NCBI GenBank assembly: GCA_965248925.1
Contig: CBDFLE010000005.1
Coordinates: forward strand, 1,760,001 to 1,824,000
Length of the DNA stretch: 64,000 bases
Direction of reading: 5' to 3'
Source of the DNA: Candidatus Multivoradales bacterium
GTDB taxonomy: Bacteria; Acidobacteriota; Thermoanaerobaculia; Multivoradales; J023
Shown here: piece after piece, positions 1 to 64,000 of the stretch
Position numbering within the stretch: the first letter of the stretch is position 1
How the letters are laid out: each line of letters begins with the position of its first letter
Made by a program: the position numbers and the translations under genes
Notes under the pieces: generated by a model
Databases searched by the model: none
What the model was told of the DNA's origin: nothing
The model's input: the letters and a program-made list of their open reading frames with translations, nothing else

Positions 1-1
1 C

Positions 2-1357
2 CAGAGCTTCGCCGCCGGCAGCTGGGTGGTACCCCTCGACCAGCCCCAAGGGCGGCTGGCGCGAGCCCTCTTCGAGACTCGTTTGGAATTTCCCGATACG
101 GTGTTCTACGACGTCTCGACCTGGACTCTGCCACTGGCCTTCGACATCCCTTGGGCGGCCCTCGACAAGCGCCAACTGGCCGCCGCCAGTGCCGCAACAA
201 GCACCCTGCCGAGCTTCCCCAGCGGCCATTTCGAGCCCACCGAAGAAGCCTATGCCTTCGCCTTCGATTGGTCGGGCTACTACGCTCCGCGGGCGCTCTA
301 TCGACTGCTCCGAGCCGGCGTCCGGGTGCGGGCGTCGAGCAAGCCCTTCGAGGCTCTCACCGCCGCTGGCCGGCACCAGTTCAGCCGCGGCGCGGTGGTC
401 GTCCAGTTGGCCACCCAGGAAGTTCAGCGCAGCTTGATCATCGAGTTGTTGCAGCAGGCAGCGACGGCGGACGCGCTCGAGGTTCACTCCCTGAGCAGCG
501 GTTGGACGCCGCAGGGGGTCGATCTCGGCAGCCCCAGCTTGCAGCCCTTGCGCCGGCCACGGCCGGCTCTGCTGGTGGGCCGTGGCGTCTCCGACTACGA
601 AGCGGGTCAAGCCTGGCACCTGCTCGACCAGCGCTTCGGAATCGAACTACCGCTGATCGACACCGCCCGGCTGCCACAGGTCGATTTGCAACGTTTCAGC
701 CACCTGATCCTGGTCGATGGCGGTTACTCCACCGTCGACGAAGAGATGCGCGCCGAGCTGCGCCGTTGGGTGCATCGTGGCGGCGTTCTGATCGCTATCA
801 AGCAGCCCGTTGAATGGGTCGACCGCCAGATCCGCGAGGATCCCGCCGCCCCCTCGCCGTCCAATGCGAACGCCGAGCCCTCCAGGTCGCCGAGCGGTGA
901 ACCAGCGACTGGCGATGCCGAAACCGCTGAGGACCCCCGCCGTCCCTGGGATCAGCGCGAGCAGGACCGCGCCGAGGCGCTGATCGGCGGCGCCATTTTC
1001 GAAGTCCAGCTCGACACCACCCATCCGTTGGCCTGGGGCTACCCGCGCGACAAGCTGGCGGTGTTTCGCAATCATGCCAAGGTGTGGCAGAGCGAGCCCG
1101 ATCACTACGCCACCGTCGCCCGCTATAGCCCGGCGCCCCTGCTGTCGGGCTACTCGTCGCCCCAAAACGTCTCGCGCATCGCCGGCACTCCGGCGGTCAC
1201 CGCCCACGCCGTCGGCCGCGGCGTGGTCATTCGCCTGGCCGACGATCCCAATTTTCGCGCTTACTGGTTCGGCACCAACAAGTTGTTCTTGAACGGGCTA
1301 TTTTTCGCCCCCTTCCTCAAGGCTGAGCGCAACGGTGACGACGCGGCGCAGGAGTGA
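2..1357 (+). CDS. M14 zinc carboxypeptidase-family protein, C-terminal part with class I glutamine amidotransferase-like domain (5' partial)
   Basis: Frame open from the window start. Segments FYDVSTWTLPLAF, GQAWHLLDQRF, LDTTHPLAWGY and DDPNFRAYWFGTNKLFLN are typical of the C-terminal half of this family. Confidence 0.75.
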   Translation, partial: QSFAAGSWVVPLDQPQGRLARALFETRLEFPDTVFYDVSTWTLPLAFDIPWAALDKRQLAAASAATSTLPSFPSGHFEPTEEAYAFAFDWSGYYAPRALYRLLRAGVRVRASSKPFEALTAAGRHQFSRGAVVVQLATQEVQRSLIIELLQQAATADALEVHSLSSGWTPQGVDLGSPSLQPLRRPRPALLVGRGVSDYEAGQAWHLLDQRFGIELPLIDTARLPQVDLQRFSHLILVDGGYSTVDEEMRAELRRWVHRGGVLIAIKQPVEWVDRQIREDPAAPSPSNANAEPSRSPSGEPATGDAETAEDPRRPWDQREQDRAEALIGGAIFEVQLDTTHPLAWGYPRDKLAVFRNHAKVWQSEPDHYATVARYSPAPLLSGYSSPQNVSRIAGTPAVTAHAVGRGVVIRLADDPNFRAYWFGTNKLFLNGLFFAPFLKAERNGDDAAQE

Positions 1358-1384
1358 GGGCCTTGGGCTGATAGCCTTATCGCT

Positions 1385-1849
1385 GTGCGAATGCCAGAAT
1401 CCACCAAGCCGATGAATAGCAAAACCGCCGCGAAAACTCGCCAGATAGTCCGCCAGCTGAAAAATGCCCTGGCCGATCGGGAAGAGGTCGCCGTGGCCTA
1501 CCTCTTTGGTTCGGTAGCCCGTCAGGAGGCGAGCCCCGGCAGTGATGTCGACGTCGCCATCCTGCTGGCAAAACCGGTTTCAAGCCCGCTGCATTTTCGT
1601 GCCTGCCTGGCCGAAGATCTCGGCCGCGCCACTCGCCGACGGGTCGACGTGGTCCTACTCAGCGAAGCCTCGCCGGTGCTCGCTGCGCGGGTGATCTGGG
1701 ACGGTCTAACCATCCTGTCGCGCGATGAATCGGCTCGAGTTCGTTTCGAATGCCATGCGTTGTCGCGTTACTTTGATACCGCCCCCCTGCGTCGGGTCCA
1801 CGAAAAAGCATTGCTCGACGACATTGCCGAGGGCCGCTTCCTTGGTTGA
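1385..1849 (+). CDS. mntA: MNT-family nucleotidyltransferase antitoxin (MntA-like, type VII TA)
   Basis: YLFGSVARQEASPGSDVDVAI carries the GSx10DxD motif; RRVDVV also present; overlaps the downstream HEPN gene. Start may be at 1412. Confidence 0.85.
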   Translation: MRMPESTKPMNSKTAAKTRQIVRQLKNALADREEVAVAYLFGSVARQEASPGSDVDVAILLAKPVSSPLHFRACLAEDLGRATRRRVDVVLLSEASPVLAARVIWDGLTILSRDESARVRFECHALSRYFDTAPLRRVHEKALLDDIAEGRFLG

Positions 1850-2273
1850 CCGCGAAGTGATCGTGGCGCGCCTCGAATTGCTGCGACTCAATGTTCGGCG
1901 GCTGCGAGACGTGCTGGCGGCAGGTAGAGAGGCTTTTCTGGCCGAGGAAGATCTCTTCCTCAAAGCCGAAAGGTGCTTGCAAGTAGCACTGCAAGCGATG
2001 CTCGATATCGGCAATCATCTGATCGCTAGCGAGGGCCTGGCCAGGCCCCACGGCTATGAAGACATCGTACCTTCCCTGGCTCGGGCAGGATTGATCGACG
2101 CGGCTCTGGCGAAGCAGCTGCGCGGCGCGGCGGGCATGCGTAACATTCTCGTCCACGCTTACCTCCGCATCGACCACGAGCTGATTTTCACTGAGCTGGA
2201 AAGAGATCTGCCAAGCTTGGAGGAATTCGCTCGGCAGATCGCGGCTTTACTTGCTCGCCAGGAAAAAGGCTAG
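1842..2273 (+). CDS. hepT: HEPN/DUF86 ribonuclease toxin (HepT-like)
   Basis: TTG start at 1842 overlaps the mntA stop; RNILVHAY fits the Rx4HxY motif; AERCLQVALQAMLDIGNHLIA is a DUF86-type helix. Confidence 0.85.
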   Translation: MVDREVIVARLELLRLNVRRLRDVLAAGREAFLAEEDLFLKAERCLQVALQAMLDIGNHLIASEGLARPHGYEDIVPSLARAGLIDAALAKQLRGAAGMRNILVHAYLRIDHELIFTELERDLPSLEEFARQIAALLARQEKG

Positions 2274-2290
2274 CGTATCGCGGTACCGCC

Positions 2291-2337
2291 GCGAGGGGTT
2301 GAAACCCCTCGCTCCTGCATAACGTCCCCGTGGGACG
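2291..2337. repeat. REP-like double palindrome between convergent genes
   Basis: GCGAGGGGT-TGAA-ACCCCTCGC hairpin (2291-2312) followed by CGTCCC-CGT-GGGACG (2323-2337). Confidence 0.5.
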
Positions 2338-2371
2338 AGGAAAGTAGACCTCCTCAAACCTGGTTTCTTGC

Positions 2372-3766
2372 TCAGAGCTTCAGCTGCCGCGCCGGCAGAC
2401 CCCGACAACGGCCACGCTGGAGTAGCTCGCGAGCGTGGTCAATCGCCGCTTGGGTGAGTTCTTGAGCCTCGGCGATTCGGCTGAGTTCGAGGATCGCGCC
2501 CTCGATCAAGCTGTTGCTCTCCTCTACCATCAGCACAGAGGCCATCTCGCGAGCCCGAGTGCCGGCCTCTCGGTGCGCCCCCAAGGCAAGCAAGGTTTCC
2601 ACCAAGTCCACGGTCAGCAGGGCGGCGTCAAGCAAGCTGATCTCACTGAGGTGGCGAAGGGCGCGCTTGAAACCCTGCCGAGCGCGCTCGAATTCGCCCC
2701 GGCGGTAGGCCAGCTCGGCGCCAGTCCAAGCCAAGTGTCCTTGGACCAGCGGCCATTCCTCCCCCAGTTCCACCGCCCGCCGCCACTGGGCAGTGGCCTT
2801 GCTGGTCTCGCCGACTTTGCTGAGAGCCACGGCGTAGAGCCGATGGCCAGCGGACCGCAGAGCGTACTCGGTCACCGGGCAGGCATCGATAGCCAGGGCG
2901 TAGAACGGCAACGCGGCGCTAGTACGCGCGGCAAAGTGGCAGCTGTTGGCTTGCAAGAGCAGACTCACGGTCAAGCGGCTGAAGTCCCCCATCGCCAGTG
3001 CCCGGCTAGCCGCTGCCCGGCCCACCTCGGCAGCCTTTTCAGCATTGCCGCGGGTCAACCACTGGCCACCCACCAGCAGATCCCAACGCAGACGCAAAGC
3101 TGGCGACAAGGGCAGCATCGGCCACCACACCGCTGCCGCGATCTGCTCGCCGGTGCTCAGCCAGCCGCCGGTTCGACAAGCCGCCATCAGCACCCGCGCC
3201 ACCTCGGCCACTGCCTCGCAGCCGCGCCGGGTATGCACCGCAGCGCCACGGACCAAGGCCAGACCCAGTCCGATCGCGGCGGCTGGATCGTGTTGCAGCA
3301 CGTCCTGAAGATGGGCGCAGGCCAAGCTCACCGCCGGCAACGAACGCCAGCGGGGATCTTGGGCAAAACTGTCACCGAGGGCACTTGGCGGACAGTAGGT
3401 CAACAGGCCCCGCAGATGCTCCTCCGAGCCCGCCTCGGCAGGCTGCCGTTCGCCACCGAGAAAAGCCTGGCGCAAGCTGGCGGCCACCACCTTGGCCGGG
3501 CCACTCGCCACCCCTTCAGGAGGCCCTTCTCCAGCCACCAAGCGCAGCCGATCGAAGAAATCTGCGGCCGGCACCTGCAACACCTCTAGCACTCTTTCGA
3601 GCTGCTCAAAGCTGATCCGCTCACCGGCCAAGAGCTTCGATAGATAGCCACTCGAAATACCACCCCGGCGCTCGATCTCACACAGCCGCAGGGGATGCGC
3701 GGTGACGACTCGCCGCAGCACGCGGCAAACAATCTTCTGACAACCCGCTATTCGCTCCTCGCTCAT
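2372..3766 (-). CDS. XRE-type HTH protein with C-terminal TPR-like helical repeats
   Basis: N-terminal LCEIERRGGISSGYLSKLLAG...LERVLEVLQVPAADFF HTH, then Ala/Leu-rich TPR-like helices. ATG 3766 has a GAGGA RBS. Confidence 0.65.
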   Translation of the reverse strand: MSEERIAGCQKIVCRVLRRVVTAHPLRLCEIERRGGISSGYLSKLLAGERISFEQLERVLEVLQVPAADFFDRLRLVAGEGPPEGVASGPAKVVAASLRQAFLGGERQPAEAGSEEHLRGLLTYCPPSALGDSFAQDPRWRSLPAVSLACAHLQDVLQHDPAAAIGLGLALVRGAAVHTRRGCEAVAEVARVLMAACRTGGWLSTGEQIAAAVWWPMLPLSPALRLRWDLLVGGQWLTRGNAEKAAEVGRAAASRALAMGDFSRLTVSLLLQANSCHFAARTSAALPFYALAIDACPVTEYALRSAGHRLYAVALSKVGETSKATAQWRRAVELGEEWPLVQGHLAWTGAELAYRRGEFERARQGFKRALRHLSEISLLDAALLTVDLVETLLALGAHREAGTRAREMASVLMVEESNSLIEGAILELSRIAEAQELTQAAIDHARELLQRGRCRGLPARQLKL

Positions 3767-4101
3767 AGTGTCCTCATCCCTGGTCTTGAATCCCAACTCC
3801 CCATCATTGAGTCTCTATTTTCTAAGCAATCAATAGGGGCTATTCACAACTTTCTACGATTATAGAGTGTTTCTCTTCAGAGTTCTTGGCAATCTCTTAC
3901 CAATTTCAGGGAAATCGACCAGGCGATGGGATGCGGCGATAGCTTGTTCTCGATGACCCACGCAGCCACCAGCCCAGCGAGCAGAGCGCTCGCCAGAGTC
4001 GCCAGCCCGCGGGTACTGAGCGCGGCGACGAGCGGGCATCGCGACCGTCACCTGCCCCCCTCTCCAGAAGTCGTCGCGCGGTGCGGCGTCAATCTGCTGT
4101 C

Positions 4102-4148
4102 CCCCGGCCGGGGTCCTGCTCTCTCGGGGCTCTGGCCGGGGTCTTTTT
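4102..4148 (+). terminator. Intrinsic terminator-like hairpin upstream of ORF 4189
   Basis: CCCCGGCCGGGGTCC pairs with GGGCTCTGGCCGGGG (some G-U pairs) and is followed by TCTTTTT. Confidence 0.55.
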
Positions 4149-4188
4149 ACTCAGCTTGCCCTGACCGCGCAGGCTTGAAAGGACTTCA

Positions 4189-4557
4189 ATGAGCCAGCAA
4201 TGCCCAACCGACCCAGCCGACGACCTCCAGCTGCAGTTGACCAAGGCCGCCGACCTCCTCGCCCGCGTCACCCACCTGCTGCGCCAACTAGCCCCCGACG
4301 ACCTACCCACCGAGCCGGCAGCAGACGCTCCCCTAGTCGCCGCCGCCTTGCAGCTGCTGCCGGTGGTGCGCCAGATCTACCTCCGCCCCGCCACTCTGGC
4401 AGTCAAATCGTTGATTCTGGCCCTGGCCGGCGAGGACAGCGATACCGATCAGGCCCTCGACCTGCTACGCCAGCTGATCAGCACCGAGATCCAGGACTTC
4501 CGCTGCTACACCGACGGCCCCTGCTGGCCCTCACCGAGTGCGGGAGAGATTATCTAG
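4189..4557 (+). CDS. Hypothetical helical protein
   Basis: 122-aa ORF with AAGGA RBS and GC-rich third positions; no recognisable family. Confidence 0.5.
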   Translation: MSQQCPTDPADDLQLQLTKAADLLARVTHLLRQLAPDDLPTEPAADAPLVAAALQLLPVVRQIYLRPATLAVKSLILALAGEDSDTDQALDLLRQLISTEIQDFRCYTDGPCWPSPSAGEII

Positions 4558-4594
4558 GCGCCAAGTAGAAACCTAGGATCAGGCGTTGATAGGG

Positions 4595-4906
4595 CTAGGG
4601 AGACTTATCGTCACAATGGGCCAGAGCCACCTCGACGGTCTCGCCCTCAGGCTCCGAGGCGACCACCTCTTCAGCCTGGCAGAGGGTCCAACTCGGGTTC
4701 CTACTCTCGTAGTCAGCCAGCTGAACCTTGTAGCGGATCCCCGGGTAAGCCGTGCGCACCTTGCCGACAAAAACCGCATCGGCTGAAGAATAGCTAGCAC
4801 AGGGCGTTGCCGATCCCACACAAGAGCAAGATTTAACAGCACCAGCACCGCAGAAGAGCAAGGTCACGACAAACATCGTCGCTCTTAACCACTGAATCGC
4901 AAGCAT
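4595..4906 (-). CDS. Secreted TIMP/NTR-like protein, probably truncated
   Basis: GGAGGT RBS, signal peptide, then CSCVGSATPCASYSSADAVFVGKV, which matches the CxC...AD.VF.GKV start of TIMP-like domains; only 103 aa. Confidence 0.5.
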   Translation of the reverse strand: MLAIQWLRATMFVVTLLFCGAGAVKSCSCVGSATPCASYSSADAVFVGKVRTAYPGIRYKVQLADYESRNPSWTLCQAEEVVASEPEGETVEVALAHCDDKSP

Positions 4907-4954
4907 GCAGGGAACCTCCATCTACCATCATTGCGCCGCGGCCGGATGCTTAGC

Positions 4955-5341
4955 TCAGAACATCCGCGAAGCCATCTCCACCAAGGCAACGCCCGCCGGC
5001 ACCAGAGCGCTGCCAGTTTCGGCGGCGTTCTTCAACACCTCGCTGGCGGTCTTCAGCTTACCCAGCACGGCGGCGCCGTTGGGCCGCGACTTCTCCAGCT
5101 GCTGCCGGGCCCCCGCTAGCTCAGCGTCCACCACTTCAGTGATTTCGGCGTCCAGACCACCGCGATCGAGCTCACCCCGCAGCTGGTCCAGCGCCGCCAA
5201 CAGCTCGCCGAGCGAAGACCCACCAGCCTGCTGAACCCGAGCTTTTCCAGCCGCCAGAGTGGAGCCGACCACGCTGCCGCCCACCGCAATTCCGCCGTTC
5301 GACGCGCTGACTGATTGGGGATCGTGCTTATCTTCCGGCAT
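4955..5341 (-). CDS. Small protein with N-terminal amyloid-like (BASS/RHIM-like) motif and C-terminal amphipathic helical bundle
   Basis: AGGAAGGTGA RBS; VSASNGGIAVGGSVVGSTLAAG motif; helical C-terminus ending in a hydrophobic helix (SALVPAGVALVEMASRMF). Confidence 0.7.
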   Translation of the reverse strand: MPEDKHDPQSVSASNGGIAVGGSVVGSTLAAGKARVQQAGGSSLGELLAALDQLRGELDRGGLDAEITEVVDAELAGARQQLEKSRPNGAAVLGKLKTASEVLKNAAETGSALVPAGVALVEMASRMF

Positions 5342-5378
5342 CGCTTCACCTTCCTAATTTGGATTATTGTCGAAGCAA

Positions 5379-5406
5379 CAGAAGTCAGAAATCAGGAATC
5401 AGAATT
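5379..5406. repeat. Four imperfect tandem heptamers
   Basis: CAGAAGT CAGAAAT CAGGAAT CAGAATT, overlapping the end of the NACHT-SUMF1 gene. Confidence 0.6.
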
Positions 5407-8342
5407 CGCCAGGGAGAGAACCACTCGAAAACCGATGTCGCCGAGGAAGTTCCCAGGATCGAACCCGAGCGAGAAGCGCAGCGAGCGAAGTCTCCGGAAT
5501 TCCAGTAAGACCCTCCCCTGAGGATCCTGAAGCCTCTTCTTTCAACTTCTTCCCTCTCGTCTGGCTGCCAGCGATAGCCGTACTGCTCCGACCGTGCATC
5601 TTCGCCCCATAGGGTCGAAGTCCACTCCCAGACATTGCCAATGGCGTCTTGTAAACCGAACCCGCCCTGCCCCTCTGGGAACATTCCCACGGACGAGGTT
5701 TGGCTGAGGCCGGTCTCGCGTACATTGGCTTTCTCGGGATCATACTGCGTCTTCCAGGGCCAAATGGTCTGGGCTCCGCCTCGGCTAGCCCGCTCCCATT
5801 CAGCTTCGTTGGGCAAATGTACCCCGAAAGGTTGGCGGCCAACGCCTCGCGGCAGGGGCGCTCTGCGGGTAGTTCTTAGACGCCGACCTAGCCAGCGGCT
5901 GAACGCCAGCGCCTCGAACCAAGAAATGCCCACCACCGGCCGGCTGGGCGAGGCCCAACGCGGATGCCCCCACCAAAAAGGCAGCTGGCGCTTCTCCGGC
6001 GGGCGCCGAGCGAGCCAATCGAGCCAGTTCTTGCGCTCTTCTTCACTCAACCCTTCGATTTCAGGCTCCAACTCACCGCGCAGCCAGGCTAGGCCGCGCT
6101 GGCCCCAGAGATCTGGGTCGTCGTAGTCGACTTCTCGTAGGAAAACCGCGTATTGGGTGTTGGTGATCGGATAGCGACTGATCCAGAAACGGCGCAGCTT
6201 GACCGGGTGAGCGGGCTTTTCCCAGTCCTTGGCCTCGGGGTCGTCGTCGGGGCTGCCAAGGATGAAGCTACCGCGAGGGATGGTCAGCCAATCGATGTCG
6301 GGCCAGACAGTTTCGCCCACGGTGGTGGTGGCGACGCCGGGCCGCGAATCGCCCAAACGGCCGAGGGCATCGCCGGCTTCGAGGCGTTCTTTGGCCGGTA
6401 GATGGCCGCCTGCCACCAGGCGGCTCAGCCATTGGCGAATACGCTCCAGCTGCATGGCGAGGGTGGGCTCGTCCGGCGACAGAAAAGGTGGCTGGAAGTT
6501 GTTGGCCGTTCCTTGCTCTGCCGCGGCCTGGCCCAAGCGTAGCTCGATCGCCAGCAGCCCGGACACCAGGGCACGCCGCCACTGAATATCCTTAACCTGA
6601 TCGACCTCATCTGGAGGATCGCTGGGGAGCAGCAAGAGCAGGGATTCGAGCAGCGACCCGGTGCCACCGCGAGCGATCTTGCCGTAGCCCAATAGGACGA
6701 CTTCCCGCCACCACAGAGGGTCGACTTCGAGTTGCCGGATCAAGGCTCTGGAACCGCCACGATCGGCAAGATAGTGCGCCGCCAGGTATTCCTGAATACA
6801 ACGGTGCGGGAACATGTACACCCCGTCGCGGGGACTGATCAGAAGGCCGGCACGGTCGCGCAAGTAGGCGGTGAGTTGGCGGGTGGTGAGGTCGCCTTGT
6901 AGATCCTCGAAGGCCTCTAGCAACTCATGATGACTGATGTCGGCCGGCCGGTCGACGGTCTGGCCGCTCTCCAGGGTCTCAGACTCAGCCTCGCGCTGGC
7001 GCTGATGAACCGCGAAGGCCAGGGCCGCCAGGGCGTTGAGCAAGCGGGACTCGGGAACTTTGAGCACTCTGAGGATGCTGGGTTCGGTGATCTCCTTTTG
7101 GCTCTCGTCGTCCCAGACCCGGCGCTTGTCTTGCCATCTGTAGAGCAGCAGGTCAGTGCTGGTGGCGTAGAGATCAGCGCGGTCTTCAGGCAACTTGCCG
7201 CTGGCGTGCAAGGTCGCCATCAAGGTAAGCAGTAAAGGCTGCGAGGCCAGGTCTGCGAGGTAGCTCTGATCAGCGATGGCATCGCGCAGCTCCTTGGCTT
7301 TGGCCGCAACATTGAGCGCATCGGTATCTAGCGAGGAACGCACCACCTGGTACCAACGCTCGATGAAGGTCTCGACCTGCGGCTGGCGAAATGGCGCCAC
7401 ACCCAGCGTCTCGAAACCGGACAGCGGCCGGCTTTCTGCGCTGTAAGCGTAAGGACGGGCGGTGACCAGCAGCCGCGATGGCTGCTCGCCGAAGGAGGCC
7501 GCCAGGTCTTCCACCGCCTGCAGCAAGCGCTCGCGGCGGTCGGCGGTGGTCGGCACTTCGTCGAGGCCGTCGAGAATCCACAGACCTCCATCGGTCAGCA
7601 GGCGGCCGCGTAGCAAGTCCATCAGCCGGCGGGCACCGGCCGGATCGATTGCCTCGTCCAGGCTGGCTTGCAATGCGGTCCACAGCAGGCTGGCTTGACC
7701 TTGGCCCAGCCGCGGCACACTGCCCGCCAGTTGACGCAGGGTGAGCCGCACCGGTACCAGCCCCACCAGGCTTTCGGGTAGGCGCCGGTCGCCGGTGGCT
7801 AGCAGGAAGCAGAGGTGCTGAGCGAAAGTGGTCTTGCCGGAGCCCGGATCACCGAGCAGGATGTGATGCCGGGCCTGGCCAGAGACCGCTTCGAGCAAGT
7901 CGCGGTGCTCTCCGTCAGCACCGCGCGCTAGCCGCCAGGACCAATCCCGGCAATCTTCGTCCTCTTTCGGGACGGGCGGCGTCGAGACTTCCAGCTCGAC
8001 GTAGACCTGCGACAGGCGAAGGTCGCTGTTGGCGGTGACGAAACGTGGCTGCACCTTGCCCAGCGGTAGTCGCTCGGCGCGGCCAGCTAGCCACTGCAGG
8101 TAGCTGGCGTAGAGATCATCGTCCGAGAGCGCATTCGCATCACCGACAACAATCTGGGCGTTAATGACGCTGCCGCCAATGGCTAGAGCACCCGCGCTGG
8201 CACTGACCGGCCTTGGCGCCTCTGCGGCCTGCTGACCTAGCTCTTGCTCTATGCGTTGCTTGCGCTCTTCGAGTGCGCGCATCTGCTGCTCGATGTCTTC
8301 GAGCACTGCGGCGCTGCCATCCTGTTTCAATCGATCGGACAT
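5385..8342 (-). CDS. NACHT (STAND) NTPase with C-terminal FGE-sulfatase/SUMF1 (C-type lectin fold) domain; 1-nt frameshift near the 3' end
   Basis: Walker A GDPGSGKTT, Walker B WILDGLDE, PLLLTL and FPHRCIQEYLAA; FGE motifs PITNTQY, PVVGISW, LPNEAEWERA, GNVWEW, RGGS. ATG 8342 has a GGGGAG RBS. The canonical GFRVV end is in another frame (stop 5392). Confidence 0.9.
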   Translation of the reverse strand: MSDRLKQDGSAAVLEDIEQQMRALEERKQRIEQELGQQAAEAPRPVSASAGALAIGGSVINAQIVVGDANALSDDDLYASYLQWLAGRAERLPLGKVQPRFVTANSDLRLSQVYVELEVSTPPVPKEDEDCRDWSWRLARGADGEHRDLLEAVSGQARHHILLGDPGSGKTTFAQHLCFLLATGDRRLPESLVGLVPVRLTLRQLAGSVPRLGQGQASLLWTALQASLDEAIDPAGARRLMDLLRGRLLTDGGLWILDGLDEVPTTADRRERLLQAVEDLAASFGEQPSRLLVTARPYAYSAESRPLSGFETLGVAPFRQPQVETFIERWYQVVRSSLDTDALNVAAKAKELRDAIADQSYLADLASQPLLLTLMATLHASGKLPEDRADLYATSTDLLLYRWQDKRRVWDDESQKEITEPSILRVLKVPESRLLNALAALAFAVHQRQREAESETLESGQTVDRPADISHHELLEAFEDLQGDLTTRQLTAYLRDRAGLLISPRDGVYMFPHRCIQEYLAAHYLADRGGSRALIRQLEVDPLWWREVVLLGYGKIARGGTGSLLESLLLLLPSDPPDEVDQVKDIQWRRALVSGLLAIELRLGQAAAEQGTANNFQPPFLSPDEPTLAMQLERIRQWLSRLVAGGHLPAKERLEAGDALGRLGDSRPGVATTTVGETVWPDIDWLTIPRGSFILGSPDDDPEAKDWEKPAHPVKLRRFWISRYPITNTQYAVFLREVDYDDPDLWGQRGLAWLRGELEPEIEGLSEEERKNWLDWLARRPPEKRQLPFWWGHPRWASPSRPVVGISWFEALAFSRWLGRRLRTTRRAPLPRGVGRQPFGVHLPNEAEWERASRGGAQTIWPWKTQYDPEKANVRETGLSQTSSVGMFPEGQGGFGLQDAIGNVWEWTSTLWGEDARSEQYGYRWQPDEREEVERRGFRILRGGSYWNSGDFARCASRSGSILGTSSATSVFEWFSPWRILIPDF

Positions 8343-8555
8343 AGTGTTTTCTCCCCAATCTAGAGGCAATCCCCAAGACCCATCGGCCGGGTCACGATGC
8401 AAGAACAAAACTGTGCTCGACAATCATATCGTCATGGCTCGCCATACTGGGAAACCCACCACTGGACAGGTTAGAATCGCCGAGCACCCAACGGGTGCAA
8501 GTGTCTTTCCTGGGCCACCGCCCAAGTCTCAACCAGCCTGCTGCGAGGGATCGTG

Positions 8556-11474
8556 ATGATCGATCGGTCTGCGTCCGTCGAGAGCCTGCTCGCTCCTAGC
8601 GATACTTTTGCCCGCCGCCATCTGGGCTCGTCTAAGGCCGATATCGGACAGATGCTCGACGCTGTCGGCGCCGCTTCGATGGCGGAGCTGATCGACCAGA
8701 CCATTCCGGCGGCGATTCGCTGTCAGCAAGAGCTGCGGCTTGAGAGCCTCGACAACGATCAACCTCTCGGTGAGCACGCTCTGCTGCAACGGCTGCGGCG
8801 GATGGCTGGGCGCAACCGGCTGATGCGCTCTTACCTCGGCATGGGCTATGCCGACTGCCGGGTGCCGGCGGTGATTCAGCGCAATATCCTGGAGAATCCG
8901 AGCTGGTATACCCAATACACCCCTTATCAGTCGGAAATCTCTCAAGGCCGGCTGGAGGCGCTGCTGAATTTTCAAACGGTGATTTGCGACCTCACCGGCC
9001 TGCCGGTGGCCAATGCCTCGCTGCTCGATGAGGGCACCGCCGCTGCCGAGGCGATGAGCGTTTGCCACGCCGCCGCCCGGCGGCGACGGCCGGCCTTTTA
9101 TGCCGCTGAGAACTGCCACCGGCAAACCCTCGCGGTGCTGCGCACTCGGGCTGGCGGATTGGGTATCGACTTGCGGCTGGGACCAGCTGCCGAGGCGGAT
9201 TTCGCGGCCGGGGATCTCTGCGGTCTGCTGCTGCAATACCCAGCCACTGATGGCCGCATCTACGATTACCGGGCGCTGATCGCCAAAGCGCAGCAGGCCG
9301 GCGTGCGGGTGGTGATCGCGGCCGACCTGCTGGCTCTGGTGCTGCTGCGTTCACCGGCGGAGCTAGGGGCCGATATCTGTGTCGGCTCTAGCCAGCGCTT
9401 TGGCGTGCCGCTGGGCTTTGGCGGACCCCATGCCGCATTTTTCGCCATCACGGAGTCGCTGAAGCGACAGCTGCCGGGACGAATTATCGGCATTTCGAAG
9501 GATCGGCTGGGCCAACGGGCACTGCGCATGGCGCTGCAAACCCGCGAGCAGCATATTCGCCGGCAGAAGGCCACCAGCAATATCTGCACGGCGCAGGTCT
9601 TGTTGGCGATCATGGCCGGCATGTATGCGGTCTACCATGGCCCGCAGGGATTGCGGCGCATCGCTCGGCGAGTGCATGCCATGGCCGCCGCCCTAGCGGC
9701 GGGCCTGCGCCGGCTTGGCCTGGACCTGCCGCCGCAGCCGTTTTTCGACACCGTGCGGGTGGGGGTCGGCGAGGGACTCGCCGATCTGGTGCTGCAAAGG
9801 GCGCTCGAAGCCGGCATTAACCTGCGCCGGCTCGACGCCGACACGGTCGTGGTGGCTCTTGACGAGACCGTCGAGCTGGCCGATCTCGACGATGTCCTGG
9901 CAGCTTTCGCCGCCGCCGTCGGCCGGCCGGCCCTTGGCGCCGCTGAGCTCTTGGCGGCGGCTGATTTGGAACTCTGCGAGCCTCATCGCCGGACTTCGGA
10001 CTTCCTCACCCACGAGGTTTTCCAGCGTTACCACACCGAGCATGAATTGCTGCGCTACATCCACCGGCTGGCCAACCGGGATCTGTCGCTGACCACCTCG
10101 ATGATCAGCCTCGGCTCCTGCACTATGAAGCTCAATGGCACTTCCGAGATGTTGCCGGTGAGCTGGCCCGAGTGGAACAGCCTGCATCCGTTTGCGCCAG
10201 CCGAGCAAAGCGCTGGCTACGCTGAGCTGTTTCGTACTCTCGAAAGCTGGTTGGCGGAGATCACCGGCTTCGCCTCGGTGTCGCTGCAACCCAACGCCGG
10301 CTCGCAGGGGGAGTACAGCGGTTTGATGGTGATCCGCGCCTATCACGCCGCCGGTGGCGAGGAGCGGCGAGATGTCTGTCTGATTCCCGTTTCGGCCCAT
10401 GGCACCAACCCGGCATCGGCGGTGATGGCCGGGCTGCGAGTGGTGACTGTGGCCTGCGAGGAAGGGGGCGACATCGACCTCGAGGACCTGCGAACCAAGG
10501 CCGCCGAACTTGGCGACCGGCTGGCGGCACTGATGATCACCTACCCCTCGACCCACGGCGTGTTCGAGGAGAGTGTCGGCGAGGTCTGTGCCGTGGTGCA
10601 CGCCCATGGGGGGCAGGTCTATCTCGATGGCGCCAACATGAATGCCCAGGTCGGCCTCTGCCGACCCGGGGATTTCGGTGCCGATGTCTGTCATTTGAAT
10701 CTGCACAAGACTTTCTGCATTCCCCACGGCGGCGGCGGTCCCGGCATGGGGCCGATCTGCATGGCCGAGCACTTGGCTCCCTTCTCTCCCGGCCACCCAC
10801 TGATGAAGGTCGGCGGTGAGGCGGCGATGGGAGCGGTGGCGGCGGCGCCCTGGGGCAGCCCGTCGATCTTGCCGATTTCTTGGGTCTACATCGCGTTGAT
10901 GGGTACCTCCGGACTGCGCCGAGCCTCAGAGCTGGCGATCTTGAATGCCAACTACATGGCCCAGCGGCTGGCCGAGCACTTCCCGATCTTGTTCCGCGGC
11001 GCTCGCGGCCGGGTCGCCCACGAGTTCATTCTCGACTTACGGCCGTTCAAGAAAAGCGCCGGGGTCGAGGCCGAAGACGTGGCCAAACGGCTGATGGACT
11101 TCGGCTTCCACGCCCCGACCATGTCGTGGCCAGTGGCCGGTACGCTAATGATCGAGCCCACTGAAAGCGAATCGCGGGCCGAACTCGACCGCTTCTGCGA
11201 GGCCATGATCTTGATCCGCGGCGAGATAGAGGCGATTGAAGACGGTCGCCTCGACAGCAGCGATAATCCGCTGAAGAACGCGCCGCACACCGCCGCCGAA
11301 GTGACCGCAGAGGAGTGGCAGCACCCTTATGGTCGACAGCAAGCGGCCTTCCCCGCGCCGTGGGTACGGGAGGCCAAGTTCTGGCCCCATGTGGCGCGGG
11401 TTGATAACGCCTTTGGCGACCGTCATCTAGTGTGCTCCTGCCCGCCGATCGAGAGCTACCTGCCCCCGAGCTAG
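8556..11474 (+). CDS. gcvP: Glycine dehydrogenase (decarboxylating), glycine cleavage P protein
   Basis: [48 protein letters not shown] and [18 protein letters not shown] (PLP lysine). Confidence 0.97.
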
Positions 11475-11976
11475 CTGGGCTGAGGACCCCTTGGCCGCTG
11501 GCCAGCGATGAACGGGCGGAGAGCCGCCAGGGCAGCCATCAAGACCGTTCGGCAGACTCCCTGTCAGAAATCGGGCGCTGATCGCGAATCCCCGTAGGAA
11601 GCCAACCATCCGACCTCAGTAGCGCACCATGGCCCGATCGGGTAGCTCGGACTGTCGGAAACCACGGGGATCGTCATCTATGACCTGGGTCCTGACTGAG
11701 AACTCGCCTGGCGGACGAACTCTAGCGCTCGCCGATTCCGCCGCCACCACGGCTGAAGAGCCCAAGCTGTCTGCCCAAACCGGAGTACCATCCCATAGAA
11801 TCGTGCCCGACGCCTCTTCTCGGGTCGAGGTGAATGGGGACCGGCGCCAACTAACTGCCCGCAGCGTGCGCCCTGTCGCAGCCGCCAAGTCGGCCGCGAA
11901 CCGGGGATCCCCACGCCGTCACCAGGAGCGATTTCAGACCATCGGCGAAGTAGCGCGTCAGAGCTTGGGGAATTGG

Positions 11977-12588
11977 ATGGTCGAGGAACTCACACCCACC
12001 CTGGTCAACGGCGCGGTCGCAGGCGACCCGAAGGCACTCAGCCGCCTGATCGATCTGCTGACCCCCCTGGTGCAAGTGCGCGTTGCCCGCATTCTGCTGC
12101 GCCGGTCGGCGGGCAATGCGCAACACGACATCCGCCAGGATGTCGAGGACTTTGTCCAAGAGGTCTTCATCCAGCTTTTTGCTGACGGCGCCAAAGTGCT
12201 GCGCAGCTGGCAAACCGACCGCGGTTTGTCGCTGGCTAACTTCGTCGGTCTGGTCGCTGAGCGGCGGGTGATCTCAATCCTCCGCAGCGGCCGGCGCAAC
12301 CCCTGGCGAGAAGAGCCGACAGCGCCGGAGGAACTCGACGTGATTCGTCAAGACGGGCCTGAGAACCAAGTAGCCAACCGCGACCTGCTACGCCAGCTGC
12401 TCGGCCGCTTGCAGCAGAAGCTCAGCCCGCTTGGCTGGAGGCTGTTCCACTCGATTTTCGTCGAGGAGAAAACAGTGACGGAAATCGTCGCCGCGGAATC
12501 GATGACCGCGGATGCGGTCTACGCTTGGCGCAGCCGTCTGCGCCGGCAAGCACAGAAGATTCTCCGGTCCTTGGAGTCAGAGAGTTGA
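11977..12588 (+). CDS. ECF-family RNA polymerase sigma factor
   Basis: GDPKALSRLI, DVEDFVQEVF (sigma2) and C-terminal sigma4 HTH TVTEIV...ADAVYAWRSRLR. Confidence 0.85.
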   Translation: MVEELTPTLVNGAVAGDPKALSRLIDLLTPLVQVRVARILLRRSAGNAQHDIRQDVEDFVQEVFIQLFADGAKVLRSWQTDRGLSLANFVGLVAERRVISILRSGRRNPWREEPTAPEELDVIRQDGPENQVANRDLLRQLLGRLQQKLSPLGWRLFHSIFVEEKTVTEIVAAESMTADAVYAWRSRLRRQAQKILRSLESES

Positions 12589-12627
12589 CCTTTGTTGCGA
12601 ATACCCCTCTAGAGGAGGGTAAGCAAA

Positions 12628-13413
12628 ATGACCAACGATGAAATAATGCAATCTCTGGCTCGGCTGGCGCAGGACGACGAGCGCTGGCTACGACTCAGTG
12701 ATGGCAGCCTGCCGGCGGCAGAGCGAGAGCGCTTGGCCAGCCGAGCAGCCAAGGACCCCGAACTCGGGCGGGCTTACGAAGCCTATCGGCCCTTGTCCGA
12801 CGAGATCCGCGGCCGGATAGTAGAGCGTGCTCGGTTGAGTATCGGCCATCGCAAGGCATCCGCGACGACCAGCGCGGCAGAGGAGGAGGGCCAAGCTCCT
12901 CAGAGTCGCTGGTTCCGCCAGCAGCGCTGGGCCCTGCCGGCGATCGGTGCCTTGGCCGCTACCTTGCTGCTGGTGTTGTGGCCACGGGCGACGCTAGCGC
13001 CGCTGCCCGGATTTGCGTTGGAGCACTCGGGAGGTATCAGCGTCGAACGATCCATCGTGGTGACCGCCAGCACCTACCATCCGGATAGCGAGATCAAGTT
13101 GCTGCTGCGCCCCGAGACCGCGATCGAAGGCGAACTCGAAGCAGCTTTGTTCGCCGATCTCGGCGGCGGTCTTGAGCGCCTTGCGATCGAGCCGACGCGG
13201 ATCTCGGAGGCCGGTAACGTGTTGTTCGCGGCCGATCGCTTTGCCGACCTGTTTCCTGGCGTCGCCAGCGGTAGTGTCGAGGTTTGGCTGGTAGCCGGCC
13301 GCACCGGCAGCCTACCGGATGCCGCCACCCTGGCCGCCCTCGATACGACCACCGCCAGCGGCGCAGATTGGTCAGCACAATCTGCAAGATTGCCCTTCGC
13401 TGAGGTACCATGA
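12628..13413 (+). CDS. Putative single-pass anti-sigma-like membrane protein
   Basis: AGGAGG RBS; helical N-terminus, TM segment WALPAIGALAATLLLVLWP, beta-rich C-terminal domain; directly follows the ECF sigma gene. Confidence 0.65.
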   Translation: MTNDEIMQSLARLAQDDERWLRLSDGSLPAAERERLASRAAKDPELGRAYEAYRPLSDEIRGRIVERARLSIGHRKASATTSAAEEEGQAPQSRWFRQQRWALPAIGALAATLLLVLWPRATLAPLPGFALEHSGGISVERSIVVTASTYHPDSEIKLLLRPETAIEGELEAALFADLGGGLERLAIEPTRISEAGNVLFAADRFADLFPGVASGSVEVWLVAGRTGSLPDAATLAALDTTTASGADWSAQSARLPFAEVP

Positions 13414-13420
13414 TGGCCGG

Positions 13421-16204
13421 TTGAACAATCAAAGCCGCAGAATAGGCCTTTTAGCCAACGCTGGCATACCAGTGCTGGCCCTGGTATGCGCAGCTTGTCA
13501 GATGTCCCCCCCGCCGGCAGAGTCCACTCTCTCCACGAGCACCCCGCGAGTCGAATACAACGGCTGCTTCACCACCATCGGCGACGCTTGCGCCCCGTAC
13601 GACCCGTTTCAAAAAGCTAGTCAGCTCAGACTGTGGATCTGGCCCGCGGACACCGTGGTCGAGGTGCGAGATGACCGCCTCGAGTGGCCGGCAGACGAGA
13701 CCGACTCTGCGCCCATCCAAGGCGGCAGGCTGTACATTATCGAGCTGCCGCGCGGCACCTATGAGTTGGTTCTGGGCTTACGGCTTGGCGGACTGGAGGT
13801 CGACTGGCGGCTGGAGATTATCGAGCTGCCGAATTCGACCTTGTTGGACGACATTCTGGCCAACAAGCCAGAGATTCTCGCCCGGGCTGGGGCGGCCGTC
13901 GACCAAGACTTGCCCGCAGCCCATCTCGGTTTCGCCCATTGGGTCTTGGCGAATCTGCTCAAGACCGCCAACAAAGAAGCGAGCTACACCCATCTCGAGC
14001 GAGCCATCGAGTACCACGGCGCCGCTGGGTATCACCTCGACCAACTGGCCAGTGCCGCCAACCTATCTTGGCAGTTGCTTTACGACGGCTCCCCCGAACG
14101 CGCCCGCGAGGTCATCGAAGCGATCCCCCAGCGGGCGCGAGAGCCGGGGCTGGCCAGCTACCGCCGGGCCTACCAACGAGGACTGGTAGCCGCCCGCACC
14201 GGCGATGCCCGCAACGCCCTGCGACTCCTGGGCAACGCGGTGCGCCAAGCCGAGCGCCTCGGTTTCCGCGATAAGCGCCGGCAAGCTCTACAAGTTCTGG
14301 CCAACCAACTGCTGCTGCTTGGACGGGGCAGCGAAGCGCTACGCATTTTTGCCGACCTGGAGCAAGACTTCGCCGGACTGGGACCTTGCACCCAGGCCCG
14401 CATACTCGACAATCAAGCCTGGCACATGCTGCTAGAGTTCGAGAGCAGACGCTTGGCCGAGGATCCACTGCCCAAACTGCTTGAGGCCCGCCACCTACTG
14501 GCCAATTGTCGCGCCAGCAAGAGGAATCGGGCCGAGCAAGAAAGAGAAATCGAGCAGCAAACGGTCAACCAGGCCACCAATCTGGCCCTCGCCTACCTGC
14601 ACGCCAACCAGCTCGACAAGGCTGCTGATGAACTCCAGGAGGCGCGCCGCATCCGCCAGCGGGCACAGCTCTGGCAGGTCTTTTGGTGGCAGGACATCGA
14701 GGCCCGGATCGCGCTGGCCCAGCAGCAGCCGCAGAGAGCACTGACTCTCTACGAGCAACTCGAAGCCTCCGCCAGCAGCGGCTACATGCCCGACGTTCAC
14801 ATCCGCGCGGCATTGGGCAAGGCGAGGGCACGCAAGGCGCTCGGCGACGCTGAAGAGGCCTTACGAATCCTCGGCGACAACGAGATCCTGCTGGAAGAGG
14901 CAGCGCTGCAAGTACCGATCGACATCGATCGTGCTAGATTCTTCGCCCGCCGCGAAACCAGCACCCGCCTGTATTTGCAGCTATTGATCGACGCCGGCAA
15001 GAAAGAGCAAGCTCTCAGCGTCGCCCGGTTGGCGCGTTCACGAGTCCTGAGAAGTCTGCTCCGCGACGTTCACCTGGCTCGACTGACAGCACCAGATCGC
15101 CGCCGTTGGCAAGTTAAAATCGATCAGTACACCGCCTTGCGCAGCCAGCTGGACCACGAGCAAGCAGACGATTGGCAGCTCGCCAAGGACCAACTGAGCC
15201 AAGTCAGAGCTAAGCGCTTGGGCCATCGGCAGAGCTTGAAGCACCTGCTGGACGAGGCCTATGCCATGCTCTCAGAAGCACGCTCGAGCGCAGCTGAATG
15301 GGGCCGCCTGGAGAGCCTTCCCAAACTCGAGACCGGCGAAGTCCGGTTGCTCTACCACCCCCTACCCGAGGGTTGGGTGGCATTCGTCGAGAGCGCGGCC
15401 GGGATCCACTTCGAGATTCTCGATCAAATCGATACCGCCGCTGATCCCGAGATCTTGGCGGCGGTTCTGTTGCAGCCCTTCGCCCGGGAGATCGCCGCCG
15501 CCAGTGCTCTGCGGGTACTTCCCTACGGTGCGATTCGTGCTGTCGATTTCCATGCCTTGCCCTTCGGTGACGCTCCCCTGCTAGCCACCCGAACCGTGGT
15601 CTACGGTCTCGACCTGCCCCCCGCGCCACGGTCGACGGCCGCTGACAAGCCGGTGGCACTGGTGGTTGCCGATCCCACCGGCGACTTACCCCACTCGCGC
15701 CAGGAAGCACGAGCCATGCACTTCGCGCTAAGCAAGAAACAGCCTTCGCAGCTGCTCGAGGGCAGCTCTGCCGATGGTGATGCGGTGCGCCAAGGGCTAG
15801 CCCATAGTGATTTCTTTTACTATGCCGGTCATGGAGTGTGGGCTAGCTGGGAAAGTGCGCTGCCGCTGCACCACGGCTCGCGCCTTGATGTCGGCGACGT
15901 CCTAGCACTGCCACGGGTGCCCCGCCAGGTGATCTTGTCGGCCTGCGAGGCCGCTCGCTCACCGATCGGTGCGGCGGAGAGCGTTGCCGGCATTGCCCAA
16001 GCTCTGCTCACCGCCGGCTCCCAACAGGTAGTCGCCGCCACTCGGCCAGTGAACGACCAAGTCGCCGCCAAGTTGATGGCGATCCTACAACGGCAGTGGC
16101 TTGCCTCTGGCGACTTGGCAGAAGCTCTGCGCCGAGCACAGCTGCAAACTCGCCAGGAGAATCCCCAAGCCGACTGGGCCAGTTTTCGCCTGCTCGAGCG
16201 CTAG
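13421..16204 (+). CDS. TPR-CHAT (caspase-like) protease, putative lipoprotein
   Basis: Catalytic dyad motifs FYYAGHG and VILSACE; ALVVADPTGDLP; long TPR region; N-terminal signal with lipobox-like LALVCAAC. TTG start at 13421 is inferred. Confidence 0.85.
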   Translation: MNNQSRRIGLLANAGIPVLALVCAACQMSPPPAESTLSTSTPRVEYNGCFTTIGDACAPYDPFQKASQLRLWIWPADTVVEVRDDRLEWPADETDSAPIQGGRLYIIELPRGTYELVLGLRLGGLEVDWRLEIIELPNSTLLDDILANKPEILARAGAAVDQDLPAAHLGFAHWVLANLLKTANKEASYTHLERAIEYHGAAGYHLDQLASAANLSWQLLYDGSPERAREVIEAIPQRAREPGLASYRRAYQRGLVAARTGDARNALRLLGNAVRQAERLGFRDKRRQALQVLANQLLLLGRGSEALRIFADLEQDFAGLGPCTQARILDNQAWHMLLEFESRRLAEDPLPKLLEARHLLANCRASKRNRAEQEREIEQQTVNQATNLALAYLHANQLDKAADELQEARRIRQRAQLWQVFWWQDIEARIALAQQQPQRALTLYEQLEASASSGYMPDVHIRAALGKARARKALGDAEEALRILGDNEILLEEAALQVPIDIDRARFFARRETSTRLYLQLLIDAGKKEQALSVARLARSRVLRSLLRDVHLARLTAPDRRRWQVKIDQYTALRSQLDHEQADDWQLAKDQLSQVRAKRLGHRQSLKHLLDEAYAMLSEARSSAAEWGRLESLPKLETGEVRLLYHPLPEGWVAFVESAAGIHFEILDQIDTAADPEILAAVLLQPFAREIAAASALRVLPYGAIRAVDFHALPFGDAPLLATRTVVYGLDLPPAPRSTAADKPVALVVADPTGDLPHSRQEARAMHFALSKKQPSQLLEGSSADGDAVRQGLAHSDFFYYAGHGVWASWESALPLHHGSRLDVGDVLALPRVPRQVILSACEAARSPIGAAESVAGIAQALLTAGSQQVVAATRPVNDQVAAKLMAILQRQWLASGDLAEALRRAQLQTRQENPQADWASFRLLER

Positions 16205-16343
16205 CCGCGCCGATGTCAGACATCCGGGAGATGGTGCGAATACCAGCTTGAAGCACAACTTCCCGCATCCCACACGGTCGGTACCGCAATTGGTGCTGCG
16301 GGGAGCGGGCTTGGAGTCCGGCTTCATCTTTGGAGGCTATCGA

Positions 16344-18491
16344 ATGATTGTCAAAGGGCGAAACGTAAGTACCTGTCTGACCGCACTACTCATACTGGTC
16401 CCCATAGCCAGTGCCAAACTCTCCCGCTTACCGAGCGACAACAAAACCAGCGCCCTGACTCGCTGGCAGTGGATCGGGCTCAAGTCCAACAACACCCCCT
16501 GGTGTCCGTTACCCGCCGGCGGCAGGTGGCAGGTTTCGCAGCTGTTCACTGGCATGGCCGAGGCGGCGCCGCCTCCCGGTCTACAGCATTTCTGCAAGTA
16601 CAAATATGCCGAGACCGGCGCGGTAACCGCGACAGCCCAGGCCAGCCTGCTCGCTCTGGTCGGCAATGGCCTGGACCGCATCGACAGCGATGCGATGGCG
16701 GTGAGCAGCTCTGGCAAGACGGCGACCCAGGTAAAAGATGCGATGTGGCTCAAGATGGCCAATCACTTCGCCGAACAGACCGAGATGATCACGGTGGAAG
16801 GATCCCACTACCCACGCGCTCGCCTGGCGATACTCGACACCGCCCCCACCGGAGTGGGCTTCCCGCTCCAGGTCACCGGCAATTCACCGCATGGCTACAC
16901 CTTGCTACACATGGCCAAGGATCTGCTGTGTCCTAACGCCATATGCCTGGCTCAGCTCACTAGCCGCCTTACCATGCCTTACGTCACTTTCCACCCAAGC
17001 GATCCCTCGCAGTCGGAAATTGACCTCGAACACGGTGGGCTGGTCGGTACGCTGAGCGACCTTGCCCAAGCCATCCAAGCAGAGATGCAACAGGCGATCT
17101 ACAACCCAGGCGATACCACGATTTGGCGCGAGCCCTTCATTTTGGACTCCCCCGGCAAGCAACAAGCCAGGGTGGTGCTCAACTTGTCGCTAGGTTGGGA
17201 TCCGGTTTTCGGCGGCGCGGAAGCGGACCCGAGTCAGATGCCCGCCAATGTGCAGGCAGTGTACGCCGCTCTCCAAGATGCGGTATGCCGCGGCGCTCTG
17301 GTGTTCGCCGCCGCCGGCAACTACCGCGAGGGCCCAGGAGCCAATAGCGATAGCAATATCGGCCCGCTTTTGCCAGCCGCTTGGGAGCAGCGCGCGGCCC
17401 CCACGGCCCTTCAATGTCAAAAAGTCCTCGAGCAAGGCGATGACGAGGACGACCATGGGGGCGGCGCCAACTCCACTTTCGGCCGCAAGAATTCTCTTTT
17501 CATACCCACCACCTACACCCCCCTAGTCCATTCCGTGGGCGGCCTACGCAGCAATGGTCTGGCGCTCGCCAACGCCCGCCAGCAAGGCGCTCCTCGGCTC
17601 GCCGCCTATGCCGATCACGCAGTGGTCGAAAGCCACCTCGAAGGGACGCCGACGGCCATGCTCACCGGTTCTTCCGTAGCCAGCCTGGTGGCCGCCGCCA
17701 CCGCCACCGCCGCTTGGTCACTCGATGCGGAGAACAACAGCCATGAGATAGCGCAGCGGCTCTATGACACCGGTTCCAATCTGCAGAGAGACGCCGACTA
17801 CTGTTTCGGCAACACCTGCCTAGAAGTCCACCGCCTGGCTTTCTGCCCAGTCTTGGAAAGCACCTGTAGCATTCTTGGCAGCTGTCCAGTGCTGATTGCT
17901 GCGTGTAGTCGTTGGCAGCCTGACTCCCCGCTCTTGAATCGCGATGCCATGATCCAGGCCTCGAGCAACCGCCAGTTCGTCGACGCCAGCGAACTCACTC
18001 TGCTCGACACGACGGAGAGTGCCGCCTGCGGCAGCGAGGAGCGCTACGCTGAGTCGCAGCCACAGGATCTATGCCCGGAGCGCCAGTACCTTGGCATCAG
18101 CGCCCAGGCTTGGTTGGCCCCGCAGCCAGCCTCCGACCCCTGTGAGACCTGCACGCTGTTTCCCAACAGCTGCTGCTACGGACCCGAGACCCTGACCGGC
18201 TCCGAGTTCGAAGCTGGAGCTAGAGAGAAGAACGGCCCCAACTACGCCACCTTATTAATCGACATCGACCCCGATTTCGAAGGCGTGCTCACCGGCGCCA
18301 CCCTGACCGTTTGTGAGCAGGCTTACAGCTTCCCTTTGGCGGCGCTGAAAAAGAAAGAATCGGCACTGATCGACAACATACAGATCGGCACTTGCGGCTC
18401 GGCACTACTGAGTTTCAGAGTCGACGGACTGGACATCGAAGAAGCCTCGACCACCAGCGCACCGCTGATCGCCGGCACCTCGATTTTCTAG
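16344..18491 (+). CDS. Secreted S8 subtilase-like protease with Cys-rich C-terminus
   Basis: GGAGG RBS; signal peptide; LAILDTA (Asp), SPHGYT (His), VLNLSLG, FAAAGN (oxyanion Asn), GSSVAS (Ser). Confidence 0.75.
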   Translation: MIVKGRNVSTCLTALLILVPIASAKLSRLPSDNKTSALTRWQWIGLKSNNTPWCPLPAGGRWQVSQLFTGMAEAAPPPGLQHFCKYKYAETGAVTATAQASLLALVGNGLDRIDSDAMAVSSSGKTATQVKDAMWLKMANHFAEQTEMITVEGSHYPRARLAILDTAPTGVGFPLQVTGNSPHGYTLLHMAKDLLCPNAICLAQLTSRLTMPYVTFHPSDPSQSEIDLEHGGLVGTLSDLAQAIQAEMQQAIYNPGDTTIWREPFILDSPGKQQARVVLNLSLGWDPVFGGAEADPSQMPANVQAVYAALQDAVCRGALVFAAAGNYREGPGANSDSNIGPLLPAAWEQRAAPTALQCQKVLEQGDDEDDHGGGANSTFGRKNSLFIPTTYTPLVHSVGGLRSNGLALANARQQGAPRLAAYADHAVVESHLEGTPTAMLTGSSVASLVAAATATAAWSLDAENNSHEIAQRLYDTGSNLQRDADYCFGNTCLEVHRLAFCPVLESTCSILGSCPVLIAACSRWQPDSPLLNRDAMIQASSNRQFVDASELTLLDTTESAACGSEERYAESQPQDLCPERQYLGISAQAWLAPQPASDPCETCTLFPNSCCYGPETLTGSEFEAGAREKNGPNYATLLIDIDPDFEGVLTGATLTVCEQAYSFPLAALKKKESALIDNIQIGTCGSALLSFRVDGLDIEEASTTSAPLIAGTSIF

Positions 18492-18559
18492 CGATCTGCT
18501 GACTCGGCAGACAGGGCAGGCAGCTCCCTGGTCGGAGCTTTGGCCCTACTCCACCGAGT

Positions 18560-20284
18560 TCAATCGTCGACACTCCACAAGGCCGGCCGGTCGATCAAGA
18601 ACCCCTGAGCAAAGTCGATATCCAGAGTTCGCAAGGCACCCATGGTCTCTGCGGTCTCGACCCCTTCAGCAATAATCTGAAAACCCATCACCCGGCCGAT
18701 CTGGTGGATCGACTGCACGATGGCCCGTTGCAGCGGGTCTTCGACCATGTTGCCAACGAACTCGCGATCGATCTTAAGAAAATCCACCGGCAAATTCTTC
18801 AGGTAAGCGAAGGAACTCAAGCCGCTGCCAAAATCGTCGAGAATGAAACGGCAACCGCGAGCATGGAGTTCCGAGATAAAACGCCGGGCGCGGTCGAGAT
18901 GGGCTACCGCCGCGGTTTCGGTGATCTCGAAGCAGAGTAAAGCGGGATCCACCGCACAGGACTCGAGCTGGTTGAGAACGAAATCGAGAAAGCGAGATTC
19001 GGACAGCGATTGGCCCGACAGGTTGATCGCCACCGGAGAAGGTGGGGCCTCCAGTTTGGCCTCCTTCTCCAACAGTTCGAGGGCGGTGCGCACCACCCAG
19101 CGGTCGAGGGTGGAGATCAAGTGAAAGCGTTCCGCCGCCTGAATGAAGGCGTTGGGAGGAACGATCTCCCCCTTCTCGTCGATCATGCGGATCAACACCT
19201 CGTAGAGCGAAACTTCATAGCCCTCATCTTCTGTCAGGCGCACAATCGACTGGCGGAAGAGCCTAAATCGCCCCTTCTTGAGCGCTCGGTGAATACGTGA
19301 CAGCCAACGCATTTCGCCATAGTGCTCGGCGAGGAAGATATCCCCTGAGTTCTCGGAGTTGAATTGGTAGATTTGCCGCGTATCATCGCGAGCCCGGTCG
19401 GAAGCGGCGTCAGCGGCACCGAGCACCTGTATCAAGTCACCACTTTGGGCATTGATGGGGACGATACCCACACTGGCATTGACCTCAAAAGTCTCGTGCT
19501 GCCAGCGAAAGCGGAAGCTGGCGATATCCTGCCGCAAGCGGCCAGCCCAATCGTCTGCCTCACGGTCTTTGCAATCGACGATCAGCACGCCGAATCGGTC
19601 CGAACCAAGACGTGCCAAGGTGTCGCGGTCGGCGAGCCTGTCGCTCAGTAGTTTGGCCACCTGCTTGAGCATCTCCTCACCCGCGACTAAGCCGAAAGTG
19701 TCGTTGAACACCTCGAGATCGTCGAGGTCGACAAAGCCAAAGACATGTTGGCAGTCCTCATCTCGAGCCTCGGCCAAGGCATGCTCCAACCGTGCTTCAA
19801 AGGAGCGGCGGTTCGCCAACCCGGTGACCGGATCATGACTGTCGAGCCAACGCTGCTCCTTCTGCAACGCCCGCACCTCGGTGACGTCCTCAAAAATCAG
19901 CCAGGCACCGACCGCGACACCAGCCAAACCGGCGATCGGCACGGCACAATCACGCACCGCTAGTTCAACCCCGTCGGCGCGCAGCAGCAACCGTTCCTCA
20001 GCAGAGGCGGCTAGGCGACCTTGATCAAGAGCCTGGTCGACGGGGTCTTCGACCGACCGAGTGTCCTCCGTCGCCGCCACCCGGTAGACGGTCTGTAGTG
20101 TCTTGCCGATCGCTTCAGATGCCCAGCAGCCCGTGAGCTCCTCGGCTGCCGGATTGATATCTAGTATTCGCCGACCTAGGTCGACCCGAATGACACCACT
20201 TCCCAGAGCGCCAATCAGGCTCGCTGCTTCAAGGCTCAACGAACTCTTGCTGTCGAAGGAATCTTGCGACACGTGTGGTTTCAC
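18560..20284 (-). CDS. PAS-GGDEF-EAL protein (degenerate GGDEF; likely c-di-GMP phosphodiesterase)
   Basis: PAS INPAAEELTG; HDPVTGLANRR; GSDRF in place of GGDEF; EVLIRM, FEITE, DDFGSG, LKID, AEGVE. Confidence 0.9.
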   Translation of the reverse strand: MKPHVSQDSFDSKSSLSLEAASLIGALGSGVIRVDLGRRILDINPAAEELTGCWASEAIGKTLQTVYRVAATEDTRSVEDPVDQALDQGRLAASAEERLLLRADGVELAVRDCAVPIAGLAGVAVGAWLIFEDVTEVRALQKEQRWLDSHDPVTGLANRRSFEARLEHALAEARDEDCQHVFGFVDLDDLEVFNDTFGLVAGEEMLKQVAKLLSDRLADRDTLARLGSDRFGVLIVDCKDREADDWAGRLRQDIASFRFRWQHETFEVNASVGIVPINAQSGDLIQVLGAADAASDRARDDTRQIYQFNSENSGDIFLAEHYGEMRWLSRIHRALKKGRFRLFRQSIVRLTEDEGYEVSLYEVLIRMIDEKGEIVPPNAFIQAAERFHLISTLDRWVVRTALELLEKEAKLEAPPSPVAINLSGQSLSESRFLDFVLNQLESCAVDPALLCFEITETAAVAHLDRARRFISELHARGCRFILDDFGSGLSSFAYLKNLPVDFLKIDREFVGNMVEDPLQRAIVQSIHQIGRVMGFQIIAEGVETAETMGALRTLDIDFAQGFLIDRPALWSVDD

Positions 20285-20588
20285 TCCCCATCCGGGCTAG
20301 CCTGGCTCGCGGCCTGAACCTGCCCCCCCCAGTAGACGGCCTCTTCGAGTCCTCGAAGAAGCTCTTGGGATTCGCTCAATCCGAGAGAAAACACTAAAAA
20401 TCATCTATTAAGCATGCGACGAGCGAACAAAATTTATAGTAGCAAACCGGCCCATCTGCCGCCAGCTCGAAGAGTAGAAAGTGCAAGGAGAAGGGAAAAA
20501 AAGGGGCGGCCAGCGGCCCTTCTAGCGGCCGAGGAAATCGTCGATCAACAGGCGCGCGATGCTCAGCCGCGGCGGCATAGGTGGTGAG

Positions 20589-21509
20589 CTAGCGGCCATA
20601 GCGCCTTTGGCGCTGATGGAAGGAGCGCAAGGCACGCAGGAAATCGATCTCGCGAAACGCCGGCCAGCAAGTGTCGCAGAAGTAAAACTCGGAGTAGGCG
20701 CTCTGCCAAAGCAAGAAGCCGGAGGAGCGCAGCTCACCACTGGTGCGCAAGATCAAATCCGGCTCCGGCTGGCCAGAAGTGTAGAGAAAGGGCTGGATAG
20801 CGTCGGCGTCGAGACCAGCGATCATCGACTCCAGGGATGCTCCCCGCTGGTTCTGATCCTCCAGATAGCGGCGGAAGGCGTCGGTGATCTCCTCGCGTCC
20901 CCCATAGGCCATGGCGATGTTGAGCTGATGGCGATCGTAAGCAGCGGTAGCTTCCTCAGCCTGCCGAATCTCCTCGCGCAAGCTCTCAGGCAACAACTCG
21001 AGCTTGCCGATGTAGCGCACTCGGACTCGCTGATCGTGAACTTGCCGATCGCTGCGGATCTCGCGGGTCTTATCCTCAAACAGGCTCAACAAGCCCTCTA
21101 CCTCGGCCGCGCTACGCTGGAAATTCTCCAAGGAGAAGCACCACACGGTGACCACCCGGATATCGTTTTGAAAGCACCACTCGAGTATCTCGGAAAGTTT
21201 GTCGGCCCCTCGCCGATGCCCCCACAAGGGGCCGGCGAAACCAGCCTGACGAGCAAAACGGCGGTTGCCGTCCATGATGAACCCAAGGTGGCGCGGCTTG
21301 CGCCAAGAACTCGCCTGGGATCGCAAGCGGCGCAGATAGAGGGAGTAGAAGGGCCGTTTGACCTGCTGCTTGAGCAACCACCAAAGCTTGGTCCAACGCC
21401 TAGAGCTGACCGCTGCATCGCTTTGACTCGATGCATCCACCGGCAGCTCGGCCAGCCGACCAGCGGAGCTATCGGCAGCCTCAAGGCGCAGGACTTCGTT
21501 GTCGCTCAT
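20589..21509 (-). CDS. uppS: cis-prenyltransferase (polyprenyl diphosphate synthase)
   Basis: HLGFIMDGNRR, FSLENFQR, YGGREEI, PDLILRTSGELRSSGFLLWQ; GGAGGAG RBS. Confidence 0.9.
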   Translation of the reverse strand: MSDNEVLRLEAADSSAGRLAELPVDASSQSDAAVSSRRWTKLWWLLKQQVKRPFYSLYLRRLRSQASSWRKPRHLGFIMDGNRRFARQAGFAGPLWGHRRGADKLSEILEWCFQNDIRVVTVWCFSLENFQRSAAEVEGLLSLFEDKTREIRSDRQVHDQRVRVRYIGKLELLPESLREEIRQAEEATAAYDRHQLNIAMAYGGREEITDAFRRYLEDQNQRGASLESMIAGLDADAIQPFLYTSGQPEPDLILRTSGELRSSGFLLWQSAYSEFYFCDTCWPAFREIDFLRALRSFHQRQRRYGR

Positions 21510-21762
21510 CTCTCCTCCGGCGGTGGGCAATCGCGTCTTGACGCGGAGTCGGCCAATCTCGAGCCAAAAACTAGCCGACGATTGTGACTTAGAGGTGGCG
21601 AGAGATCGGCAATCCCCAGGCGGCTCGCAGCAGCGCGATCACCGCGGATTTCTATCACATCGCTGCTCCGGCTGCCGCTACCGAAGCAGCCGCCAAGCGC
21701 CGTCTCGTGCTATGGTCGCCAGTGCGATTCAGCGCACCCATCACCCCCTCAGGAGGGCTGGC

Positions 21763-22866
21763 ATGCTTCCCGATCTGACCCTCGGTATCGAGGAGGAGTA
21801 CCAGATAGTCGACCCCAAGACGCGTGAACTAGCGCCCTATGGGGAGCAGCTTCTCGCCGATGGCCAAGTCGAACTCGGTGACCAAATCAAGCCCGAAATG
21901 ATGCGCTCTCAGGTTGAGGTCGGCACCCGAGTTTGTGCTGATATCAGCGAGGCTCGAAGCGAAATTGTGCGCCTACGTAGCACCATCAATCGCCTGGCTA
22001 ACGACCAGGGTTTGGCCATGGCCGCGGCCAGCACTCATCCGTTCTCGCGCTGGAGCGAGCAGCAGGTTACGGCCGGCGAGCGCTACACCCAGTTGGCCGA
22101 CGACCTGGCGGACGTGGCCCGGCGCCTGCTGATCTTCGGCATGCACGTCCACGTCGGCATCGCTGATCCTGAACTGCGCATTACGGTAATGAACCAGGCG
22201 CGCTATTTCTTGCCGCATATTCTGGCTCTGTCGACAAGTTCACCTTTTTGGCATGGCCGCGAAACCGGCCTCAAATCCTATCGCTCGGTGATTTTCGAAA
22301 ATATGCCCCGCAGCGGCCTACCGCCAGTGTTTCGCTCCTGGAGCGATCATCAGCAGTTTGTTGAAACGCTGATCGCAACCGGATCGATCGACGACCCGTC
22401 TAAGATCTGGTGGGACATGCGCCCCCACCCTGTTTTCCCGACCTTGGAATTTCGCATTTCCGACGTCTGCCCCACCGTTGACGAGGTGCTCTGCATCGCC
22501 GCCTTGATCCAAGCCTTGGTCGCCAAGCTGATCAAGCTGCACCGCCAGAATCGCCGCTGGCGCACCTACCGCCATCATTTGATTACCGAGAACAAATGGC
22601 GCGCCGTGCGCTACGGTCTGGAAGGCCAGTTGATCGACTTCGGCAAGCGCGAGCAGGTGCCGACACGCTTCCTCACCCTCGAGTTGGTGGAATTGGTCGA
22701 CGACGTGCTCGATGAACTCGGCAGCCGCGCCGAAGTCGAGTACGTACACGAGATTCTGCGCCGTGGATCGAGCGCCGATCGGCAACTCAAGTGCTATCGC
22801 AACAGTGGTGACCTGAATGACGTCGTCGACCAAGTGATCAGCGAGAGTCGCCGCGATTGCACCTGA
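21763..22866 (+). CDS. YbdK-family carboxylate-amine ligase (glutamate-cysteine ligase family 2)
   Basis: TLGIEEEYQIVD, FGMHVHVG, SSPFW, IWWDMRPHP, TLEFRISD; AGGAGG RBS. Confidence 0.92.
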   Translation: MLPDLTLGIEEEYQIVDPKTRELAPYGEQLLADGQVELGDQIKPEMMRSQVEVGTRVCADISEARSEIVRLRSTINRLANDQGLAMAAASTHPFSRWSEQQVTAGERYTQLADDLADVARRLLIFGMHVHVGIADPELRITVMNQARYFLPHILALSTSSPFWHGRETGLKSYRSVIFENMPRSGLPPVFRSWSDHQQFVETLIATGSIDDPSKIWWDMRPHPVFPTLEFRISDVCPTVDEVLCIAALIQALVAKLIKLHRQNRRWRTYRHHLITENKWRAVRYGLEGQLIDFGKREQVPTRFLTLELVELVDDVLDELGSRAEVEYVHEILRRGSSADRQLKCYRNSGDLNDVVDQVISESRRDCT

Positions 22867-22915
22867 GGGGAACACCGGCCGCCCCGCGCCCTCTTCAATC
22901 GAGCGAGAGTCAACG

Positions 22916-24154
22916 ATGATCACCCTGGAAGATATCCGCCGAGCCCGCCAGATGGTGGGCTCGCAGATCGTGCTCACCCCCACCCTGGCGTCACCCACCT
23001 ATTCGGCGCAGACCGGCGCCGATGTCTGGTTCAAGTACGAGGTGCTCCAGACCACTGGCTCGTTCAAGGTTCGCGGCGCCCTCAACCGCCTCGGCGCCCT
23101 GGACGCCGAGGAGCGCCGTCGCGGGGTGGTGGCTGCATCGGCCGGCAACCATGCTCAGGGAGTGGCCTACGCCGCCGCCAAATTGGGTATCAAGGCCACC
23201 ATCGTGATGCCCGAATCGACCCCGCAAGTCAAGGTGCAGAACACCCAGGCCCATGGCGACAACATCCACATTGAGTTATTTGGCGATGGCTTGGACACCG
23301 CCTACGACCACGCTCTCGAACTCCAGAGCAAGAACGGCGCGGTTTACATCCATGCCTACAACGACCCCTTGATCGTTGCCGGCCAGGGAACTCTTGGTCT
23401 GGAATTGCTAGAGCAAGTCGAAGGGCTCGAGGCGGTGATCGTGCCGATCGGCGGTGGCGGCCTGATCTCCGGCATCGCCACCGCCATCCGCGAACAGAAC
23501 CCCGAGGTGAAGATCTACGGCGTCCAGACCGAGTCCGCGCCAGCGATCTATCACAGCTTCGTGGGCGGCCACTTGGTGGACTACCCCAGCCAGCAATCGA
23601 TTGCCGATGGCATCGCCGTCAAACGCCCCGGTTCGATCACTTTTGAGATCATCCGCCGGCTGGTGGAGGATGTTGTTCTGGTGACTGAATCCGAGATCGA
23701 GCGCGCCCTGATCGACCTGCTCGACAACGGCAATTGCTTGGTGGAAGGCGCTGCCGCGGCCGGCGTGGCGGCCCTCGAAGGCCCGCTCGCCGAGCGCTTG
23801 CAAGGCCGCCGCGTGGCGGTGGTTCTGTGCGGCGGCAACATCGACCTGAGTGCCCTTGACCTTCTGTTGCAGCGCGGATTGGCGCGACGCCAGCGGCTGG
23901 TGCGGCTGCGCGGCTCGGTGGACGACCGCCCCGGCGGCCTTTACCGCTTCCTGAAGGTGATCGCCGAGCAAAAAGGAAGCGTTGCGCATGTGGTCCACGA
24001 CCGGGTGTTCGGAGAATCAAGATTCGGCAAGACCTCCCTTGAGGTGATCCTCGAAGTGCGAAACCGGCGCCACATCGATCGTCTTCTCGCTGCCTTGCGC
24101 GACGCCGGCCACGAGGTCGAAGAGCTGGCCCTAGGCCCCAACTTACCCAGTTGA
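22916..24154 (+). CDS. ilvA: Threonine ammonia-lyase with C-terminal ACT domain
   Basis: [16 protein letters not shown] (PLP Lys), [19 protein letters not shown], and ACT-like DRPGGL. Confidence 0.9.
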
Positions 24155-24176
24155 GCGAGAAGTAAGAGGACTCAGC

Positions 24177-24641
24177 GTGTTCTTTCGCTTGCTACTGCTC
24201 TTCACTTTGGTGCCGCTGAGCGAACTGTTCTTGCTGGTCGAGTTGGGGCGCCGGATGGGTACCCTGCCCACCGTCGCCCTAGTGCTGCTCACCGGTGCCT
24301 TAGGAGCCTGGCTCGCCCGCCACCAAGGATTGCGGGTGCTCGCCGAGATCCGCCGCGAGCAGGCCGCCGGCCGCTTACCAGCCGCGGCCTTGGTCGATGG
24401 GCTGCTGGTGCTGGTGGCCGGCGCCGTCTTGCTGACCCCGGGTCTGCTCACCGACCTATGCGGCTTCGCCCTGCTGATCCCTGCCATCCGCGGAGCCATC
24501 CGCCAACGCCTCAGCGCCGCCTTCGGCCGCCGCATCCAGATCATTCGCCCGCCGGGATTCGGCCCCGCGGGGAGCGGTCCTCCAGGTGGCAGCGACCCAG
24601 AGCCGCTAGAGATCGTGATCGAGGATGCGGTCGAGCGTTAG
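24177..24641 (+). CDS. fxsA: FxsA-family membrane protein
   Basis: LFTLVPLSELFLL, GAWLARHQG, GAVLLTPGLLTDLCG. Confidence 0.9.
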   Translation: MFFRLLLLFTLVPLSELFLLVELGRRMGTLPTVALVLLTGALGAWLARHQGLRVLAEIRREQAAGRLPAAALVDGLLVLVAGAVLLTPGLLTDLCGFALLIPAIRGAIRQRLSAAFGRRIQIIRPPGFGPAGSGPPGGSDPEPLEIVIEDAVER

Positions 24642-25877
24642 TTAGCCGGGCTCAGCCGACGATCCGCGCGGCACCAAGAAGAACAACCGCCCCGGCTGCT
24701 TCATCGCTCCGGCGTGGGCGGCGGCCTGCTCACCACGTCCCCAGAAGAAGTCCACTCGGCCAGCACCGCGGATGGCGCCACCGGTGTCGTGGTTGAGCAC
24801 AAAGCGGGTCAGCGGCCCTGCGGCAACGGTGGTGCCGTCGGCGGCCAATCGTGGAACTTCGCTGACCAGAAAGCCTAGCGCGCCGCGAGGAAAGAGACGC
24901 AGATCGGTAGCGACGCTGCGCTCGGCGGTCACCGGCAGGCCCAGGCTACCCAGGGGCGGCCCGTTCAGGCGGCGAAAGAACACCACCGAAGGGTTGTGGT
25001 CGAGCATCCGATCGACTTCTTCGGGATGGGCATCGAGATAGGCGCGGATCGCTTGCATCGACATCCGCTCCCGCGGCACTTTGCCTTCATCGATCAACAA
25101 GCGACCGATGGAACGGTAAGGCCGGCCGTTGGAGCCGGCGTAGCCAATGCGCAGCTCGCGGCCATCGGCCAGGCGCAGGGCGCCAGAACCCTGCACTTCG
25201 AGAAAAAAGAGATCGACCGGATCCCGTGCCCAAGCAATCTCGCGGCCGTGCAGGGGCTGCTGCCGAAGTTCTTGACGATCAGCAAAGGGCACCAGCCGGC
25301 CGCCGCGCAGCACGCCGGCGATGCGGGTACCGGCCAAGCGCTCGGCAAACTGCCCCAGATCGACCCGGATCATGCCTCCCGGAGGACCGTAGATCGGCAC
25401 TGGATATTCAGCTGAAGGCCGCAGGCTGCCGTCGATCATCGCTTCGTAGTAACCGGTGACCAACATCGAGTCGACGCTCTCCAGGATCTCGAAGGCGTAG
25501 AGCACTTCGGCCGCCAACCGCTCATTCGACAATCCCGCGTCGAGCCAGCCAAGAAAGCGGTCCAAGGCGCTCGCCAGCTCACTAGCGGTGGTCTCGCGAG
25601 GACCAAAGACATAGGCCGTAGAGGGGGGCTTGCGGGCATACCATGAGCGGCTCAGGGCGACCGCGTCGCGCAGGCTGGCGCGGTCACCATCGTCGAGCAA
25701 AGCGGGCAGCTCGGCGGCCGGCACCGCTCGCAAGGCGGAGTGGCGATCGACCTTCTCGGCACTTTGCTGAGCTTCGGCCTCGACTACCCCCTCGCTGGTT
25801 GCCATCGGCGGTCGACAGGCGCTGGCAGTCGAGCCGAGGACGACGACCCAGAGAGTGGTCAGCAGACGAAGATTCAT
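24642..25877 (-). CDS. mltA: Membrane-bound lytic murein transglycosylase A (lipoprotein)
   Basis: TGYYE, FFLEVQGSG, YAGSNGRPYRSIG, DTGGAIRGAGRVDFFWG; lipobox ASAC. Confidence 0.92.
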   Translation of the reverse strand: MNLRLLTTLWVVVLGSTASACRPPMATSEGVVEAEAQQSAEKVDRHSALRAVPAAELPALLDDGDRASLRDAVALSRSWYARKPPSTAYVFGPRETTASELASALDRFLGWLDAGLSNERLAAEVLYAFEILESVDSMLVTGYYEAMIDGSLRPSAEYPVPIYGPPGGMIRVDLGQFAERLAGTRIAGVLRGGRLVPFADRQELRQQPLHGREIAWARDPVDLFFLEVQGSGALRLADGRELRIGYAGSNGRPYRSIGRLLIDEGKVPRERMSMQAIRAYLDAHPEEVDRMLDHNPSVVFFRRLNGPPLGSLGLPVTAERSVATDLRLFPRGALGFLVSEVPRLAADGTTVAAGPLTRFVLNHDTGGAIRGAGRVDFFWGRGEQAAAHAGAMKQPGRLFFLVPRGSSAEPG

Positions 25878-25890
25878 CGGCCAGATTTTC

Positions 25891-26916
25891 CTAGGGCGAG
25901 TAACGCAGGCCGGCCGGGACGGTGAAGCCCATGCGCTCTTTGATCACTTCGACCTTGGGCTCGGCCTCGGCACGTGCCCGTTCGGCGCCAACACCGAGCA
26001 GGGCATCGAGCTGGTCGCTGTCCTCGATCAGCTCTTCGTAGCGCTGACGAATCGGTGCCAGGGTCGCGATCACCTGATCGGCAACGGCATTCTTCAAATC
26101 ACCGTAGCCGCGGGCCTCGGCAAAATCAGCCTCGGCGTCGGCGGGACTCTTGCCGGTGAGCTTGCTGTAGATGGTCAAGAGATTGACCACCCCGGCCTTC
26201 TCCGGATCATCGCTAAAACAGATCTCACGGCCGGAGTCGGTCACCGCACGACGGATTGTCTTGCGGATCACTGAATCCGAATCGGTCAGCCGTACCGCAT
26301 GGCCACCGGCTAGCGCGCTCTTCGACATCTTGGCGGTCGGGTCGTCGAAACCCATGATCCGCGCGCCGAGCTTAGCGATCACCGGCCGCGGCACAACGAA
26401 GGTTTCGCCATAGAGATGGTTAAAACGTTGCGCCACGTCGCGGCAAAGCTCGACATGCTGTTTCTGATCCTCCCCCACCGGCACTTCATCCGCGTCGTAA
26501 AGCAGGATATCGGCGGCTTGTAGCACCGGATAGGTCAGCAACCCGGTCTGCACACTCTCTTGCGCCGCCGACTTCGACTTGTACTGCACCATCCGTTCGA
26601 GCCAGCCGAGCGGGGTAACACAGGTCAGGAACCAGCAAGCCTCGGCGTGGGCACGAACATGGCTCTGTACGAACAAGGTACTGCGCTCGGGATCGATGCC
26701 AGCGGCCAGCAGCATCGCCGCCAGCTGCCGGACGTGGCGCCGCAACTCAGCGGGATCCTGGTACAGGGTGATGGCGTGCAGGTCGACGATGCAGATGAAA
26801 TTCTCGCGCTCATCCTGGCCCGCGACCCACTGCTGAATCGCCCCAAGGTAGTTGCCCAAATGCAGTTGACCGGTGGGTTGAATGCCTGAAAGAACTCTCT
26901 TCTTCGCTCTTGCCAT
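25891..26916 (-). CDS. trpS: Tryptophan--tRNA ligase
   Basis: SGIQPTG.LHLGNYLGA (HIGH), YPVLQAADIL, VPVGEDQKQH, KMSKS. Confidence 0.97.
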   Translation of the reverse strand: MARAKKRVLSGIQPTGQLHLGNYLGAIQQWVAGQDERENFICIVDLHAITLYQDPAELRRHVRQLAAMLLAAGIDPERSTLFVQSHVRAHAEACWFLTCVTPLGWLERMVQYKSKSAAQESVQTGLLTYPVLQAADILLYDADEVPVGEDQKQHVELCRDVAQRFNHLYGETFVVPRPVIAKLGARIMGFDDPTAKMSKSALAGGHAVRLTDSDSVIRKTIRRAVTDSGREICFSDDPEKAGVVNLLTIYSKLTGKSPADAEADFAEARGYGDLKNAVADQVIATLAPIRQRYEELIEDSDQLDALLGVGAERARAEAEPKVEVIKERMGFTVPAGLRYSP

Positions 26917-27005
26917 GTGATCTCCAGCTGCTGCCCGAGGAGTAACGCGGCCCGGCAGTGGGCGGGCGAAAAGCTATCACAGAGCTCCTGCTCGACAGAG
27001 CTTCC

Positions 27006-27038
27006 GAGCCGCCGCCCGGCGAAGGGATTCGGCGGCTC
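27006..27038 (-). terminator. GC hairpin after the CoA ligase gene
   Basis: GAGCCGCCG...CGGCGGCTC inverted repeat; no clear U tract. Confidence 0.3.
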
Positions 27039-28893
27039 AGTTGACCTCGACCCAACGCTTAGCCTTGAGCTCGAAGCGCGGCAGGCTGCCCCGCTCGACG
27101 ACCCGGACCGGGATCCGCAGCTGAAAGGCGTCGCGCAGCGCGGTTTCCAGGCGTTGCGCCAGCTCTGTGGGGGCGATGGCATCGTCGAGCGGCTCAAAGT
27201 GGATCTCGATCTCCACCATCGCGCCACTGGACAGCTGGCGGACCTGATACTCACCAATTCCGGCCAGGGAACGCACCACCTGCTCGACGGCGCTGGGAAA
27301 GAGGTTGACCCCGCGCACCACCCGCATGTCATCGGCCCGCGCCAGGATGCCTCCTTCGAGGGCCAGCTCGTGCAGGCCCAATTCCTTGGACGAGCGCTTC
27401 GAGGGCCGCACCAGGTCGCCCGTGCGGTAGCGCAGCAGCGGTGAGCCGTTGCGCCGCAGGGTGGTCAGCAGCAGCTCACCCACCTCCCCCGGCGCCACCG
27501 GCTGCAATGTCTCAGGGTCCACAACTTCGGCCAAAAAGCTGTCCTCGGCAATATGCAGCACGCCGGCATGCTGCGGATTGGGGAAGCTCACCGGGCCGAC
27601 CTCGGTCATGCCGTGATGATCAAAAATCTCGGCTCCCCACAGCTCGGCCAAGCGCAGACGAGTCGCCGGCACGCTGCCGCCGGGCTCACCCGCGACGATC
27701 AGCCGCTCGACCGATGAAGGCACCAGATCGATGCCCTCCTGCGCCGCGACCTCAGCCAAATGCACCGCATAGGTCGGCGTCGCACAGATCACCGTCACCT
27801 GATTGTCGATCAACATCTGCAAGCGAGCGGCGGTCGACACCCCCCCCCCCGACAAGCACAGACAGCCCATCTCGGCCGCGGCGTCGAAGGCCACCCAGAA
27901 ACCCAAGAACGGCCCGAAGGAAAAGGGAAACAGCAGACGGTCCGAGGCATCGACACCGGCGACGTCGAAAACTCGCCGCCAGACTTCCCGCAACACCGCG
28001 AAGCTCTCCGGCGTATCGAGCCAGCGCAGCGGCTGGCCGCTGGTGCCACTGGTCTGGTGAAAGCGACTGTAGCGCTCCAGGGGATAGGTGAGATTGGTGC
28101 CATAAGGCGGTTGGCGACCCTGATCGTCAACCAGCTCGGTCTTGGTGGTGGGTGGCAGGCGGCTGAGATCCTCAAGCCTGCCAATGCCCTCGTCGAGGCC
28201 AGCGGCACGAAGCCTCGGCGCGTAAAAAGCGTTGCTTTGCGACAACTCTCCGAGCAAGCGGCGTAAGCGGCGCAGCTGTCGCCGACGCAGCTCATGACGG
28301 GCCACATCCTCGGGCAAGCTGGCCATCACCGTTACCGAGCTAGGCTCCAGCGGTGGCAGCAATTCGAGCACCTCGGCCAATAGTCTGCCGTCGTTAGCGA
28401 TCAGAGTGTTCTGGCGCCCGAAGAGGGTGGCACCCTCGGGCACCAAGCCTTCAAACAGGATGCCGGCGGCATCGAGACGCAGAAAACCGCGGGTGCGGCT
28501 ACTGTATTTGACCCCTTGTTCAGTCAAGATCCCACCGAGCGGCAGGTGCCCCTGCAAGATCAGACCGCGCACTGGGGCAGCGAAACATTGCAGATGGATC
28601 TCGATCGCCCCAAGTTCCGCCAAGCGACCGCTGTCGGCGCCGACCAACGCCACCCGCCGCAGCAGGCTCTGGCCCCGGCGGCGGAGTTCCAAGACCCGGA
28701 TCAGAATCGGTTCGCCACAGAAACTCTCCAAGGTCGAGGTCATGTCGACCCGGTGATCGAGCAGCCGGCGATAGGGCTGGGGTAAATCCTCGCTGCGCAG
28801 CGGCTGCGCCTCGAGCCGGTCACGCTCGGGCAGAAAAAGCTCGGTCAGCGGGTACAGCAGATCGACGGCGGTTCTCTTGCTCGGCATGCTCAA
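27037..28893 (-). CDS. Fusion of chorismate pyruvate-lyase-like domain and phenylacetate--CoA ligase (PaaK-like) domain
   Basis: N-terminal LLDHRVDMTSTLE...PLGGIL...GRQNTL...EVLELLP (chorismate lyase/UTRA fold-like); C-terminal QTSGTSG, GEPG, DHHGMTE, LRYRTGD, RADDM..VRGVNLFP. Confidence 0.75.
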   Translation of the reverse strand: MSMPSKRTAVDLLYPLTELFLPERDRLEAQPLRSEDLPQPYRRLLDHRVDMTSTLESFCGEPILIRVLELRRRGQSLLRRVALVGADSGRLAELGAIEIHLQCFAAPVRGLILQGHLPLGGILTEQGVKYSSRTRGFLRLDAAGILFEGLVPEGATLFGRQNTLIANDGRLLAEVLELLPPLEPSSVTVMASLPEDVARHELRRRQLRRLRRLLGELSQSNAFYAPRLRAAGLDEGIGRLEDLSRLPPTTKTELVDDQGRQPPYGTNLTYPLERYSRFHQTSGTSGQPLRWLDTPESFAVLREVWRRVFDVAGVDASDRLLFPFSFGPFLGFWVAFDAAAEMGCLCLSGGGVSTAARLQMLIDNQVTVICATPTYAVHLAEVAAQEGIDLVPSSVERLIVAGEPGGSVPATRLRLAELWGAEIFDHHGMTEVGPVSFPNPQHAGVLHIAEDSFLAEVVDPETLQPVAPGEVGELLLTTLRRNGSPLLRYRTGDLVRPSKRSSKELGLHELALEGGILARADDMRVVRGVNLFPSAVEQVVRSLAGIGEYQVRQLSSGAMVEIEIHFEPLDDAIAPTELAQRLETALRDAFQLRIPVRVVERGSLPRFELKAKRWVEVN

Positions 28894-28986
28894 GACTTAC
28901 GCGCAGTGGCTTGGTGAGTTCTTCTTCGCCTGCTCAGGTAACCCACAAGACGAAGGCTTTACACCGGCTTTACTGATTGTAGGCAA

Positions 28987-29985
28987 TCAAGCCTGCTGCC
29001 AGGCGCGGCGTTGCAGGCGGCCGTTCTCTTGGTAGATCTGCCGCACCCAGGTGAGTTCTTCGGCAGTCAACGGCTCGCCCACTCGGCCAGCCGCCCGCAC
29101 CTGTTGCGGGCGGCGCTGGCCGAGCAGCACGCAGGCATTCGGACTGTCGGCGAGCAGCGCGCCGACCAGGCCATGCAATACGGGTTCGCAGCTGCCGGCG
29201 AATCGCTGCTGCAGCTGTTGGCGGCACTGTCGCAGCCGATGCAGCAGAGCGAAGTCGCGAAACTCAGGAATCGCGTTGCGATGGTCGCCATCACCGAAAG
29301 TCACCGGACCTTCGAACTCGCCGAGGAGCAAGCCGTGTTTCAGCGGCGAGAAGAAAGCCACCCCGACGTCATGGGCTTCGACCCAATCCTTCAAACCACT
29401 CGCGGCATAGGTGTCGTCAACCACGTTGCGGTAGGCCTGTACCGCTTGCGGCTGCACTCGATCAGCATAGCGAACGATGCGTTCGTCGCTCCAATCCGAG
29501 AGACCGATGAAGCGGATCTTGCCTTCTTCCCGAAAACGCCGCATCACCTCGATGGCATCGTCCAGGTATTCGTCTTGGGAGCCGAAATCGCAATGGTGCA
29601 AGTAGTAGAGGTCGATATGGTCGAGACGCAAGTTGAACAACGAGCGTTCCAACTGGCGACGCATCTGCTCGGGATGGTAGTAGTGCTCGAATTGACCAGG
29701 ATCCCAACCCACTTTCGAGGCCAGGAAAATGTCTTCGCGGGGCACCTCCGACCAGGCCTCGCCGATCAGCTGCTCGGAGTGGCCACGGCCATAGACATCG
29801 GCGGTATCCCAATGCCGCACTTGCCGCCGGTGGGCTTCCACCAGGGTCTTGCGAACCGCCGAGTCGCGAGTACCAAACCAGCCCACCGGGCGGCCGTTGG
29901 CAGTCGCCGGCCCGCCATGGGACCAGGTGCCCAGACCAATAGATCCAAGGTGCAAGTCAGTACAGCCGAAGCGGACGGTTTTCAT
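28987..29985 (-). CDS. Aldo/keto reductase
   Basis: GLGTW, WDTADVYGRGHSE, ASKVG, SLFNLRLDHIDLYYLH, GKIRFIGLS, SPLKHGLL. Confidence 0.92.
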   Translation of the reverse strand: MKTVRFGCTDLHLGSIGLGTWSHGGPATANGRPVGWFGTRDSAVRKTLVEAHRRQVRHWDTADVYGRGHSEQLIGEAWSEVPREDIFLASKVGWDPGQFEHYYHPEQMRRQLERSLFNLRLDHIDLYYLHHCDFGSQDEYLDDAIEVMRRFREEGKIRFIGLSDWSDERIVRYADRVQPQAVQAYRNVVDDTYAASGLKDWVEAHDVGVAFFSPLKHGLLLGEFEGPVTFGDGDHRNAIPEFRDFALLHRLRQCRQQLQQRFAGSCEPVLHGLVGALLADSPNACVLLGQRRPQQVRAAGRVGEPLTAEELTWVRQIYQENGRLQRRAWQQA

Positions 29986-30097
29986 GCGGATCGGTACTCT
30001 CTAGCAGAACGAATTCCAGCCGTCTCCCCGACAGCCGACGGCCCTTCATCTTGGCCGGCCGGCAGCTTAACACGAGCTCTTGGCCAGCCAACGCGGC

Positions 30098-30125
30098 TTG
30101 ACCTCCAGCAGCAAGGGGTTATGAT
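30098..30125 (+). promoter_or_regulatory. Putative sigma70 promoter of the ileS leader
   Basis: TTGACC (30098-30103), 16-nt spacer, TATGAT (30120-30125). Confidence 0.55.
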
Positions 30126-30132
30126 GGGCGCC

Positions 30133-30260
30133 ATGACTGCCATGGAACTGAGAAAGAACTTCCGTTGGATCTTGATTAGCGGCTCCACCGCCCACTGAGC
30201 GAGCCCCGAACGGATTCATCCCGCAAACGGCCTCGCCTACTGGCGAGGCCGTTCCTGTTT
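30133..30260 (+). promoter_or_regulatory. Candidate leader-peptide attenuator upstream of ileS
   Basis: Short ORF MTAMELRKNFRWILISGSTAH (30133-30198) with ATC-TTG-ATT; 12-bp perfect hairpin AACGGCCTCGCC/GGCGAGGCCGTT (30226-30253); alternative pairings are possible. Confidence 0.55.
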
Positions 30261-30326
30261 AGAACATGTTGAGAACGGCAGCGCGCAGCGAGAGTCCACT
30301 AACCCGCGCCGACCGAGGAACCCGCG

Positions 30327-33206
30327 ATGAGTGACCCATCCCAAACTACGACTGCCCATGCCGACGAGCAGGCCAAAAGGCGCAAGAAGAGGTACAAGAA
30401 GAGCCTCAACCTGCCCAGGACACCTTTTCCAATGCGCGCCAACCTGGCTCAGAACGAGCCCCAAACTCTGCGCCGCTGGCAGGCCGAAGGACTCTACATG
30501 CGGCTGCTCGAGGAACGCGCCGACGAAACGCCCTTCGTCTTTCACGATGGCCCCCCCTACGCCAATGGCACCTTGCATCTCGGCCACCTGCTGAACAAAG
30601 TGCTCAAGGACCTAGTGGTGCGCAGTCGCAATCTGTCCGGTGAGCGCTGTCACTTCATCCCCGGTTGGGATTGTCACGGCCTGCCGATCGAACACCAGGT
30701 GATGACCGCCTTGATCGAATCCGGCAAGGGGCAAAAGTTGGCCAGCTTGAGCGATGACGACCGTCGCATGGCGGTGCGGCGGGAGTGCCAGCGCTCGGCT
30801 GAGAAGTTCGTCAAACTGCAGAGCGCGCAGATGCAACGCCTGCTGGTGGCGGCGGATTTCGACAACCCCTACTTGACGATGAAACCGGTATATGAACAGG
30901 CGGTGCTACAGGTTTTCGCTGATCTGGTCGACGCCGGCCTGGTCTACCGCGACCTCAAACCGGTGCATTGGTCGATCGCCAACCGCACCGCCCTCGCCGA
31001 AGCCGAGTTGGAGTATGAAGACCGCACCGACTCCTCAGTTTATGTCCGGTTCGACATCTGCGAGCCAACGGCGCTGGCCACCGCATTTAGTCTCGACAGC
31101 CCAACCGCGAGCAGCCTGACCGACGCCGGCCTGCTGATCTGGACCACCACCCCCTGGACTCTGCCCGCCAATCGGCTGATCGCGGTTCACCCCGAGGTCG
31201 AGTACGCCTTGGTCGAGCTGGCCGGCAAGCCCACCGTGGTGGCTAGCTCGCTGATCACCTCCGTGGCCGGCAAACTCGGCGTCGAGACGCCAGCCCCCAG
31301 CGCCACGGCGAAGGGCAAAGCGCTGCTGGAGATCGCCTACCAACACCCCTTCCTCGACTTCCAAGGCCGGGTGGTCGCCGCCGACTACGTCACTCTGGAA
31401 GACGGCAGCGGCCTGGTACACACCGCGCCGGGCCATGGCCAAGAGGACTACCTCACCGGTCTGCGCGAAGGGGTGCCGACCTACTGCCCGGTGCGCGGCG
31501 ACGGCACCTACGACGACTCGGTGCCCGAGTGGCTGCGCGGCCTCTCGGTGTGGGACGCCAATCCGAAAGTGGTCGAGCGCTTGCGCTCCAAGGGTCATCT
31601 ACTGCACCACGAGGAGTACAGCCACTCCTATCCCCACGATTGGCGTTCGAAGACACCGGTGATCTTCCGCGCCACCGAGCAGTGGTTCATCGCCGTCGAC
31701 CGCACCGCCAAAGGGCGCGCCGGCAGCTTGCGCCAGATGGCCCTCGACGCCACCGCGTCACAGGTTGAGTTCATCCCCGACTGGGGCCGCAAACGGATGC
31801 GCGGCATGCTCGAATCGCGACCCGATTGGTGCATCTCGCGACAGCGCGCCTGGGGTTTGCCGATCCCTGCCTTCACCCTGCCAAACGGCCAGGTGCTGCT
31901 GACTTCGGCCTCGGTGCGCGCCGTCGCCGCAGCCTTTGGCCGCGACGGCTCGGATGCCTGGTTCACCAAGAGCCCGGCCGAGCTGCTGCGCGATTGGGAC
32001 CCGGCGAGCGACCGCGACGCCCCGGCGGCAGTCGAGGTCGACCAACTGGAGAAGGCCTACGACATCTTCGACGTCTGGTTCGAATCCGGCTCCTCGTGGA
32101 ATGCGGTGATCCGCCGGCGGGGCATGGACTACCCGATCGATCTCTACCTGGAGGGCTCCGACCAGCATCGCGGCTGGTTCCAGCTGTCCTTGCTACCCGC
32201 CCTGGGAGCCACCGGCGACCCCCCCTTCAAGCGGGTCCTCACTCACGGCTTCATGGTCGACAAGAACGGCCGCAAGATGTCGAAATCCCTCGGCAATGCC
32301 CTCGAAGTCGAGGACTTGCTGAAAGACTTCGGCGCCGATGTCTGCCGCTGGTGGGTTTCATCATTGGCCTACGAGAACGACTTCAAAGTCGATCTCAGCT
32401 TCTTCCAGCTGGCTGCTGAGTCGTACCGCAAGGTGCGCAACACCCTGCGGTTCTTGCTCAGCAACTTGCAGGACTACCAACCGCCGCCAGGTGATTCCCA
32501 ACCACAGCTCAATCCAACCTCGATCGACGCTCTTGCTCTCGAGCGTCTGGCTGAGCTGAATAACAAAGTGCAAGCGGCCTACCAGGCTTTTGCCTTCCGC
32601 CGAGCCCACCAGCTGCTCTTTGACTACTGCAACGAGACCCTCTCGGCGCTCTACCTCAACGCGGTCAAAGACCGGCTGTACTGTGATCGCCCGGACTCGC
32701 CGCGGCGGCGCCAGACCCAATACGTTCTCTGGCAAACCGTCGATGTGCTGGCTCGCTTGCTAGCGCCGATCGTGCCGCACACCGCTGAGGAAGCCTACGC
32801 AGCGCTGCACGGTGACGGCACTCCCTCCATCCACCTGCGGCACTTCGCCGACTTCACCGCCACCGCCGACGCCGCCTGGTCGACCGTGCTAGAGCTGCGC
32901 GAAGCGGCCCTCAAGGCCCTCGAAGAAGCCAAGAGCAGTGGGCTAGAGAACCCCCTCGACGCCGGCTTGAAGTTTGCCGACCCAGAGGGCCTGCTAGCCC
33001 CTTTCAGCGCTGATCTGGCCGACTTGATGGGGGTGTCGAGAGTCGAACTCAGCAGCACAGCTGGCGACTTGGCGGATGATCTAACCGTGACGGATCTGCG
33101 CGACCAACCCCGCTGCGAACGCAGTTGGCGCCGAGATGGCACCGTCCGCCAACGCCGCGATGGGGGCTCGCTCAGCGACCGCGATGCCGACGCGGTGGGA
33201 GCCTGA
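30327..33206 (+). CDS. ileS: Isoleucine--tRNA ligase
   Basis: HDGPPYANG.LHLGH, PGWDCHGLPIE, WTTTPWTLP, DWCISRQR, EGSDQHRGWF, KMSKS. Confidence 0.97.
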   Translation: MSDPSQTTTAHADEQAKRRKKRYKKSLNLPRTPFPMRANLAQNEPQTLRRWQAEGLYMRLLEERADETPFVFHDGPPYANGTLHLGHLLNKVLKDLVVRSRNLSGERCHFIPGWDCHGLPIEHQVMTALIESGKGQKLASLSDDDRRMAVRRECQRSAEKFVKLQSAQMQRLLVAADFDNPYLTMKPVYEQAVLQVFADLVDAGLVYRDLKPVHWSIANRTALAEAELEYEDRTDSSVYVRFDICEPTALATAFSLDSPTASSLTDAGLLIWTTTPWTLPANRLIAVHPEVEYALVELAGKPTVVASSLITSVAGKLGVETPAPSATAKGKALLEIAYQHPFLDFQGRVVAADYVTLEDGSGLVHTAPGHGQEDYLTGLREGVPTYCPVRGDGTYDDSVPEWLRGLSVWDANPKVVERLRSKGHLLHHEEYSHSYPHDWRSKTPVIFRATEQWFIAVDRTAKGRAGSLRQMALDATASQVEFIPDWGRKRMRGMLESRPDWCISRQRAWGLPIPAFTLPNGQVLLTSASVRAVAAAFGRDGSDAWFTKSPAELLRDWDPASDRDAPAAVEVDQLEKAYDIFDVWFESGSSWNAVIRRRGMDYPIDLYLEGSDQHRGWFQLSLLPALGATGDPPFKRVLTHGFMVDKNGRKMSKSLGNALEVEDLLKDFGADVCRWWVSSLAYENDFKVDLSFFQLAAESYRKVRNTLRFLLSNLQDYQPPPGDSQPQLNPTSIDALALERLAELNNKVQAAYQAFAFRRAHQLLFDYCNETLSALYLNAVKDRLYCDRPDSPRRRQTQYVLWQTVDVLARLLAPIVPHTAEEAYAALHGDGTPSIHLRHFADFTATADAAWSTVLELREAALKALEEAKSSGLENPLDAGLKFADPEGLLAPFSADLADLMGVSRVELSSTAGDLADDLTVTDLRDQPRCERSWRRDGTVRQRRDGGSLSDRDADAVGA

Positions 33207-33340
33207 GGGGCAGCTCCAAGACCGAATCGATCTTGGTTCAGCAGCGCTCAACCACCGGCCGGCTGCGACTCGTCGAGCAGCCGGCTGACCGTCTGGCGCC
33301 AGCCCTGCTGGCCAGCGGCTTTGCCCGCCGGCACGTCAAG

Positions 33341-34843
33341 TTAGCGTCGCTGGGCTTCGAGCTGTAGTGCCGCCAGCTGTTCTTCGGCGGCTTGCTGACG
33401 CTGGTTTTCGAGGTAGATAGTCGGCGCCGCCGCCCGTTCCTCGCAAGCATCACCGATCAGTCGGCATCGCTGGCACGTCAGGTCGACCTCGACTCGCGGC
33501 ACTGCCGGGTCGTTCCACCAGCGCACCCGCCGCTTGAAGTCGGCATTGATGCGAAAGCCAAGGGAGACGCTGGAGTGACGATCGGGAGCCAGGGAGAGCT
33601 GCCGGGACACACTGACGACGAAGAACTCACTACCGTCGCGGAGGAACGAGGAGCGTTGCACGTCGATCCGTAAACCATCTTCCCCCACGACCTCGGCAAC
33701 CGCTGCGCCTAGGGTGCGCAGCCCCGGCCAGCGGCGGCAGTAGTGCTCGTCGAGACCGACTCCATGGGGCACCGGCACCTGGCTCATGTTGAGTATCTTG
33801 GTCAGCTCCACCCGTTCGCTATCGGCCTCGCGATGGAAGCGAACAAAGAAGATCTCGCCGAGTCCAAAGAGTCCCGGCAGCAGCTGGCTGAGACGGTAGA
33901 AAAGGGTTTCCGGAGTCGCCTGATAGCGACCCATAAGGGCAAGAAACTGCGCTGAGGACCACTCCGGCAAACGCAAAAACAGGCGCAAGTCCGCTTGTAA
34001 CTGGCGTCGGTTGACCAACAGGGCGCCAGCAAAGTAGGCGGCTCTGAAATCGTTGATCACCTGTTCCAGCGAAGCCACCGAAAGTTGGGTCGAACAGGTG
34101 GAGCGCTCCACTAGACCGAGCCGCCGATAGCCCAGTTCCCGCCCCATCAAAAAAGCCTGCTGCGAGGGCTTCAGCCGCCGATTGATCAGTAGCAGCGGCT
34201 TCTCTCCTTCAACCCACACCGAGCGCATGCCTTGCAACTGCGGGTAGTCGTCGAGGCGCTGATGATCGATCTCGATGCCCTCCCGGGCCAACAATCGCCG
34301 CAACTGCGCGGCGCTCAGGGTCAATTTGTCCTGCCAACCCTGCTCGGCGAGCAGCTGCTCGGCGGCTTGCTCGATCTCCTCGAAGTAGTTCTTGTGCAGG
34401 CATTGGTAGGCCCGCAGGGCGGCGAACTGAACATGCTCGACGCGCACATCGTAGGCGCGAGCGACCTCGACAATGGTGCGCACCAAGGCATCCGCCTGAT
34501 CTGGCGAATTGGACACCAGAGCGAGTACATCTTCCGGTTCAAGTCCGAAGTGGGCGAGAGGAAAATCTTGCAAGAACGAAGACGAGAACAAAGCTGCGAC
34601 CGAGCCCAATTCAGCCCCCACTTTGACCGACACCAGATCGTCGTAAGGCACTTCGAGGGCTTTCGCCAGCTCGACCAATTTGTCCGGCTTGGGATATTTG
34701 CGTCCCTTCTCGATCTCACTCAAATACGACACCGACAAACCGGTCCGCTGGTGCAGCTCCTTGAGCCCATAGCCGCGTTGCTGGCGATAAGTACGCAGCT
34801 TGAGGCCGAGAATGTAACGCAGATTGTCGGGATGAAGATCCAT
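33341..34843 (-). CDS. XRE-family regulator of the RamB/PrpR/ScfR type, divergent from aceBA
   Basis: HTH LSVSYLSEIEKGRKYP; central Peptidase_M78-like region; EHYCRRW; C-terminal TCQRC...CEERAA Cys cluster. Confidence 0.8.
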   Translation of the reverse strand: MDLHPDNLRYILGLKLRTYRQQRGYGLKELHQRTGLSVSYLSEIEKGRKYPKPDKLVELAKALEVPYDDLVSVKVGAELGSVAALFSSSFLQDFPLAHFGLEPEDVLALVSNSPDQADALVRTIVEVARAYDVRVEHVQFAALRAYQCLHKNYFEEIEQAAEQLLAEQGWQDKLTLSAAQLRRLLAREGIEIDHQRLDDYPQLQGMRSVWVEGEKPLLLINRRLKPSQQAFLMGRELGYRRLGLVERSTCSTQLSVASLEQVINDFRAAYFAGALLVNRRQLQADLRLFLRLPEWSSAQFLALMGRYQATPETLFYRLSQLLPGLFGLGEIFFVRFHREADSERVELTKILNMSQVPVPHGVGLDEHYCRRWPGLRTLGAAVAEVVGEDGLRIDVQRSSFLRDGSEFFVVSVSRQLSLAPDRHSSVSLGFRINADFKRRVRWWNDPAVPRVEVDLTCQRCRLIGDACEERAAAPTIYLENQRQQAAEEQLAALQLEAQRR

Positions 34844-35050
34844 GCAGTGGTCGGCCGGCTATCGGGTGCTCGGCCTGAAACCGATTGTAGCAGCTACTAG
34901 GCCCCCACCAGGCAGCAGTGGGGGCCCCGGTTTCAGCTCAGGGATCGCGGCGGGTCTGGAAGTCGATCATGTTGCCCCACACCACCTGAGGGTTGGCGCA
35001 AGAGCCACCTAACGGCACCGCCCATCTGCCGAAGACAAGGCCGGAAGTTC

Positions 35051-35109
35051 AGCGAATAATTGAATTTAGCGAAATTTCGCTTGACACGACCTTTCGCTAG
35101 CTCTAACCT
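35051..35109 (+). promoter_or_regulatory. aceBA promoter with overlapping palindromic operator
   Basis: TTGACA (35081-35086), 17 nt, TAACCT (35104-35109); perfect palindrome AGCGAAATTTCGCT (35068-35081); extra half-sites at 35051 and 35092. Confidence 0.7.
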
Positions 35110-35156
35110 GATCACAGGCCAAAAGAAACGACCCACGCCCCAGGAGGATCTCGCCG

Positions 35157-36827
35157 GTGACCGCCACTGCTATCGCACTCCCCTCCCGTTCCACCTCAGA
35201 GCTTGCTTGGTTCGAGATCGGCGCCGGGGTATCGACCCACCCAGCCGCCTACAGCAGCGCCGCACGGCGGCTGCTGACCGACCGGGCGCTGCGCCTGCTG
35301 GCCAGCCTGCATCGCGAACTCGAAGGCGAGCGCGATACCCTGCTGCGGGCCCGGTTGGCACGTCAGCAAGAGTACGACTCGGGGGCCCTGCCGGACTACC
35401 TCGACCGCGACTCCGAGGCTGTGGTCGGCAATTGGCGGGTGGCCGAGATTCCGCCAGAGCTGAGGGTGCGGCGAGTAGAGATTACCGGCCCGGTCCATCA
35501 CCCCAAGATGGTGATCAACATGCTCAGCCGCAATGCCGCTGGCGACCGCGCAGACACCGCCATGTTGGACTTCGAAGACTCTATGAAGCCGACTTGGGAG
35601 AACATCGTCCAGGGGGTCCACAACGTCATCGCGGTAGCCCGCGGCACTCTCAGCTTCGTCCGGCCGGCGACAGCAGATCGCCCGGACAAGATCTACACAC
35701 TGGATGGCGACGATATGGCTCTGCCGATGGTGCGGGTGCGGGGCCTGCACTTGGAAGAATCGAACCTGCGGGTCGACGGCCAACCGATCGCCGCCGGCTT
35801 GCTCGACTTCGCTCTCTGTCTGCTGCACGCTGGCCCACTCTTTGTCCGCCGTGGATTGACCCCGACCTTCTACGTGCCGAAGACTGAGCATTATCTGGAA
35901 TCCCGGTGGTGGAACCGGCTCTTTGTTCTCGGCCAACGGCTGGTGGGTCTCGAGCCCGGCACTCTGCGCGCCACCTTCCTCATCGAAACGCTGCCCGCAG
36001 CATTGCAAATGGAAGAGATCTTGTACGAAGTGCGGCAGCATGCCGCCGGCCTCAACGTCGGCCGCTGGGACAAGATCTTCAGCGATATCAAGGTGCTGAA
36101 ATTCCACCCAGATCGGGTGCTTGCCGACCGCTCCTCGATCGGCATGGAGCAGCCTTGGATGCGCGCTTACGCCCAGCGCCTGATCCAGATTTGCCACCGT
36201 CGCGGCGCTTTCGCCATCGGTGGCATGGCCGCCTTCACCCCGGGCCGCGACGCTGACATGCGGGCCGCGCAAAGCGCCAAAGTGAAGGCCGACAAAGAGT
36301 TCGAAGCCAGCCTCGGCCACGACGGCTGCTGGGTCTCACATCCCTACTTCATCGGCATCGCCAAGGCCGCTTTCAAAAGCCCCAACCAACTCGACATCAC
36401 TCTCGCCGAAGTCGATCCTTACCCCGATCTAATTCCCGCCGGCGGCGGCTGGCGCACCCTCGACGGCCTGCGCACCAACCTACGGGTCGGCATCGCCTAT
36501 CTCAAGGGCTGGCAGGAGGGCGTCGGCTGTGTCGCTTGGGACCATCTGATGGAGGATCTGGCGACCCTGGAGATCAGCCGCGCCCAGACCTGGCAGTGGC
36601 TACAGCACGGCGCAACTCTCGACAGCCCAGACGGTGCTCTAGAAATGAACCGTGGCCTGGTAGCGAGGATCTTCGCCGAGCAGCTCGAGGTGATCCACCG
36701 CGAACTCAATGCCGCCGGCCAGAGTGACCAGAAGGCTGCCTACAGCCGCGCGCGCGACACCGCCGAGGCGCTCTTTACCCGCCGCCAGTTCAGCGAATTC
36801 ATGACCCGCAGCTCGGAGTTCGCCTGA
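35157..36827 (+). CDS. aceB: Malate synthase A
   Basis: [63 protein letters not shown]. Confidence 0.95.
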
Positions 36828-36900
36828 ACTCCACCCTCAGCCTGCGACAGACCCAAGATCCGAGTCGCCACAATTGATCGCCCTCTACCAGGAGCAAGCC

Positions 36901-38175
36901 ATGGCAACAGACGCAGACGAGATGAAGCCAACCCATCAAGCCGACGACCCGCGCTGGGCCGATATCCACCGGCCCTACTCCACCGCCGAAGTCGACCAGC
37001 TGCGCGGATCGATCCGCCTTCGCCACACCTTGGCCGAGCTCGGCGCCAGCCGGCTTTGGCGGCTGCTCAAGAACCAGGACTACGTGCAGGCGCTCGGTGC
37101 TCTGACCGGCAATCAAGCTATGCAGCAGGTCAAAGCCGGGCTGCAAGCGATCTACTGCAGCGGCTGGCAGGTGGCCGCCGACGCCAATGTCTCGGGCCAG
37201 ATGTATCCCGATCAAAGTCTCTACCCGAGCAACTCGGTGCCGGCCTTGGTCAAGAAGATCAACCAAACCCTGCTGCGAGCCGACCAGATTCACCACGCCG
37301 AGGGCGGCCAGCGGGTGCCGTGGTTGGCACCGATCGTCGCCGATGCCGAGGCCGGTTTCGGTGGCCCGCTGCACGCCTTCGAGCTGATGAAGTCGATGAT
37401 CGAAGCCGGCGCCGCCGGCGTCCACTTCGAAGACCAGCTGGCGTCTGAGAAGAAATGCGGTCACCTCGGTGGCAAGGTGCTGGTGCCCACCCGGCAGTTC
37501 GTCCAGACCCTGGTAGCCGCCCGTCTCGCCAGCGATGTCTTGGCGGTGCCGACCCTGGTGATCGCCCGCACCGACGCCGATTCGGCCCGCCTGATGACTT
37601 CCGACATCGATCCGGCCGATCACCGCTTCATGACCGGCGAGCGCAGCGCCGAAGGCTTTTACCAGATCACTGGTGGCCAGGATCAGGCCATCGCCCGCAG
37701 CCTAGCCTACGCCCCCTACGCCGACCTCCTGTGGTGCGAAACCTCGACTCCCAACCTAGAGGAAGCACGACGCTTCGCCGAGGCCATCCACGCTGAATTC
37801 CCGCACAAGCTGCTGGCCTACAACTGCTCACCCTCGTTCAATTGGGGCCACAAGCTCGACGCCACCACCATTGCCATCTTCCAACGCGAGTTGGGCGCCA
37901 TGGGCTATAAATTCCAATTCGTCACCCTGGCCGGTTTCCATGCCTTGAATCACTCGATGTTCGAGCTTGCCAGCGGCTACCGTGATCGCGGCATGGCCGC
38001 CTACTCGGAGTTGCAAGAGGCCGAGTTCGCCAACGAAGCCGCGGGCTACACCGCCACCAAGCACCAACGCGAGGTCGGCACCGGCTACTTCGATCAGGTG
38101 CGGCAGGTGATCTCCGGCGGCCTGGCGGCCACCAGCGCGATGAAAGAATCTACCGAATCGGCACAATTCGCTTGA
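36901..38175 (+). CDS. aceA: Isocitrate lyase
   Basis: [46 protein letters not shown]. Confidence 0.97.
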
Positions 38176-38197
38176 GTTTGACGGCCAGGCTCTGGAC

Positions 38198-38563
38198 TCA
38201 GTCCTCGTCACGGTGAACGGTGTCGGGAGAGAACGCCGGCAGGCAAACCGCGACATATTCGGCACCCTCGGCCTCGGGGGTGCTGTAGCGCACCCACTCA
38301 CCGGCTTCGGTCACCACCGCCTGACCGGCTCGAACCTCAAGCGCACCCTCGCCATGTTCGACCCTGAGCATGCCCGTCAGCACCACTGTCAGCTCTTCGA
38401 ACTCAGGTGTCTGCCCCGGCTCAACCCAGCCGGCTGGAGATTGCATCTGAGCGATGCTGATCCCTCGGTGGCCGCTGTTGATCCGGCCCACAAACTCTTC
38501 GATCCGCTTCGGCTTGGTGCCGGCGGCGGCGATGACGGTAGGTGCTGCGATCATTTTCGGCAT
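38198..38563 (-). CDS. Cupin-domain protein
   Basis: KPKRIEEFVGR, GWVEPGQTPEFEE.TVVL.G, AGEWVRYSTP, CLPAFSP. Confidence 0.85.
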   Translation of the reverse strand: MPKMIAAPTVIAAAGTKPKRIEEFVGRINSGHRGISIAQMQSPAGWVEPGQTPEFEELTVVLTGMLRVEHGEGALEVRAGQAVVTEAGEWVRYSTPEAEGAEYVAVCLPAFSPDTVHRDED

Positions 38564-38701
38564 AGGCGGGATGATATCCCAGCCAGGCCGTAAGGAAGAA
38601 CCGGGCGCAGGCCGGTGCATTTCCCCTGCCGGCCAATGTCGACTAGACTCGGTGATCGGCATCCGGTAAACGGCTGTACAACATTTGCATTTAGCTAAAA
38701 G

Positions 38702-39448
38702 ATGATCTATCTCGTCGCCCTATCAGCTGCGGCCTCTGAGGCTAGCGTGCTGGCGGCGCTCTTCGGCGCCGGCTTCCTCACTTTGGTGCTACTGGCCCTG
38801 CTAGCCCTGGTGATCAATGCCAGCATTGTCTACTTGGCGGCCCGTCTCACCGGGTTGCGGGGCCGTTTTCGAGTCGCCTGCAAGACCACTTTGGTCGGCT
38901 GGATGCTGGCCATGGTCGGCGGTATCGTCATTGGTTTCCTGGTGCGCTTGGTTTGGCCGGGACTGGCCCTTCCCGTGGGTCTGTTCGTCGTTGCTTTATT
39001 TGGCACCATCGCGGTCCGAACTTGCTATGGCACCTCTTGGATCCGAGCCCTGGCCACCCACCTGGCGACCGCCCTACTGACCGTTCTGACCCTCTCGGGT
39101 CTCGGCATGCTGACCTACCAATCGCTGGGCAGTGATCGTGTGGCGGCGATCGCCCGCCAGCTGGGCGCCGAGAATGTCCCTCGGGTGTGGGTCAACAAGG
39201 TCAACGGCAACAGCAAGAACTCAGAGCCCGAAGAACCCATGTTGATCGCCACGCCGCTGGCCCGTGCCGCCGACCACCTCGGCCAAGAAGTCTTGATAGC
39301 ACTCACCGATGGCCGCACCGCCAGAGGTCAGCTCCTCGAAGCCGACGCCGACTCCTTGACCCTGCGAGAAGATCTCCAAGGTGGCAGCATGTCGATCACC
39401 ATCGACTTCGCCGACGTGCTGCAGCTGCAGCGAGTAATCCGGCAGTAG
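38702..39448 (+). CDS. Membrane protein with C-terminal Sm/LSm-like small beta domain
   Basis: About four hydrophobic helices, then HLGQEVLIALTDGRTARGQLLEADADSLTL. Confidence 0.55.
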   Translation: MIYLVALSAAASEASVLAALFGAGFLTLVLLALLALVINASIVYLAARLTGLRGRFRVACKTTLVGWMLAMVGGIVIGFLVRLVWPGLALPVGLFVVALFGTIAVRTCYGTSWIRALATHLATALLTVLTLSGLGMLTYQSLGSDRVAAIARQLGAENVPRVWVNKVNGNSKNSEPEEPMLIATPLARAADHLGQEVLIALTDGRTARGQLLEADADSLTLREDLQGGSMSITIDFADVLQLQRVIRQ

Positions 39449-39518
39449 TTGTCGAACCTGCCTCGCAACCTGCAGTCCGCCGCGGAAGCTGCCGTGGTCG
39501 CTGCACCAGAACCCTTGT

Positions 39519-41918
39519 TCAGCGCTTCTTGATGCGCGCCAAGACCGCGAAATCAGGGGCCAATTCGAGCTTGGCGGGCCGAATCGGCAGCGGAATTTGG
39601 AAGCTGTCTTGCTCAGCGCTGACCTCTACCAAGAACGTACCGGAGCGTCCATCGGCGAGTCTGAAGACCACTGGTAAAGGCATGTGGAAGCCCGCCGGGG
39701 CGTCGCGCTGTTCGATCTTGAGGTCGACCAGGAAGTGCCCCTCGGCATCGGGCTGTTGGGCGATGTGGTAGCTCCAGACGTAGGTCGGAATGGCGGTGCC
39801 ATAGATCCACTGGTCGAAGAAGAAGCCCCAGTCCATGCCGGTCTGGCGTTCGAGCACCGCCTGAAAATCGGCCGTGGAGGCGTTCTTGCCCTGATTCTGG
39901 CGCACGAAGTCCCGCAGCGCGGCGAGGAAGAGGTCGTCTTTACCCTGCGACTTCGCTTGCAGGATCTTGCGCAACATATGCAGCACCAGCGGCCCTTTGT
40001 AGTAGGCCTGAATGACGTAGCCCTGTGGCATTGCCGCGTTAGAGGCTCGGTAACCGAGGCCAATCGGACCCATGCGCCGCTGATGGCTGAGGTCGACATC
40101 GATCAGGCCCGGCCGGGCAAACTTACTAAAGGCGCCCTTCAACGAGCCCATCAGTAGGCGGGTGTAGGTCTGCAAGATCTCCTCGAAGAGCTTGTCACCA
40201 TTCTTCAACGTCGCCTGGACGAACATCATCGCTGCATATTCGGCGAAAGACTCTGACAGCCACTGATCGCGATAGCTGTGCCAACCGATCCGGTGGCCCC
40301 ACCATTGGTGCGCCGTCTCATGAGCGCGAAATAGCTCGCTGGCTCCGGGGCTCTCCGCCCGGTAGGTGAATTCACTCATGTGAATGAATCCTTCAAAGGC
40401 CTGGCCGTGGCCGGCGTTGATACCGGTCAACTGGACCTTCTCGGTCGGCAGCTGATCGTCGAACAGCCATTGGAAGAATCGCAGGCTGTTGACGACGTCG
40501 GCACCAACATTCTTGATCATCTTGCTGCCGAAACCGCCCGAGACCTGGGGCCCGAAAGACACCACCGTGGGCACCCCTTCGACCTCCAGCACTTCTTCTT
40601 TGAAGCGCGAGCCGTAGGTCAGGCTGCACATTTTGGTGGGCTTTTCCATCACCCACACCGAGGTGGTGACGTCATCGCGAGTGCTCTCTTCAACCTGCTT
40701 GCCGATCGCCCGGACTTCGTGCTTTTTCGGCGCCCGCACGGTGATCCGCGCGGTGTGCAGATTGTTGAGGTTGTCCGGCAGGTTGGGATACCAAGAACGG
40801 CCGGGCAAGAAGTTGCCCACATCGAGCTTGTAGTGCACCTGCAACCGCCGCTCTTGCCCCTCGACCAAAGGGTCATCGAGCAGCACCACCAGCGAGCCGT
40901 CGTAAACCCGCTTGTCGAGATCGGTGCTGCGACCACCGATGTGGTCGCGCAGGAACAGCTGCTCAGCACCCGATTCATCTTTAACCGACCGCACTTCCGC
41001 GGCAGAACTCAGCGCCAGGGGAAGGGCCTTGGCGCCACTCACTAGCGGGGCCAGGTGAATTTCGGCGACAATCTCGGCGACCACCACGTTCAAGCCGCTC
41101 AGACCGACTCGGACCGAGCGCCGCTCACCCGCCAAGTCGACGGTCAGATCGACGTGGTGAATATCGAGCATCGCGCCCCGGTCGCCGCGCGGACGGCCAT
41201 CGGCCAAGCGCTCTTCCGGTGGCTCCAAGCTCAGCCATATCTCGTTGTAGTAGTTGCGCTCGAACTTGGTGAGGCGAATCTCCTCACGCCGTAGATCGTC
41301 CCACTCGTAGGTCAGCCAACCGAGTTCCTCGGTGTCCATCTCGATGTACAAGAAACGGTCGTCGGGAATCTGCAGGCCAGCGACTACTCGCGCATCGAGG
41401 TCGCGAAAGCGTTTCACCAAGCTCAGCTGGTGTCTCTTGCCGAACTCCTTGTGCGGACCATAAGTCAATCCCTGCGGCAGCGCGATCCACTCGGTAACCA
41501 GCGATTCCGAGGTCCGCAGCAGCGCTTTGGTGAAGGTCACGTCGAGCTGCCGCGCCCCCCGCTGATCGAGCTGGCGCTCCAGGTTGTCGGCTTCCACCGG
41601 ATCTGGAACAGTCATCTCGAAATGACCTCGACCCTCGAACCAAAAACCACTGACCAGGCCATCTGAAGTCGGCGGTAGAGTCCAAAGCTGGCCCGACTCG
41701 AGTGCCCAAGAAGCCGTGTCCCGGCGCCAGACGATGCCTGCATCCGGCACCGCCACCGGTGTCGTGCTGGTATGCCATTCGAGCAAGCGCTGATAGTCAG
41801 CATAGGCCTCGGCGGCGCTGCTGGCATCGCTCGGCGGCGCCAGGGCCGGGCTGAACAACAGCGCCAAGGCTAGACAGAGCGCCAGCGAAGGGACAGAAGG
41901 CGGCGATGAACTCGACAT
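39519..41918 (-). CDS. Secreted M1-family (gluzincin) aminopeptidase
   Basis: Signal peptide; AHETAHQWWG (HExxH), WLSESFAEY (third ligand), YYKGPLVLHMLR, FFDQWIYG. Confidence 0.88.
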   Translation of the reverse strand: MSSSSPPSVPSLALCLALALLFSPALAPPSDASSAAEAYADYQRLLEWHTSTTPVAVPDAGIVWRRDTASWALESGQLWTLPPTSDGLVSGFWFEGRGHFEMTVPDPVEADNLERQLDQRGARQLDVTFTKALLRTSESLVTEWIALPQGLTYGPHKEFGKRHQLSLVKRFRDLDARVVAGLQIPDDRFLYIEMDTEELGWLTYEWDDLRREEIRLTKFERNYYNEIWLSLEPPEERLADGRPRGDRGAMLDIHHVDLTVDLAGERRSVRVGLSGLNVVVAEIVAEIHLAPLVSGAKALPLALSSAAEVRSVKDESGAEQLFLRDHIGGRSTDLDKRVYDGSLVVLLDDPLVEGQERRLQVHYKLDVGNFLPGRSWYPNLPDNLNNLHTARITVRAPKKHEVRAIGKQVEESTRDDVTTSVWVMEKPTKMCSLTYGSRFKEEVLEVEGVPTVVSFGPQVSGGFGSKMIKNVGADVVNSLRFFQWLFDDQLPTEKVQLTGINAGHGQAFEGFIHMSEFTYRAESPGASELFRAHETAHQWWGHRIGWHSYRDQWLSESFAEYAAMMFVQATLKNGDKLFEEILQTYTRLLMGSLKGAFSKFARPGLIDVDLSHQRRMGPIGLGYRASNAAMPQGYVIQAYYKGPLVLHMLRKILQAKSQGKDDLFLAALRDFVRQNQGKNASTADFQAVLERQTGMDWGFFFDQWIYGTAIPTYVWSYHIAQQPDAEGHFLVDLKIEQRDAPAGFHMPLPVVFRLADGRSGTFLVEVSAEQDSFQIPLPIRPAKLELAPDFAVLARIKKR

Positions 41919-42081
41919 GTTGTAGATCTCCAGGAGGGGAATATTCTCCAATCTCGGCCAGTAAGGCTGAGCAGCCTCCTTCCCTACTCAAGGCGCTTCG
42001 CCTGGCAATTTGTTACCAGCCAACCTAAGAAAAGCTCCTCAATCTAGCATCGAGATGAGGATCGACCGCAAGATCGGCGGC

Positions 42082-42123
42082 AAAGAGACAGAAGCCGCTG
42101 CCCCGGAATACGAAGCAGCGGCC
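42082..42123 (-). terminator. Intrinsic terminator of the di-heme protein gene
   Basis: Minus strand GCCGCTGCTTCG/CGGGGCAGCGGC stem followed by TTCTGTCTCTTT. Confidence 0.6.
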
Positions 42124-42148
42124 TTTCAAGTCCTTGGTCGAGCGAGGA

Positions 42149-43625
42149 CTATTCAGGTCCTTCGGAGGCGATCTGGAACAACGCTCCCAGGTTGATGCTG
42201 CCGTGGTTGCCAGGCACCCGCGGGTCGTTGGCTTTCGGGTCGCCCAGGTTCAGGTTCGACGCCGTGTCGTCGGGCGGGAACAGGATCAGGGTCTCCAGGA
42301 ACTCGAGGATCTTGCGCTGGTTGTTGTCGCTCAAGTGTGCATACGCCAAGGTCGAGTGCGCTGCTTCGCCACCATGCCGGCGGATCACCGCGTCGAGGTT
42401 GATGCTGCGACCATCGTGGCCGTAGGGCCCGGTGGTGCCGACGCCCCACAATGGCTCGGTAACGTGCATGAAGATCCGCGTGCCATCGAAATCACGCTCC
42501 TCGAAATTGGGGCCAAGATAGTGACCCTTCAAGTCCGAGAAGAAGTTACGCACCACGAACGAATCCTCGTTCGGCAAAAGCTGGGGAAAGGGATCGCCAT
42601 CGGCCATTACGTGGAAGAGGGTCGATGCAGTGCGAAGAGCTCGTTGAAGATCCCGTTCACCGGATCGAAAACCGTCTCGACATCGGCCACCCGGCGGTCG
42701 TGCTCGATCTCCAGATTGGCCACATGGCAATCGGTGCAACCGATCCGACTCATCAGGCGTCGCCCCTGGATGGCGCGGTGGCTGACCAGGTATTGCCCCG
42801 GCTTGAAGTAGTTCAGCAGATAGAAATCCAGGTGGTCCACCAAAGCCGGATCGAATTCGTCGACCACCCCGTCGCCGTCGACATCGGTAACCGTGTCGCA
42901 GACCGGCGGCCTCTCGAAGGTGTCTTCCGCCGGGTCATAGTGAAAACCGGCGGGGCTGGTCATCGCCTGCGGATTGCCGGGATCGGTCACCGCGCAGAGC
43001 ACCGGGTCAGAGGCCTGCATACCCATCTCCGCGTTCAGCGCGCCGATGATGAACTCGCGCATGGTGATCGTCGCACCCTGGTGGAAGAACGGCTTGACCC
43101 GCAGATCGGCGTCGACGCCCTCGACTTGCGAGGTATCCACCGAGCCATTGGCAAGGGCGGTGATCTTGCCGAATCTGATCTGCTTGGTCACCAGGTGTCG
43201 AGTGACAGCATGGCCGCTGTTCTGGGCATCAGTTTTGGCCTGATCGCGGATCGCTCGCAGATCCGTGGTCATCTCGTCGGCCAGCATCTCGACCAAGCCG
43301 AGGCCATCGAGGTGCGGAGAATCGCGACTATCCGGGAAGGTGTTGACGTCGCCGCCGAATTCAGCCCACCCCGCGGCCTACCGTGGCAAGACGCACAGCT
43401 GTCAGAGATGCCGGCACCGAGCGCCCGCATCTGAGTGATGTCGCCCGTCGACCAGAGGTCAACCCGCGGGCCTTGGCCTTCGTCGTGGGTGAACTTGCGC
43501 TGGAAGAGCTGACGACCCCGACGCACCGACCGTGCTGGATGGCGCTTGATCAGATAGACCGCCGAGCCGGGGGTGTTGACATCACCATGACCGGCACCGA
43601 CCTGGTCGGCCAGGGTGCGGGCGAT
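42149..43625 (-). pseudogene. Frameshifted, 5'-truncated di-heme oxidoreductase (thiol oxidoreductase-like) gene
   Basis: Three frames join into one protein with CASCH and CTDCH heme motifs, FFSDLKGH and TEPLWGVGTTGPYGHDGRS...HGGE; shifts near 43365 and 42635. Confidence 0.75.
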
Positions 43626-43629
43626 ACAC

Positions 43630-43921
43630 TGAGCGGAGTGCGGATCCAACCTTGCCGCTTTCTCATAGAGCTGAAGTGCCGCGGAGCATGCATCGAGAGT
43701 GTCGCGTCGCTAACCACCCGCCCTTGCCACACTGCGCGCCACAGCTCGTCTTTCGAGACGACCCGGCCGGCGTTACGGATCAGGTGCGAAAGCACCTCCA
43801 ACACCTGCGGTTCGCCAGCGATCAAGCGGCCGCGACAGCGCAATTCGTAGCTCTCCAAGCAGAGTTCGAATTCACCGAAGCGCAAAGTCTCACAGCGAGC
43901 TGAATGTTGCTGAGCAAGCAT
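43630..43921 (-). pseudogene. Remnant of a CadC/OmpR-type winged-HTH-TPR regulator
   Basis: LRFGEFEL...EPQVLEVLSHLIRNAGRVVSKDELWRAVWQGRVVSDATL ends abruptly; the adjacent frame gives TPR-like LYEKAARLDPHSA. Confidence 0.7.
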
Positions 43922-44241
43922 CTTTCGGGAAATTGCCATCGGCGGCTGATCTCTTCCGTATGCTGGGTCTTCCCGGCTTCCACCCGCACTGGACCCAGGA
44001 GTTGTCGCAAGCATCGAACCAAGAATATCGCCACTAGTCTATGCAACAAAAGCCGCCGGGGCAAATTTGGCAAGTTTTTCCGTGTTTTTTGAAGTACTCG
44101 GTAAGTACTCGGTACAGGATCTCGAAATCGGTGACCCGCGGCTTGGTCAGAGCCAGAACTGACACCCACGGGTCAACATTGTGGCGCCGCCACGGCGCTG
44201 CTAATCTTGGCCGCTCGCACGGATAGGATTCAGGAGCCCCA

Positions 44242-45489
44242 ATGTTCGATGATGTCGCCCTAGCACCGGCTGACTCCATTCTTGGCTTGGTCGAGGCCTT
44301 CGAGGCCGATCCACGGCCGGACAAGATCAATCTTGGTATTGGCGTCTACCGCGACGACACCGGGCGCACGCCGGTCTTTGCCGCTATCACCGAGGCCGAA
44401 AGACAGCTGGTGGCGGCACAGCGGCCGAAGACTTATTTGCCGATCGCCGGCATAGCCGACTACAACCGCCAGATCGGCGAATTGATCTTCGGCGCCGCGC
44501 ACCCGGCACTGGCTGATCGGCGCTTGGTGACGGTACAGTCCCCCGGTGGCACGGGCGGCCTGAGGATCGCCGCTGACTTCTTGCGCTCGATCACTCCGCG
44601 GCCAGTGTTGTGGCTCGGCGAACCCAGCTGGCCCAATCACCGGCCACTGTTCGAAAGCGCCGGCTTCACCGTCAATACGTATTCGCACCGCGACCCGCGC
44701 AGCCACAGTTTGGCTTTTGCTGAACTGGCCGAGGCTCTCACTCAAGTGCGCCCCGGCGATGTAGTCCTGCTACACGGCTGCTGCCACAATCCAACCGGCA
44801 TCGATCCGACTGGCGATCAGTGGCGGCAGATCATCGACTGGCTCAGTGAGCGTCAGGCGCTGCCGCTGATCGACCTCGCCTACCAGGGCTTCGGCGCCGG
44901 CATCGAGGAGGATGTGGCCCCTTTGCAGCAGCTCGCCGAGCGCTGCGGGGAACTATTGGTGGCGTCGAGCACGTCGAAAAACTTCGGTCTCTACGGCGAG
45001 CGGGTCGGCGCCCTGCATGTGCTCACCGACAACCCCCGGGCCGCTAGCGCGGTGCTCAGTCAACTGAAAGTCTGTATTCGGCGCAGTTACTCCAGCCCGC
45101 CGACCCACGGCGCGGCCATGGTCGCCGCCGTGCTGGCGGTTCCGCGACTGCGCTCCTCCTGGCACCGTGAACTCGACACCATGCGCCAGCGCATCCATCG
45201 CCTTCGCCGGGATCTGGCAGCCGGTCTCGATCGGCGCGGTATACGGCTAAGCGCCGTCGGCAATGACTTTATGACCCGGCAGATCGGCATGTTCTCTTTT
45301 ACCGGCCTCGACCCCGAGCAGGTCCTGCGGTTGCGAACAGAGCATGGCATCTATGTTGTCGATTCGGGGCGGATCAACGTCGCTGGCATCCGCGAAAGCG
45401 ACCTCGACCGGGTGTGCGACGCGATCGGCGCGGTCAGCCTACTCACCAAGGTTTCACCCGCCGCCAGCTTAGGGCCCGCGAAAGCATAG
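44242..45489 (+). CDS. aspC: Aspartate/aromatic amino acid aminotransferase (AspC/TyrB family)
   Basis: KINLGIGVYRD, QSPGGTGGL, LHGCCHNPTGID, DLAYQGFG, SKNFGLYGERVG, GRINVAG. Confidence 0.92.
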   Translation: MFDDVALAPADSILGLVEAFEADPRPDKINLGIGVYRDDTGRTPVFAAITEAERQLVAAQRPKTYLPIAGIADYNRQIGELIFGAAHPALADRRLVTVQSPGGTGGLRIAADFLRSITPRPVLWLGEPSWPNHRPLFESAGFTVNTYSHRDPRSHSLAFAELAEALTQVRPGDVVLLHGCCHNPTGIDPTGDQWRQIIDWLSERQALPLIDLAYQGFGAGIEEDVAPLQQLAERCGELLVASSTSKNFGLYGERVGALHVLTDNPRAASAVLSQLKVCIRRSYSSPPTHGAAMVAAVLAVPRLRSSWHRELDTMRQRIHRLRRDLAAGLDRRGIRLSAVGNDFMTRQIGMFSFTGLDPEQVLRLRTEHGIYVVDSGRINVAGIRESDLDRVCDAIGAVSLLTKVSPAASLGPAKA

Positions 45490-45794
45490 ATTCTCAGACG
45501 CAAAGTAGAGAAATCTCTGGCAGACGCTGTTTCTCAGCACCACTAAGCCGACTGTTCTAGAATTGTGGCTCAGATATCCGAAGCTGGCTCGCCGGTCGTC
45601 TGGACCCTCTCCGCGAGATCTCTTTGGCTATCGTTTGAGTTTCAAAACTAGGAGACTTGCGACCGACTTGCGGTCGTCGTCTTCCGATGGGGCTCCCGGA
45701 CAGCCGGGATCGTTCGAAGGAGTGTCGGCTCACTCTGGCTTAGGCTTTGCGGTGGGCAGACAAATCCTCTTCAGACAACACTCAGGAGAAGTCG

Positions 45795-48194
45795 ATGAAA
45801 CGTTTGTCGTGCGCCTTGCTCATCTCATTGCTGCTGGCGCTACCAGCTATCGCCGCCGACGAAGGCATCCAAGCCGAGAGTGTGCAGCTGGTCAAAGCCG
45901 GCTCCGCCCCGACCCTCAAAGAGATCCTCCGCCAACACCCAGCCGACACTCCGACCTCTTTCGGCGAGGTCCGCGAGGTGGTCAACCGCTCCCCCGAATG
46001 GCTGCTTGATCGTCAGCCCAGCAGCTCCCCCGCCGACCCGCTGCTCGACCTGGGCCTGATCGAAAGCCTGGCGCCAGCCGCCTCGTTGAGCGTCGAGGGC
46101 TACGCGAATACCGACAACGGCGCGTTGTTCGGATTCCTGATCTCGCCGCCGGATACCAATGGCGATGTCGGGGTTGAGTTCTACGTCCAGTACGTCAACC
46201 TTGGCTGGGAAGTCTTCGCCAAGGCCACCGGCGCATCGGTGGGCGGTGGCCCCTTTGCCGGCAACATCTTCTGGCAGGGATTCGGCGGTGTTTGTGAGAG
46301 CGACAACGCGGGCGATCCGATTGTGCTCTACGATCACTTGGCTGGCGAGTGGGTGTTCTCTCAGTTCACCTCGTCGGGCAATCCCGACGGCCACCAATGC
46401 TTCGCCATCAGCCAGGGTGGCAGCCCCTTTGGCCCCTACCTGCTCTATGACTTCCTGGTCAGCCCAGCGGCCTTCAACGATTATCCGAAGATTGCCCTGT
46501 GGCCCGATGCCTACTACATGACCACCAACGAGTTCACCGCCAGCTTCGTCGGGGTCAACATCACCGCTTTTGATCGCGCCGGTCTGCTGACCGGTACCGG
46601 TAACGCGGTGCAGGTCTCGCTCCCCTTCACCGGCGCGGCGCCGGTCCGTTTCAGCTTGCAGCCATCGCACCTCGAAGGTGGCAGTCCGCCGCCGGCCGGC
46701 GGCACTTGCAATCTGATCGTCCAGTCTTTCGACGACGATACCTGGGGCAATGGCGGTGGGCCGGATGGCTACCAATTCTGGGAATTCTGCCCGGACTTCG
46801 TCACCGCCGCCAACTCGACCTTCACCACCGGACCTTTCCTCACCGCGCCGGCCTTTAACTTCGGCCTGACCAGCGTGCCGCAGCGGGGCACCACTCAGGT
46901 CTTGGATCCCCTCGGCCAATTCACCATGTACCGCTTTGGCACCCGTGCCGAGGGCGGCAATCTGGTGGGCGCGTTAGCCCACACCGTCGATGTCGGCGCG
47001 GGTCGCAACGGCATTCGCTGGGCGACCTTCGACCTGCCAAGCTTGGCCGGGGTTGGGATCAGCGATACCGGCACCTTCGCCCCCGGCAGCGAACACCGCT
47101 GGACCCCCTCGGCAACCCTCGACAGCGTCGGCAACCTGGGGATCGTCTACTCTCGGTCCAGCAGCGAGTCCTTCCCCTCGGTGTACTTCAGCGGCCGGGA
47201 GTCCAGCGATCCGGCTGGCACTCTGCAGGCCGAGTCGGTGTGTATCGATGGCACCGGCAGCTACCTGGGCTCGTCCCGCTGGGGCGACTACGCCACCGCC
47301 AGCGTCGATCCGGTCGACGGTTGTACCTTCTGGGTCACCAATGAGTATGTCGAAACCACCGGCGCGGTGCCCTGGAAGACCCGCATCTGCTCCTACAAAT
47401 TCCCCTCTTGCGGCAGCACCGTCGGTGGCCCCTTGCAAGCCGCCCAGCAGACCACTGACGAGCAGATCCGCACGGTGGCACTGACCGGCTTCACCAACCC
47501 GGTAGTGACCATGGGACCGCCTTCGTTCGTCGGCAGCCAACCGACCACGGTGCGGGTGCGCAACGTCACCGCAAGTAGTTTCCAGCAGAATCTCCAGGAG
47601 TGGGACTACCTCGATGGCAGCCATGTTGAAGAGACTATCGGCTACCTGGCCCTCGATGCCGGCGCGCAGAACCTCGGCAGCTTGGCCGCGGAAGCCGGGA
47701 CGGTGAACCTGAACCAAAACTGGACGACGGTGAACTTCTCCCAGACCTTCGCCAGCGCCCCGGTGGTATTCGCCCAGACAGCCTCCTTTGCCGGTAGCCA
47801 GGCAGTGACCGAGCGCATCCGCGACGTCACCACCACCAGCTTCCAGGTGCGGTTGCAGGAGGAAGAGGCTAACGACGACATTCACAACACCGAAATAGTG
47901 CATTGGATCGCGGTGGCAACCGGATCCACCACGGTGGATGGCCGTCCCTTGCTAGTCGGGCGCACCACAAATTCCGTGACGCAGAATTTCACTACCATCA
48001 ACTTCGGCGCTAGTGTTACCAACCCGATTCTGATCGCCGACATGCAAACCTACGATGGCCGCGACACGGCTGCCCTGCGCTACCTCAATTTGAGCGCCAC
48101 GACAGTGGAGATCAAGATCGAGGAAGAGAAGTCGGCCGACACTGAAATCAACCACACCTCCGAGGTAGTTGGCTGGTTGGTCATCGGTCCCTGA
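45795..48194 (+). CDS. Secreted beta-rich protein with C-terminal H-type-lectin-like repeats
   Basis: AGGAG RBS; signal peptide; PPDTNGDVG, GDPIVLYD, DYPK, RWGDY core; three repeats such as VRVRNVTASSF...QEWDYLDGSH.EE.IGY. Confidence 0.7.
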   Translation: MKRLSCALLISLLLALPAIAADEGIQAESVQLVKAGSAPTLKEILRQHPADTPTSFGEVREVVNRSPEWLLDRQPSSSPADPLLDLGLIESLAPAASLSVEGYANTDNGALFGFLISPPDTNGDVGVEFYVQYVNLGWEVFAKATGASVGGGPFAGNIFWQGFGGVCESDNAGDPIVLYDHLAGEWVFSQFTSSGNPDGHQCFAISQGGSPFGPYLLYDFLVSPAAFNDYPKIALWPDAYYMTTNEFTASFVGVNITAFDRAGLLTGTGNAVQVSLPFTGAAPVRFSLQPSHLEGGSPPPAGGTCNLIVQSFDDDTWGNGGGPDGYQFWEFCPDFVTAANSTFTTGPFLTAPAFNFGLTSVPQRGTTQVLDPLGQFTMYRFGTRAEGGNLVGALAHTVDVGAGRNGIRWATFDLPSLAGVGISDTGTFAPGSEHRWTPSATLDSVGNLGIVYSRSSSESFPSVYFSGRESSDPAGTLQAESVCIDGTGSYLGSSRWGDYATASVDPVDGCTFWVTNEYVETTGAVPWKTRICSYKFPSCGSTVGGPLQAAQQTTDEQIRTVALTGFTNPVVTMGPPSFVGSQPTTVRVRNVTASSFQQNLQEWDYLDGSHVEETIGYLALDAGAQNLGSLAAEAGTVNLNQNWTTVNFSQTFASAPVVFAQTASFAGSQAVTERIRDVTTTSFQVRLQEEEANDDIHNTEIVHWIAVATGSTTVDGRPLLVGRTTNSVTQNFTTINFGASVTNPILIADMQTYDGRDTAALRYLNLSATTVEIKIEEEKSADTEINHTSEVVGWLVIGP

Positions 48195-48328
48195 CCCTGG
48201 TTTCAGCAGGCGTAGCCAACACTGTAACCAGCCCGCGCGACGTGTCGTTCCCGAGAACGGCGAGTCGCGCGGGGTTCTTGCCGTGACTGGCTGCCCACCT
48301 TTGAAAAAGGGTCCCAAGGGCGAAGTCA

Positions 48329-48590
48329 ATGCGTCGTTCAATGCTCTTAATACTCGCCCTCTCGCTGCTGGCGCTGCCCGTGCTTGGCCAAAGAAGAAGT
48401 CAGTTTCAGCTCTGTTGAGCTGGTCAAGTCCGGCACCGCGCCGACCCTGCAACAGATCTCGCGGGCGCACCCGCAGACTACTCCCACCGCCTACGGCGAA
48501 GTCAGCGAGGTCGTCAACCGATCCCCGGAATGGCTGCTCAATCGGGGGAGCATTTCGAGTCCCGCTGACCCGCTGCTCGACCTGGGCCTC
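48329..48590 (+). pseudogene. Truncated, frameshifted paralog of the 45795 gene N-terminus
   Basis: SVELVKSGTAPTL...GEVSEVVNRSPEWLL...SSPADPLLDLGL matches the upstream protein; the signal peptide is in another frame; ends at the IS3 left end. Confidence 0.8.
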
Positions 48591-49426
48591 TGGAGTTGAC
48601 CCGGTTTAGTGGCCACTTCACCCACTGGGTGCAAGGAGGTCACAATGCCGAGAACACGGGTAGCATATACGCCGGAGTTTCGCTGCCGGCTGGTGGAGTT
48701 GGCACGTTCGGGTCGATCACTGAGTTCGTTGGTTCGGGAGTTTGAGCCGACGGTCGAGTCCATCCGCAAATGGGTCCGCCAAGCAGATCTGGACGAGAGG
48801 CATCGCGACGATGGTCTGACGACGGTTGAACAGCAAGAGATTCGTCGGCTTAGGCGCGAGGTTCGTCGGCTGGTCCATGAGGACACACCTTCGCTCCGGC
48901 CTGGTGCTTGAGGCGCTTGAGATGGCGCTTCATCAACGGCGGCCGAAGTCGGTCATCCATCACTCGGATCAAGGCACGCAATATACCTCGATCGCCTTGG
49001 GTCTACGCCGCAAGCGGGCAGGCGTGAGGTCCTCGATGGGCTCGGTCGGTGATTGCTTTGATAACGCCGCCATGTGCGAGAGCTTCTTTGCAACGCTCGA
49101 GTGCGAGTTGCTGGAGCGACACAAATTTCGCACGCAGATCGACGCTCGAGTGGCGACCTCCGATTTAGTCGAGGGCTGGTACAACCCACATCGACGCCAC
49201 TCTGCCTTGGGTTATCTCGGTCCCATGACGTTTGAAAGTCGTGAACTGGAACGCGCCGCATGAACGGCGACGATCAGAGGGGTATGGAAGCTGCCGCTGC
49301 TGCGGAAATCGCTGTGAGCTTACCGCATCCGCTTGGAAAACGCTGCGCGTTTCCCACAGCTCCCACACCCCCGACGACGACAGAGGTTCGAAGAGATAAA
49401 CTGTCCACCAAACCGGGGTGGCTCCA
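48591..49426 (+). mobile_element. IS3-family element with internal deletion
   Basis: IRL TGGAGTTGACCCGGTTTAGTGGCCACT and IRR (reverse complement) TGGAGCCACCCCGGTTTGGTGGACAGT; CTC on both flanks; orfA MPRTRVAYTPEFR joined to an rve C-terminus with HHSDQGTQY, DNA..ESFFATL, YNPHRRHSALGYL. Confidence 0.9.
49279..49379 (+). other. Structured three-way-junction element inside IS3, 3' of the transposase
   Basis: GGGGTATGGAAGCTG...TGCGG/CCGCA...TGGAAAACGC/GCGTTTCCCA...CAGCTCCCACACCCC-CGACGACG; homologous to 52496-52612. Confidence 0.65.
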
Positions 49427-49428
49427 CT

Positions 49429-49476
49429 CTTAGGCAACTACTTAGAAAGCTACTTAGACAGCTACATAAACAGCGA
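49429..49476. repeat. Four imperfect tandem 12-mers
   Basis: CTTAGGCAACTA CTTAGAAAGCTA CTTAGACAGCTA CATAAACAGCGA. Confidence 0.65.
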
Positions 49477-49490
49477 AAGAAGAGTTAGCG

Positions 49491-50111
49491 ATGATCGATC
49501 ATTTACTGTGGGCGGTGCCCGAACTCGAACGTGGTATCGACCAATTCGCCGAACTCAGCGGCGTCCGCGCCGCCCACGGCGGCAGCCATCCGGGGCTCGG
49601 CACTCACAACGCACTTCTCGACCTCGGTGCAGGGCGCTACCTGGAGATCCTGGCCAGCGATCCGGCTCAGCGCGGCGACCGGCGGAGCTTTGGTCGCTGG
49701 CTCGATGGGCTAACAGAACCTCGCTTGCTGACTTGGGCGGCACCCACCACCGACGCTGAAGCACTCGCCGCCCGAGCACTCGCGGCCGGATTGCAGCCCG
49801 CGACGATCGTCGAAATTACCCGCCAACGCCTTGAAGGAGGTCAGTTTCGCGGCCGCCTATTGGAGATCGGCGGCCATCCTTTTGGCCTCATCTTGCCGTT
49901 CTTCATCCAACGAGACCAGAACTCGGCCCATCCGAGCCGCGATGCGCCACGAGGAATCGAGCTAACCAACTTCGAGTTGAACCACCCGGAGGCCGAGGAT
50001 CTCCGACGCACTCTCACTCATTTGGATCTGGAATTCAGCGTTCGAGCCGCCGGGCAAACCGCCCTGCGGGCGACGCTGGCAACCCCGCAGGGCTTGATCA
50101 AGCTCGGCTGA
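49491..50111 (+). CDS. VOC/glyoxalase-like (Glyoxalase_3) protein
   Basis: IDHLLWAVPELERG, GGSHPGLGTHNALL.LG..YLEILA.DP, LPFFIQ. Confidence 0.88.
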   Translation: MIDHLLWAVPELERGIDQFAELSGVRAAHGGSHPGLGTHNALLDLGAGRYLEILASDPAQRGDRRSFGRWLDGLTEPRLLTWAAPTTDAEALAARALAAGLQPATIVEITRQRLEGGQFRGRLLEIGGHPFGLILPFFIQRDQNSAHPSRDAPRGIELTNFELNHPEAEDLRRTLTHLDLEFSVRAAGQTALRATLATPQGLIKLG

Positions 50112-50126
50112 CGGCCTCGGCCCGTC

Positions 50127-50425
50127 CGTAGACCCGATCTCTTGACACAATCTTGGATACATAGTCTTGCTCGGGGATTCTTGGACTCGAGGTAAACTAA
50201 GGCCATCGAGTTCCCTGAGAAGGTCAAGCGATGGGCAAGAGAAGTCAGCTGCCGTTAGCAGAACGCGAGGAAGTGGTACTGCGTTTGCTGCGCAAGGAAG
50301 AGCCGCTAGCAGCACTCTCGCGCCGGTACCAAGTAAGCGAACAGACGCTGTATCGGTGGCGTGACGAGTTTCTGACCGGCGGTCGTGAACGTCTGGCCAA
50401 GAGCCGGCGGTCGGCCGCTGGCTAG
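50127..50425 (+). mobile_element. IS remnant: left end plus truncated transposase HTH (IS3-like orfA)
   Basis: CGTAGACCCGATCTCTTGACACA end-like sequence; ORF 50231 EREEVVLRLLR...LSRRYQVSEQTLYRWRDEFL, truncated. Confidence 0.65.
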
Positions 50426-51110
50426 GATCCCGGCCACACCGAAAAGCAGTGGTACGACGATCAGAACTTGGGGATCGAAGGGTGAAGTCTTGTAGAGCAG
50501 CGCCCATAAGGATCTGAGCCCGGCCATGGCAAGTAGCAAGGCGCAAGCGGATCTCCTTAGCCCGGTCCTCGGCCCGGGCAAGCATCAGGTTGGTGACGTT
50601 GAGGCAGGCGAGCAGCAGAAGCAGGGCGACCGCGGCCAGCAAGAGGTAGTTGGTATGGCGGCCGACCGAGCCCAAGAAAAACTCGTCGATCGGCTCGAGT
50701 TCGGCACCCCAGCCGGAGTTCGAGTCAGGGAACTGCTCGGCGAGTCGTCTAGCAAGCGCGCCGATCTCCTGATTCGCCGATCAGAGATCGACCTCGGGCT
50801 TCAAGCGGGCAAAGGCGGTGAGCCGACGATCCCCCGCGGGCGTAGGAGAATCGAGGCTGTGGAGCAAGAACAGGTCGTCGTCCTGGTTCCAAAGCCGAAA
50901 CCCCTCGGGCAGTACGCCGATGACCGTCCAGAACTCTCCATCCAGGTCGATACGCCGACCGATGATCTGAGGATCGCTGGCAAAATATCGCCGCCAGCCG
51001 CCGTCAGTCAGCACGACTTGCCGAAGCGCCGACCCACGACGCTCTTCGGCGATAGAAAAGGTACGGCCTTGACTAGCTTCGACCCCGAGCACACGAATCA
51101 AGCGCCGCCT
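50420..51110 (-). pseudogene. Fragments of an ADOP/MacB-FtsX ABC permease
   Basis: VVLTDGGWRRYFASDPQIIGRRIDLDG..TVIGVLP, LLLLACLNVTNLMLARAEDRAKEI, and C-terminal SPFDPQVL...GILAS in different frames. Confidence 0.75.
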
Positions 51111-51345
51111 GCCGGTGGCTCCTTCCTGCAAGGTGAATACACCGCCGGAGTCCACAGGAGCTAGTTCTGCCCAGGGCACTCGGACTTGACGCCTGCACTT
51201 GATCTTGGTCTGATACCTGAGTTATCTCCGGGGCGCCGCCGCTGGCAGCGCACACCATGCCGCCGAGAGGCGCTGCAGCGGATCCAAATCCGTCACGCTC
51301 GACGCTGGTTCGGGGAATAAGGGCGCCCTCTCAGGAGGCTGCTCT

Positions 51346-52089
51346 ATGCATGGCTCTCGAAGCGGCAGGCGTGTCGGTCGCGTTGTAGGATTGTGGCTTT
51401 ACCCGGTCAAGTCGATGGGAGCGGAGGCACTGGCTGAGGTCGACGTATCCTGGCATGGCCTTACCGGCGATCGCCGCTGGGCATTCATCCTAAACGACAT
51501 GGCACAGAGCGGGTTCCCTTGGCTCACCCTTCGGGTTTGCGGGAATATGAGTCACTACACCCCGTCGTTCGTCCAGCAGTCTCGTCCAGACAAATCGCCA
51601 GCGGTCGTTCGGACTCCGTCGGGGTCCACCTTCGACGTTGCGGATCCAGCGCTGGCCGCAGAACTCTGCTCGCGCGAAGTGCGGGTGATCAAGCAGAACC
51701 GTGGCATCTTCGACACCTTCCCGCTGTCCCTCATCTCGACCCAGACGATTGGCCTGCTCGGCGACTTGGTTGGCGCCCGGCTAGAGGTCCAGCGTTTTCG
51801 ACCGAACATCTTGGTAGAGGCGGCCGATGGAACGCCGTTTCCCGAGGACGGCTGGGTTGGATGCGTCTTGCGAATCGGCAGCCTGTGCCTGCGCGTCGAC
51901 AAGCGCGACGGCCGTTGCGCCGTCGTTACTATCGATCCTGTGACGGCGGAGCGCAACCCCGCGATCCTGCGGACAGTCGCTGGTGATCGTCAGGGTTGCC
52001 TTGGGGTTTACGGATCGACCGTGGCACCTGGTCACCTCTCAGTAGGTGATCCCGTTCTAATCGAGTCGTCTCCCACGCGCTCTGGCTGA
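51346..52089 (+). CDS. MOSC-domain protein
   Basis: LYPVKSM, GDRRWA, RFRPNILVE, EDGW, RCAVVTIDP, GVYG...G.LSVGD. Confidence 0.9.
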   Translation: MHGSRSGRRVGRVVGLWLYPVKSMGAEALAEVDVSWHGLTGDRRWAFILNDMAQSGFPWLTLRVCGNMSHYTPSFVQQSRPDKSPAVVRTPSGSTFDVADPALAAELCSREVRVIKQNRGIFDTFPLSLISTQTIGLLGDLVGARLEVQRFRPNILVEAADGTPFPEDGWVGCVLRIGSLCLRVDKRDGRCAVVTIDPVTAERNPAILRTVAGDRQGCLGVYGSTVAPGHLSVGDPVLIESSPTRSG

Positions 52090-52495
52090 CAACCCCGTTG
52101 ACACAACTCAGGGGGTCGCTCGCCGCACGCCAGTTGTCAATGAACACCATCCCGTTTCTGGACCTGGGAAACTGGGTGGCGACGAGAAGACCTGCCGGAG
52201 CCCGCCGATGGGTAAAGGCGGGCCGAGGAGTGGCCTCAGCGTTGGCTGGGATCCCCCACCCGAGTTTTGACCTGATCGCTCCTGAAGGGGTGCAATAGCT
52301 GCCGCAGATAGCCTTTGGGAAAGCTCTCCCGCCCCATGCCTATTCCGACGAAACTGACCAGCCATTCCGATCGAAACCGACCACTTGTCGGAGCGAAGCG
52401 ACGCTGGCGCTCTCCTCAGTTGTAAGTGTCCACTTTCGCTGTAGCTGGAGCCCTCCTTCCGGCTCTTCTTCTTGATTGATTGTATTCAAATAACC

Positions 52496-52612
52496 CGTCG
52501 TCGGGGCTGTGCGTAGCTGTGGGAAACGCAGGTTGGGGGGCAGGGGGGCGTTTTCCAAGCGGTTGTGGGAATCGCAGAGCGATTTCCACAACCGCGGCAG
52601 CTTCCACAGTCC
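52496..52612 (-). other. Structured three-way-junction element inside IS21, 3' of istB
   Basis: GGACTGTGGAAGCTG CCGCGGTTGTGGAAATCGC/GCGATTCCCACAACCGC TGGAAAACGC/GCGTTTCCCA CAGCTACGCACAGCCCC GACGACG. Confidence 0.65.
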
Positions 52613-52691
52613 ATCTTGGGTCGGGTCCGGATCGGGCCGCAGGCCCGCTGATGGGTCCGGATCGGCGATCGCTTCAGCATGCTCTTGGATC

Positions 52692-53456
52692 TCACCTTGC
52701 CTCTCGCTGGGCGGCCTTGCGAATACCGCCGGCTCTCTTCGCCCGCATGGAGTCACCGTCCACCGCGAGCTTGTAGGCGCCGTGGACAGTGCGATCGAGG
52801 ATGGCGTCGGCCAAGGTCGGATCGCCGATGACCTCGTACCAGCTCTCAACCGGTAGCTGGGAGGTCACCAGCGTGGAGCGGTTGCCGTAGCGGTCCTCAA
52901 GAATCTCGAGCAGGTCGCGCCGCTCGCTGGCCCCGATCGGCGCCAGCCCCCAGTCGTCGAGGATGAGCAGGTCTGTGCGAGCATAGCTCTTGAGCAGCTT
53001 CTCGTAGCTACCATCACCCCGCGCGATGGCGAGCTGGCGAAACAGCCTCGGCACCCGCAGGTACAAAGCGGTGTAACCCTCCCGACATGCCTTGTGCGCG
53101 AAGGCGCAGGCGAGAAAGGTCTTGCCCACCCCGGCCTTGCCGGTGATCAGCACGTTGAGATGCTCGGCGATCCACTGGCACGAGGCCAGGCGCAGGATCT
53201 GGCCTTTGTCCAGGCCCCTCTTGGCTCGCCAGTCGATGTCTTCGATGGCCGCCTGCTCGCGCAGCTTGGCTTTTCGCAACCGCGCTATCAAGCGGCGGCT
53301 GGATCGCTCGGTCGCTTCGCGCTCGACCAGCAGCCCGAGGCGCTCTTCGAAGGAGAGCTCTGAGACATCGACCATCGACAGCTGCTCCTCAAAGGCTTTG
53401 GCCATACCGTGGAGCTTGAGCGCGGCGAGTTGATCGAGCGTCGCGTGCCTCAGCAT
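52692..53456 (-). CDS. istB: IS21 helper AAA+ ATPase
   Basis: LKLHGM, GKAGVGKT, LLILDDWG, TSQLP, ADAILDR, GDSMR. Confidence 0.95.
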   Translation of the reverse strand: MLRHATLDQLAALKLHGMAKAFEEQLSMVDVSELSFEERLGLLVEREATERSSRRLIARLRKAKLREQAAIEDIDWRAKRGLDKGQILRLASCQWIAEHLNVLITGKAGVGKTFLACAFAHKACREGYTALYLRVPRLFRQLAIARGDGSYEKLLKSYARTDLLILDDWGLAPIGASERRDLLEILEDRYGNRSTLVTSQLPVESWYEVIGDPTLADAILDRTVHGAYKLAVDGDSMRAKRAGGIRKAAQREAR

Positions 53457-55024
53457 GGCGGCGTCTCCTCGCGGCGCGCGGCACTGTAGTAGCTGGCGCC
53501 GCGGACGTTGCGGTGCTCGATCGGCGCCGTCACTTCGGTGGGCTCGGGCGCTGCTTGCTGGTCCAGGCCGCTCTTCAGGATCGACTTCACGCTCTTGTAG
53601 GACAGGCCGTGAATGGCGAGCGCGCGGCGGCACGCAGCCTCCAAACGATTGGCACCATAGGTCTTGCCCAGGCGCATCAGCCCCAGACACGAGCGAAAGC
53701 CGTGCTGAGGATGGGAGCGGTTAAGCATGATGGTCTCCACCAGTTCGGCCGTCGCCTGGCCTGTTTTCGCCGCCCAGCTGATCAGCCGTGTCGGTGTCCA
53801 CTCCAGGTACGCCTGGTGCGCTTTGGGCATGTGCTCGCTCTGGGTCGTGTGCCGACCCCGACACCGATTGCGACGATGAGCAGCCACACGCTTGCCGCGA
53901 TCGAGCACCTCCACCAGTTGCGCCGTCGCCCGCAGATCGAGCTGCTTCTTGATCAGCTGGTACGGCACACTGTAATAGTGGCCCTCGAACTCGACGTGGT
54001 AGTCCGGGGCAACGCGTACCTTCTTCCATTCGGCAAGCTCGTAGGGCTGGAGCGGCAAAGCACCCAGAGCAGGACGATCGACCTGCTCGAACAGCGCTCG
54101 GCGCGAGACGCCCAACACCTTCAGCGGACGGTCGTTAAGCTCGACCAGAAGCTTCGCGATGCTCTCGTTGAGCTCTCGCAGGCTGAAGAACTGCTGGTTA
54201 CGCAGCCGGGCCAGAATCCAGCGCTCCACTTGCAATACACCGTTTTCGACCTTCGCCTTGTCTTGGGGCTTCCTCACCCGCGCCGGCACCACCGCCACGC
54301 CGTAGTGCTCGGCCAACTCCGCGTAGGTGCGATTGATCTCCGGCTCGTAGCGGCACGGGCTGGTCACGCCGCTCTTCAGATTGTCCGGCACCACCAGCTC
54401 GCTCACCCCGCCCAGAGCCGCGAAGGTCCGCACATGAGAGCCGATCCAGTCCTCCAGGCCCTGGCTCCACGTTGATTCGGCATAGGTGTAGTTGCTCGCC
54501 CCCAGCACCGCCACGAAGATCTGCGCTTCGCGCGCTTTGCCAGTCGCCGGGTCGATCACCCTCACGGTCTGTCCGGCATAGTCGACGAACAGCTTCTCGC
54601 CCGCCCGGTAGGCTTGGCGCAGGCACACATCCAGGCGCCCTTCCCAGATCCGGTACAGCTGACAGAAGCGGCTGAGACCGTAGCCGTCAGGATGGTCCTC
54701 CCGGTACTCCTGCCACAGCAGCGACAGGGTTACGCACTTCTTCTTCAGCTCGCCATGCACCTTGGTCCAGTCGGGCAAGGCTCGCTGACCACCCCTCCGA
54801 AGCGGCTGCGGCCGAGGGTACAGGCGTTGCTCCAGCTCAGCGTCGCTCAAAGCTGCTACTTGCTCCCAGCTCAGGCCTTCAACCTTGGCTCGCAGCAGGT
54901 AGTTGCACACCGTCCCGTGGCCCAGCCGAACCGACCGTCCGATCTGGCGGTGCGACAGGCCATGCTGCCATTTCAGTCTCAGTACCTCGCGTATCTTGCG
55001 CATCGATGTCCTCACTCTCGGCAT
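53450..55024 (-). CDS. istA: IS21 DDE transposase
   Basis: MRKIREVLRL, FVDYAG, VPDNLKSGV, KPQDKAKVE, YYSVPY. Confidence 0.95.
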   Translation of the reverse strand: MPRVRTSMRKIREVLRLKWQHGLSHRQIGRSVRLGHGTVCNYLLRAKVEGLSWEQVAALSDAELEQRLYPRPQPLRRGGQRALPDWTKVHGELKKKCVTLSLLWQEYREDHPDGYGLSRFCQLYRIWEGRLDVCLRQAYRAGEKLFVDYAGQTVRVIDPATGKAREAQIFVAVLGASNYTYAESTWSQGLEDWIGSHVRTFAALGGVSELVVPDNLKSGVTSPCRYEPEINRTYAELAEHYGVAVVPARVRKPQDKAKVENGVLQVERWILARLRNQQFFSLRELNESIAKLLVELNDRPLKVLGVSRRALFEQVDRPALGALPLQPYELAEWKKVRVAPDYHVEFEGHYYSVPYQLIKKQLDLRATAQLVEVLDRGKRVAAHRRNRCRGRHTTQSEHMPKAHQAYLEWTPTRLISWAAKTGQATAELVETIMLNRSHPQHGFRSCLGLMRLGKTYGANRLEAACRRALAIHGLSYKSVKSILKSGLDQQAAPEPTEVTAPIEHRNVRGASYYSAARREETPPC

Positions 55025-55238
55025 CCAATTCTCCTTTCAAGGAGGCTGGAATACCCCAATTGTGAGGAGCGCGCTACCGTCGAACTCCGCCGTGGCCAGG
55101 ATTCCGATCCAATCTGACCACCCATTCCGATCGACCCGGAAAAGTGGTCACTTTCGATCGGAATCGATGGTCAGATTCCGTTGGAATCACTGGTCACTTT
55201 CAATCGGAATCGGTGGTCGGTTTCCGTCGGTGCAGGCA

Positions 55239-55350
55239 CCCCGGGCCCATGGCATCGGGCCACGCGGTAGGCGGCAGGAGATAGGTACCGAAGATGCGAT
55301 CGATCCACGGGAAGTGGATGGCGAAGTTCTGCTGGTGGTAGCGGGGATCC
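55239..55350 (-). pseudogene. Sterol desaturase/fatty acid hydroxylase C-terminal fragment split by IS21
   Basis: NFAIHFPWIDRIFGTY..P..WPDAMG continues across the IS (52336 downward) as LGRESFPKGYLRQLLHPFR. Confidence 0.7.
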
Positions 55351-55569
55351 ATTGGCTCTCTCTCTGAATGGAAAGTGAGTCCTAGCATCATCGAGAGTCC
55401 GAGAATAAACTGGAATCAGGAGCCTCGATTCAGACCCGGAAGCGGCTCAAGAGCAGCGGGCTATCCCTGGCGTGTTGCTCTACTTGACATTACCGGCGAG
55501 GGACGGCCATGGGTAGCCGGTACAACAACTCTCAAGGTTGCAGCTGGCTGTACTTGACCAGCGGATCGG

Positions 55570-56395
55570 CTAGGCACTCGGGCGCGAGCGAGGCGTAGAC
55601 CGTGGTCGCGATGCGGGCAACCGGGATGCAGGGGACCGACGTGCGCCCGAGGCGTCGCCGAAGCCACGAGCAAAGCTCGACCCAGGGATGCGATCGCGAT
55701 GACGAAAGGTGCGCCCCGCCTCCGTCTGCGCAACCGCCGGGACCCCCGCACCAGCTTCTATCATGCCCAACAACTCAACGAGGCGCAGCATCACGAGATG
55801 TTCGGCGCGGCAATAAAGTGACTCATCGTCGTCGCCGGGGTAGATCGGCGGGCGTACGACCTCGACGAGCGCGCCGCCGTCGAGGTCCGCGCTGACTTCG
55901 TGGAGGCTGGCGCCGACCTGCTCGTAGCGACCTTCGGCGAAGGCGAAGAACACCCCATGGTTGCCCTTGAAGTCGGGCAGGCAACCCCCGTGGATGTTGA
56001 ACGAGCGACCGGCAGGGGCCAGCACCCGCTTGTGGACATAGGACGTGCCACACACCACCGTGACGTCGGGGCGCCAGCGCGCCATGGTCTCGACCGCCAA
56101 CTTCGAGTTGATCCACTCGACCTCAACGGTCTCGAAGTCGGGCTCGGCCACGGCCCGATCAGCGAAGAAGCGGTCACGGTAGGCTGCGTGACCGCTGAGC
56201 CGGCGCCTGAGCCTGTGATAGCGACGGTAGGCCCAATCGACATAGCGGTGGCGCCGCCAAAGGTGGGCTTTTTGCGCGCGCCCGGGCTCGAAAATCACGC
56301 CTCGGATCTCGAAGTGCGCGGCGAGCAACGCGACGAGGTACTCGTTGTGTGGGTCGTCCGAGACCAGCAGCGCCAGCTTCGATATCTTGGTGGTC
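55570..56395 (-). CDS. Formyltransferase-family protein (no clear start; possibly degraded)
   Basis: RPDVTVVCGT, FNIHGGCLPDFKG, GASLHEVSADLDGG (Formyl_trans_N motifs). Confidence 0.65.
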
Positions 56396-56407
56396 GCGCT
56401 CGATGCG

Positions 56408-56503
56408 TCAAAAGAAGTAGAAGTGACACTGGATATCCTCCAGCGAGAACTCCTCGGGCAAGGTGTCAAGAATCTTCTGAGCCTCTTGTCTTGCGGTCGC
56501 CAT
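56408..56503 (-). pseudogene. Truncated small antitoxin-like ORF
   Basis: MATARQEAQKILDTLPEEFSLEDIQCHFYFF resembles the N-terminus of short antitoxins usually paired with ParE/RelE toxins; no toxin follows. Confidence 0.45.
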
Positions 56504-56933
56504 GGTTCTAAAGTAAACCGCCGATTCGGCTAATTGGCTCTGTTCTCTACTTTCGGTCCCTGGCGCGGATCCTGGCGACTGTCCAGTAAGGTGTCCCCCT
56601 CCGGCAGGTCTTCGTCAAAAGGGTAGGCACCTTCTTGGCTCCTACCACGCTCGAAAAGCTCTTTGAGAATCTTGTGCCGGAAGTTCTTGTTCACCGCCGA
56701 AGTGTAACATGGGCCGTGAAACTCCGCTGCCCCCATGAGGTACTTCCGTGGGTTGTGGATAGCCAAAACCCCATCCGCTTTTGTCCGCAGCGCGCTGGCC
56801 AGCGTCTTTGATGTCAGGAAGTCGACGTTGGGGTCGAACTCCCTAACGATGGTCGGCGCCGCTAGGCCATCGCGATCATTGCCACCAACGACCGTCATGC
56901 GGAGTCCACCAAGAAACCAAGAGGAAAGACATC

Positions 56934-58481
56934 ATGCACTTTCGCAGCTTGACCACTGTCTTAGTCTTCACCCTGACGCTCAACGCTGGCGGACCGACCT
57001 TGGCCCAACCGTCGATCAACCCGACTACCTCGAAAGTCAAGGACGTCCGCAGCCAGTTCGTCACCATCAACGACCACGGTACGCCGTCGGGCTTCACCCG
57101 CGGTTCGATCAACCCGACGATGAGCCATCACTACCAAGGGATCACCCGCCACCCGAGCCGGCCGGCAGCCTTCTTCCTCAGCAAAAGCGGCGATTCAAGT
57201 TCACCGGCTGCCCTTCTCGGCACCTACCTCTCTACCGAGACCAGCTCGCGACAGATGAACCACAACTTGTGGGCCAAGGGTGCAACCAACACCCACGGTA
57301 CTTACCCGGTGGGCTCCGCCTTCACCTATTGGGAAGAGACCGCCGGCGAGATCTGTGACCACCTCGGCGGCCTGCAAGCTGCTGGCAAAGTGATAGCGGT
57401 CGCCGCCGAGAAATGCAGCGGTGGCGATCACGGCACTCAAGCCCGGGTTTTATTCTACTTCCTGCACAACACCTACTATCCGATCGCCATCGACATCACC
57501 GCCGACGGCTGGGCTGGACAGGACTCGCTCAACGTCGGCTACTCCACCGCCGGCGCGGCCGGCATCATCGAAGACAGTGGCAACCGCTATACCGTGATGG
57601 TCTTTACCGACGGCAATCGCCGGCTGCGTTTCCGCCAGTTCGGACTCAATGGCTACACCCTGACAGCCACCGGCCCATGGCGTACATGGGTGACGCCGAC
57701 CAATCAATCCAGCGGTTGGGAAACCGGTACCGGCGCCCACCAGGCGCTCAACCTGATCCGCCAGAACGACAACGCCCTGTTCGTTGGCGGCACCCAGCGT
57801 GGATGGGCGGAGAACGACTACATGTTCCTCTATCGGGTCTACGGCCTGAGCTACGATTCTGCCGGCACCTTGCAAGGCAACCCGTGGCTTTCCTACCAGG
57901 CCAAGCGTCATATCTATTGCACCAACTGGGAGAACACCGGCTCACGGATGTGCGACTTGATGGCCGCCGGCGGCTTCTACGTCGCTCCGGCAGCCAACAG
58001 CGACAGCCACGGCGAGCTGATCCTACTCGCCAGCGCCCATAACGACGACAAGGGTCCCGCTGCCAATTTGGCGCCGATCACCGAGTTTCGCAACCGCAAC
58101 ATCCGCACCCTCGACAACAGCTACGGCGACTGTGGCACCAGCAGTTGGGCGACACTCTATGACGACGATCACATGGACGGTGACCGCAACATCACGATCA
58201 CCGAGTACAACAGCGATCGCGAGGACTTCAAGTATCTGCACAACAGCACTATCGACTTCGGCGACAAGGCCAGCGCGTTTTCCTATTGCATCCGCAACGG
58301 CTGCACCCTGACCGCCTACAAGCACAGCGGCTACAGCTCGCCACTGATCACCATCTACGGCTCGGGCTCTGGCACCTACGGCTACGACAACGACCTCAAA
58401 CGCTCCAGCGGCGGCTACGTCGGTAGCAACTGGTCCGGCAAAGGAGATGAGATCTCGTCGATTAGGATCTCTTGCCCTTGA
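56934..58481 (+). CDS. Secreted protein with C-terminal beta/gamma-crystallin-like domain
   Basis: GAGG RBS; signal peptide; ATLYDDDH...FGDKASAF...TLTAYKHSGYS...GDEISSIR Greek-key-like motifs. Confidence 0.65.
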   Translation: MHFRSLTTVLVFTLTLNAGGPTLAQPSINPTTSKVKDVRSQFVTINDHGTPSGFTRGSINPTMSHHYQGITRHPSRPAAFFLSKSGDSSSPAALLGTYLSTETSSRQMNHNLWAKGATNTHGTYPVGSAFTYWEETAGEICDHLGGLQAAGKVIAVAAEKCSGGDHGTQARVLFYFLHNTYYPIAIDITADGWAGQDSLNVGYSTAGAAGIIEDSGNRYTVMVFTDGNRRLRFRQFGLNGYTLTATGPWRTWVTPTNQSSGWETGTGAHQALNLIRQNDNALFVGGTQRGWAENDYMFLYRVYGLSYDSAGTLQGNPWLSYQAKRHIYCTNWENTGSRMCDLMAAGGFYVAPAANSDSHGELILLASAHNDDKGPAANLAPITEFRNRNIRTLDNSYGDCGTSSWATLYDDDHMDGDRNITITEYNSDREDFKYLHNSTIDFGDKASAFSYCIRNGCTLTAYKHSGYSSPLITIYGSGSGTYGYDNDLKRSSGGYVGSNWSGKGDEISSIRISCP

Positions 58482-58635
58482 GGTCGGACCCAAGTGAACT
58501 AGGGCACGGTCCACAGCCGGCGCCGGTCTGCCGCCAGTCCATCGCTGGCAGCAAGATCATATGCTCGCCTACGTTTCCTTTTCTTGGCGCGCAATAGCGA
58601 TCGATGAACAGAATTAACCACTACAGGAGTAGAAA

Positions 58636-60132
58636 ATGCAAAAGCAGATACGAACTAGAGAACACCAGTGGATGCTCACTAGTTGGACCGTCATCCCGGT
58701 ATTGGCGCTACTGACCTTGGCGCTGCCCGCTATGGCGCAAGTGGAGACTCCGACTTACGCGGCAGCAACGGTCAACGTCAACACGCACCATTTTCAGGAC
58801 GTTTACTACATCCAACCCCATAACACCTACGAGCACGGCAGCTCGCTGACGGCATGGCTCGAGGCGGGCTTCCGCTCGGTGGAGCTGGATGTTCAGGATC
58901 CGGGGTTCTGGGAGTTTCACCCGGACGGACCGATTGTCGCCCACACTGGATCTGGACAACAGAACAATTGCAGCTCGGGCACGGCCAACGATCGTCTCGG
59001 TCATTGCCTACGGGACATCGTGAACTTCATTGGGGCGGAATCGCCGGATGTTCCGATCCTGCTTCTGGTCGACATGAAAGGCGGCACAGGGTCTTCGGAA
59101 TGGCAGAATTGGGAAGTGGCTTTCCTCGATGAATACATCCGTAGCTTTCTCGGTTCGACCCTCTACTCCTTCGAGGATCTCTATTGGAACTACCTGGTGC
59201 CGAGGGGCGGCCAGAGCACGCCGCGGTCTCTGGCTGCTCAGCACGGCTGGCCGCTGCTGCGTGATTTGCGCAGCAAGGTTATCGTCGGCTTGACCGGCGG
59301 CCAGTATGGGGACGTCAATGGAGGTATGGAAGACGGGCGCCAAGCCATCCAATCCATATTTGGCCGCTATCCAGCGACCTTCCTGTGTCCCGATGTCGAG
59401 AACGACCCCTCGGAAGTCGATGTCGGCGGCAAGCTCGACGCCATCAGCACCAGCAACTCGCAGTTTTTTCTCTGCTCGAACTTGAAATCTCGCGATCACT
59501 ACCAAGTGACGGCGAATCGGGCGGCCCAGAACAACCAGATTCTCCACTTGTGGGGCGGTCATGTCTGGGGAAATACGAGCTACACCTACAACTACATCGC
59601 CGTGGCGCACGGCGTCCAAGCGGTGGGACGGGACTTGAATCAGCCTTGGTTGGGAACGACCTGGGGAAACAGTATTCCCTACGTCGGCGTGCGGCGATCA
59701 CTGCCGGGTTATTTCAAACTTCGGCCGACCAACAGTACGAACTTGTGTTTGGAAGTCGAAGGTGCGTCCTACGGCAATGGTTCGGACCTCAACCAGTGGT
59801 CCTGCCACAGTGGATCCAACCAGCGTTTCGTCTACACCGCGGAGGGTCAGCTGCGGCCCAGGGGCAACAACAAATACTGTGCCGACATCGACGGTGGTGA
59901 CGCGGGCAATGGCAAGAAGATGCACATCTGGGACTGCGACGGCGGCGCCAGCGAGAAGTGGCAAATCACTCCGGAGGGGCGCTTTCGCAGTCGTGAGAAC
60001 TCTGGTTACTGCATGGATTCGACCTCATCGACCTGGAATGGCGTTCAGTTCCGGACCTATGCCTGCAGCAGCGCATCGTCGCAGAAGTTCTGGCTCGAAA
60101 CGGTTGCGGATTGGACCCAAAAATCGTTCTGA
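58636..60132 (+). CDS. Secreted PI-PLC-like phosphodiesterase with C-terminal ricin-B lectin
   Basis: AGGAG RBS; PHNTYE...GFRSVELDV...VAH...CLRDI; ricin repeats LCLEV...NQWSC..NQRF, YCADI...IWDC...EKW, YCMD...QKF. Confidence 0.8.
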   Translation: MQKQIRTREHQWMLTSWTVIPVLALLTLALPAMAQVETPTYAAATVNVNTHHFQDVYYIQPHNTYEHGSSLTAWLEAGFRSVELDVQDPGFWEFHPDGPIVAHTGSGQQNNCSSGTANDRLGHCLRDIVNFIGAESPDVPILLLVDMKGGTGSSEWQNWEVAFLDEYIRSFLGSTLYSFEDLYWNYLVPRGGQSTPRSLAAQHGWPLLRDLRSKVIVGLTGGQYGDVNGGMEDGRQAIQSIFGRYPATFLCPDVENDPSEVDVGGKLDAISTSNSQFFLCSNLKSRDHYQVTANRAAQNNQILHLWGGHVWGNTSYTYNYIAVAHGVQAVGRDLNQPWLGTTWGNSIPYVGVRRSLPGYFKLRPTNSTNLCLEVEGASYGNGSDLNQWSCHSGSNQRFVYTAEGQLRPRGNNKYCADIDGGDAGNGKKMHIWDCDGGASEKWQITPEGRFRSRENSGYCMDSTSSTWNGVQFRTYACSSASSQKFWLETVADWTQKSF

Positions 60133-60452
60133 TCCTTCACCTGAACAGCTCTTCGCCGGCTTGCTAGATGATCTGGGTGATTTTCTCGGGCCTCGACGTC
60201 GGGTAATCTGCTGATGGGCGGGGACGATACCGCAACTCCGAGCCCGCTGCCCGGCGTCGCGTGCAAAGCGCTCATCGGTCCTTGATTCTCGTGCCTCTAG
60301 GAGCGGTCCATGGCTCGGTATTCTCGTCGTCCGGGTCCGCCACCGGGCGAGAGTCTATCGCCCATACACCTCTCGCCAGGGGCACCGAGATGCGCGAGCT
60401 CGTGGTGCCCCTCGGCCGGAAGCAAAGGCGAGTCTCGTCTTGCTCCGTCACA

Positions 60453-62045
60453 CTAGGAAGGATTATCAAGAACCAATATCTCGACCCATCGAGGTGCAGC
60501 TGGGTCGAGCAACAAGTCGGCGTGGAGCTGCCCGAGTACCGACTCCCCAGAAGCGACTGATGCCTGGACCCCACCGACTCCGCGCAGCGTCTCGGCGGAT
60601 CTCCCGACGACCGGAGCTTCGATCGGTCGGTCGTGGTGAGCCCGACGATGCGTTTCTTGGAAGTGTTCGAGCCGCGGCACGATGGCGTCGGAGCCGACGA
60701 TCAGAAACAGCTCCTTGCCCCCAGCGCTAGTGACCCGCCAGCTTTGTTCCGCGCCATCGAGGACGCCCGGAAGCAGGTGGATCCCCGGGCCCAGCGGATT
60801 GGCCGGCTGGAGACCGGGCAGGGGGAAGAGCACAAAGAGATTGCCTTTTTCGTCTTCGTTGAAAACATAGACATGAGTCGGCTCGTCGAGCTCGACGCGC
60901 AGGTTCAGCCGGTCGCCCGCCTGAACCGAGGATCCGTTGGCGAGGCGTACTTGAGAGCCGGTGCGCCGGCCCCAGAGGCTGGCTCGAACTGTGCCATCGG
61001 CAGGTGAAGGAGGTAGGTTGAAGCGCCACCACCCGAAAACGGCGACGGCGAGGAGCAGCACGGAGATCGCCGCCGAGAACCAGCGCCATCTTTGGGTGCG
61101 CGGCTCCGGCTCTATCCTCTCGGAACGGTGTTGGAGAAGCTGCCGCTCCGCATGGCCAGCCGAAACGGGTCGCTCGGTCGGCCGCTTGGCAAGCAACGAA
61201 TCGATCGTCGCCACCAACTCGCTCGGTAGATCGGGTCGCAGGTCCCTGAGCGTCCGCCTTGCTCCCGCCGACCGGTGCCGGCCGGTCGCCATCCGGAAGA
61301 GTAAGGCCCCCAGGGCAAAAAGATCGGAAGCTGGTGTCGAGGCGCCGCCAACCGCGACCTCCGGAGCCAAATAGCCGGCCGTTCCTTGCGGCATCACCCG
61401 CTGGCCCTCAGCCGGTGCGTGCGCGGCGCCGAAGTCGACGAGCACGGGCCGACCGTCTTCGTTGCGGACGACATTGCTGGTCTTGATGTCGCCGTGCACC
61501 AGCCCTTCGCCGTGCACGGCGGCGAGGGCGCGGCATAGCTCGCTGCCGACGGCCACCAGCTCGCTGGCACCCAATGGCCCATCCTCTTCGAGCCGCTGTT
61601 CCAGAGTCTTGCCCGGCAAGAGATCCGTCCAAATTCCAGCCCGCTCCTGGTTCACCGCGGCGCCGAAGACGGTCACGACGTTCGGATGCCGCACGCGGGC
61701 GAGCCGTTGCGCTTCAGCCAGCCAGGGGCGGGCCAGTGAGCCCCTACCGCGGCTCAGCTTGAGGGCAACTTCTCGGCCTACTTGTGGGTCCCAAGCGCGG
61801 AATACCTCGCCAAACTGGCCCGCTGCCAGTTTTTCTAGGATTTCGAGCGGGCCCCAGCGGAAAAGGATGTCGGTCTCCTGCGGTCGACTCTGCTGCGTCG
61901 CGAAGGCTTCGGCGACCTGCGACAGAGTTCTCAACCCCTCCAACCCAGCGCTGAGGCCAGCTTGTTCCTCACTCTCCCAGGCCACCGTGGAGCCGTCGCT
62001 CACCGAGCCGGCGAGCTCGACCAGGCGCTCATCGAGATCGTTCAC
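60453..62045 (-). CDS. Membrane Ser/Thr protein kinase with C-terminal DUF4384-like domain
   Basis: AGQFGEVFRA, VALK, HPNVV, HGDIKTSN, DFG, GTAGYLAPE; TM helix; GDRLNLRV....HVYVFNED..G....LFP. Confidence 0.9.
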   Translation of the reverse strand: MNDLDERLVELAGSVSDGSTVAWESEEQAGLSAGLEGLRTLSQVAEAFATQQSRPQETDILFRWGPLEILEKLAAGQFGEVFRAWDPQVGREVALKLSRGRGSLARPWLAEAQRLARVRHPNVVTVFGAAVNQERAGIWTDLLPGKTLEQRLEEDGPLGASELVAVGSELCRALAAVHGEGLVHGDIKTSNVVRNEDGRPVLVDFGAAHAPAEGQRVMPQGTAGYLAPEVAVGGASTPASDLFALGALLFRMATGRHRSAGARRTLRDLRPDLPSELVATIDSLLAKRPTERPVSAGHAERQLLQHRSERIEPEPRTQRWRWFSAAISVLLLAVAVFGWWRFNLPPSPADGTVRASLWGRRTGSQVRLANGSSVQAGDRLNLRVELDEPTHVYVFNEDEKGNLFVLFPLPGLQPANPLGPGIHLLPGVLDGAEQSWRVTSAGGKELFLIVGSDAIVPRLEHFQETHRRAHHDRPIEAPVVGRSAETLRGVGGVQASVASGESVLGQLHADLLLDPAAPRWVEILVLDNPS

Positions 62046-62620
62046 CCGTCCATCTCCCTGGCCATGCGGGCGAGGGCCCTCGAGACCGTCATTCGGGCGC
62101 CGTTGGCGGTCGGACTGGCGATGGACTCGGCGATTTGAAGGTAGGAATAGCCAAACTCGACCCGCAGCAGGACCGCTTCTCTTTGGCGTGGCTCCAACAA
62201 GGCCAACGCGCTCTCATAGGCGACCATCGCTTGGCGTCCGATGACCCGCTCGACTGCTGAAGGCGACGAGTCGGGCAGCTCGCGATCGATCGGGTCGTGG
62301 GGCGGACGACGCCCAACCCGACGGACTTCGTCGCGCACCGCGTTGAGCAGGATCTGGCGCAAGTAGGCGAGAAAGGCTCCCTCGCCCCGGTTTTCGAACC
62401 GCGCCACATTCTGCAGGGCGCGTAGAAGCGTCACCTGCACCAGATCGTCGGTTTCCGCTGTAGCGCGGGCAAAGAGTGGCAAGCGACCGCGTGCCCACCG
62501 TTGGAGTAACGGTAAGAAACGCTCCATCAGCCGTTGCCTTGCCGCTTCGTCTCCCGACCGGGCCTGATCCAACAGCTCGCCGGTTGGCTGGTCGCGGCCG
62601 GTCTGTTTGGGCTTGGACAT
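62042..62620 (-). CDS. ECF-family sigma factor translationally coupled to the kinase
   Basis: GDEAARQRL, DDLVQVTLL, YLRQILLN, REAVLLRVEFGYSYLQIA, ARMTVSRAL; 4-nt overlap with the kinase gene. Confidence 0.9.
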   Translation of the reverse strand: MSKPKQTGRDQPTGELLDQARSGDEAARQRLMERFLPLLQRWARGRLPLFARATAETDDLVQVTLLRALQNVARFENRGEGAFLAYLRQILLNAVRDEVRRVGRRPPHDPIDRELPDSSPSAVERVIGRQAMVAYESALALLEPRQREAVLLRVEFGYSYLQIAESIASPTANGARMTVSRALARMAREMDG

Positions 62621-63096
62621 GGCAGAAACCACGGGTCCGGACTCGAGGTTGCGCTGCCCTTCCCGGCCCCGGGTCGGGAACGGTAGGAGATTGGGCCTCG
62701 ATTCGACCCGCGGCGCCGAGTTTACCCGACGTCTCGGTGATGAAAACAAAGATTTCGTCACGTCCTGGCGCTCGTGTTCCATTCACCCGAGAGAAACGTC
62801 GACCTGGCCGAGACCGCACGCGTTTCATCGTGGCTTCAAGAAACCACCAACAAGAAACTACGAATCATGCGACCGCAGCGCGGTAGGCACCGCCCGTGCG
62901 GTTGAGCTCGTGGCGACGTTTCTTATCTCGAACGCAGCCATCACCACCGACCGAGAGGGCCGATTCACGGCTCGCGAAAGGACCACGATGAGATTAGACT
63001 CGAAATCGCAGAGGCGCGTGAGCCAGCGGGTAGGTTCTCTCCGCCACAGGTTCCCGATCCGGGAATGCTGATGGCCGCGAACCTCCAGGAGAGCCG

Positions 63097-63786
63097 ATGA
63101 TGCGACGTTTCGTATCGAGGGTCCTCGCCGTGGCGCTGCTGGTTTCCGCTGGCTGCGCGGCAGCGCGAGCCGAGGGCACCGCGGCGTTGACCGACGCCGA
63201 GATCGAGACGGCGTTCGCCGCCGGCTGTAGCCGGGCTCATCGCATCGAGCATTACCGAGGGGTGGGCAATCGCCACCAGGTGATCGGCCCTCTTTGGTTG
63301 GAGAAGCCCGGGGAGGACCCTCCGCGGGGGGTGATCCTGCCGCCTTTCTTGCGCGTCTTTCTGGAAGGGCGGTCCCGGCGCTGCAAGAAATTCGATGTCG
63401 AAGCTTTGCGCCCCTTAGCAGAGGCTGAGATCTGGGTTGTTCTATGGCGCCATGAAGATCCACCGAGCCCGCCGTTTCGGTCGTACACCACGTCCGATCA
63501 GAAGGTGCTGCGCCCGACCGAAGTGAGGCACCGAGCAGACGACACTTGGCACCAGCCGCTGTGGACGCGAAGCGAAGACCGCTGGATCCTCCGCTGGTTT
63601 GCCCACGACTGGAACGAGAAAGAGAGCCTACTGGCGTCTTTCGCCCAACTGGATGAGACCGGCGCTCTGCATGTGGACTACAAGGTCGAAGAGAACGGCC
63701 GTTCCTATCTCCGGGAGTCGGCGGTGTTTCCCTTGACCTCCTACAGCAAGACCTGGTGGACCGCGGCCTTTGGAGAGGCGCCATGA
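63097..63786 (+). CDS. Hypothetical exported/lipoprotein
   Basis: AGGAG RBS; RRFVSRVLAVALLVSAGC signal with lipobox-like end. Confidence 0.55.
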   Translation: MMRRFVSRVLAVALLVSAGCAAARAEGTAALTDAEIETAFAAGCSRAHRIEHYRGVGNRHQVIGPLWLEKPGEDPPRGVILPPFLRVFLEGRSRRCKKFDVEALRPLAEAEIWVVLWRHEDPPSPPFRSYTTSDQKVLRPTEVRHRADDTWHQPLWTRSEDRWILRWFAHDWNEKESLLASFAQLDETGALHVDYKVEENGRSYLRESAVFPLTSYSKTWWTAAFGEAP

Positions 63787-64000
63787 TCTCTAAGCTCCAG
63801 CAATTACCTGAGTGGTTCTTCATCCTCGCATTTCTCGCGCTGGTGGTGGTGTTGTGGATCTACGCGGCGCGTCACTGGAAGAACCGAAAGGAAGAGCTCA
63901 AGATCTTGATGCCGAATCTTGGTTATCAACCCATCGCCGAGCCCTCCTATAAGGCCCTCTTGCCGGAGCTTCTATTTCACCCCAACGGCTTCGAATCCAT
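63783..64000 (+). CDS. Hypothetical membrane-anchored protein (3' partial)
   Basis: ATGA overlap with the previous gene; MISKLQQLPEWFFILAFLALVVVLWIYAARHWK; frame open to the window end. Confidence 0.55.
   Translation, partial: MISKLQQLPEWFFILAFLALVVVLWIYAARHWKNRKEELKILMPNLGYQPIAEPSYKALLPELLFHPNGFES

Follow-up and report, generated by a model that had tools for sequence, protein, structure and literature searches.

The analyzed window, a stretch of 64,000 nucleotides from Candidatus Multivoradales bacterium (GCA_965248925.1 CBDFLE010000005.1:1760001-1824000), contains two adjacent genes on the minus strand: a gene for a NACHT-FGE(FGS) STAND NTPase (5385..8342) and a gene for a 128-aa partner protein (4955..5341). 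Both genes, as well as a short Gly-rich motif in each of them, were found at exactly the positions given in a previous reading based on the sequence alone (the sequence-only reading). The longest open reading frame of the NACHT-FGE gene (5385..8423) opens at TTG 8423. The ATG at 8342 is the likely start; an RBS-like GGGGAG (8351-8356) is located 8 nt 5' of it, and the resulting 985-aa form is also present on the database record. In Pfam searches, this protein matched the NACHT NTPase domain (PF05729, E = 2.8e-12; 7350..7865, residues 187-358 of the TTG-start translation) and the FGE-sulfatase, or C-type-lectin-fold (FGS), domain (PF03781, E = 7e-45; 5466..6293, residues 711-986), as the sequence-only reading had assigned them. 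The NACHT clade is defined by Walker A together with a D[GAS]hDE Walker B signature (10.1101/2022.07.19.500537), and the translation contains Walker A GDPGSGKT and Walker B LDGLDE. The FGS domain is the presumed ligand sensor. No enzymatic effector domain was found in the NACHT protein by Pfam.

The sensor-side Gly-rich motif VSASAGALAIGGSVINAQIVVGD (8139..8207, minus strand) was located by BLASTP, local alignment, and a motif HMM. It is preceded by a long N-terminal helix, residues 2-40 (8223..8339, minus strand). In the AlphaFold2 monomer model of residues 1-100, the pLDDT is about 60-83 for this helix and below 50 for the motif. The short coiled coil previously proposed ahead of the motif is weakly supported by this model: one long helix is predicted at its place, and the model is of low confidence overall (mean pLDDT 58.5).

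At the end of the sensor gene, the reading frame is shifted. The frameshift site is at about 5460/5461, and the conserved FGE tail DPGNFLGDIGFRVVLSLANSDS is read out of frame up to a stop codon (5392..5461, minus strand, read and translated), by which the last ~23 in-frame FGE codons are lost. Homologues of the sensor close in frame with ...GFRVVLSLANPDF or ...SLANSES. The PF03781 match in the window ends at profile position 237 of 255, vs. position 254 of 255 in intact homologues. The frameshifted sequence was found with zero differences in Logan contigs from three runs of one sample, the source sample. The window's copy of the NACHT-FGE gene may be defective.

The partner gene follows on the same strand, 43 nt after the NACHT stop, in line with its earlier description as directly downstream. 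The spacer (5342..5384) contains an RBS-like AGGAAGG (5349-5355) 7 nt ahead of the ATG of the small gene and no terminator-like site. The partner-side Gly-rich motif VSASNGGIAVGGSVVGSTLAAG (5246..5311, minus strand) was located by the same three methods. In the AlphaFold2 monomer, residues 1-42 have a pLDDT of about 50, with no secondary structure in the motif, and residues 44-127 (4961..5212, minus strand) form the predicted helical bundle. Its four helices (44-60, 65-82, 89-105, and 107-127) all have pLDDT >90, and it closes with the conserved C-terminal helix and terminal Phe of its family. An HMM built on the helices only matches this bundle at E = 2.3e-25. No family matches for the small protein were found in Pfam, NCBIfam, or PADLOC, including zero Pfam matches to HeLo, HeLo-like, SesA, and Bell. 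The helical domain gave no sign of a killing activity: it is acidic, with a mean net charge of -2.3, the hydropathy of its last helix (mean Kyte-Doolittle 0.45 in 63 members) is not that of a transmembrane segment, and only generic four-helix bundles were obtained as fold matches.

The two proteins have a Gly-rich motif of about 23 residues in common (BLASTP, 13/27 identities, E = 2e-5 in a single comparison). The local alignment score of both motifs is 70 (z = 10.8), which was reached by 0 of 500 composition-preserving shuffles; the alignability claimed in the sequence-only reading is thereby borne out. Strict and medium regular expressions derived from the motif pair, applied in a six-frame scan of all 7,980,589 bases of the genome, retrieved only these two genes. 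The motif HMM likewise found only these two at E<=1e-8, with one noise match at E = 0.36, so neither approach gave a convincing third copy in the 8-Mb genome. The motif-coding DNA is only 34/66 identical (52%) vs. 55% amino-acid identity, and the motif was not picked up as a DNA repeat; therefore, the likeness is held at the protein level, with no recent gene conversion. BASS motifs are described as about 25 aa long, rich in G/N/Q/V/I, and poor in K/P/L (10.1101/2020.01.06.895854). The region before the helices, compared with the helical part rather than with UniProt, has 17% Gly, 10.8% Val, 7% Asn, 2.5% Leu, and 3% Pro, with neither an enrichment of Gln (3.6%) nor a depletion of Lys (5.2%). 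By the published description, the motif fits BASS motifs in length, disorder, and composition with respect to Gly, Val, Asn, Leu, and Pro, though not Gln and Lys. It also carries a Gly-punctuated hydrophobic pattern like that of beta-arch or amyloid signalling motifs.

Close homologues of the small gene were found at 11 loci, representing only about four lineages of the window's motif class. In 8 of these (the window, L013, L016, L020, L021, L022, L023, which is rearranged, and L024), a NACHT-FGE gene lies upstream on the same strand. At the remaining three (L014, L015, and L025), the contig ends <=230 nt upstream, and a different upstream gene was found at none of the 11 loci. Thus, the expected linkage to motif-bearing STAND genes holds wherever the contig allows. 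Every readable NACHT N-terminus has an alignable motif (W_A, L021_A, L021_B, L013_A, L013_B, and L023_A). The minimal two-gene unit is kept in the window and in L022/L024; rearrangements and frameshifts were found at L020 and L023.

The motif located before the bundle, judged by alignment scores, is matched to that of the neighbor in three unrelated classes. In the window, the motif score of the own pair is 70 vs. at most 44 with foreign partners. At locus L029 of genome G448, GNVSGTVVQFGDHN is matched to GNVNGSAVQFGDHN at the C-terminus of an upstream 274-aa protein (67 vs. <=34 with foreign partners), and on a Nostoc plasmid (L031) an Asn/Gly-rich motif is common to the small protein and an adjacent FGE-family protein (88 vs. 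<=41). In all three cases, the motif immediately precedes a domain that the helix-only HMM assigns to the helical family (E = 1.6e-9 to 3.9e-17). Among closely related class-A loci, partners cross-match: four different NACHT-A proteins give scores of 66-69 with the small protein of L021, and the highest score for that of L013 (46) is with a foreign partner, vs. 43 and 37 for its own. The pairing of motif and neighbor is thus seen at the level of the three unrelated classes rather than at a fine scale, and the independent examples are few (three motif classes and about four lineages of the window's class). In the related genome G008, this motif class is found in two NACHT proteins, a small protein, a protein with a TIR_2 domain, behind which the motif lies, and an NB-ARC protein, where it is internal, between WD40 and PNP_UDP_1. 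Published FASS/BASS motifs also accompany effector types such as TIR and PNP (10.1101/2020.01.06.895854). These observations support homotypic motif coupling of the sensor to the output, similar to BASS or EAD coupling. The motif probably works as a docking tag and relays the alarm of an immune-type sensor to its partner, in the manner of known amyloid-signalling immune pairs.

The family built on the bundle includes at least 213 clusters (213 representatives). The bundle is invariably found at the extreme C-terminus, behind interchangeable Gly/Asn-rich motifs. Among 150 representatives, 52 have the motif class of the window, 49 have another class, 16 have both, and 65 have neither. Domain fusions in the same set include Peptidase_C14 (12), CHAT (4), DUF4062 (3), TIR_2 (2), and SEFIR (1), as well as EAD1, EAD7, and EAD10 (1 each). 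Since the bundle is found behind caspase, CHAT, TIR, and EAD domains, its role may be that of a receiver or adaptor and not of a killing domain.

Judged from profile comparison, the bundle is distantly related to TCAD2 (PF19971, "Ternary complex associated domain 2"), another all-helical C-terminal domain of ~90 residues that also occurs behind TIR. The hhalign comparison of 63 family C-termini with 44 of the 48 listed TCAD2 proteins, helices only, gave a probability of 90.3 and E = 1.5e-6 over 60 columns with 7% identity, scores that can be inflated for helical proteins. TCAD2 proteins P0215, P0218, P0226, and P0239 carry the same Gly-rich motif classes before the domain. The hallmark C-terminal helix of the bundle family, ...WA..LF, lies outside the TCAD2-aligned region, and the TCAD2 Pfam model has no match on the window's small protein (P0001) or elsewhere in its genome. 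DUF5955 (PF19380) matched 2 of the 150 representatives at E<=1e-3, both below the cut-off (20.4 bits vs. 27.1 for P0200), and did not match P0001 in Pfam; an Atlas feature search returned DUF5955-named clusters at 0.92. A distant family member, at L030, has no obvious motif-matched neighbor and adjoins a restriction-modification methylase gene.

Several known systems resemble this pair. In the Bell/NLR pairs with BASS1-10 (10.1101/2020.01.06.895854), the genes are likewise collinear neighbors, and a ~25-residue motif is common to the N-terminal region of a NACHT or NB-ARC protein and a small helical partner. As in the family described here, one partner domain is combined with several motif classes, and the motifs are also found on TIR and CHAT proteins. 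The motif is C-terminal in Bell proteins, whereas here it precedes the helical domain (5246..5311 vs. 4961..5212 on the minus strand), a difference already pointed out in the sequence-only reading. Further differences are the TCAD2-like helical domain, which has no Bell, HeLo, or SesA match, the FGS sensor in place of TPR or WD40, and the host, an acidobacterium instead of an actinobacterium or cyanobacterium. The likeness to BASS1-10 is judged from their published description. The Bab/Agp pair (BASS11) of E. coli (Ibarlosa et al., 2024, 10.1101/2024.11.07.622273) also combines a small helical protein with an adjacent large sensor and a common Gly-punctuated motif of ~23 residues, and it provides the experimental precedent for abortive-infection phage defense through amyloid conversion by such a pair. 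Bab has a C-terminal motif and an active hydrophobic N-terminal helix, whereas the window's protein has an N-terminal motif and no evident hydrophobic helix; the Agp sensor is TPR-GreA/B-C-PIN rather than NACHT-FGS. A possible relation of the window's motif to BASS11, suggested by a few residues that the paper mentions, is only a lead. In Podospora HET-S/NWD2 (10.1101/2024.11.07.622273), the layout is analogous: the N-terminal motif of a NACHT NLR templates the matching motif of an adjacent helical executioner. However, this system is fungal, its sensor is WD40, HeLo is N-terminal to two motif pseudorepeats, and the executioner is known to act by membrane insertion, whereas an executioner role of the window's bundle is putative.

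The FGE/CLec sensor had also been considered unusual. This is not the case, since STAND NTPase-FGS systems are already published as a common architecture, often DGR-diversified (PMC8195603; PMC10907252; 10.1101/2022.07.19.500537). Similarly to the window, these systems (Kaur et al., 2021, PMC8195603; Kibby et al., 2022; Dore et al., 2024) have NACHT with a C-terminal FGS/CLec domain and an N-terminal non-enzymatic element in common with separately encoded effectors. Their usual wiring is through a homotypic adaptor on the NTPase, with further copies on effectors encoded within the operon or at other sites of the genome (PMC8195603; PMC7159879). These adaptors are EADs, whereas the common element in the window is a short disordered peptide; known EAD/bDLD models have no Pfam match at E<=1 on either protein.

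Based on these comparisons, the following mechanism is proposed. The C-type-lectin-fold FGS domain of the sensor would bind an invader-derived ligand, and NTP-dependent NACHT oligomerization would gather the N-terminal Gly-rich motifs into an ordered beta assembly of the amyloid or beta-solenoid type known from BASS/FASS signaling. This assembly would recruit and template the matching disordered motif of the 128-aa protein, and the templating would concentrate or refold the TCAD2-like bundle, the sole candidate output of the operon. The NACHT protein is without an enzymatic effector domain and the genome is without another motif gene; therefore, the small protein is the only visible output. 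Coupling of both proteins through the motif is considered probable. Given such coupling, a templated beta assembly is slightly favored over a finite complex. The whole statement, a two-gene NLR-type conflict module with motif-templated signaling from the sensor to the bundle, is offered tentatively, with a chance that falls a little short of even. The role of the module is probably anti-phage.

In one alternative, rather unlikely but the strongest of those considered, the wiring is unchanged but the motif acts as a finite adaptor without amyloid character, following the EAD principle: the Gly-rich peptides of both proteins would pair on the NACHT oligomer in a small, hetero-oligomeric beta sheet and so recruit the bundle protein with no self-propagating fold. 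Small homotypic adaptor domains are normal for STAND-FGS systems (PMC8195603; PMC7159879), the spread of the motif over the G008 proteins suits an adaptor pattern, its internal position between WD40 and PNP_UDP is atypical of terminal amyloid motifs, and the EAD1, EAD7, and EAD10 fusions make the family part of the EAD network. However, neither protein matches a known EAD model, and the motif is only ~23 residues long, disordered in the monomer models, and of a beta-arch/amyloid type rather than globular. Moreover, many family members have two or three tandem motifs, similarly to HET-s and BASS1/6 effectors (10.1101/2020.01.06.895854).

It is improbable that the small protein serves as a motif-bearing decoy or brake, comparable to CARD-only and PYD-only proteins of inflammasomes, that caps the NACHT motifs and sets the activation threshold while the real output is elsewhere or lost. 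Its helical domain is indeed without catalytic or membrane features, has few near-invariant family positions (only Pro87, Leu96, and Leu127), and is appended behind genuine effectors (caspase, CHAT, and TIR), a plausible spot for a regulatory cap. On the other hand, as there is no other motif gene in the genome and no effector domain in the NACHT protein, a brake would lack anything to regulate, and the window and L022/L024 retain the two genes as a minimal unit. A functionless likeness, either a low-complexity coincidence or a partial-duplication relic in a decaying pseudogene pair, would agree with the Gly/Ala/Ser/Val-rich motif, the frameshift near the end of the NACHT-FGE gene, and the rearranged or frameshifted L020 and L023, but is very improbable given the shuffling result, the recurrence of motif sharing at the same structural position in three unrelated classes, the DNA vs. 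amino-acid identity, which speaks against recent duplication, and the otherwise intact reading frames with a small protein that is predicted to fold with high confidence.

Returning to the templated module, it is possible, though on balance doubtful, that the 128-aa protein represents an undescribed and widespread "mirror-image" class of amyloid-signalling partners. In such proteins, a C-terminal TCAD2-like bundle would be switched by templating of interchangeable N-terminal Gly/Asn-rich amyloid address labels that match neighboring sensors (NACHT-FGS, FGS-only, and others). If so, the same labels would connect caspase, CHAT, TIR, and PNP effectors in a single network, and a templated label would make the bundle oligomerize into an active form, amounting to a new fold for execution or signal amplification. 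Amyloid signaling would then also include DGR-type antigen-receptor NLRs, as well as Acidobacteriota, which are not named among the multicellular lineages with BASS motifs in the account of Dyrka et al. (10.1101/2020.01.06.895854). The association of STAND-FGS systems with DGRs is frequent but not obligatory (PMC8195603). At L013, RVT_1 and bAvd genes are located between two NACHT-FGE genes, an arrangement that fits the published DGRs with two targets and uncharacterised N-terminal extensions (PMC10907252). No RT or Avd gene adjoins the window's gene; RT homologues are found elsewhere in the genome.

The sensor gene of the window, encoding a STAND NTPase with NACHT and FGE (FGS) domains, and the small gene encoding its 128-aa partner are collinear on the minus strand. 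The sensor ORF extends over 5385..8423, with the likely start at ATG 8342 and GGGGAG located 8 nt upstream; the corresponding 985-aa form is present in the protein collection. This protein matches the Pfam NACHT (E 2.8e-12) and FGE-sulfatase (E 7e-45) models, and its translation shows a Walker A (GDPGSGKT) and a NACHT-type Walker B (LDGLDE). The ORF of the small gene (4955..5341) lies 43 nt after the sensor stop codon, with AGGAAGG ahead of its start. No terminator-like site was found between the genes and no promoter-like site in 4700-8700, where the 2 terminator-like sites are not above the level of shuffled sequences. The pair is flanked upstream by gcvP on the opposite strand, and downstream by small ORFs without assignment and a 474-aa HTH-containing protein. 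The small protein belongs to no Pfam or NCBIfam family, and PADLOC assigned it to no convincing family (best match E 0.027).

The sequence-only reading had located an alignable motif in the sensor (8139-8207) and in the partner (5246-5311), and both copies were confirmed there. In BLASTP, they have 13 identities over 27 residues (E 2e-5 for a single pair). Their local alignment score, 70, is 10.8 SD above composition-preserving shuffles and was reached by 0 of 500. When all six frames of the 7.98-Mb genome were scanned, strict and medium patterns matched the sensor and the small gene only; these patterns were derived from the two genes, so the informative part is the absence of further matches. 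A loose pattern gave 8 unrelated matches. The motif HMM proposed by the same reading was built from ten sensor- and partner-side motifs; it found the two motifs of the window (E 4.6e-10 and 1.4e-8) and, in the same genome, no other match better than E 0.36. The coding DNA of the motifs is identical at 34 of 66 positions, and a DNA repeat search in 4800-8600 gave short, chance-level repeats only; the similarity is therefore maintained at the protein level. Judged by these sequence comparisons, the match between sensor and partner is not due to chance.

Matching between neighbours was analyzed in a matrix of six partner-side and eight sensor-side segments. The own neighbour was clearly the best in three unrelated motif classes. 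In the window, the own-neighbour score was 70, versus at most 44 for foreign partners. In locus L029 (genome G448), the upstream 274-aa protein, without known family, has at its C-terminus GNVNGSAVQFGDHN, the counterpart of the motif GNVSGTVVQFGDHN (67 versus at most 34). In a Nostoc plasmid (L031), an Asn/Gly-rich motif is common to a pentapeptide/transmembrane protein, which has the helical domain at its end, and to the N-terminus of the adjacent FGE-family protein (88 versus at most 41). By a helix-only HMM, all three are true family members (E 1.6e-9 to 3.9e-17). Among closely related loci of the window's motif class (class A), partners cross-match freely, and the small protein of L013 scores slightly better with a foreign partner than with its own; matching is therefore resolved by motif class, not at fine scale. 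Thus, the expected co-variation of motifs was seen between the three unrelated classes and not within class A. For L030, a distant member, no evident neighbour with a matching motif was found. In genome G008, the motif HMM additionally found the class-A motif behind a TIR_2 domain (L037, 3492-4283, plus strand) and between the WD40 repeats and PNP_UDP_1 of an NB-ARC protein (L036, 715-4239, plus strand), both away from the NACHT-FGE locus. Such effector types accompany published fungal and bacterial amyloid signalling motifs, according to 10.1101/2020.01.06.895854.

Close homologues of the small gene were found in 11 loci: the window, genome stretches L013-L016, and metagenome contigs L020-L025. 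A NACHT-FGE gene is located upstream on the same strand in 8 of these 11, and the contig ends within 230 nt in the remaining 3; none has a different upstream gene. The predicted location of small-gene homologues beside motif-bearing STAND genes was thus borne out as far as the contigs extend; the 11 loci represent about four lineages and so are not independent. All six readable NACHT N-termini carry the alignable motif. Two NACHT-FGE genes each were found in L021 and L013: one long, with an N-terminal helix as in the window, and one short, with the motif right at its N-terminus. The G008 locus L013 also has an RVT_1 reverse transcriptase and bAvd, a complete DGR-like pair (9503-10929, minus strand), located between NACHT-FGE genes 10968-13853 and 6183-8711. 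This arrangement is exactly like that of the DGR-diversified NACHT-CLec "antigen sensors" with uncharacterised N-terminal extensions, as described in PMC10907252. Unlike L013, the window's locus has no RT/bAvd pair, and no TR-like copy of the FGE 3' region was found in the genome except a 59-bp, 78% match within another FGE paralogue region.

Several further arrangements were observed. Homologues of DGR-type RTs are located elsewhere in the window's own genome (C5:146556-147413, C6:1661128-1661928, and C6:4816175-4817119), two of them at most about 11 kb from other, distant NACHT paralogues (C5:142445-149918 and C6:4827312-4828385). The metagenome locus L023 (119-2518, plus strand) is rearranged, a deletion fusing the NACHT-FGE gene to a small-gene remnant, and in the representative P0004 (195 aa) a small-protein homologue runs into an FGE-domain tail. 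L030 (314-3429, minus strand) encodes a family member of 224 aa whose N-terminal part differs; its gene directly follows one for a 773-aa protein of the N6-methylase/HSDR_N restriction-modification type, which suggests a defence-island context.

Word-based searches retrieved nothing beyond the query's own protein, both for the small protein (P0001) and for residues 60-125 of the NACHT protein, its motif region, which returned the 985-aa sensor of the window alone. A related-genome search gave small-protein homologues in G008 and G012, two genomes of the same family, and a 4-sequence alignment (A1) was the query for the related-locus search. Of 1.84 billion representatives searched with the four-sequence profile, 213 proteins had E<=1e-3; they represent clusters at 50% identity, and 50 of them had E<=1e-10. 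The helical domain is located at the extreme C-terminus in all family members found, usually ending in ...WA..LF. Among the best 150 of the 213, Pfam domains ahead of it are Peptidase_C14 (12), CHAT (4), DUF4062 (3), TIR_2 (2), and SEFIR, EAD1, EAD7, EAD10, and pentapeptide repeats (1 each). The stretch preceding the helices is rich in Gly, Val, Asn, Thr, and Ser and poor in Leu and Pro, and the partner-side motif is often present in two or three tandem copies. The window's motif class was found in 52 of these best 150, the class TGGGAYIGG / GGGDFVGRD in 49, both in 16, and neither in 65.

In a second profile search, 48 proteins among the 120 of 284 matches listed have Pfam TCAD2 (PF19971) behind identical motif classes. 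The helices of the family (63 sequences) and of 44 of these 48 proteins were compared profile to profile, with a probability of 90.3 and E 1.5e-6 over 60 columns at 7% identity. The small protein thus belongs to the TCAD2-like helical domains of NTP-dependent conflict systems, as a new and distant branch. The name TCAD2 comes from Pfam and is absent from the main text of PMC7159879. The Pfam TCAD2 model had 0 matches in 401 genomes of the phylum, but also 0 in 14 control genomes, and is uninformative here. Weak signals in the family point toward DUF5955, whose model gave one sub-threshold match in the window's genome, elsewhere than the small gene. No biological paper on TCAD2 or DUF5955 was found among the literature matches listed. 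The distribution is sporadic, with 3 positive genomes out of 24 in the taxonomic family and 3 out of 401 sampled from the phylum. No relatives were found in viral contigs with A1 or P0025 as the query; the sole viral locus (L035, query P0039) is a false positive, a coiled-coil ATPase. Plasmid searches with P0068, P0022, and P0215 found none, and that with P0011 found the single Nostoc locus.

The helical bundle claimed to follow the partner motif was recovered by AlphaFold2. In the model of the small protein (63-sequence alignment, mean pLDDT 80.7), residues 1-42 are unstructured (pLDDT about 50) and helices 44-60, 65-82, 89-105, and 107-127 form a confident four-helix bundle (pLDDT >90). The model of the NACHT N-terminus, from four sequences only, has a mean pLDDT of 58.5, with a long helix (2-40), the motif (pLDDT <50), and then a further helix. 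Foldseek found nothing in PDB for the bundle at E<=1e-3. Over 48,161 chains, VIA-align reached a Z of 11.7 at best (ROP-like, designed bundles, invertase or PME inhibitors), which is under the informative level for helical bundles and reflects a generic four-helix match only; no Bell, HeLo, or Bab-like entry was conspicuous among these chains. A profile search of PDB sequences gave a best E of 0.18. Prediction of a complex between NACHT residues 1-100 and the small protein scored 0.00 in both runs, without controls, and carries no weight either way. The bundle is acidic, with a last helix unlike a transmembrane segment. The window's protein differs in this from L029 (6217-6612, minus strand) and L031 (5141-7378, plus strand), where that helix is markedly hydrophobic (e.g., ...IASAAGIAIKVVAPFIAGLL); some family branches may be membrane-associated.

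The NACHT-FGS protein contains a sensor and a switch without an effector domain, and the only other gene of the genome with its N-terminal label is the adjoining small gene. The simplest reading is therefore recruitment in four steps: ligand would be bound by the FGS domain, the NACHT module would oligomerise, the N-terminal labels would cluster, and the matching label would recruit the small protein. For the contact itself, an ordered, templated beta assembly (amyloid or beta-solenoid-like) is tentatively favoured over a finite complex, because the label is short, has glycines at strand-length intervals, and is disordered in the monomer; because it is often in tandem on the partner side and goes with the effector repertoire of the BASS and FASS motifs; and because Bab/Agp provides a bacterial precedent (10.1101/2024.11.07.622273). 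A finite complex, with the label as a plain adaptor, is the less favoured alternative. Once assembled, the bundle could act as an executioner in the manner of HeLo/Bell/MLKL-type bundles, though it lacks their hydrophobic helix. A role as receiver or amplifier would account for its place behind caspase, CHAT, and TIR domains, and a role as brake is also conceivable. Overall, the shared motif, the adjoining pair, and the bundle of the sequence-only reading stand as observations, and its interpretation is supported in part.

That fungal NLRs signal to cell-death effectors in an amyloid or prion-like manner is established; in bacteria, such signalling was shown once, for Bab/Agp (10.1101/2024.11.07.622273), and is predicted for Bell-domain pairs (Dyrka et al., 10.1101/2020.01.06.895854). 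PMC8195603 and 10.1101/2022.07.19.500537 describe STAND NTPase-FGS systems and their coupling to separate effectors via small homotypic domains, and PMC10907252 their diversification by DGRs. In contrast to the Bell pairs, the partner domain here is TCAD2-like and the polarity is reversed, the label being N-terminal to a domain that is always C-terminal in the protein. A third difference from the published systems is the pairing of a peptide label with an FGS-type sensor. Thus, of the layout described as unusual, the N-terminal motif of the partner is indeed opposite to Bell, whereas an FGS sensor on a STAND NTPase had already been published. A partner with an N-terminal motif and a TCAD2-like domain was not described in the amyloid-signalling or EAD/FGS literature searched; BASS/EAD supplementary tables may list relatives (e.g., the 44 extra pairs of Dyrka et al. 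or the source data of Kaur et al., 2020). Comparative evidence partly supports reading the locus as a coupling of sensor and partner of the BASS/EAD type, in which the partner family is newly delineated. The profile matches also point to this family as a second, larger one, of 213 clusters, tied to TCAD2 of ternary conflict systems. The sensor is of the FGS/CLec "antigen receptor" kind hypermutated by DGRs. If the coupling is true, it would offer a way into the "N-terminal extensions" of NACHT-CLec proteins, hitherto without explanation, would assign a function to an uncharacterised domain family, and would supply a compact two-gene test system for activation transmitted by a short peptide label. 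If the motif is a plain adaptor, the EAD repertoire would still gain a new peptide-sized member.

Beyond gcvP, the window encodes a 961-aa protein (13319-16204, plus strand) in which a 700-residue N-terminal part without assignment precedes a C-terminal CHAT domain (E 3.1e-31). Flanked by ORFs without a Pfam family, it may represent a second conflict-type locus; no copy of the shared motif is present there.

The 3' end of the window's sensor gene contains a one-base frameshift (5392-5461, minus strand), which places the last ~23 FGE codons, from about 5460, out of frame. The conserved tail ...DPGNFLGDIGFRVVLSLANSDS* (GFRVVLSLAN...) continues in a different frame, and 24 unrelated residues close the annotated one. 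The FGE Pfam match stops at profile position 237 of 255, versus 254 of 255 in homologues; the FGE end is intact, for example, in the L021 and L013 pairs. The stretch 4900-8450 is identical in independently assembled contigs from three runs of one sample, possibly the source of this genome, so an artefact confined to one assembly does not explain the frameshift. The sensor may be impaired in this organism. A +1-frame peptide, ...WF[CS]PWRIL[NI][PS]DF, is shared by NACHT-FGE genes, paralogues as well as orthologues, at their 3' ends in the window (about 5385-5440), L013, L016, L020, L021, and L039. The last ~50 nt are thus conserved at the DNA level and could be a DGR homing (IMH-like) element.

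Follow-up and report, generated by a model that had tools for sequence, protein, structure and literature searches.

A covarying three-way-junction cassette near one end of elements from at least five insertion sequence families

We describe a cassette of ~105-125 nt that occupies a non-coding stretch just inside one end, and one end only, of otherwise unrelated insertion sequences (ISs). The cassette is a discrete, structured and conserved module with strong covariation. With a probability that we put at about one in three, it is a strand-specific single-stranded DNA (ssDNA) signal that is used as circle-forming ISs are copied out.

Two copies, A and B, lie in a 64-kb window (the whole stretch of DNA analysed; forward-strand positions 1,760,001-1,824,000 of contig CBDFLE010000005.1) from Candidatus Multivoradales bacterium, assembly GCA_965248925.1 (Table 1). 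The original prediction had placed one copy in each of two ISs, between the last transposition gene and the end, and both are present at those positions. Alignment of the copies (78% mean column identity) confirmed the sequence blocks that they had been said to share, and the 13-mer TGGAAGCTGCCGC has exact matches in the window only within copies A and B. The compensatory differences between the copies are also present, as is the change in the second hairpin loop from 3 to 18 nt. We refer below to the strand on which the element was originally read as the reading strand. The best-folding strand is its complement, which is (-) for copy A and (+) for copy B.

Table 1. Coordinates of the cassette copies and their host elements, counted from the first position of the window.
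Feature	Position	Strand	Basis and remarks
Cassette copy A	49275..49385 (originally 49279-49379)	+ (reading strand)	Covariance-model match; inside IS3
Copy A tail, CGA CGA CGA	~49372-49381		
IS3-family element with internal deletion, bears copy A	48591..49426	+	836 bp; Pfam and end reading
orfA (HTH)	48609-48911		Pfam
orfB, truncated	48826-49263		Pfam
Cassette copy B	52490..52616 (originally 52496-52612)	- (reading strand)	Inside IS21a
Copy B hairpin 1, arms	52579-52595 and 52559-52575		
Copy B hairpin 2, stems	52548-52557 and 52520-52529		
Copy B hairpin 2, 18-nt loop	52530-52547		
Copy B tail, CGA CGA CGG	52495-52503		
IS21-family element IS21a, bears copy B	52337..55238	-	2902 bp; genome BLAST and Pfam
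istA	55024-53450		Pfam
istB	53690-52692		Pfam
Terminator-like hairpin, then CTTCTTCTTG	52443..52474	+	Reads inward from IS21a right end; between end and cassette

Copy A, with hairpin 1 degraded in its inner part, retains the outer stem, two hairpins and the tail. It begins 16 nt past the orfB stop and stops 47 nt short of the end of an IS3 element with inverted ends (TGGAG...GGTTT at the left, ...GGCTCCA at the right) and CTC flanks on each side. Copy B begins ~80 nt past the istB stop and stops ~160 nt short of the right end of IS21a. This element has terminal motifs repeated at both ends, and a BLAST search with positions 52000-55600 returned 21 full-length copies in the genome (99.3-100% identity) in addition to partial copies.

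The cassette consists of an outer stem around two hairpins, a Y-shaped three-way junction that was also returned by RNAalifold. The same box occurs in all three arms (TGGAA/TTCCCA on the reading strand, TGGGAA/TTCCA on the complement), and three C-G-R triplets come after the junction on the reading strand. The covariation proposed from two copies was borne out by an 82-row alignment, in which pairing is found in 93.2% of cells compared with 75.5% in shuffles, both-sided changes occur in 31 of 35 pairs, and the covariation score is 0.339 (shuffles, 0.09; slid partners, ~0.03). Among the 21 near-identical IS21a copies, five carry a T>C change joined to a partner A>G change at paired positions, and six of the nine variable columns of the cassette fall within the 18-nt loop. 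Folding z-scores were -5.1 (B) and -2.3 (A) for the reading strand as RNA, and -6.5 (B) and -5.1 (A) for the complementary strand as DNA. When folded as DNA, both strands are significantly better than shuffles.

Non-canonical cells in the paired columns of the reading strand are A.C in 78 instances and G.U in 17 (23 and 6, respectively, in the first sequence set), and each of the three arms has a conserved A.C mismatch. On the complement these mismatches become G.U or G.T wobbles. RNA folding also favours the complement, in 74 of 75 sequences and with a mean MFE of -70.5 kcal/mol versus -52.6 kcal/mol for the reading strand, as does DNA folding in all three sequences tested. Hairpin 2 on this strand has a GNA sequence in 28 of 36 three-nt loops, and tetraloops account for only 7 of 81 loops; c-GNA-g is a stable DNA mini-hairpin motif. 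Long loop variants are G-rich on the complement and C-rich on the reading strand. Because of the excess of A.C over G.U, the three conserved wobble positions and the GNA triloops, the data indicate that the folding strand is the complement of the reading strand, antisense to istB and orfB.

Occurrence of the cassette is not limited to the two sites in the window. The source genome has 29 matches, all at the same position in IS21 or IS3 contexts and none solitary in intergenic DNA. With a covariance model the cassette was detected in 25 of 61 related genomes and, across a phylum-wide sample of 151 genomes, in 21; a motif scan found it in MAGs labelled Acidobacteriota, Gemmatimonadota, Planctomycetota, Lentisphaeria and others. 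Adjoining transposase genes belong to IS21, IS3, IS481-like, IS256 and IS110 elements, at least five families; absence from other families is to be read from a set ascertained through the cassette rather than from a survey of all ISs. Matches to IS110 and IS256 in the source genome are without the cassette, which is thus not required in those families, and the 38 IS4/IS5-type DDE_Tnp_1 matches of the same genome are all more than 4 kb away from any copy. Other neighbours of copies are tyrosine-recombinase, DUF222-HNH, DUF1670 and ordinary genes, and one copy follows a plasmid repA gene.

At 42 of 50 family-assigned IS loci, the cassette lies 3′ of the transposase gene and shares its strand. 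At seven others (six distinct IS110 elements and one IS481-like element) it is upstream and divergent, leaving L116 as the single locus that breaks the pattern. The reading strand therefore points away from the transposase gene at 49 of 50 loci, which we take to mean towards the nearest IS end; ends were measured in three elements, where the cassette is subterminal (47-160 nt from the end), and elsewhere the nearest end was inferred from gene order. Because of the seven upstream, divergent cases, the polarity of the cassette is set by the IS end rather than by the gene. Ten IS110 loci bear the cassette. Where the cassette is at the left end, its folding strand is sense to, and upstream of, the transposase gene, and at three IS110 loci the cassette is at the other side, antisense to this gene.

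It had also been proposed that the module is common to unrelated IS families and exchanged among them, and sequence comparisons agree. Copy A and the copy in a second IS21 element of the same genome (IS21b) are 90% identical over 101 nt, and their flanks are unrelated. The closest relative of the cassette resides in a different IS family for 23 of the 51 elements that could be assigned to a family. Near-identical pairs across families also include an IS110 cassette and an IS21 cassette from two genomes of the same genus (G030 and G058; 90%) and the IS481 and IS21 cassettes of one MAG (91%). When copy A is compared with locus L002, the boundaries of the cassette coincide with those of the structure. 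The cassette looks like a module exchanged between IS families within a host, a behaviour perhaps analogous to the swapping of plasmid single-strand origins.

If the cassette serves the replicative 'copy-out' step of circle-forming ISs, the complement of the reading strand, which has its 5′ end at the IS end close by, would fold while single-stranded, most likely as DNA. A fork entering through that end would displace the folding strand first, and the analogy would be with the single-strand origins or initiation signals found in ssDNA phages, ColE1 and rolling-circle plasmids. In support of this role are the covariation, the folding strand, the polarity, the range of families and the behaviour of the cassette. 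One source names IS1, IS3, IS21, IS30, IS256, IS110/IS1111 and others as circle-forming (bioRxiv 10.1101/2023.06.07.543989), and another describes circle formation likewise for IS3, IS30, IS21 and IS256 (PMC3299598). Each cassette-bearing family is on the former list or is IS3-like.

Several observations weigh against this role. The IS110 loci are among them, since strand exchange by IS110 recombinases is guided by RNA and should do without copy-out replication. Long loops that are G-rich on the proposed folding strand are unusual for a functional single strand, and the C-G-R triplets 3′ of the junction would suit a G4-type primase site on the reading strand, not on the complement. The copies beside genes of other kinds and the IS110 and IS256 matches that lack the cassette point the same way. 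In a more specific and tentative form of the proposal, the cassette would be a T-shaped, ssDNA origin-like hairpin. Conserved host machinery for priming or loading would recognise this hairpin, through which the displaced IS strand would become a double-stranded circle, and the cassette would be horizontally swapped among IS21, IS3, IS481, IS256 and IS110 elements across phyla. Copy-out-paste-in ISs would thereby gain their first described cis-acting signal for replication.

The main rival explanation, which we regard as possible though doubtful, is that the complement acts as RNA. A polymerase entering the IS through the nearby end, from a flanking promoter or, in IS110, from the junction promoter, would transcribe a very stable three-way junction serving as an insulator, roadblock, processing signal or protective 5′ leader. 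Read-in transcription would then neither drive the transposase nor run antisense to it. The strand evidence given above (A.C over G.U and the difference in MFE) applies equally to this explanation, and the left-non-coding IS110 cassettes have the folding strand in sense orientation upstream of the transposase gene. Furthermore, an inward-reading terminator-like hairpin with a T tract separates the IS end from the cassette at 12 of 69 loci, including IS21a, where it appears as a purine-rich tract on the reading strand; the three control combinations of strand and side gave 2, 3 and 4 of 69. However, the cassette would rarely be transcribed wherever such a terminator precedes it. Read inward, the junction is followed by a G-rich flank with no U tract, no conserved promoter-like motif was found at a fixed distance from the cassette, and triloops predominate rather than GNRA tetraloops. 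An insulator also has no obvious need for sequence conservation across phyla.

One of the original suggestions was an RNA on the reading strand, which in the 3′ UTR of the transposase mRNA would stabilise, terminate or regulate the transcript. This suggestion fits the 42 of 50 loci at which the cassette comes immediately after the last transposition gene and shares its strand, the IS256 cassettes within ~10 nt of this gene, the C-rich long loops of the reading strand, and the small hairpin (CCCG-ACGA-CGGG, with TTATTT behind it) that is possible in the IS21a tail. The suggestion is nevertheless unlikely given the excess of A.C over G.U with a conserved A.C in each arm, the seven upstream, divergent loci (six of them IS110) and the general absence of a U tract. 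An intrinsic terminator was rejected as well: there is no U run after the junction on either strand (C-G-R triplets follow on the reading strand and a G-rich flank on the complement), and a terminator scan found none at the cassette itself.

We likewise consider it improbable that the cassette is a recombination or hitch-hiking site, or alternatively a miniature non-autonomous transposon. As such a site, it would offer three identical boxed stems to an enzyme that recognises the structure, for instance an HUH/Y1 nuclease, a tyrosine recombinase or an enzyme of the IS110 type, and this enzyme would carry the cassette or other DNA into IS ends. Its two near-identical, same-strand hairpins with a conserved mismatch resemble IS200/IS605 subterminal hairpins, its T shape resembles parvovirus ITRs, and the boundaries of cassette and structure coincide between copy A and L002. 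Tyrosine-recombinase genes also occur within ~1 kb of four loci (L002, L046, L121 and L069). Against such a site, all 29 source-genome matches are at the same IS position, which also makes the originally suggested miniature passenger element (MITE) unlikely, despite an outer stem that might be taken for inverted repeats. An unsystematic search for duplications revealed none at the target, no empty site was seen, and one IS3 copy without the cassette core retains both cassette ends, making it an internal deletion. Y1_Tnp is found in 54 of 61 relatives with or without the cassette, and G045 has the cassette with no Y1_Tnp match. Targeting by IS110 was rejected for G030, where the cassette is within a 1785-bp IS110 unit whose flanks differ on both sides.

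Finally, supercoiling could extrude a branched cruciform on both strands near the IS end, bending the DNA or recruiting HU-like junction-binding proteins and aiding end synapsis, much as subterminal IHF sites aid synapsis in other ISs; the subterminal position, the polarity tied to the end and the folding of both strands as DNA agree, but this architectural role is very unlikely given the strong strand asymmetry of mismatches (unexpected if both strands matter equally), the presence of the cassette at one end only and a conserved single-stranded C-G-R tail that it leaves unexplained.

No RNA family in Rfam 15 matched the cassette. The window was free of matches at gathering thresholds; for positions 52300-52800 at E <= 10, the sole match was Ms_IGR-8 (17 bits versus a 44-bit threshold); and eight further loci, including IS110-linked L037 and L039, gave nothing on the cassette at E <= 0.1. 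Literature searches found no description of it. The customary picture of an IS is one of transposase genes with family-specific ends. A strongly covarying, sequence-conserved module that is common to five otherwise unrelated IS families, has a fixed end polarity and is traded within hosts implies a shared, so far undescribed, host-facing step in the IS life cycle. Be its role that of a priming signal, an insulator or a protein platform, the cassette offers a testable handle, open to inversion, deletion or transplantation, and could mark IS ends for annotation in poorly studied phyla.

Among known systems, MITEs and REP-type mRNA stabilisers of 3′ UTRs are also short palindromic repeats downstream of genes, and the outer stem resembles the terminal inverted repeats of MITEs. 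In contrast to both, the cassette has no solitary dispersed copies in the source genome and no target duplications were seen, and the strand evidence favours the antisense strand. IS200/IS605 subterminal hairpins and REP/REPIN sequences (Y1/RAYT substrates) share strand-specific imperfect hairpins, repeated sequence and conserved mismatches with the cassette, as well as a size of ~100 nt in the paired state. The cassette is instead embedded at a fixed place in other ISs rather than dispersed in intergenic DNA, has no link to a Y1 gene and closes its hairpins into a junction with an outer stem; a REP/REPIN identity was therefore rejected. Integron attC sites were rejected by context, R/L boxes aside, as the cassettes are single copies in ISs and not arrays, and only four loci have a tyrosine recombinase nearby. 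TnpB/IscB omega RNAs were rejected because Pfam found no OrfB/TnpB domain among the neighbours and because of the spacing from the measured IS ends.

The bridge (seek) RNA of IS110/IS1111 elements is likewise a structured non-coding module in a long non-coding region by one IS end, and in the left-end cases the folding strand of the cassette is, similarly, sense to the transposase gene. This identity was rejected because the cassette also occurs in four DDE-transposase families (IS21, IS3, IS481-like and IS256), is antisense on the other side at three IS110 loci, and has a consensus of continuous helices lacking paired internal guide loops; the IS110-linked loci L037 and L039 had no Rfam match (E <= 0.1). 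The ITR of parvoviruses such as AAV shares the T- or Y-shaped ssDNA fold, a long outer palindrome around two short hairpins with 3-nt loops, and occupies the end of a mobile genome, beside short tandem repeats. The likeness is an architectural analogy only, the cassette being internal rather than terminal, bacterial and without a Rep gene.

Single-strand origins (ssoA and ssoU of rolling-circle plasmids) and single-strand initiation (ssi) signals (G4-type and phiX-type ssi, ColE1 primosome assembly sites) are, like the cassette, multi-hairpin structures of ~100 nt in non-coding DNA with stable triloop hairpins. They act on one strand and in one orientation, and are interchangeable on replicons with unrelated replication or mobility genes. 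The cassette has the strand-specific structure and fixed orientation of this class, with priming as a candidate role. Single-strand origins and ssi signals are not known from ISs. The cassette has no sequence similarity to these signals (no plasmid match) and is distinguished from them by its closed three-way junction, three identical boxed arms and C-G-R triplet tail.

The two copies of the cassette in the window, each formed by an outer stem and two hairpins just inside one end of an insertion sequence (IS), lie exactly where the original prediction had placed them; they exhibit 78% column identity on the alignment, and the sequence blocks quoted for them are common to both. An exact 13-mer is found at only two sites in the window, which are these copies. 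Copy A resides between the orfB stop and the right end of an IS3 element whose inverted ends are bordered on both sides by CTC. This element retains an intact orfA and just the last 145 codons of orfB. Contig C4 carries the genome's one other long copy of this IS3, in which both cassette ends persist and the inner 72 nt are missing. Copy B is positioned between the istB stop and the right end of an IS21 element (termed IS21a), whose istA and istB genes are recognised by Pfam and which is present in 21 full-length copies (99.3-100% identity) and in partial ones.

Coordinates of the cassette copies, their host elements and nearby features
Feature	Sequence	Position	Strand	Length	Basis or remark
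ORF with C-terminal H-type lectin domain	window	45747-48194	+	815 aa	ends ~400 nt upstream of IS3 left end
IS3 element with copy A	window	48591-49426		836 bp, internally deleted	ends read from sequence; Pfam
orfB stop	window	49263			16 nt before cassette
Copy A	window	49279-49379	+		
IS21a with copy B	window	52337-55238		2902 bp	BLAST vs genome
Copy B	window	52496-52612	-		
Hairpin 2 loop of copy B	window	52530-52547		18 nt	most variable spot of IS21a
istB stop	window	52692			
Second long IS3 copy	contig C4	~27254-27743			
Acido-Lenti-1 match	locus L083	2019-2050	-		sub-threshold

The claim that pairing is preserved by covariation is upheld. In an 82-row alignment fitted to the covariance model (including one row for a secondary match on the reverse strand), standard pairs fill 93.2% of cells versus 75.5% in shuffles, both sides have changed in 31 of 35 pairs, and the covariation score is 0.339, compared with 0.090 when shuffled and ~0.03 for slid partners. 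Loci from the pattern scan were ascertained via the flanks of hairpin 2, and the invariance of that helix is thereby inflated. Support independent of this model-fitted alignment comes from IS21a, wherein 5 of the 21 near-identical copies carry a T>C change joined with A>G at paired positions of hairpin 1. Six variable columns, an indel among them, fall in the 18-nt hairpin 2 loop, versus 63 across the whole of IS21a; the rest of the element is 99.3-100% identical.

The two hairpins are held within the outer stem by junction strands of nearly zero length, and a single box, TGG-A-A / T-C-CCA, recurs in each of the three arms when read on the strand on which the cassette was first described (here the reference strand). 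Three C-G-R triplets follow the outer stem, with C at +2, +5 and +8 in 66, 65 and 64 of 81 sequences respectively, and an A/purine-rich stretch extends from +21 to +40. Neither mutual information nor slid pairing revealed a convincing partner for the C-G-R tail, or a convincing pseudoknot or flank pairing.

Non-canonical cells in the paired columns of the reference strand number 78 for A.C versus 17 for G.U (23 versus 6 in the first set), and a conserved A faces a C in every arm. Read on the complement, these A.C cells are G.U or G.T wobbles and the helices run without interruption. RNA folding predicts the complement to be more stable for 74 of 75 sequences, and DNA folding of three sequences gives -38.7, -30.1 and -29.3 kcal/mol for the complement versus -34.0, -22.6 and -25.3 kcal/mol for the reference strand. 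Hairpin 2 loops on the complement are 3 nt long in 36 of 81 sequences (28 of them GNA), a recurrent 7-nt GTTCTKK in 20 and tetraloops in only 7. The c-GNA-g triloop is a hallmark of very stable DNA mini-hairpins, and GNRA tetraloops are favoured by structured RNAs. In alignment A5, the 7-nt loop (GTTCTGT, GTTCTTG or GTTCTCT on the complement) supplants the triloop in 20 hairpin-2 and ~10 hairpin-1 loops. The 18-nt loop is rich in C on the reference strand and, on the complement, rich in G with GGG runs. The same G-richness of the complement is seen in long-loop variants from other genomes and counts against folding of that strand.

The cassette is not confined to its two sites in the window: the source genome contains 29 matches. 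Twenty-four lie in IS21a copies, one (L002) in a second IS21 (IS21b), two (L028 and L029) in a third (IS21c) with a different hairpin 1, and the rest in remnants of IS3 right ends. Searches with a covariance model based on eight cassette variants were positive for 25 of the 61 genomes from the source genome's family and order (source genome counted) and, at E <= 1e-5, for 21 in a sample of 151 genomes of the phylum (source genome and unpublished genome G108 counted). When one genome per species was scanned for an exact pattern, at least 83 stretches matched, and the covariance model also matched 73 of 80 loci taken from that scan. Among the scan matches listed, titles name Thermoanaerobaculia, Vicinamibacterales, Holophagae and Terriglobia within the Acidobacteriota, as well as Gemmatimonadaceae, Phycisphaerae, Lentisphaeria, Chloroflexota, 'Deltaproteobacteria', Chromatiaceae and Alphaproteobacteria.

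For 23 of 51 family-assigned elements, the nearest relative belongs to another IS family, and the closest cross-family pairs have a common host. Over 101 nt the IS21b cassette and copy A share 90% identity despite unrelated flanks, and both are in the source genome. Other such pairs are an IS110 and an IS21 from two genomes of one genus (G030 and G058; 90% identical) and an IS481 and an IS21 within one MAG (91% identical).

Placement of the cassette relative to the transposase gene, from Pfam scans and tblastn on flanks (counts are distinct ISs)
IS family	Downstream, same strand	Upstream, divergent	Other	Remark
IS21	17	0	0	after istB
IS3	9	0	0	after orfB
IS256	5	0	0	<= ~10 nt from ORF end
IS481-like	8	1	0	
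IS110	3	6	1	other: L116, upstream, same strand

In 49 of 50 family-assigned loci the reference strand is directed away from the transposase gene, and the cassette lies 47, 160 and 80 nt from the IS end in the three measured elements. Polarity follows the IS end and not the gene, and for most transposase genes it is the antisense strand that folds. These two features disfavour the sense-strand 3′-UTR RNA (a stabiliser or terminator) that had been among the functions proposed, and make a role in DNA, or on transcripts that read inward, more likely.

Insertion of IS110 beside a cassette that served as its target is rejected for G030, where a 1785-bp unit common to two IS110 copies includes the cassette while the sequence on either side differs; this places the cassette inside this IS110. 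No istB or IS3 gene was found within ~4 kb beyond the unit. In the source genome, none of 38 DDE_Tnp_1 (IS4/IS5-type), 4 IS110 or 5 IS256 matches lies <4 kb from any cassette copy.

No IS family was assigned for 30 of 81 distinct sequences, whose neighbours include contig ends, ordinary genes, tyrosine recombinases, two DUF222(-HNH) genes, two DUF1670 gene pairs and one plasmid repA. Locus L083 has a sub-threshold Acido-Lenti-1 match (29.1 bits versus a threshold of 37) ~100 nt from the cassette and directly upstream of a DUF1670 gene pair; in L119, from another MAG, cassette and DUF1670 genes are paired in the same way. L032 (G060) and L072, from distant genomes, carry a DUF222(-HNH) gene downstream on the same strand (proteins 68% identical), and in L032 a type I methylase gene (hsdM) is divergent from it. 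Phage_integrase (tyrosine-recombinase) genes lie ~0.3-1 kb from the cassette in L002, L046, L121 and L069, three of them converging on it from downstream. A conserved GCCTCTATAAAGA(A/G)TCAAG motif, possibly the terminal sequence of an element, occurs ~30-50 nt past the cassette in L088, L071 and L130, which have an IS110-type transposase gene upstream on the same strand, and in L120 and L085, which are without an assigned IS gene.

The main rival to a function in DNA is that the cassette acts on inward-reading RNA as an insulator or leader. This explanation has some support, since terminator-like hairpins reading the same way occur in 12 of 69 loci versus 2-4 of 69 in controls. There is no sigma-70-like promoter match near copy A or B, and the region upstream on the complement lacks a fixed motif. 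The IS21a copies have no replication-strand bias (14 co-directional versus 9 head-on), GCTGTGG, considered as a Chi-like word, has a leading/lagging skew (1251 to 920) resembling that of other G-rich words, and co-occurrence of Y1/RAYT genes with the cassette is uninformative. Protein coding is rejected, despite several IS3 stop-to-stop frames that cross the cassette, given the orfB stop preceding copy A, tail triplets that read Arg/Leu/His in the best frame, and changes that are compensatory rather than synonymous.

The cassette matched no Rfam family. A blastn search of PLSDB plasmids with copy B gave no match, and a full-text literature search found no published description, though a motif listed only in the Weinberg 2017 supplement would be compatible with this result. 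None of the machine-readable supplements of Weinberg 2010 contains the cassette's motif strings, and passage searches of two 2026 language-model preprints gave no description of it.

The families that carry the cassette are all reported to be circle-forming, or are IS3-like. One report lists IS1, IS3, IS21, IS30, IS256, IS110/IS1111 and others as circle-forming (bioRxiv 10.1101/2023.06.07.543989), and another likewise includes IS3, IS30, IS21 and IS256 (PMC3299598). During copy-out replication, a fork coming in via the nearby end would displace precisely the strand that folds. We give a chance of about one in three to the possibility that the cassette then acts as a priming or loading signal resembling ssi and sso.
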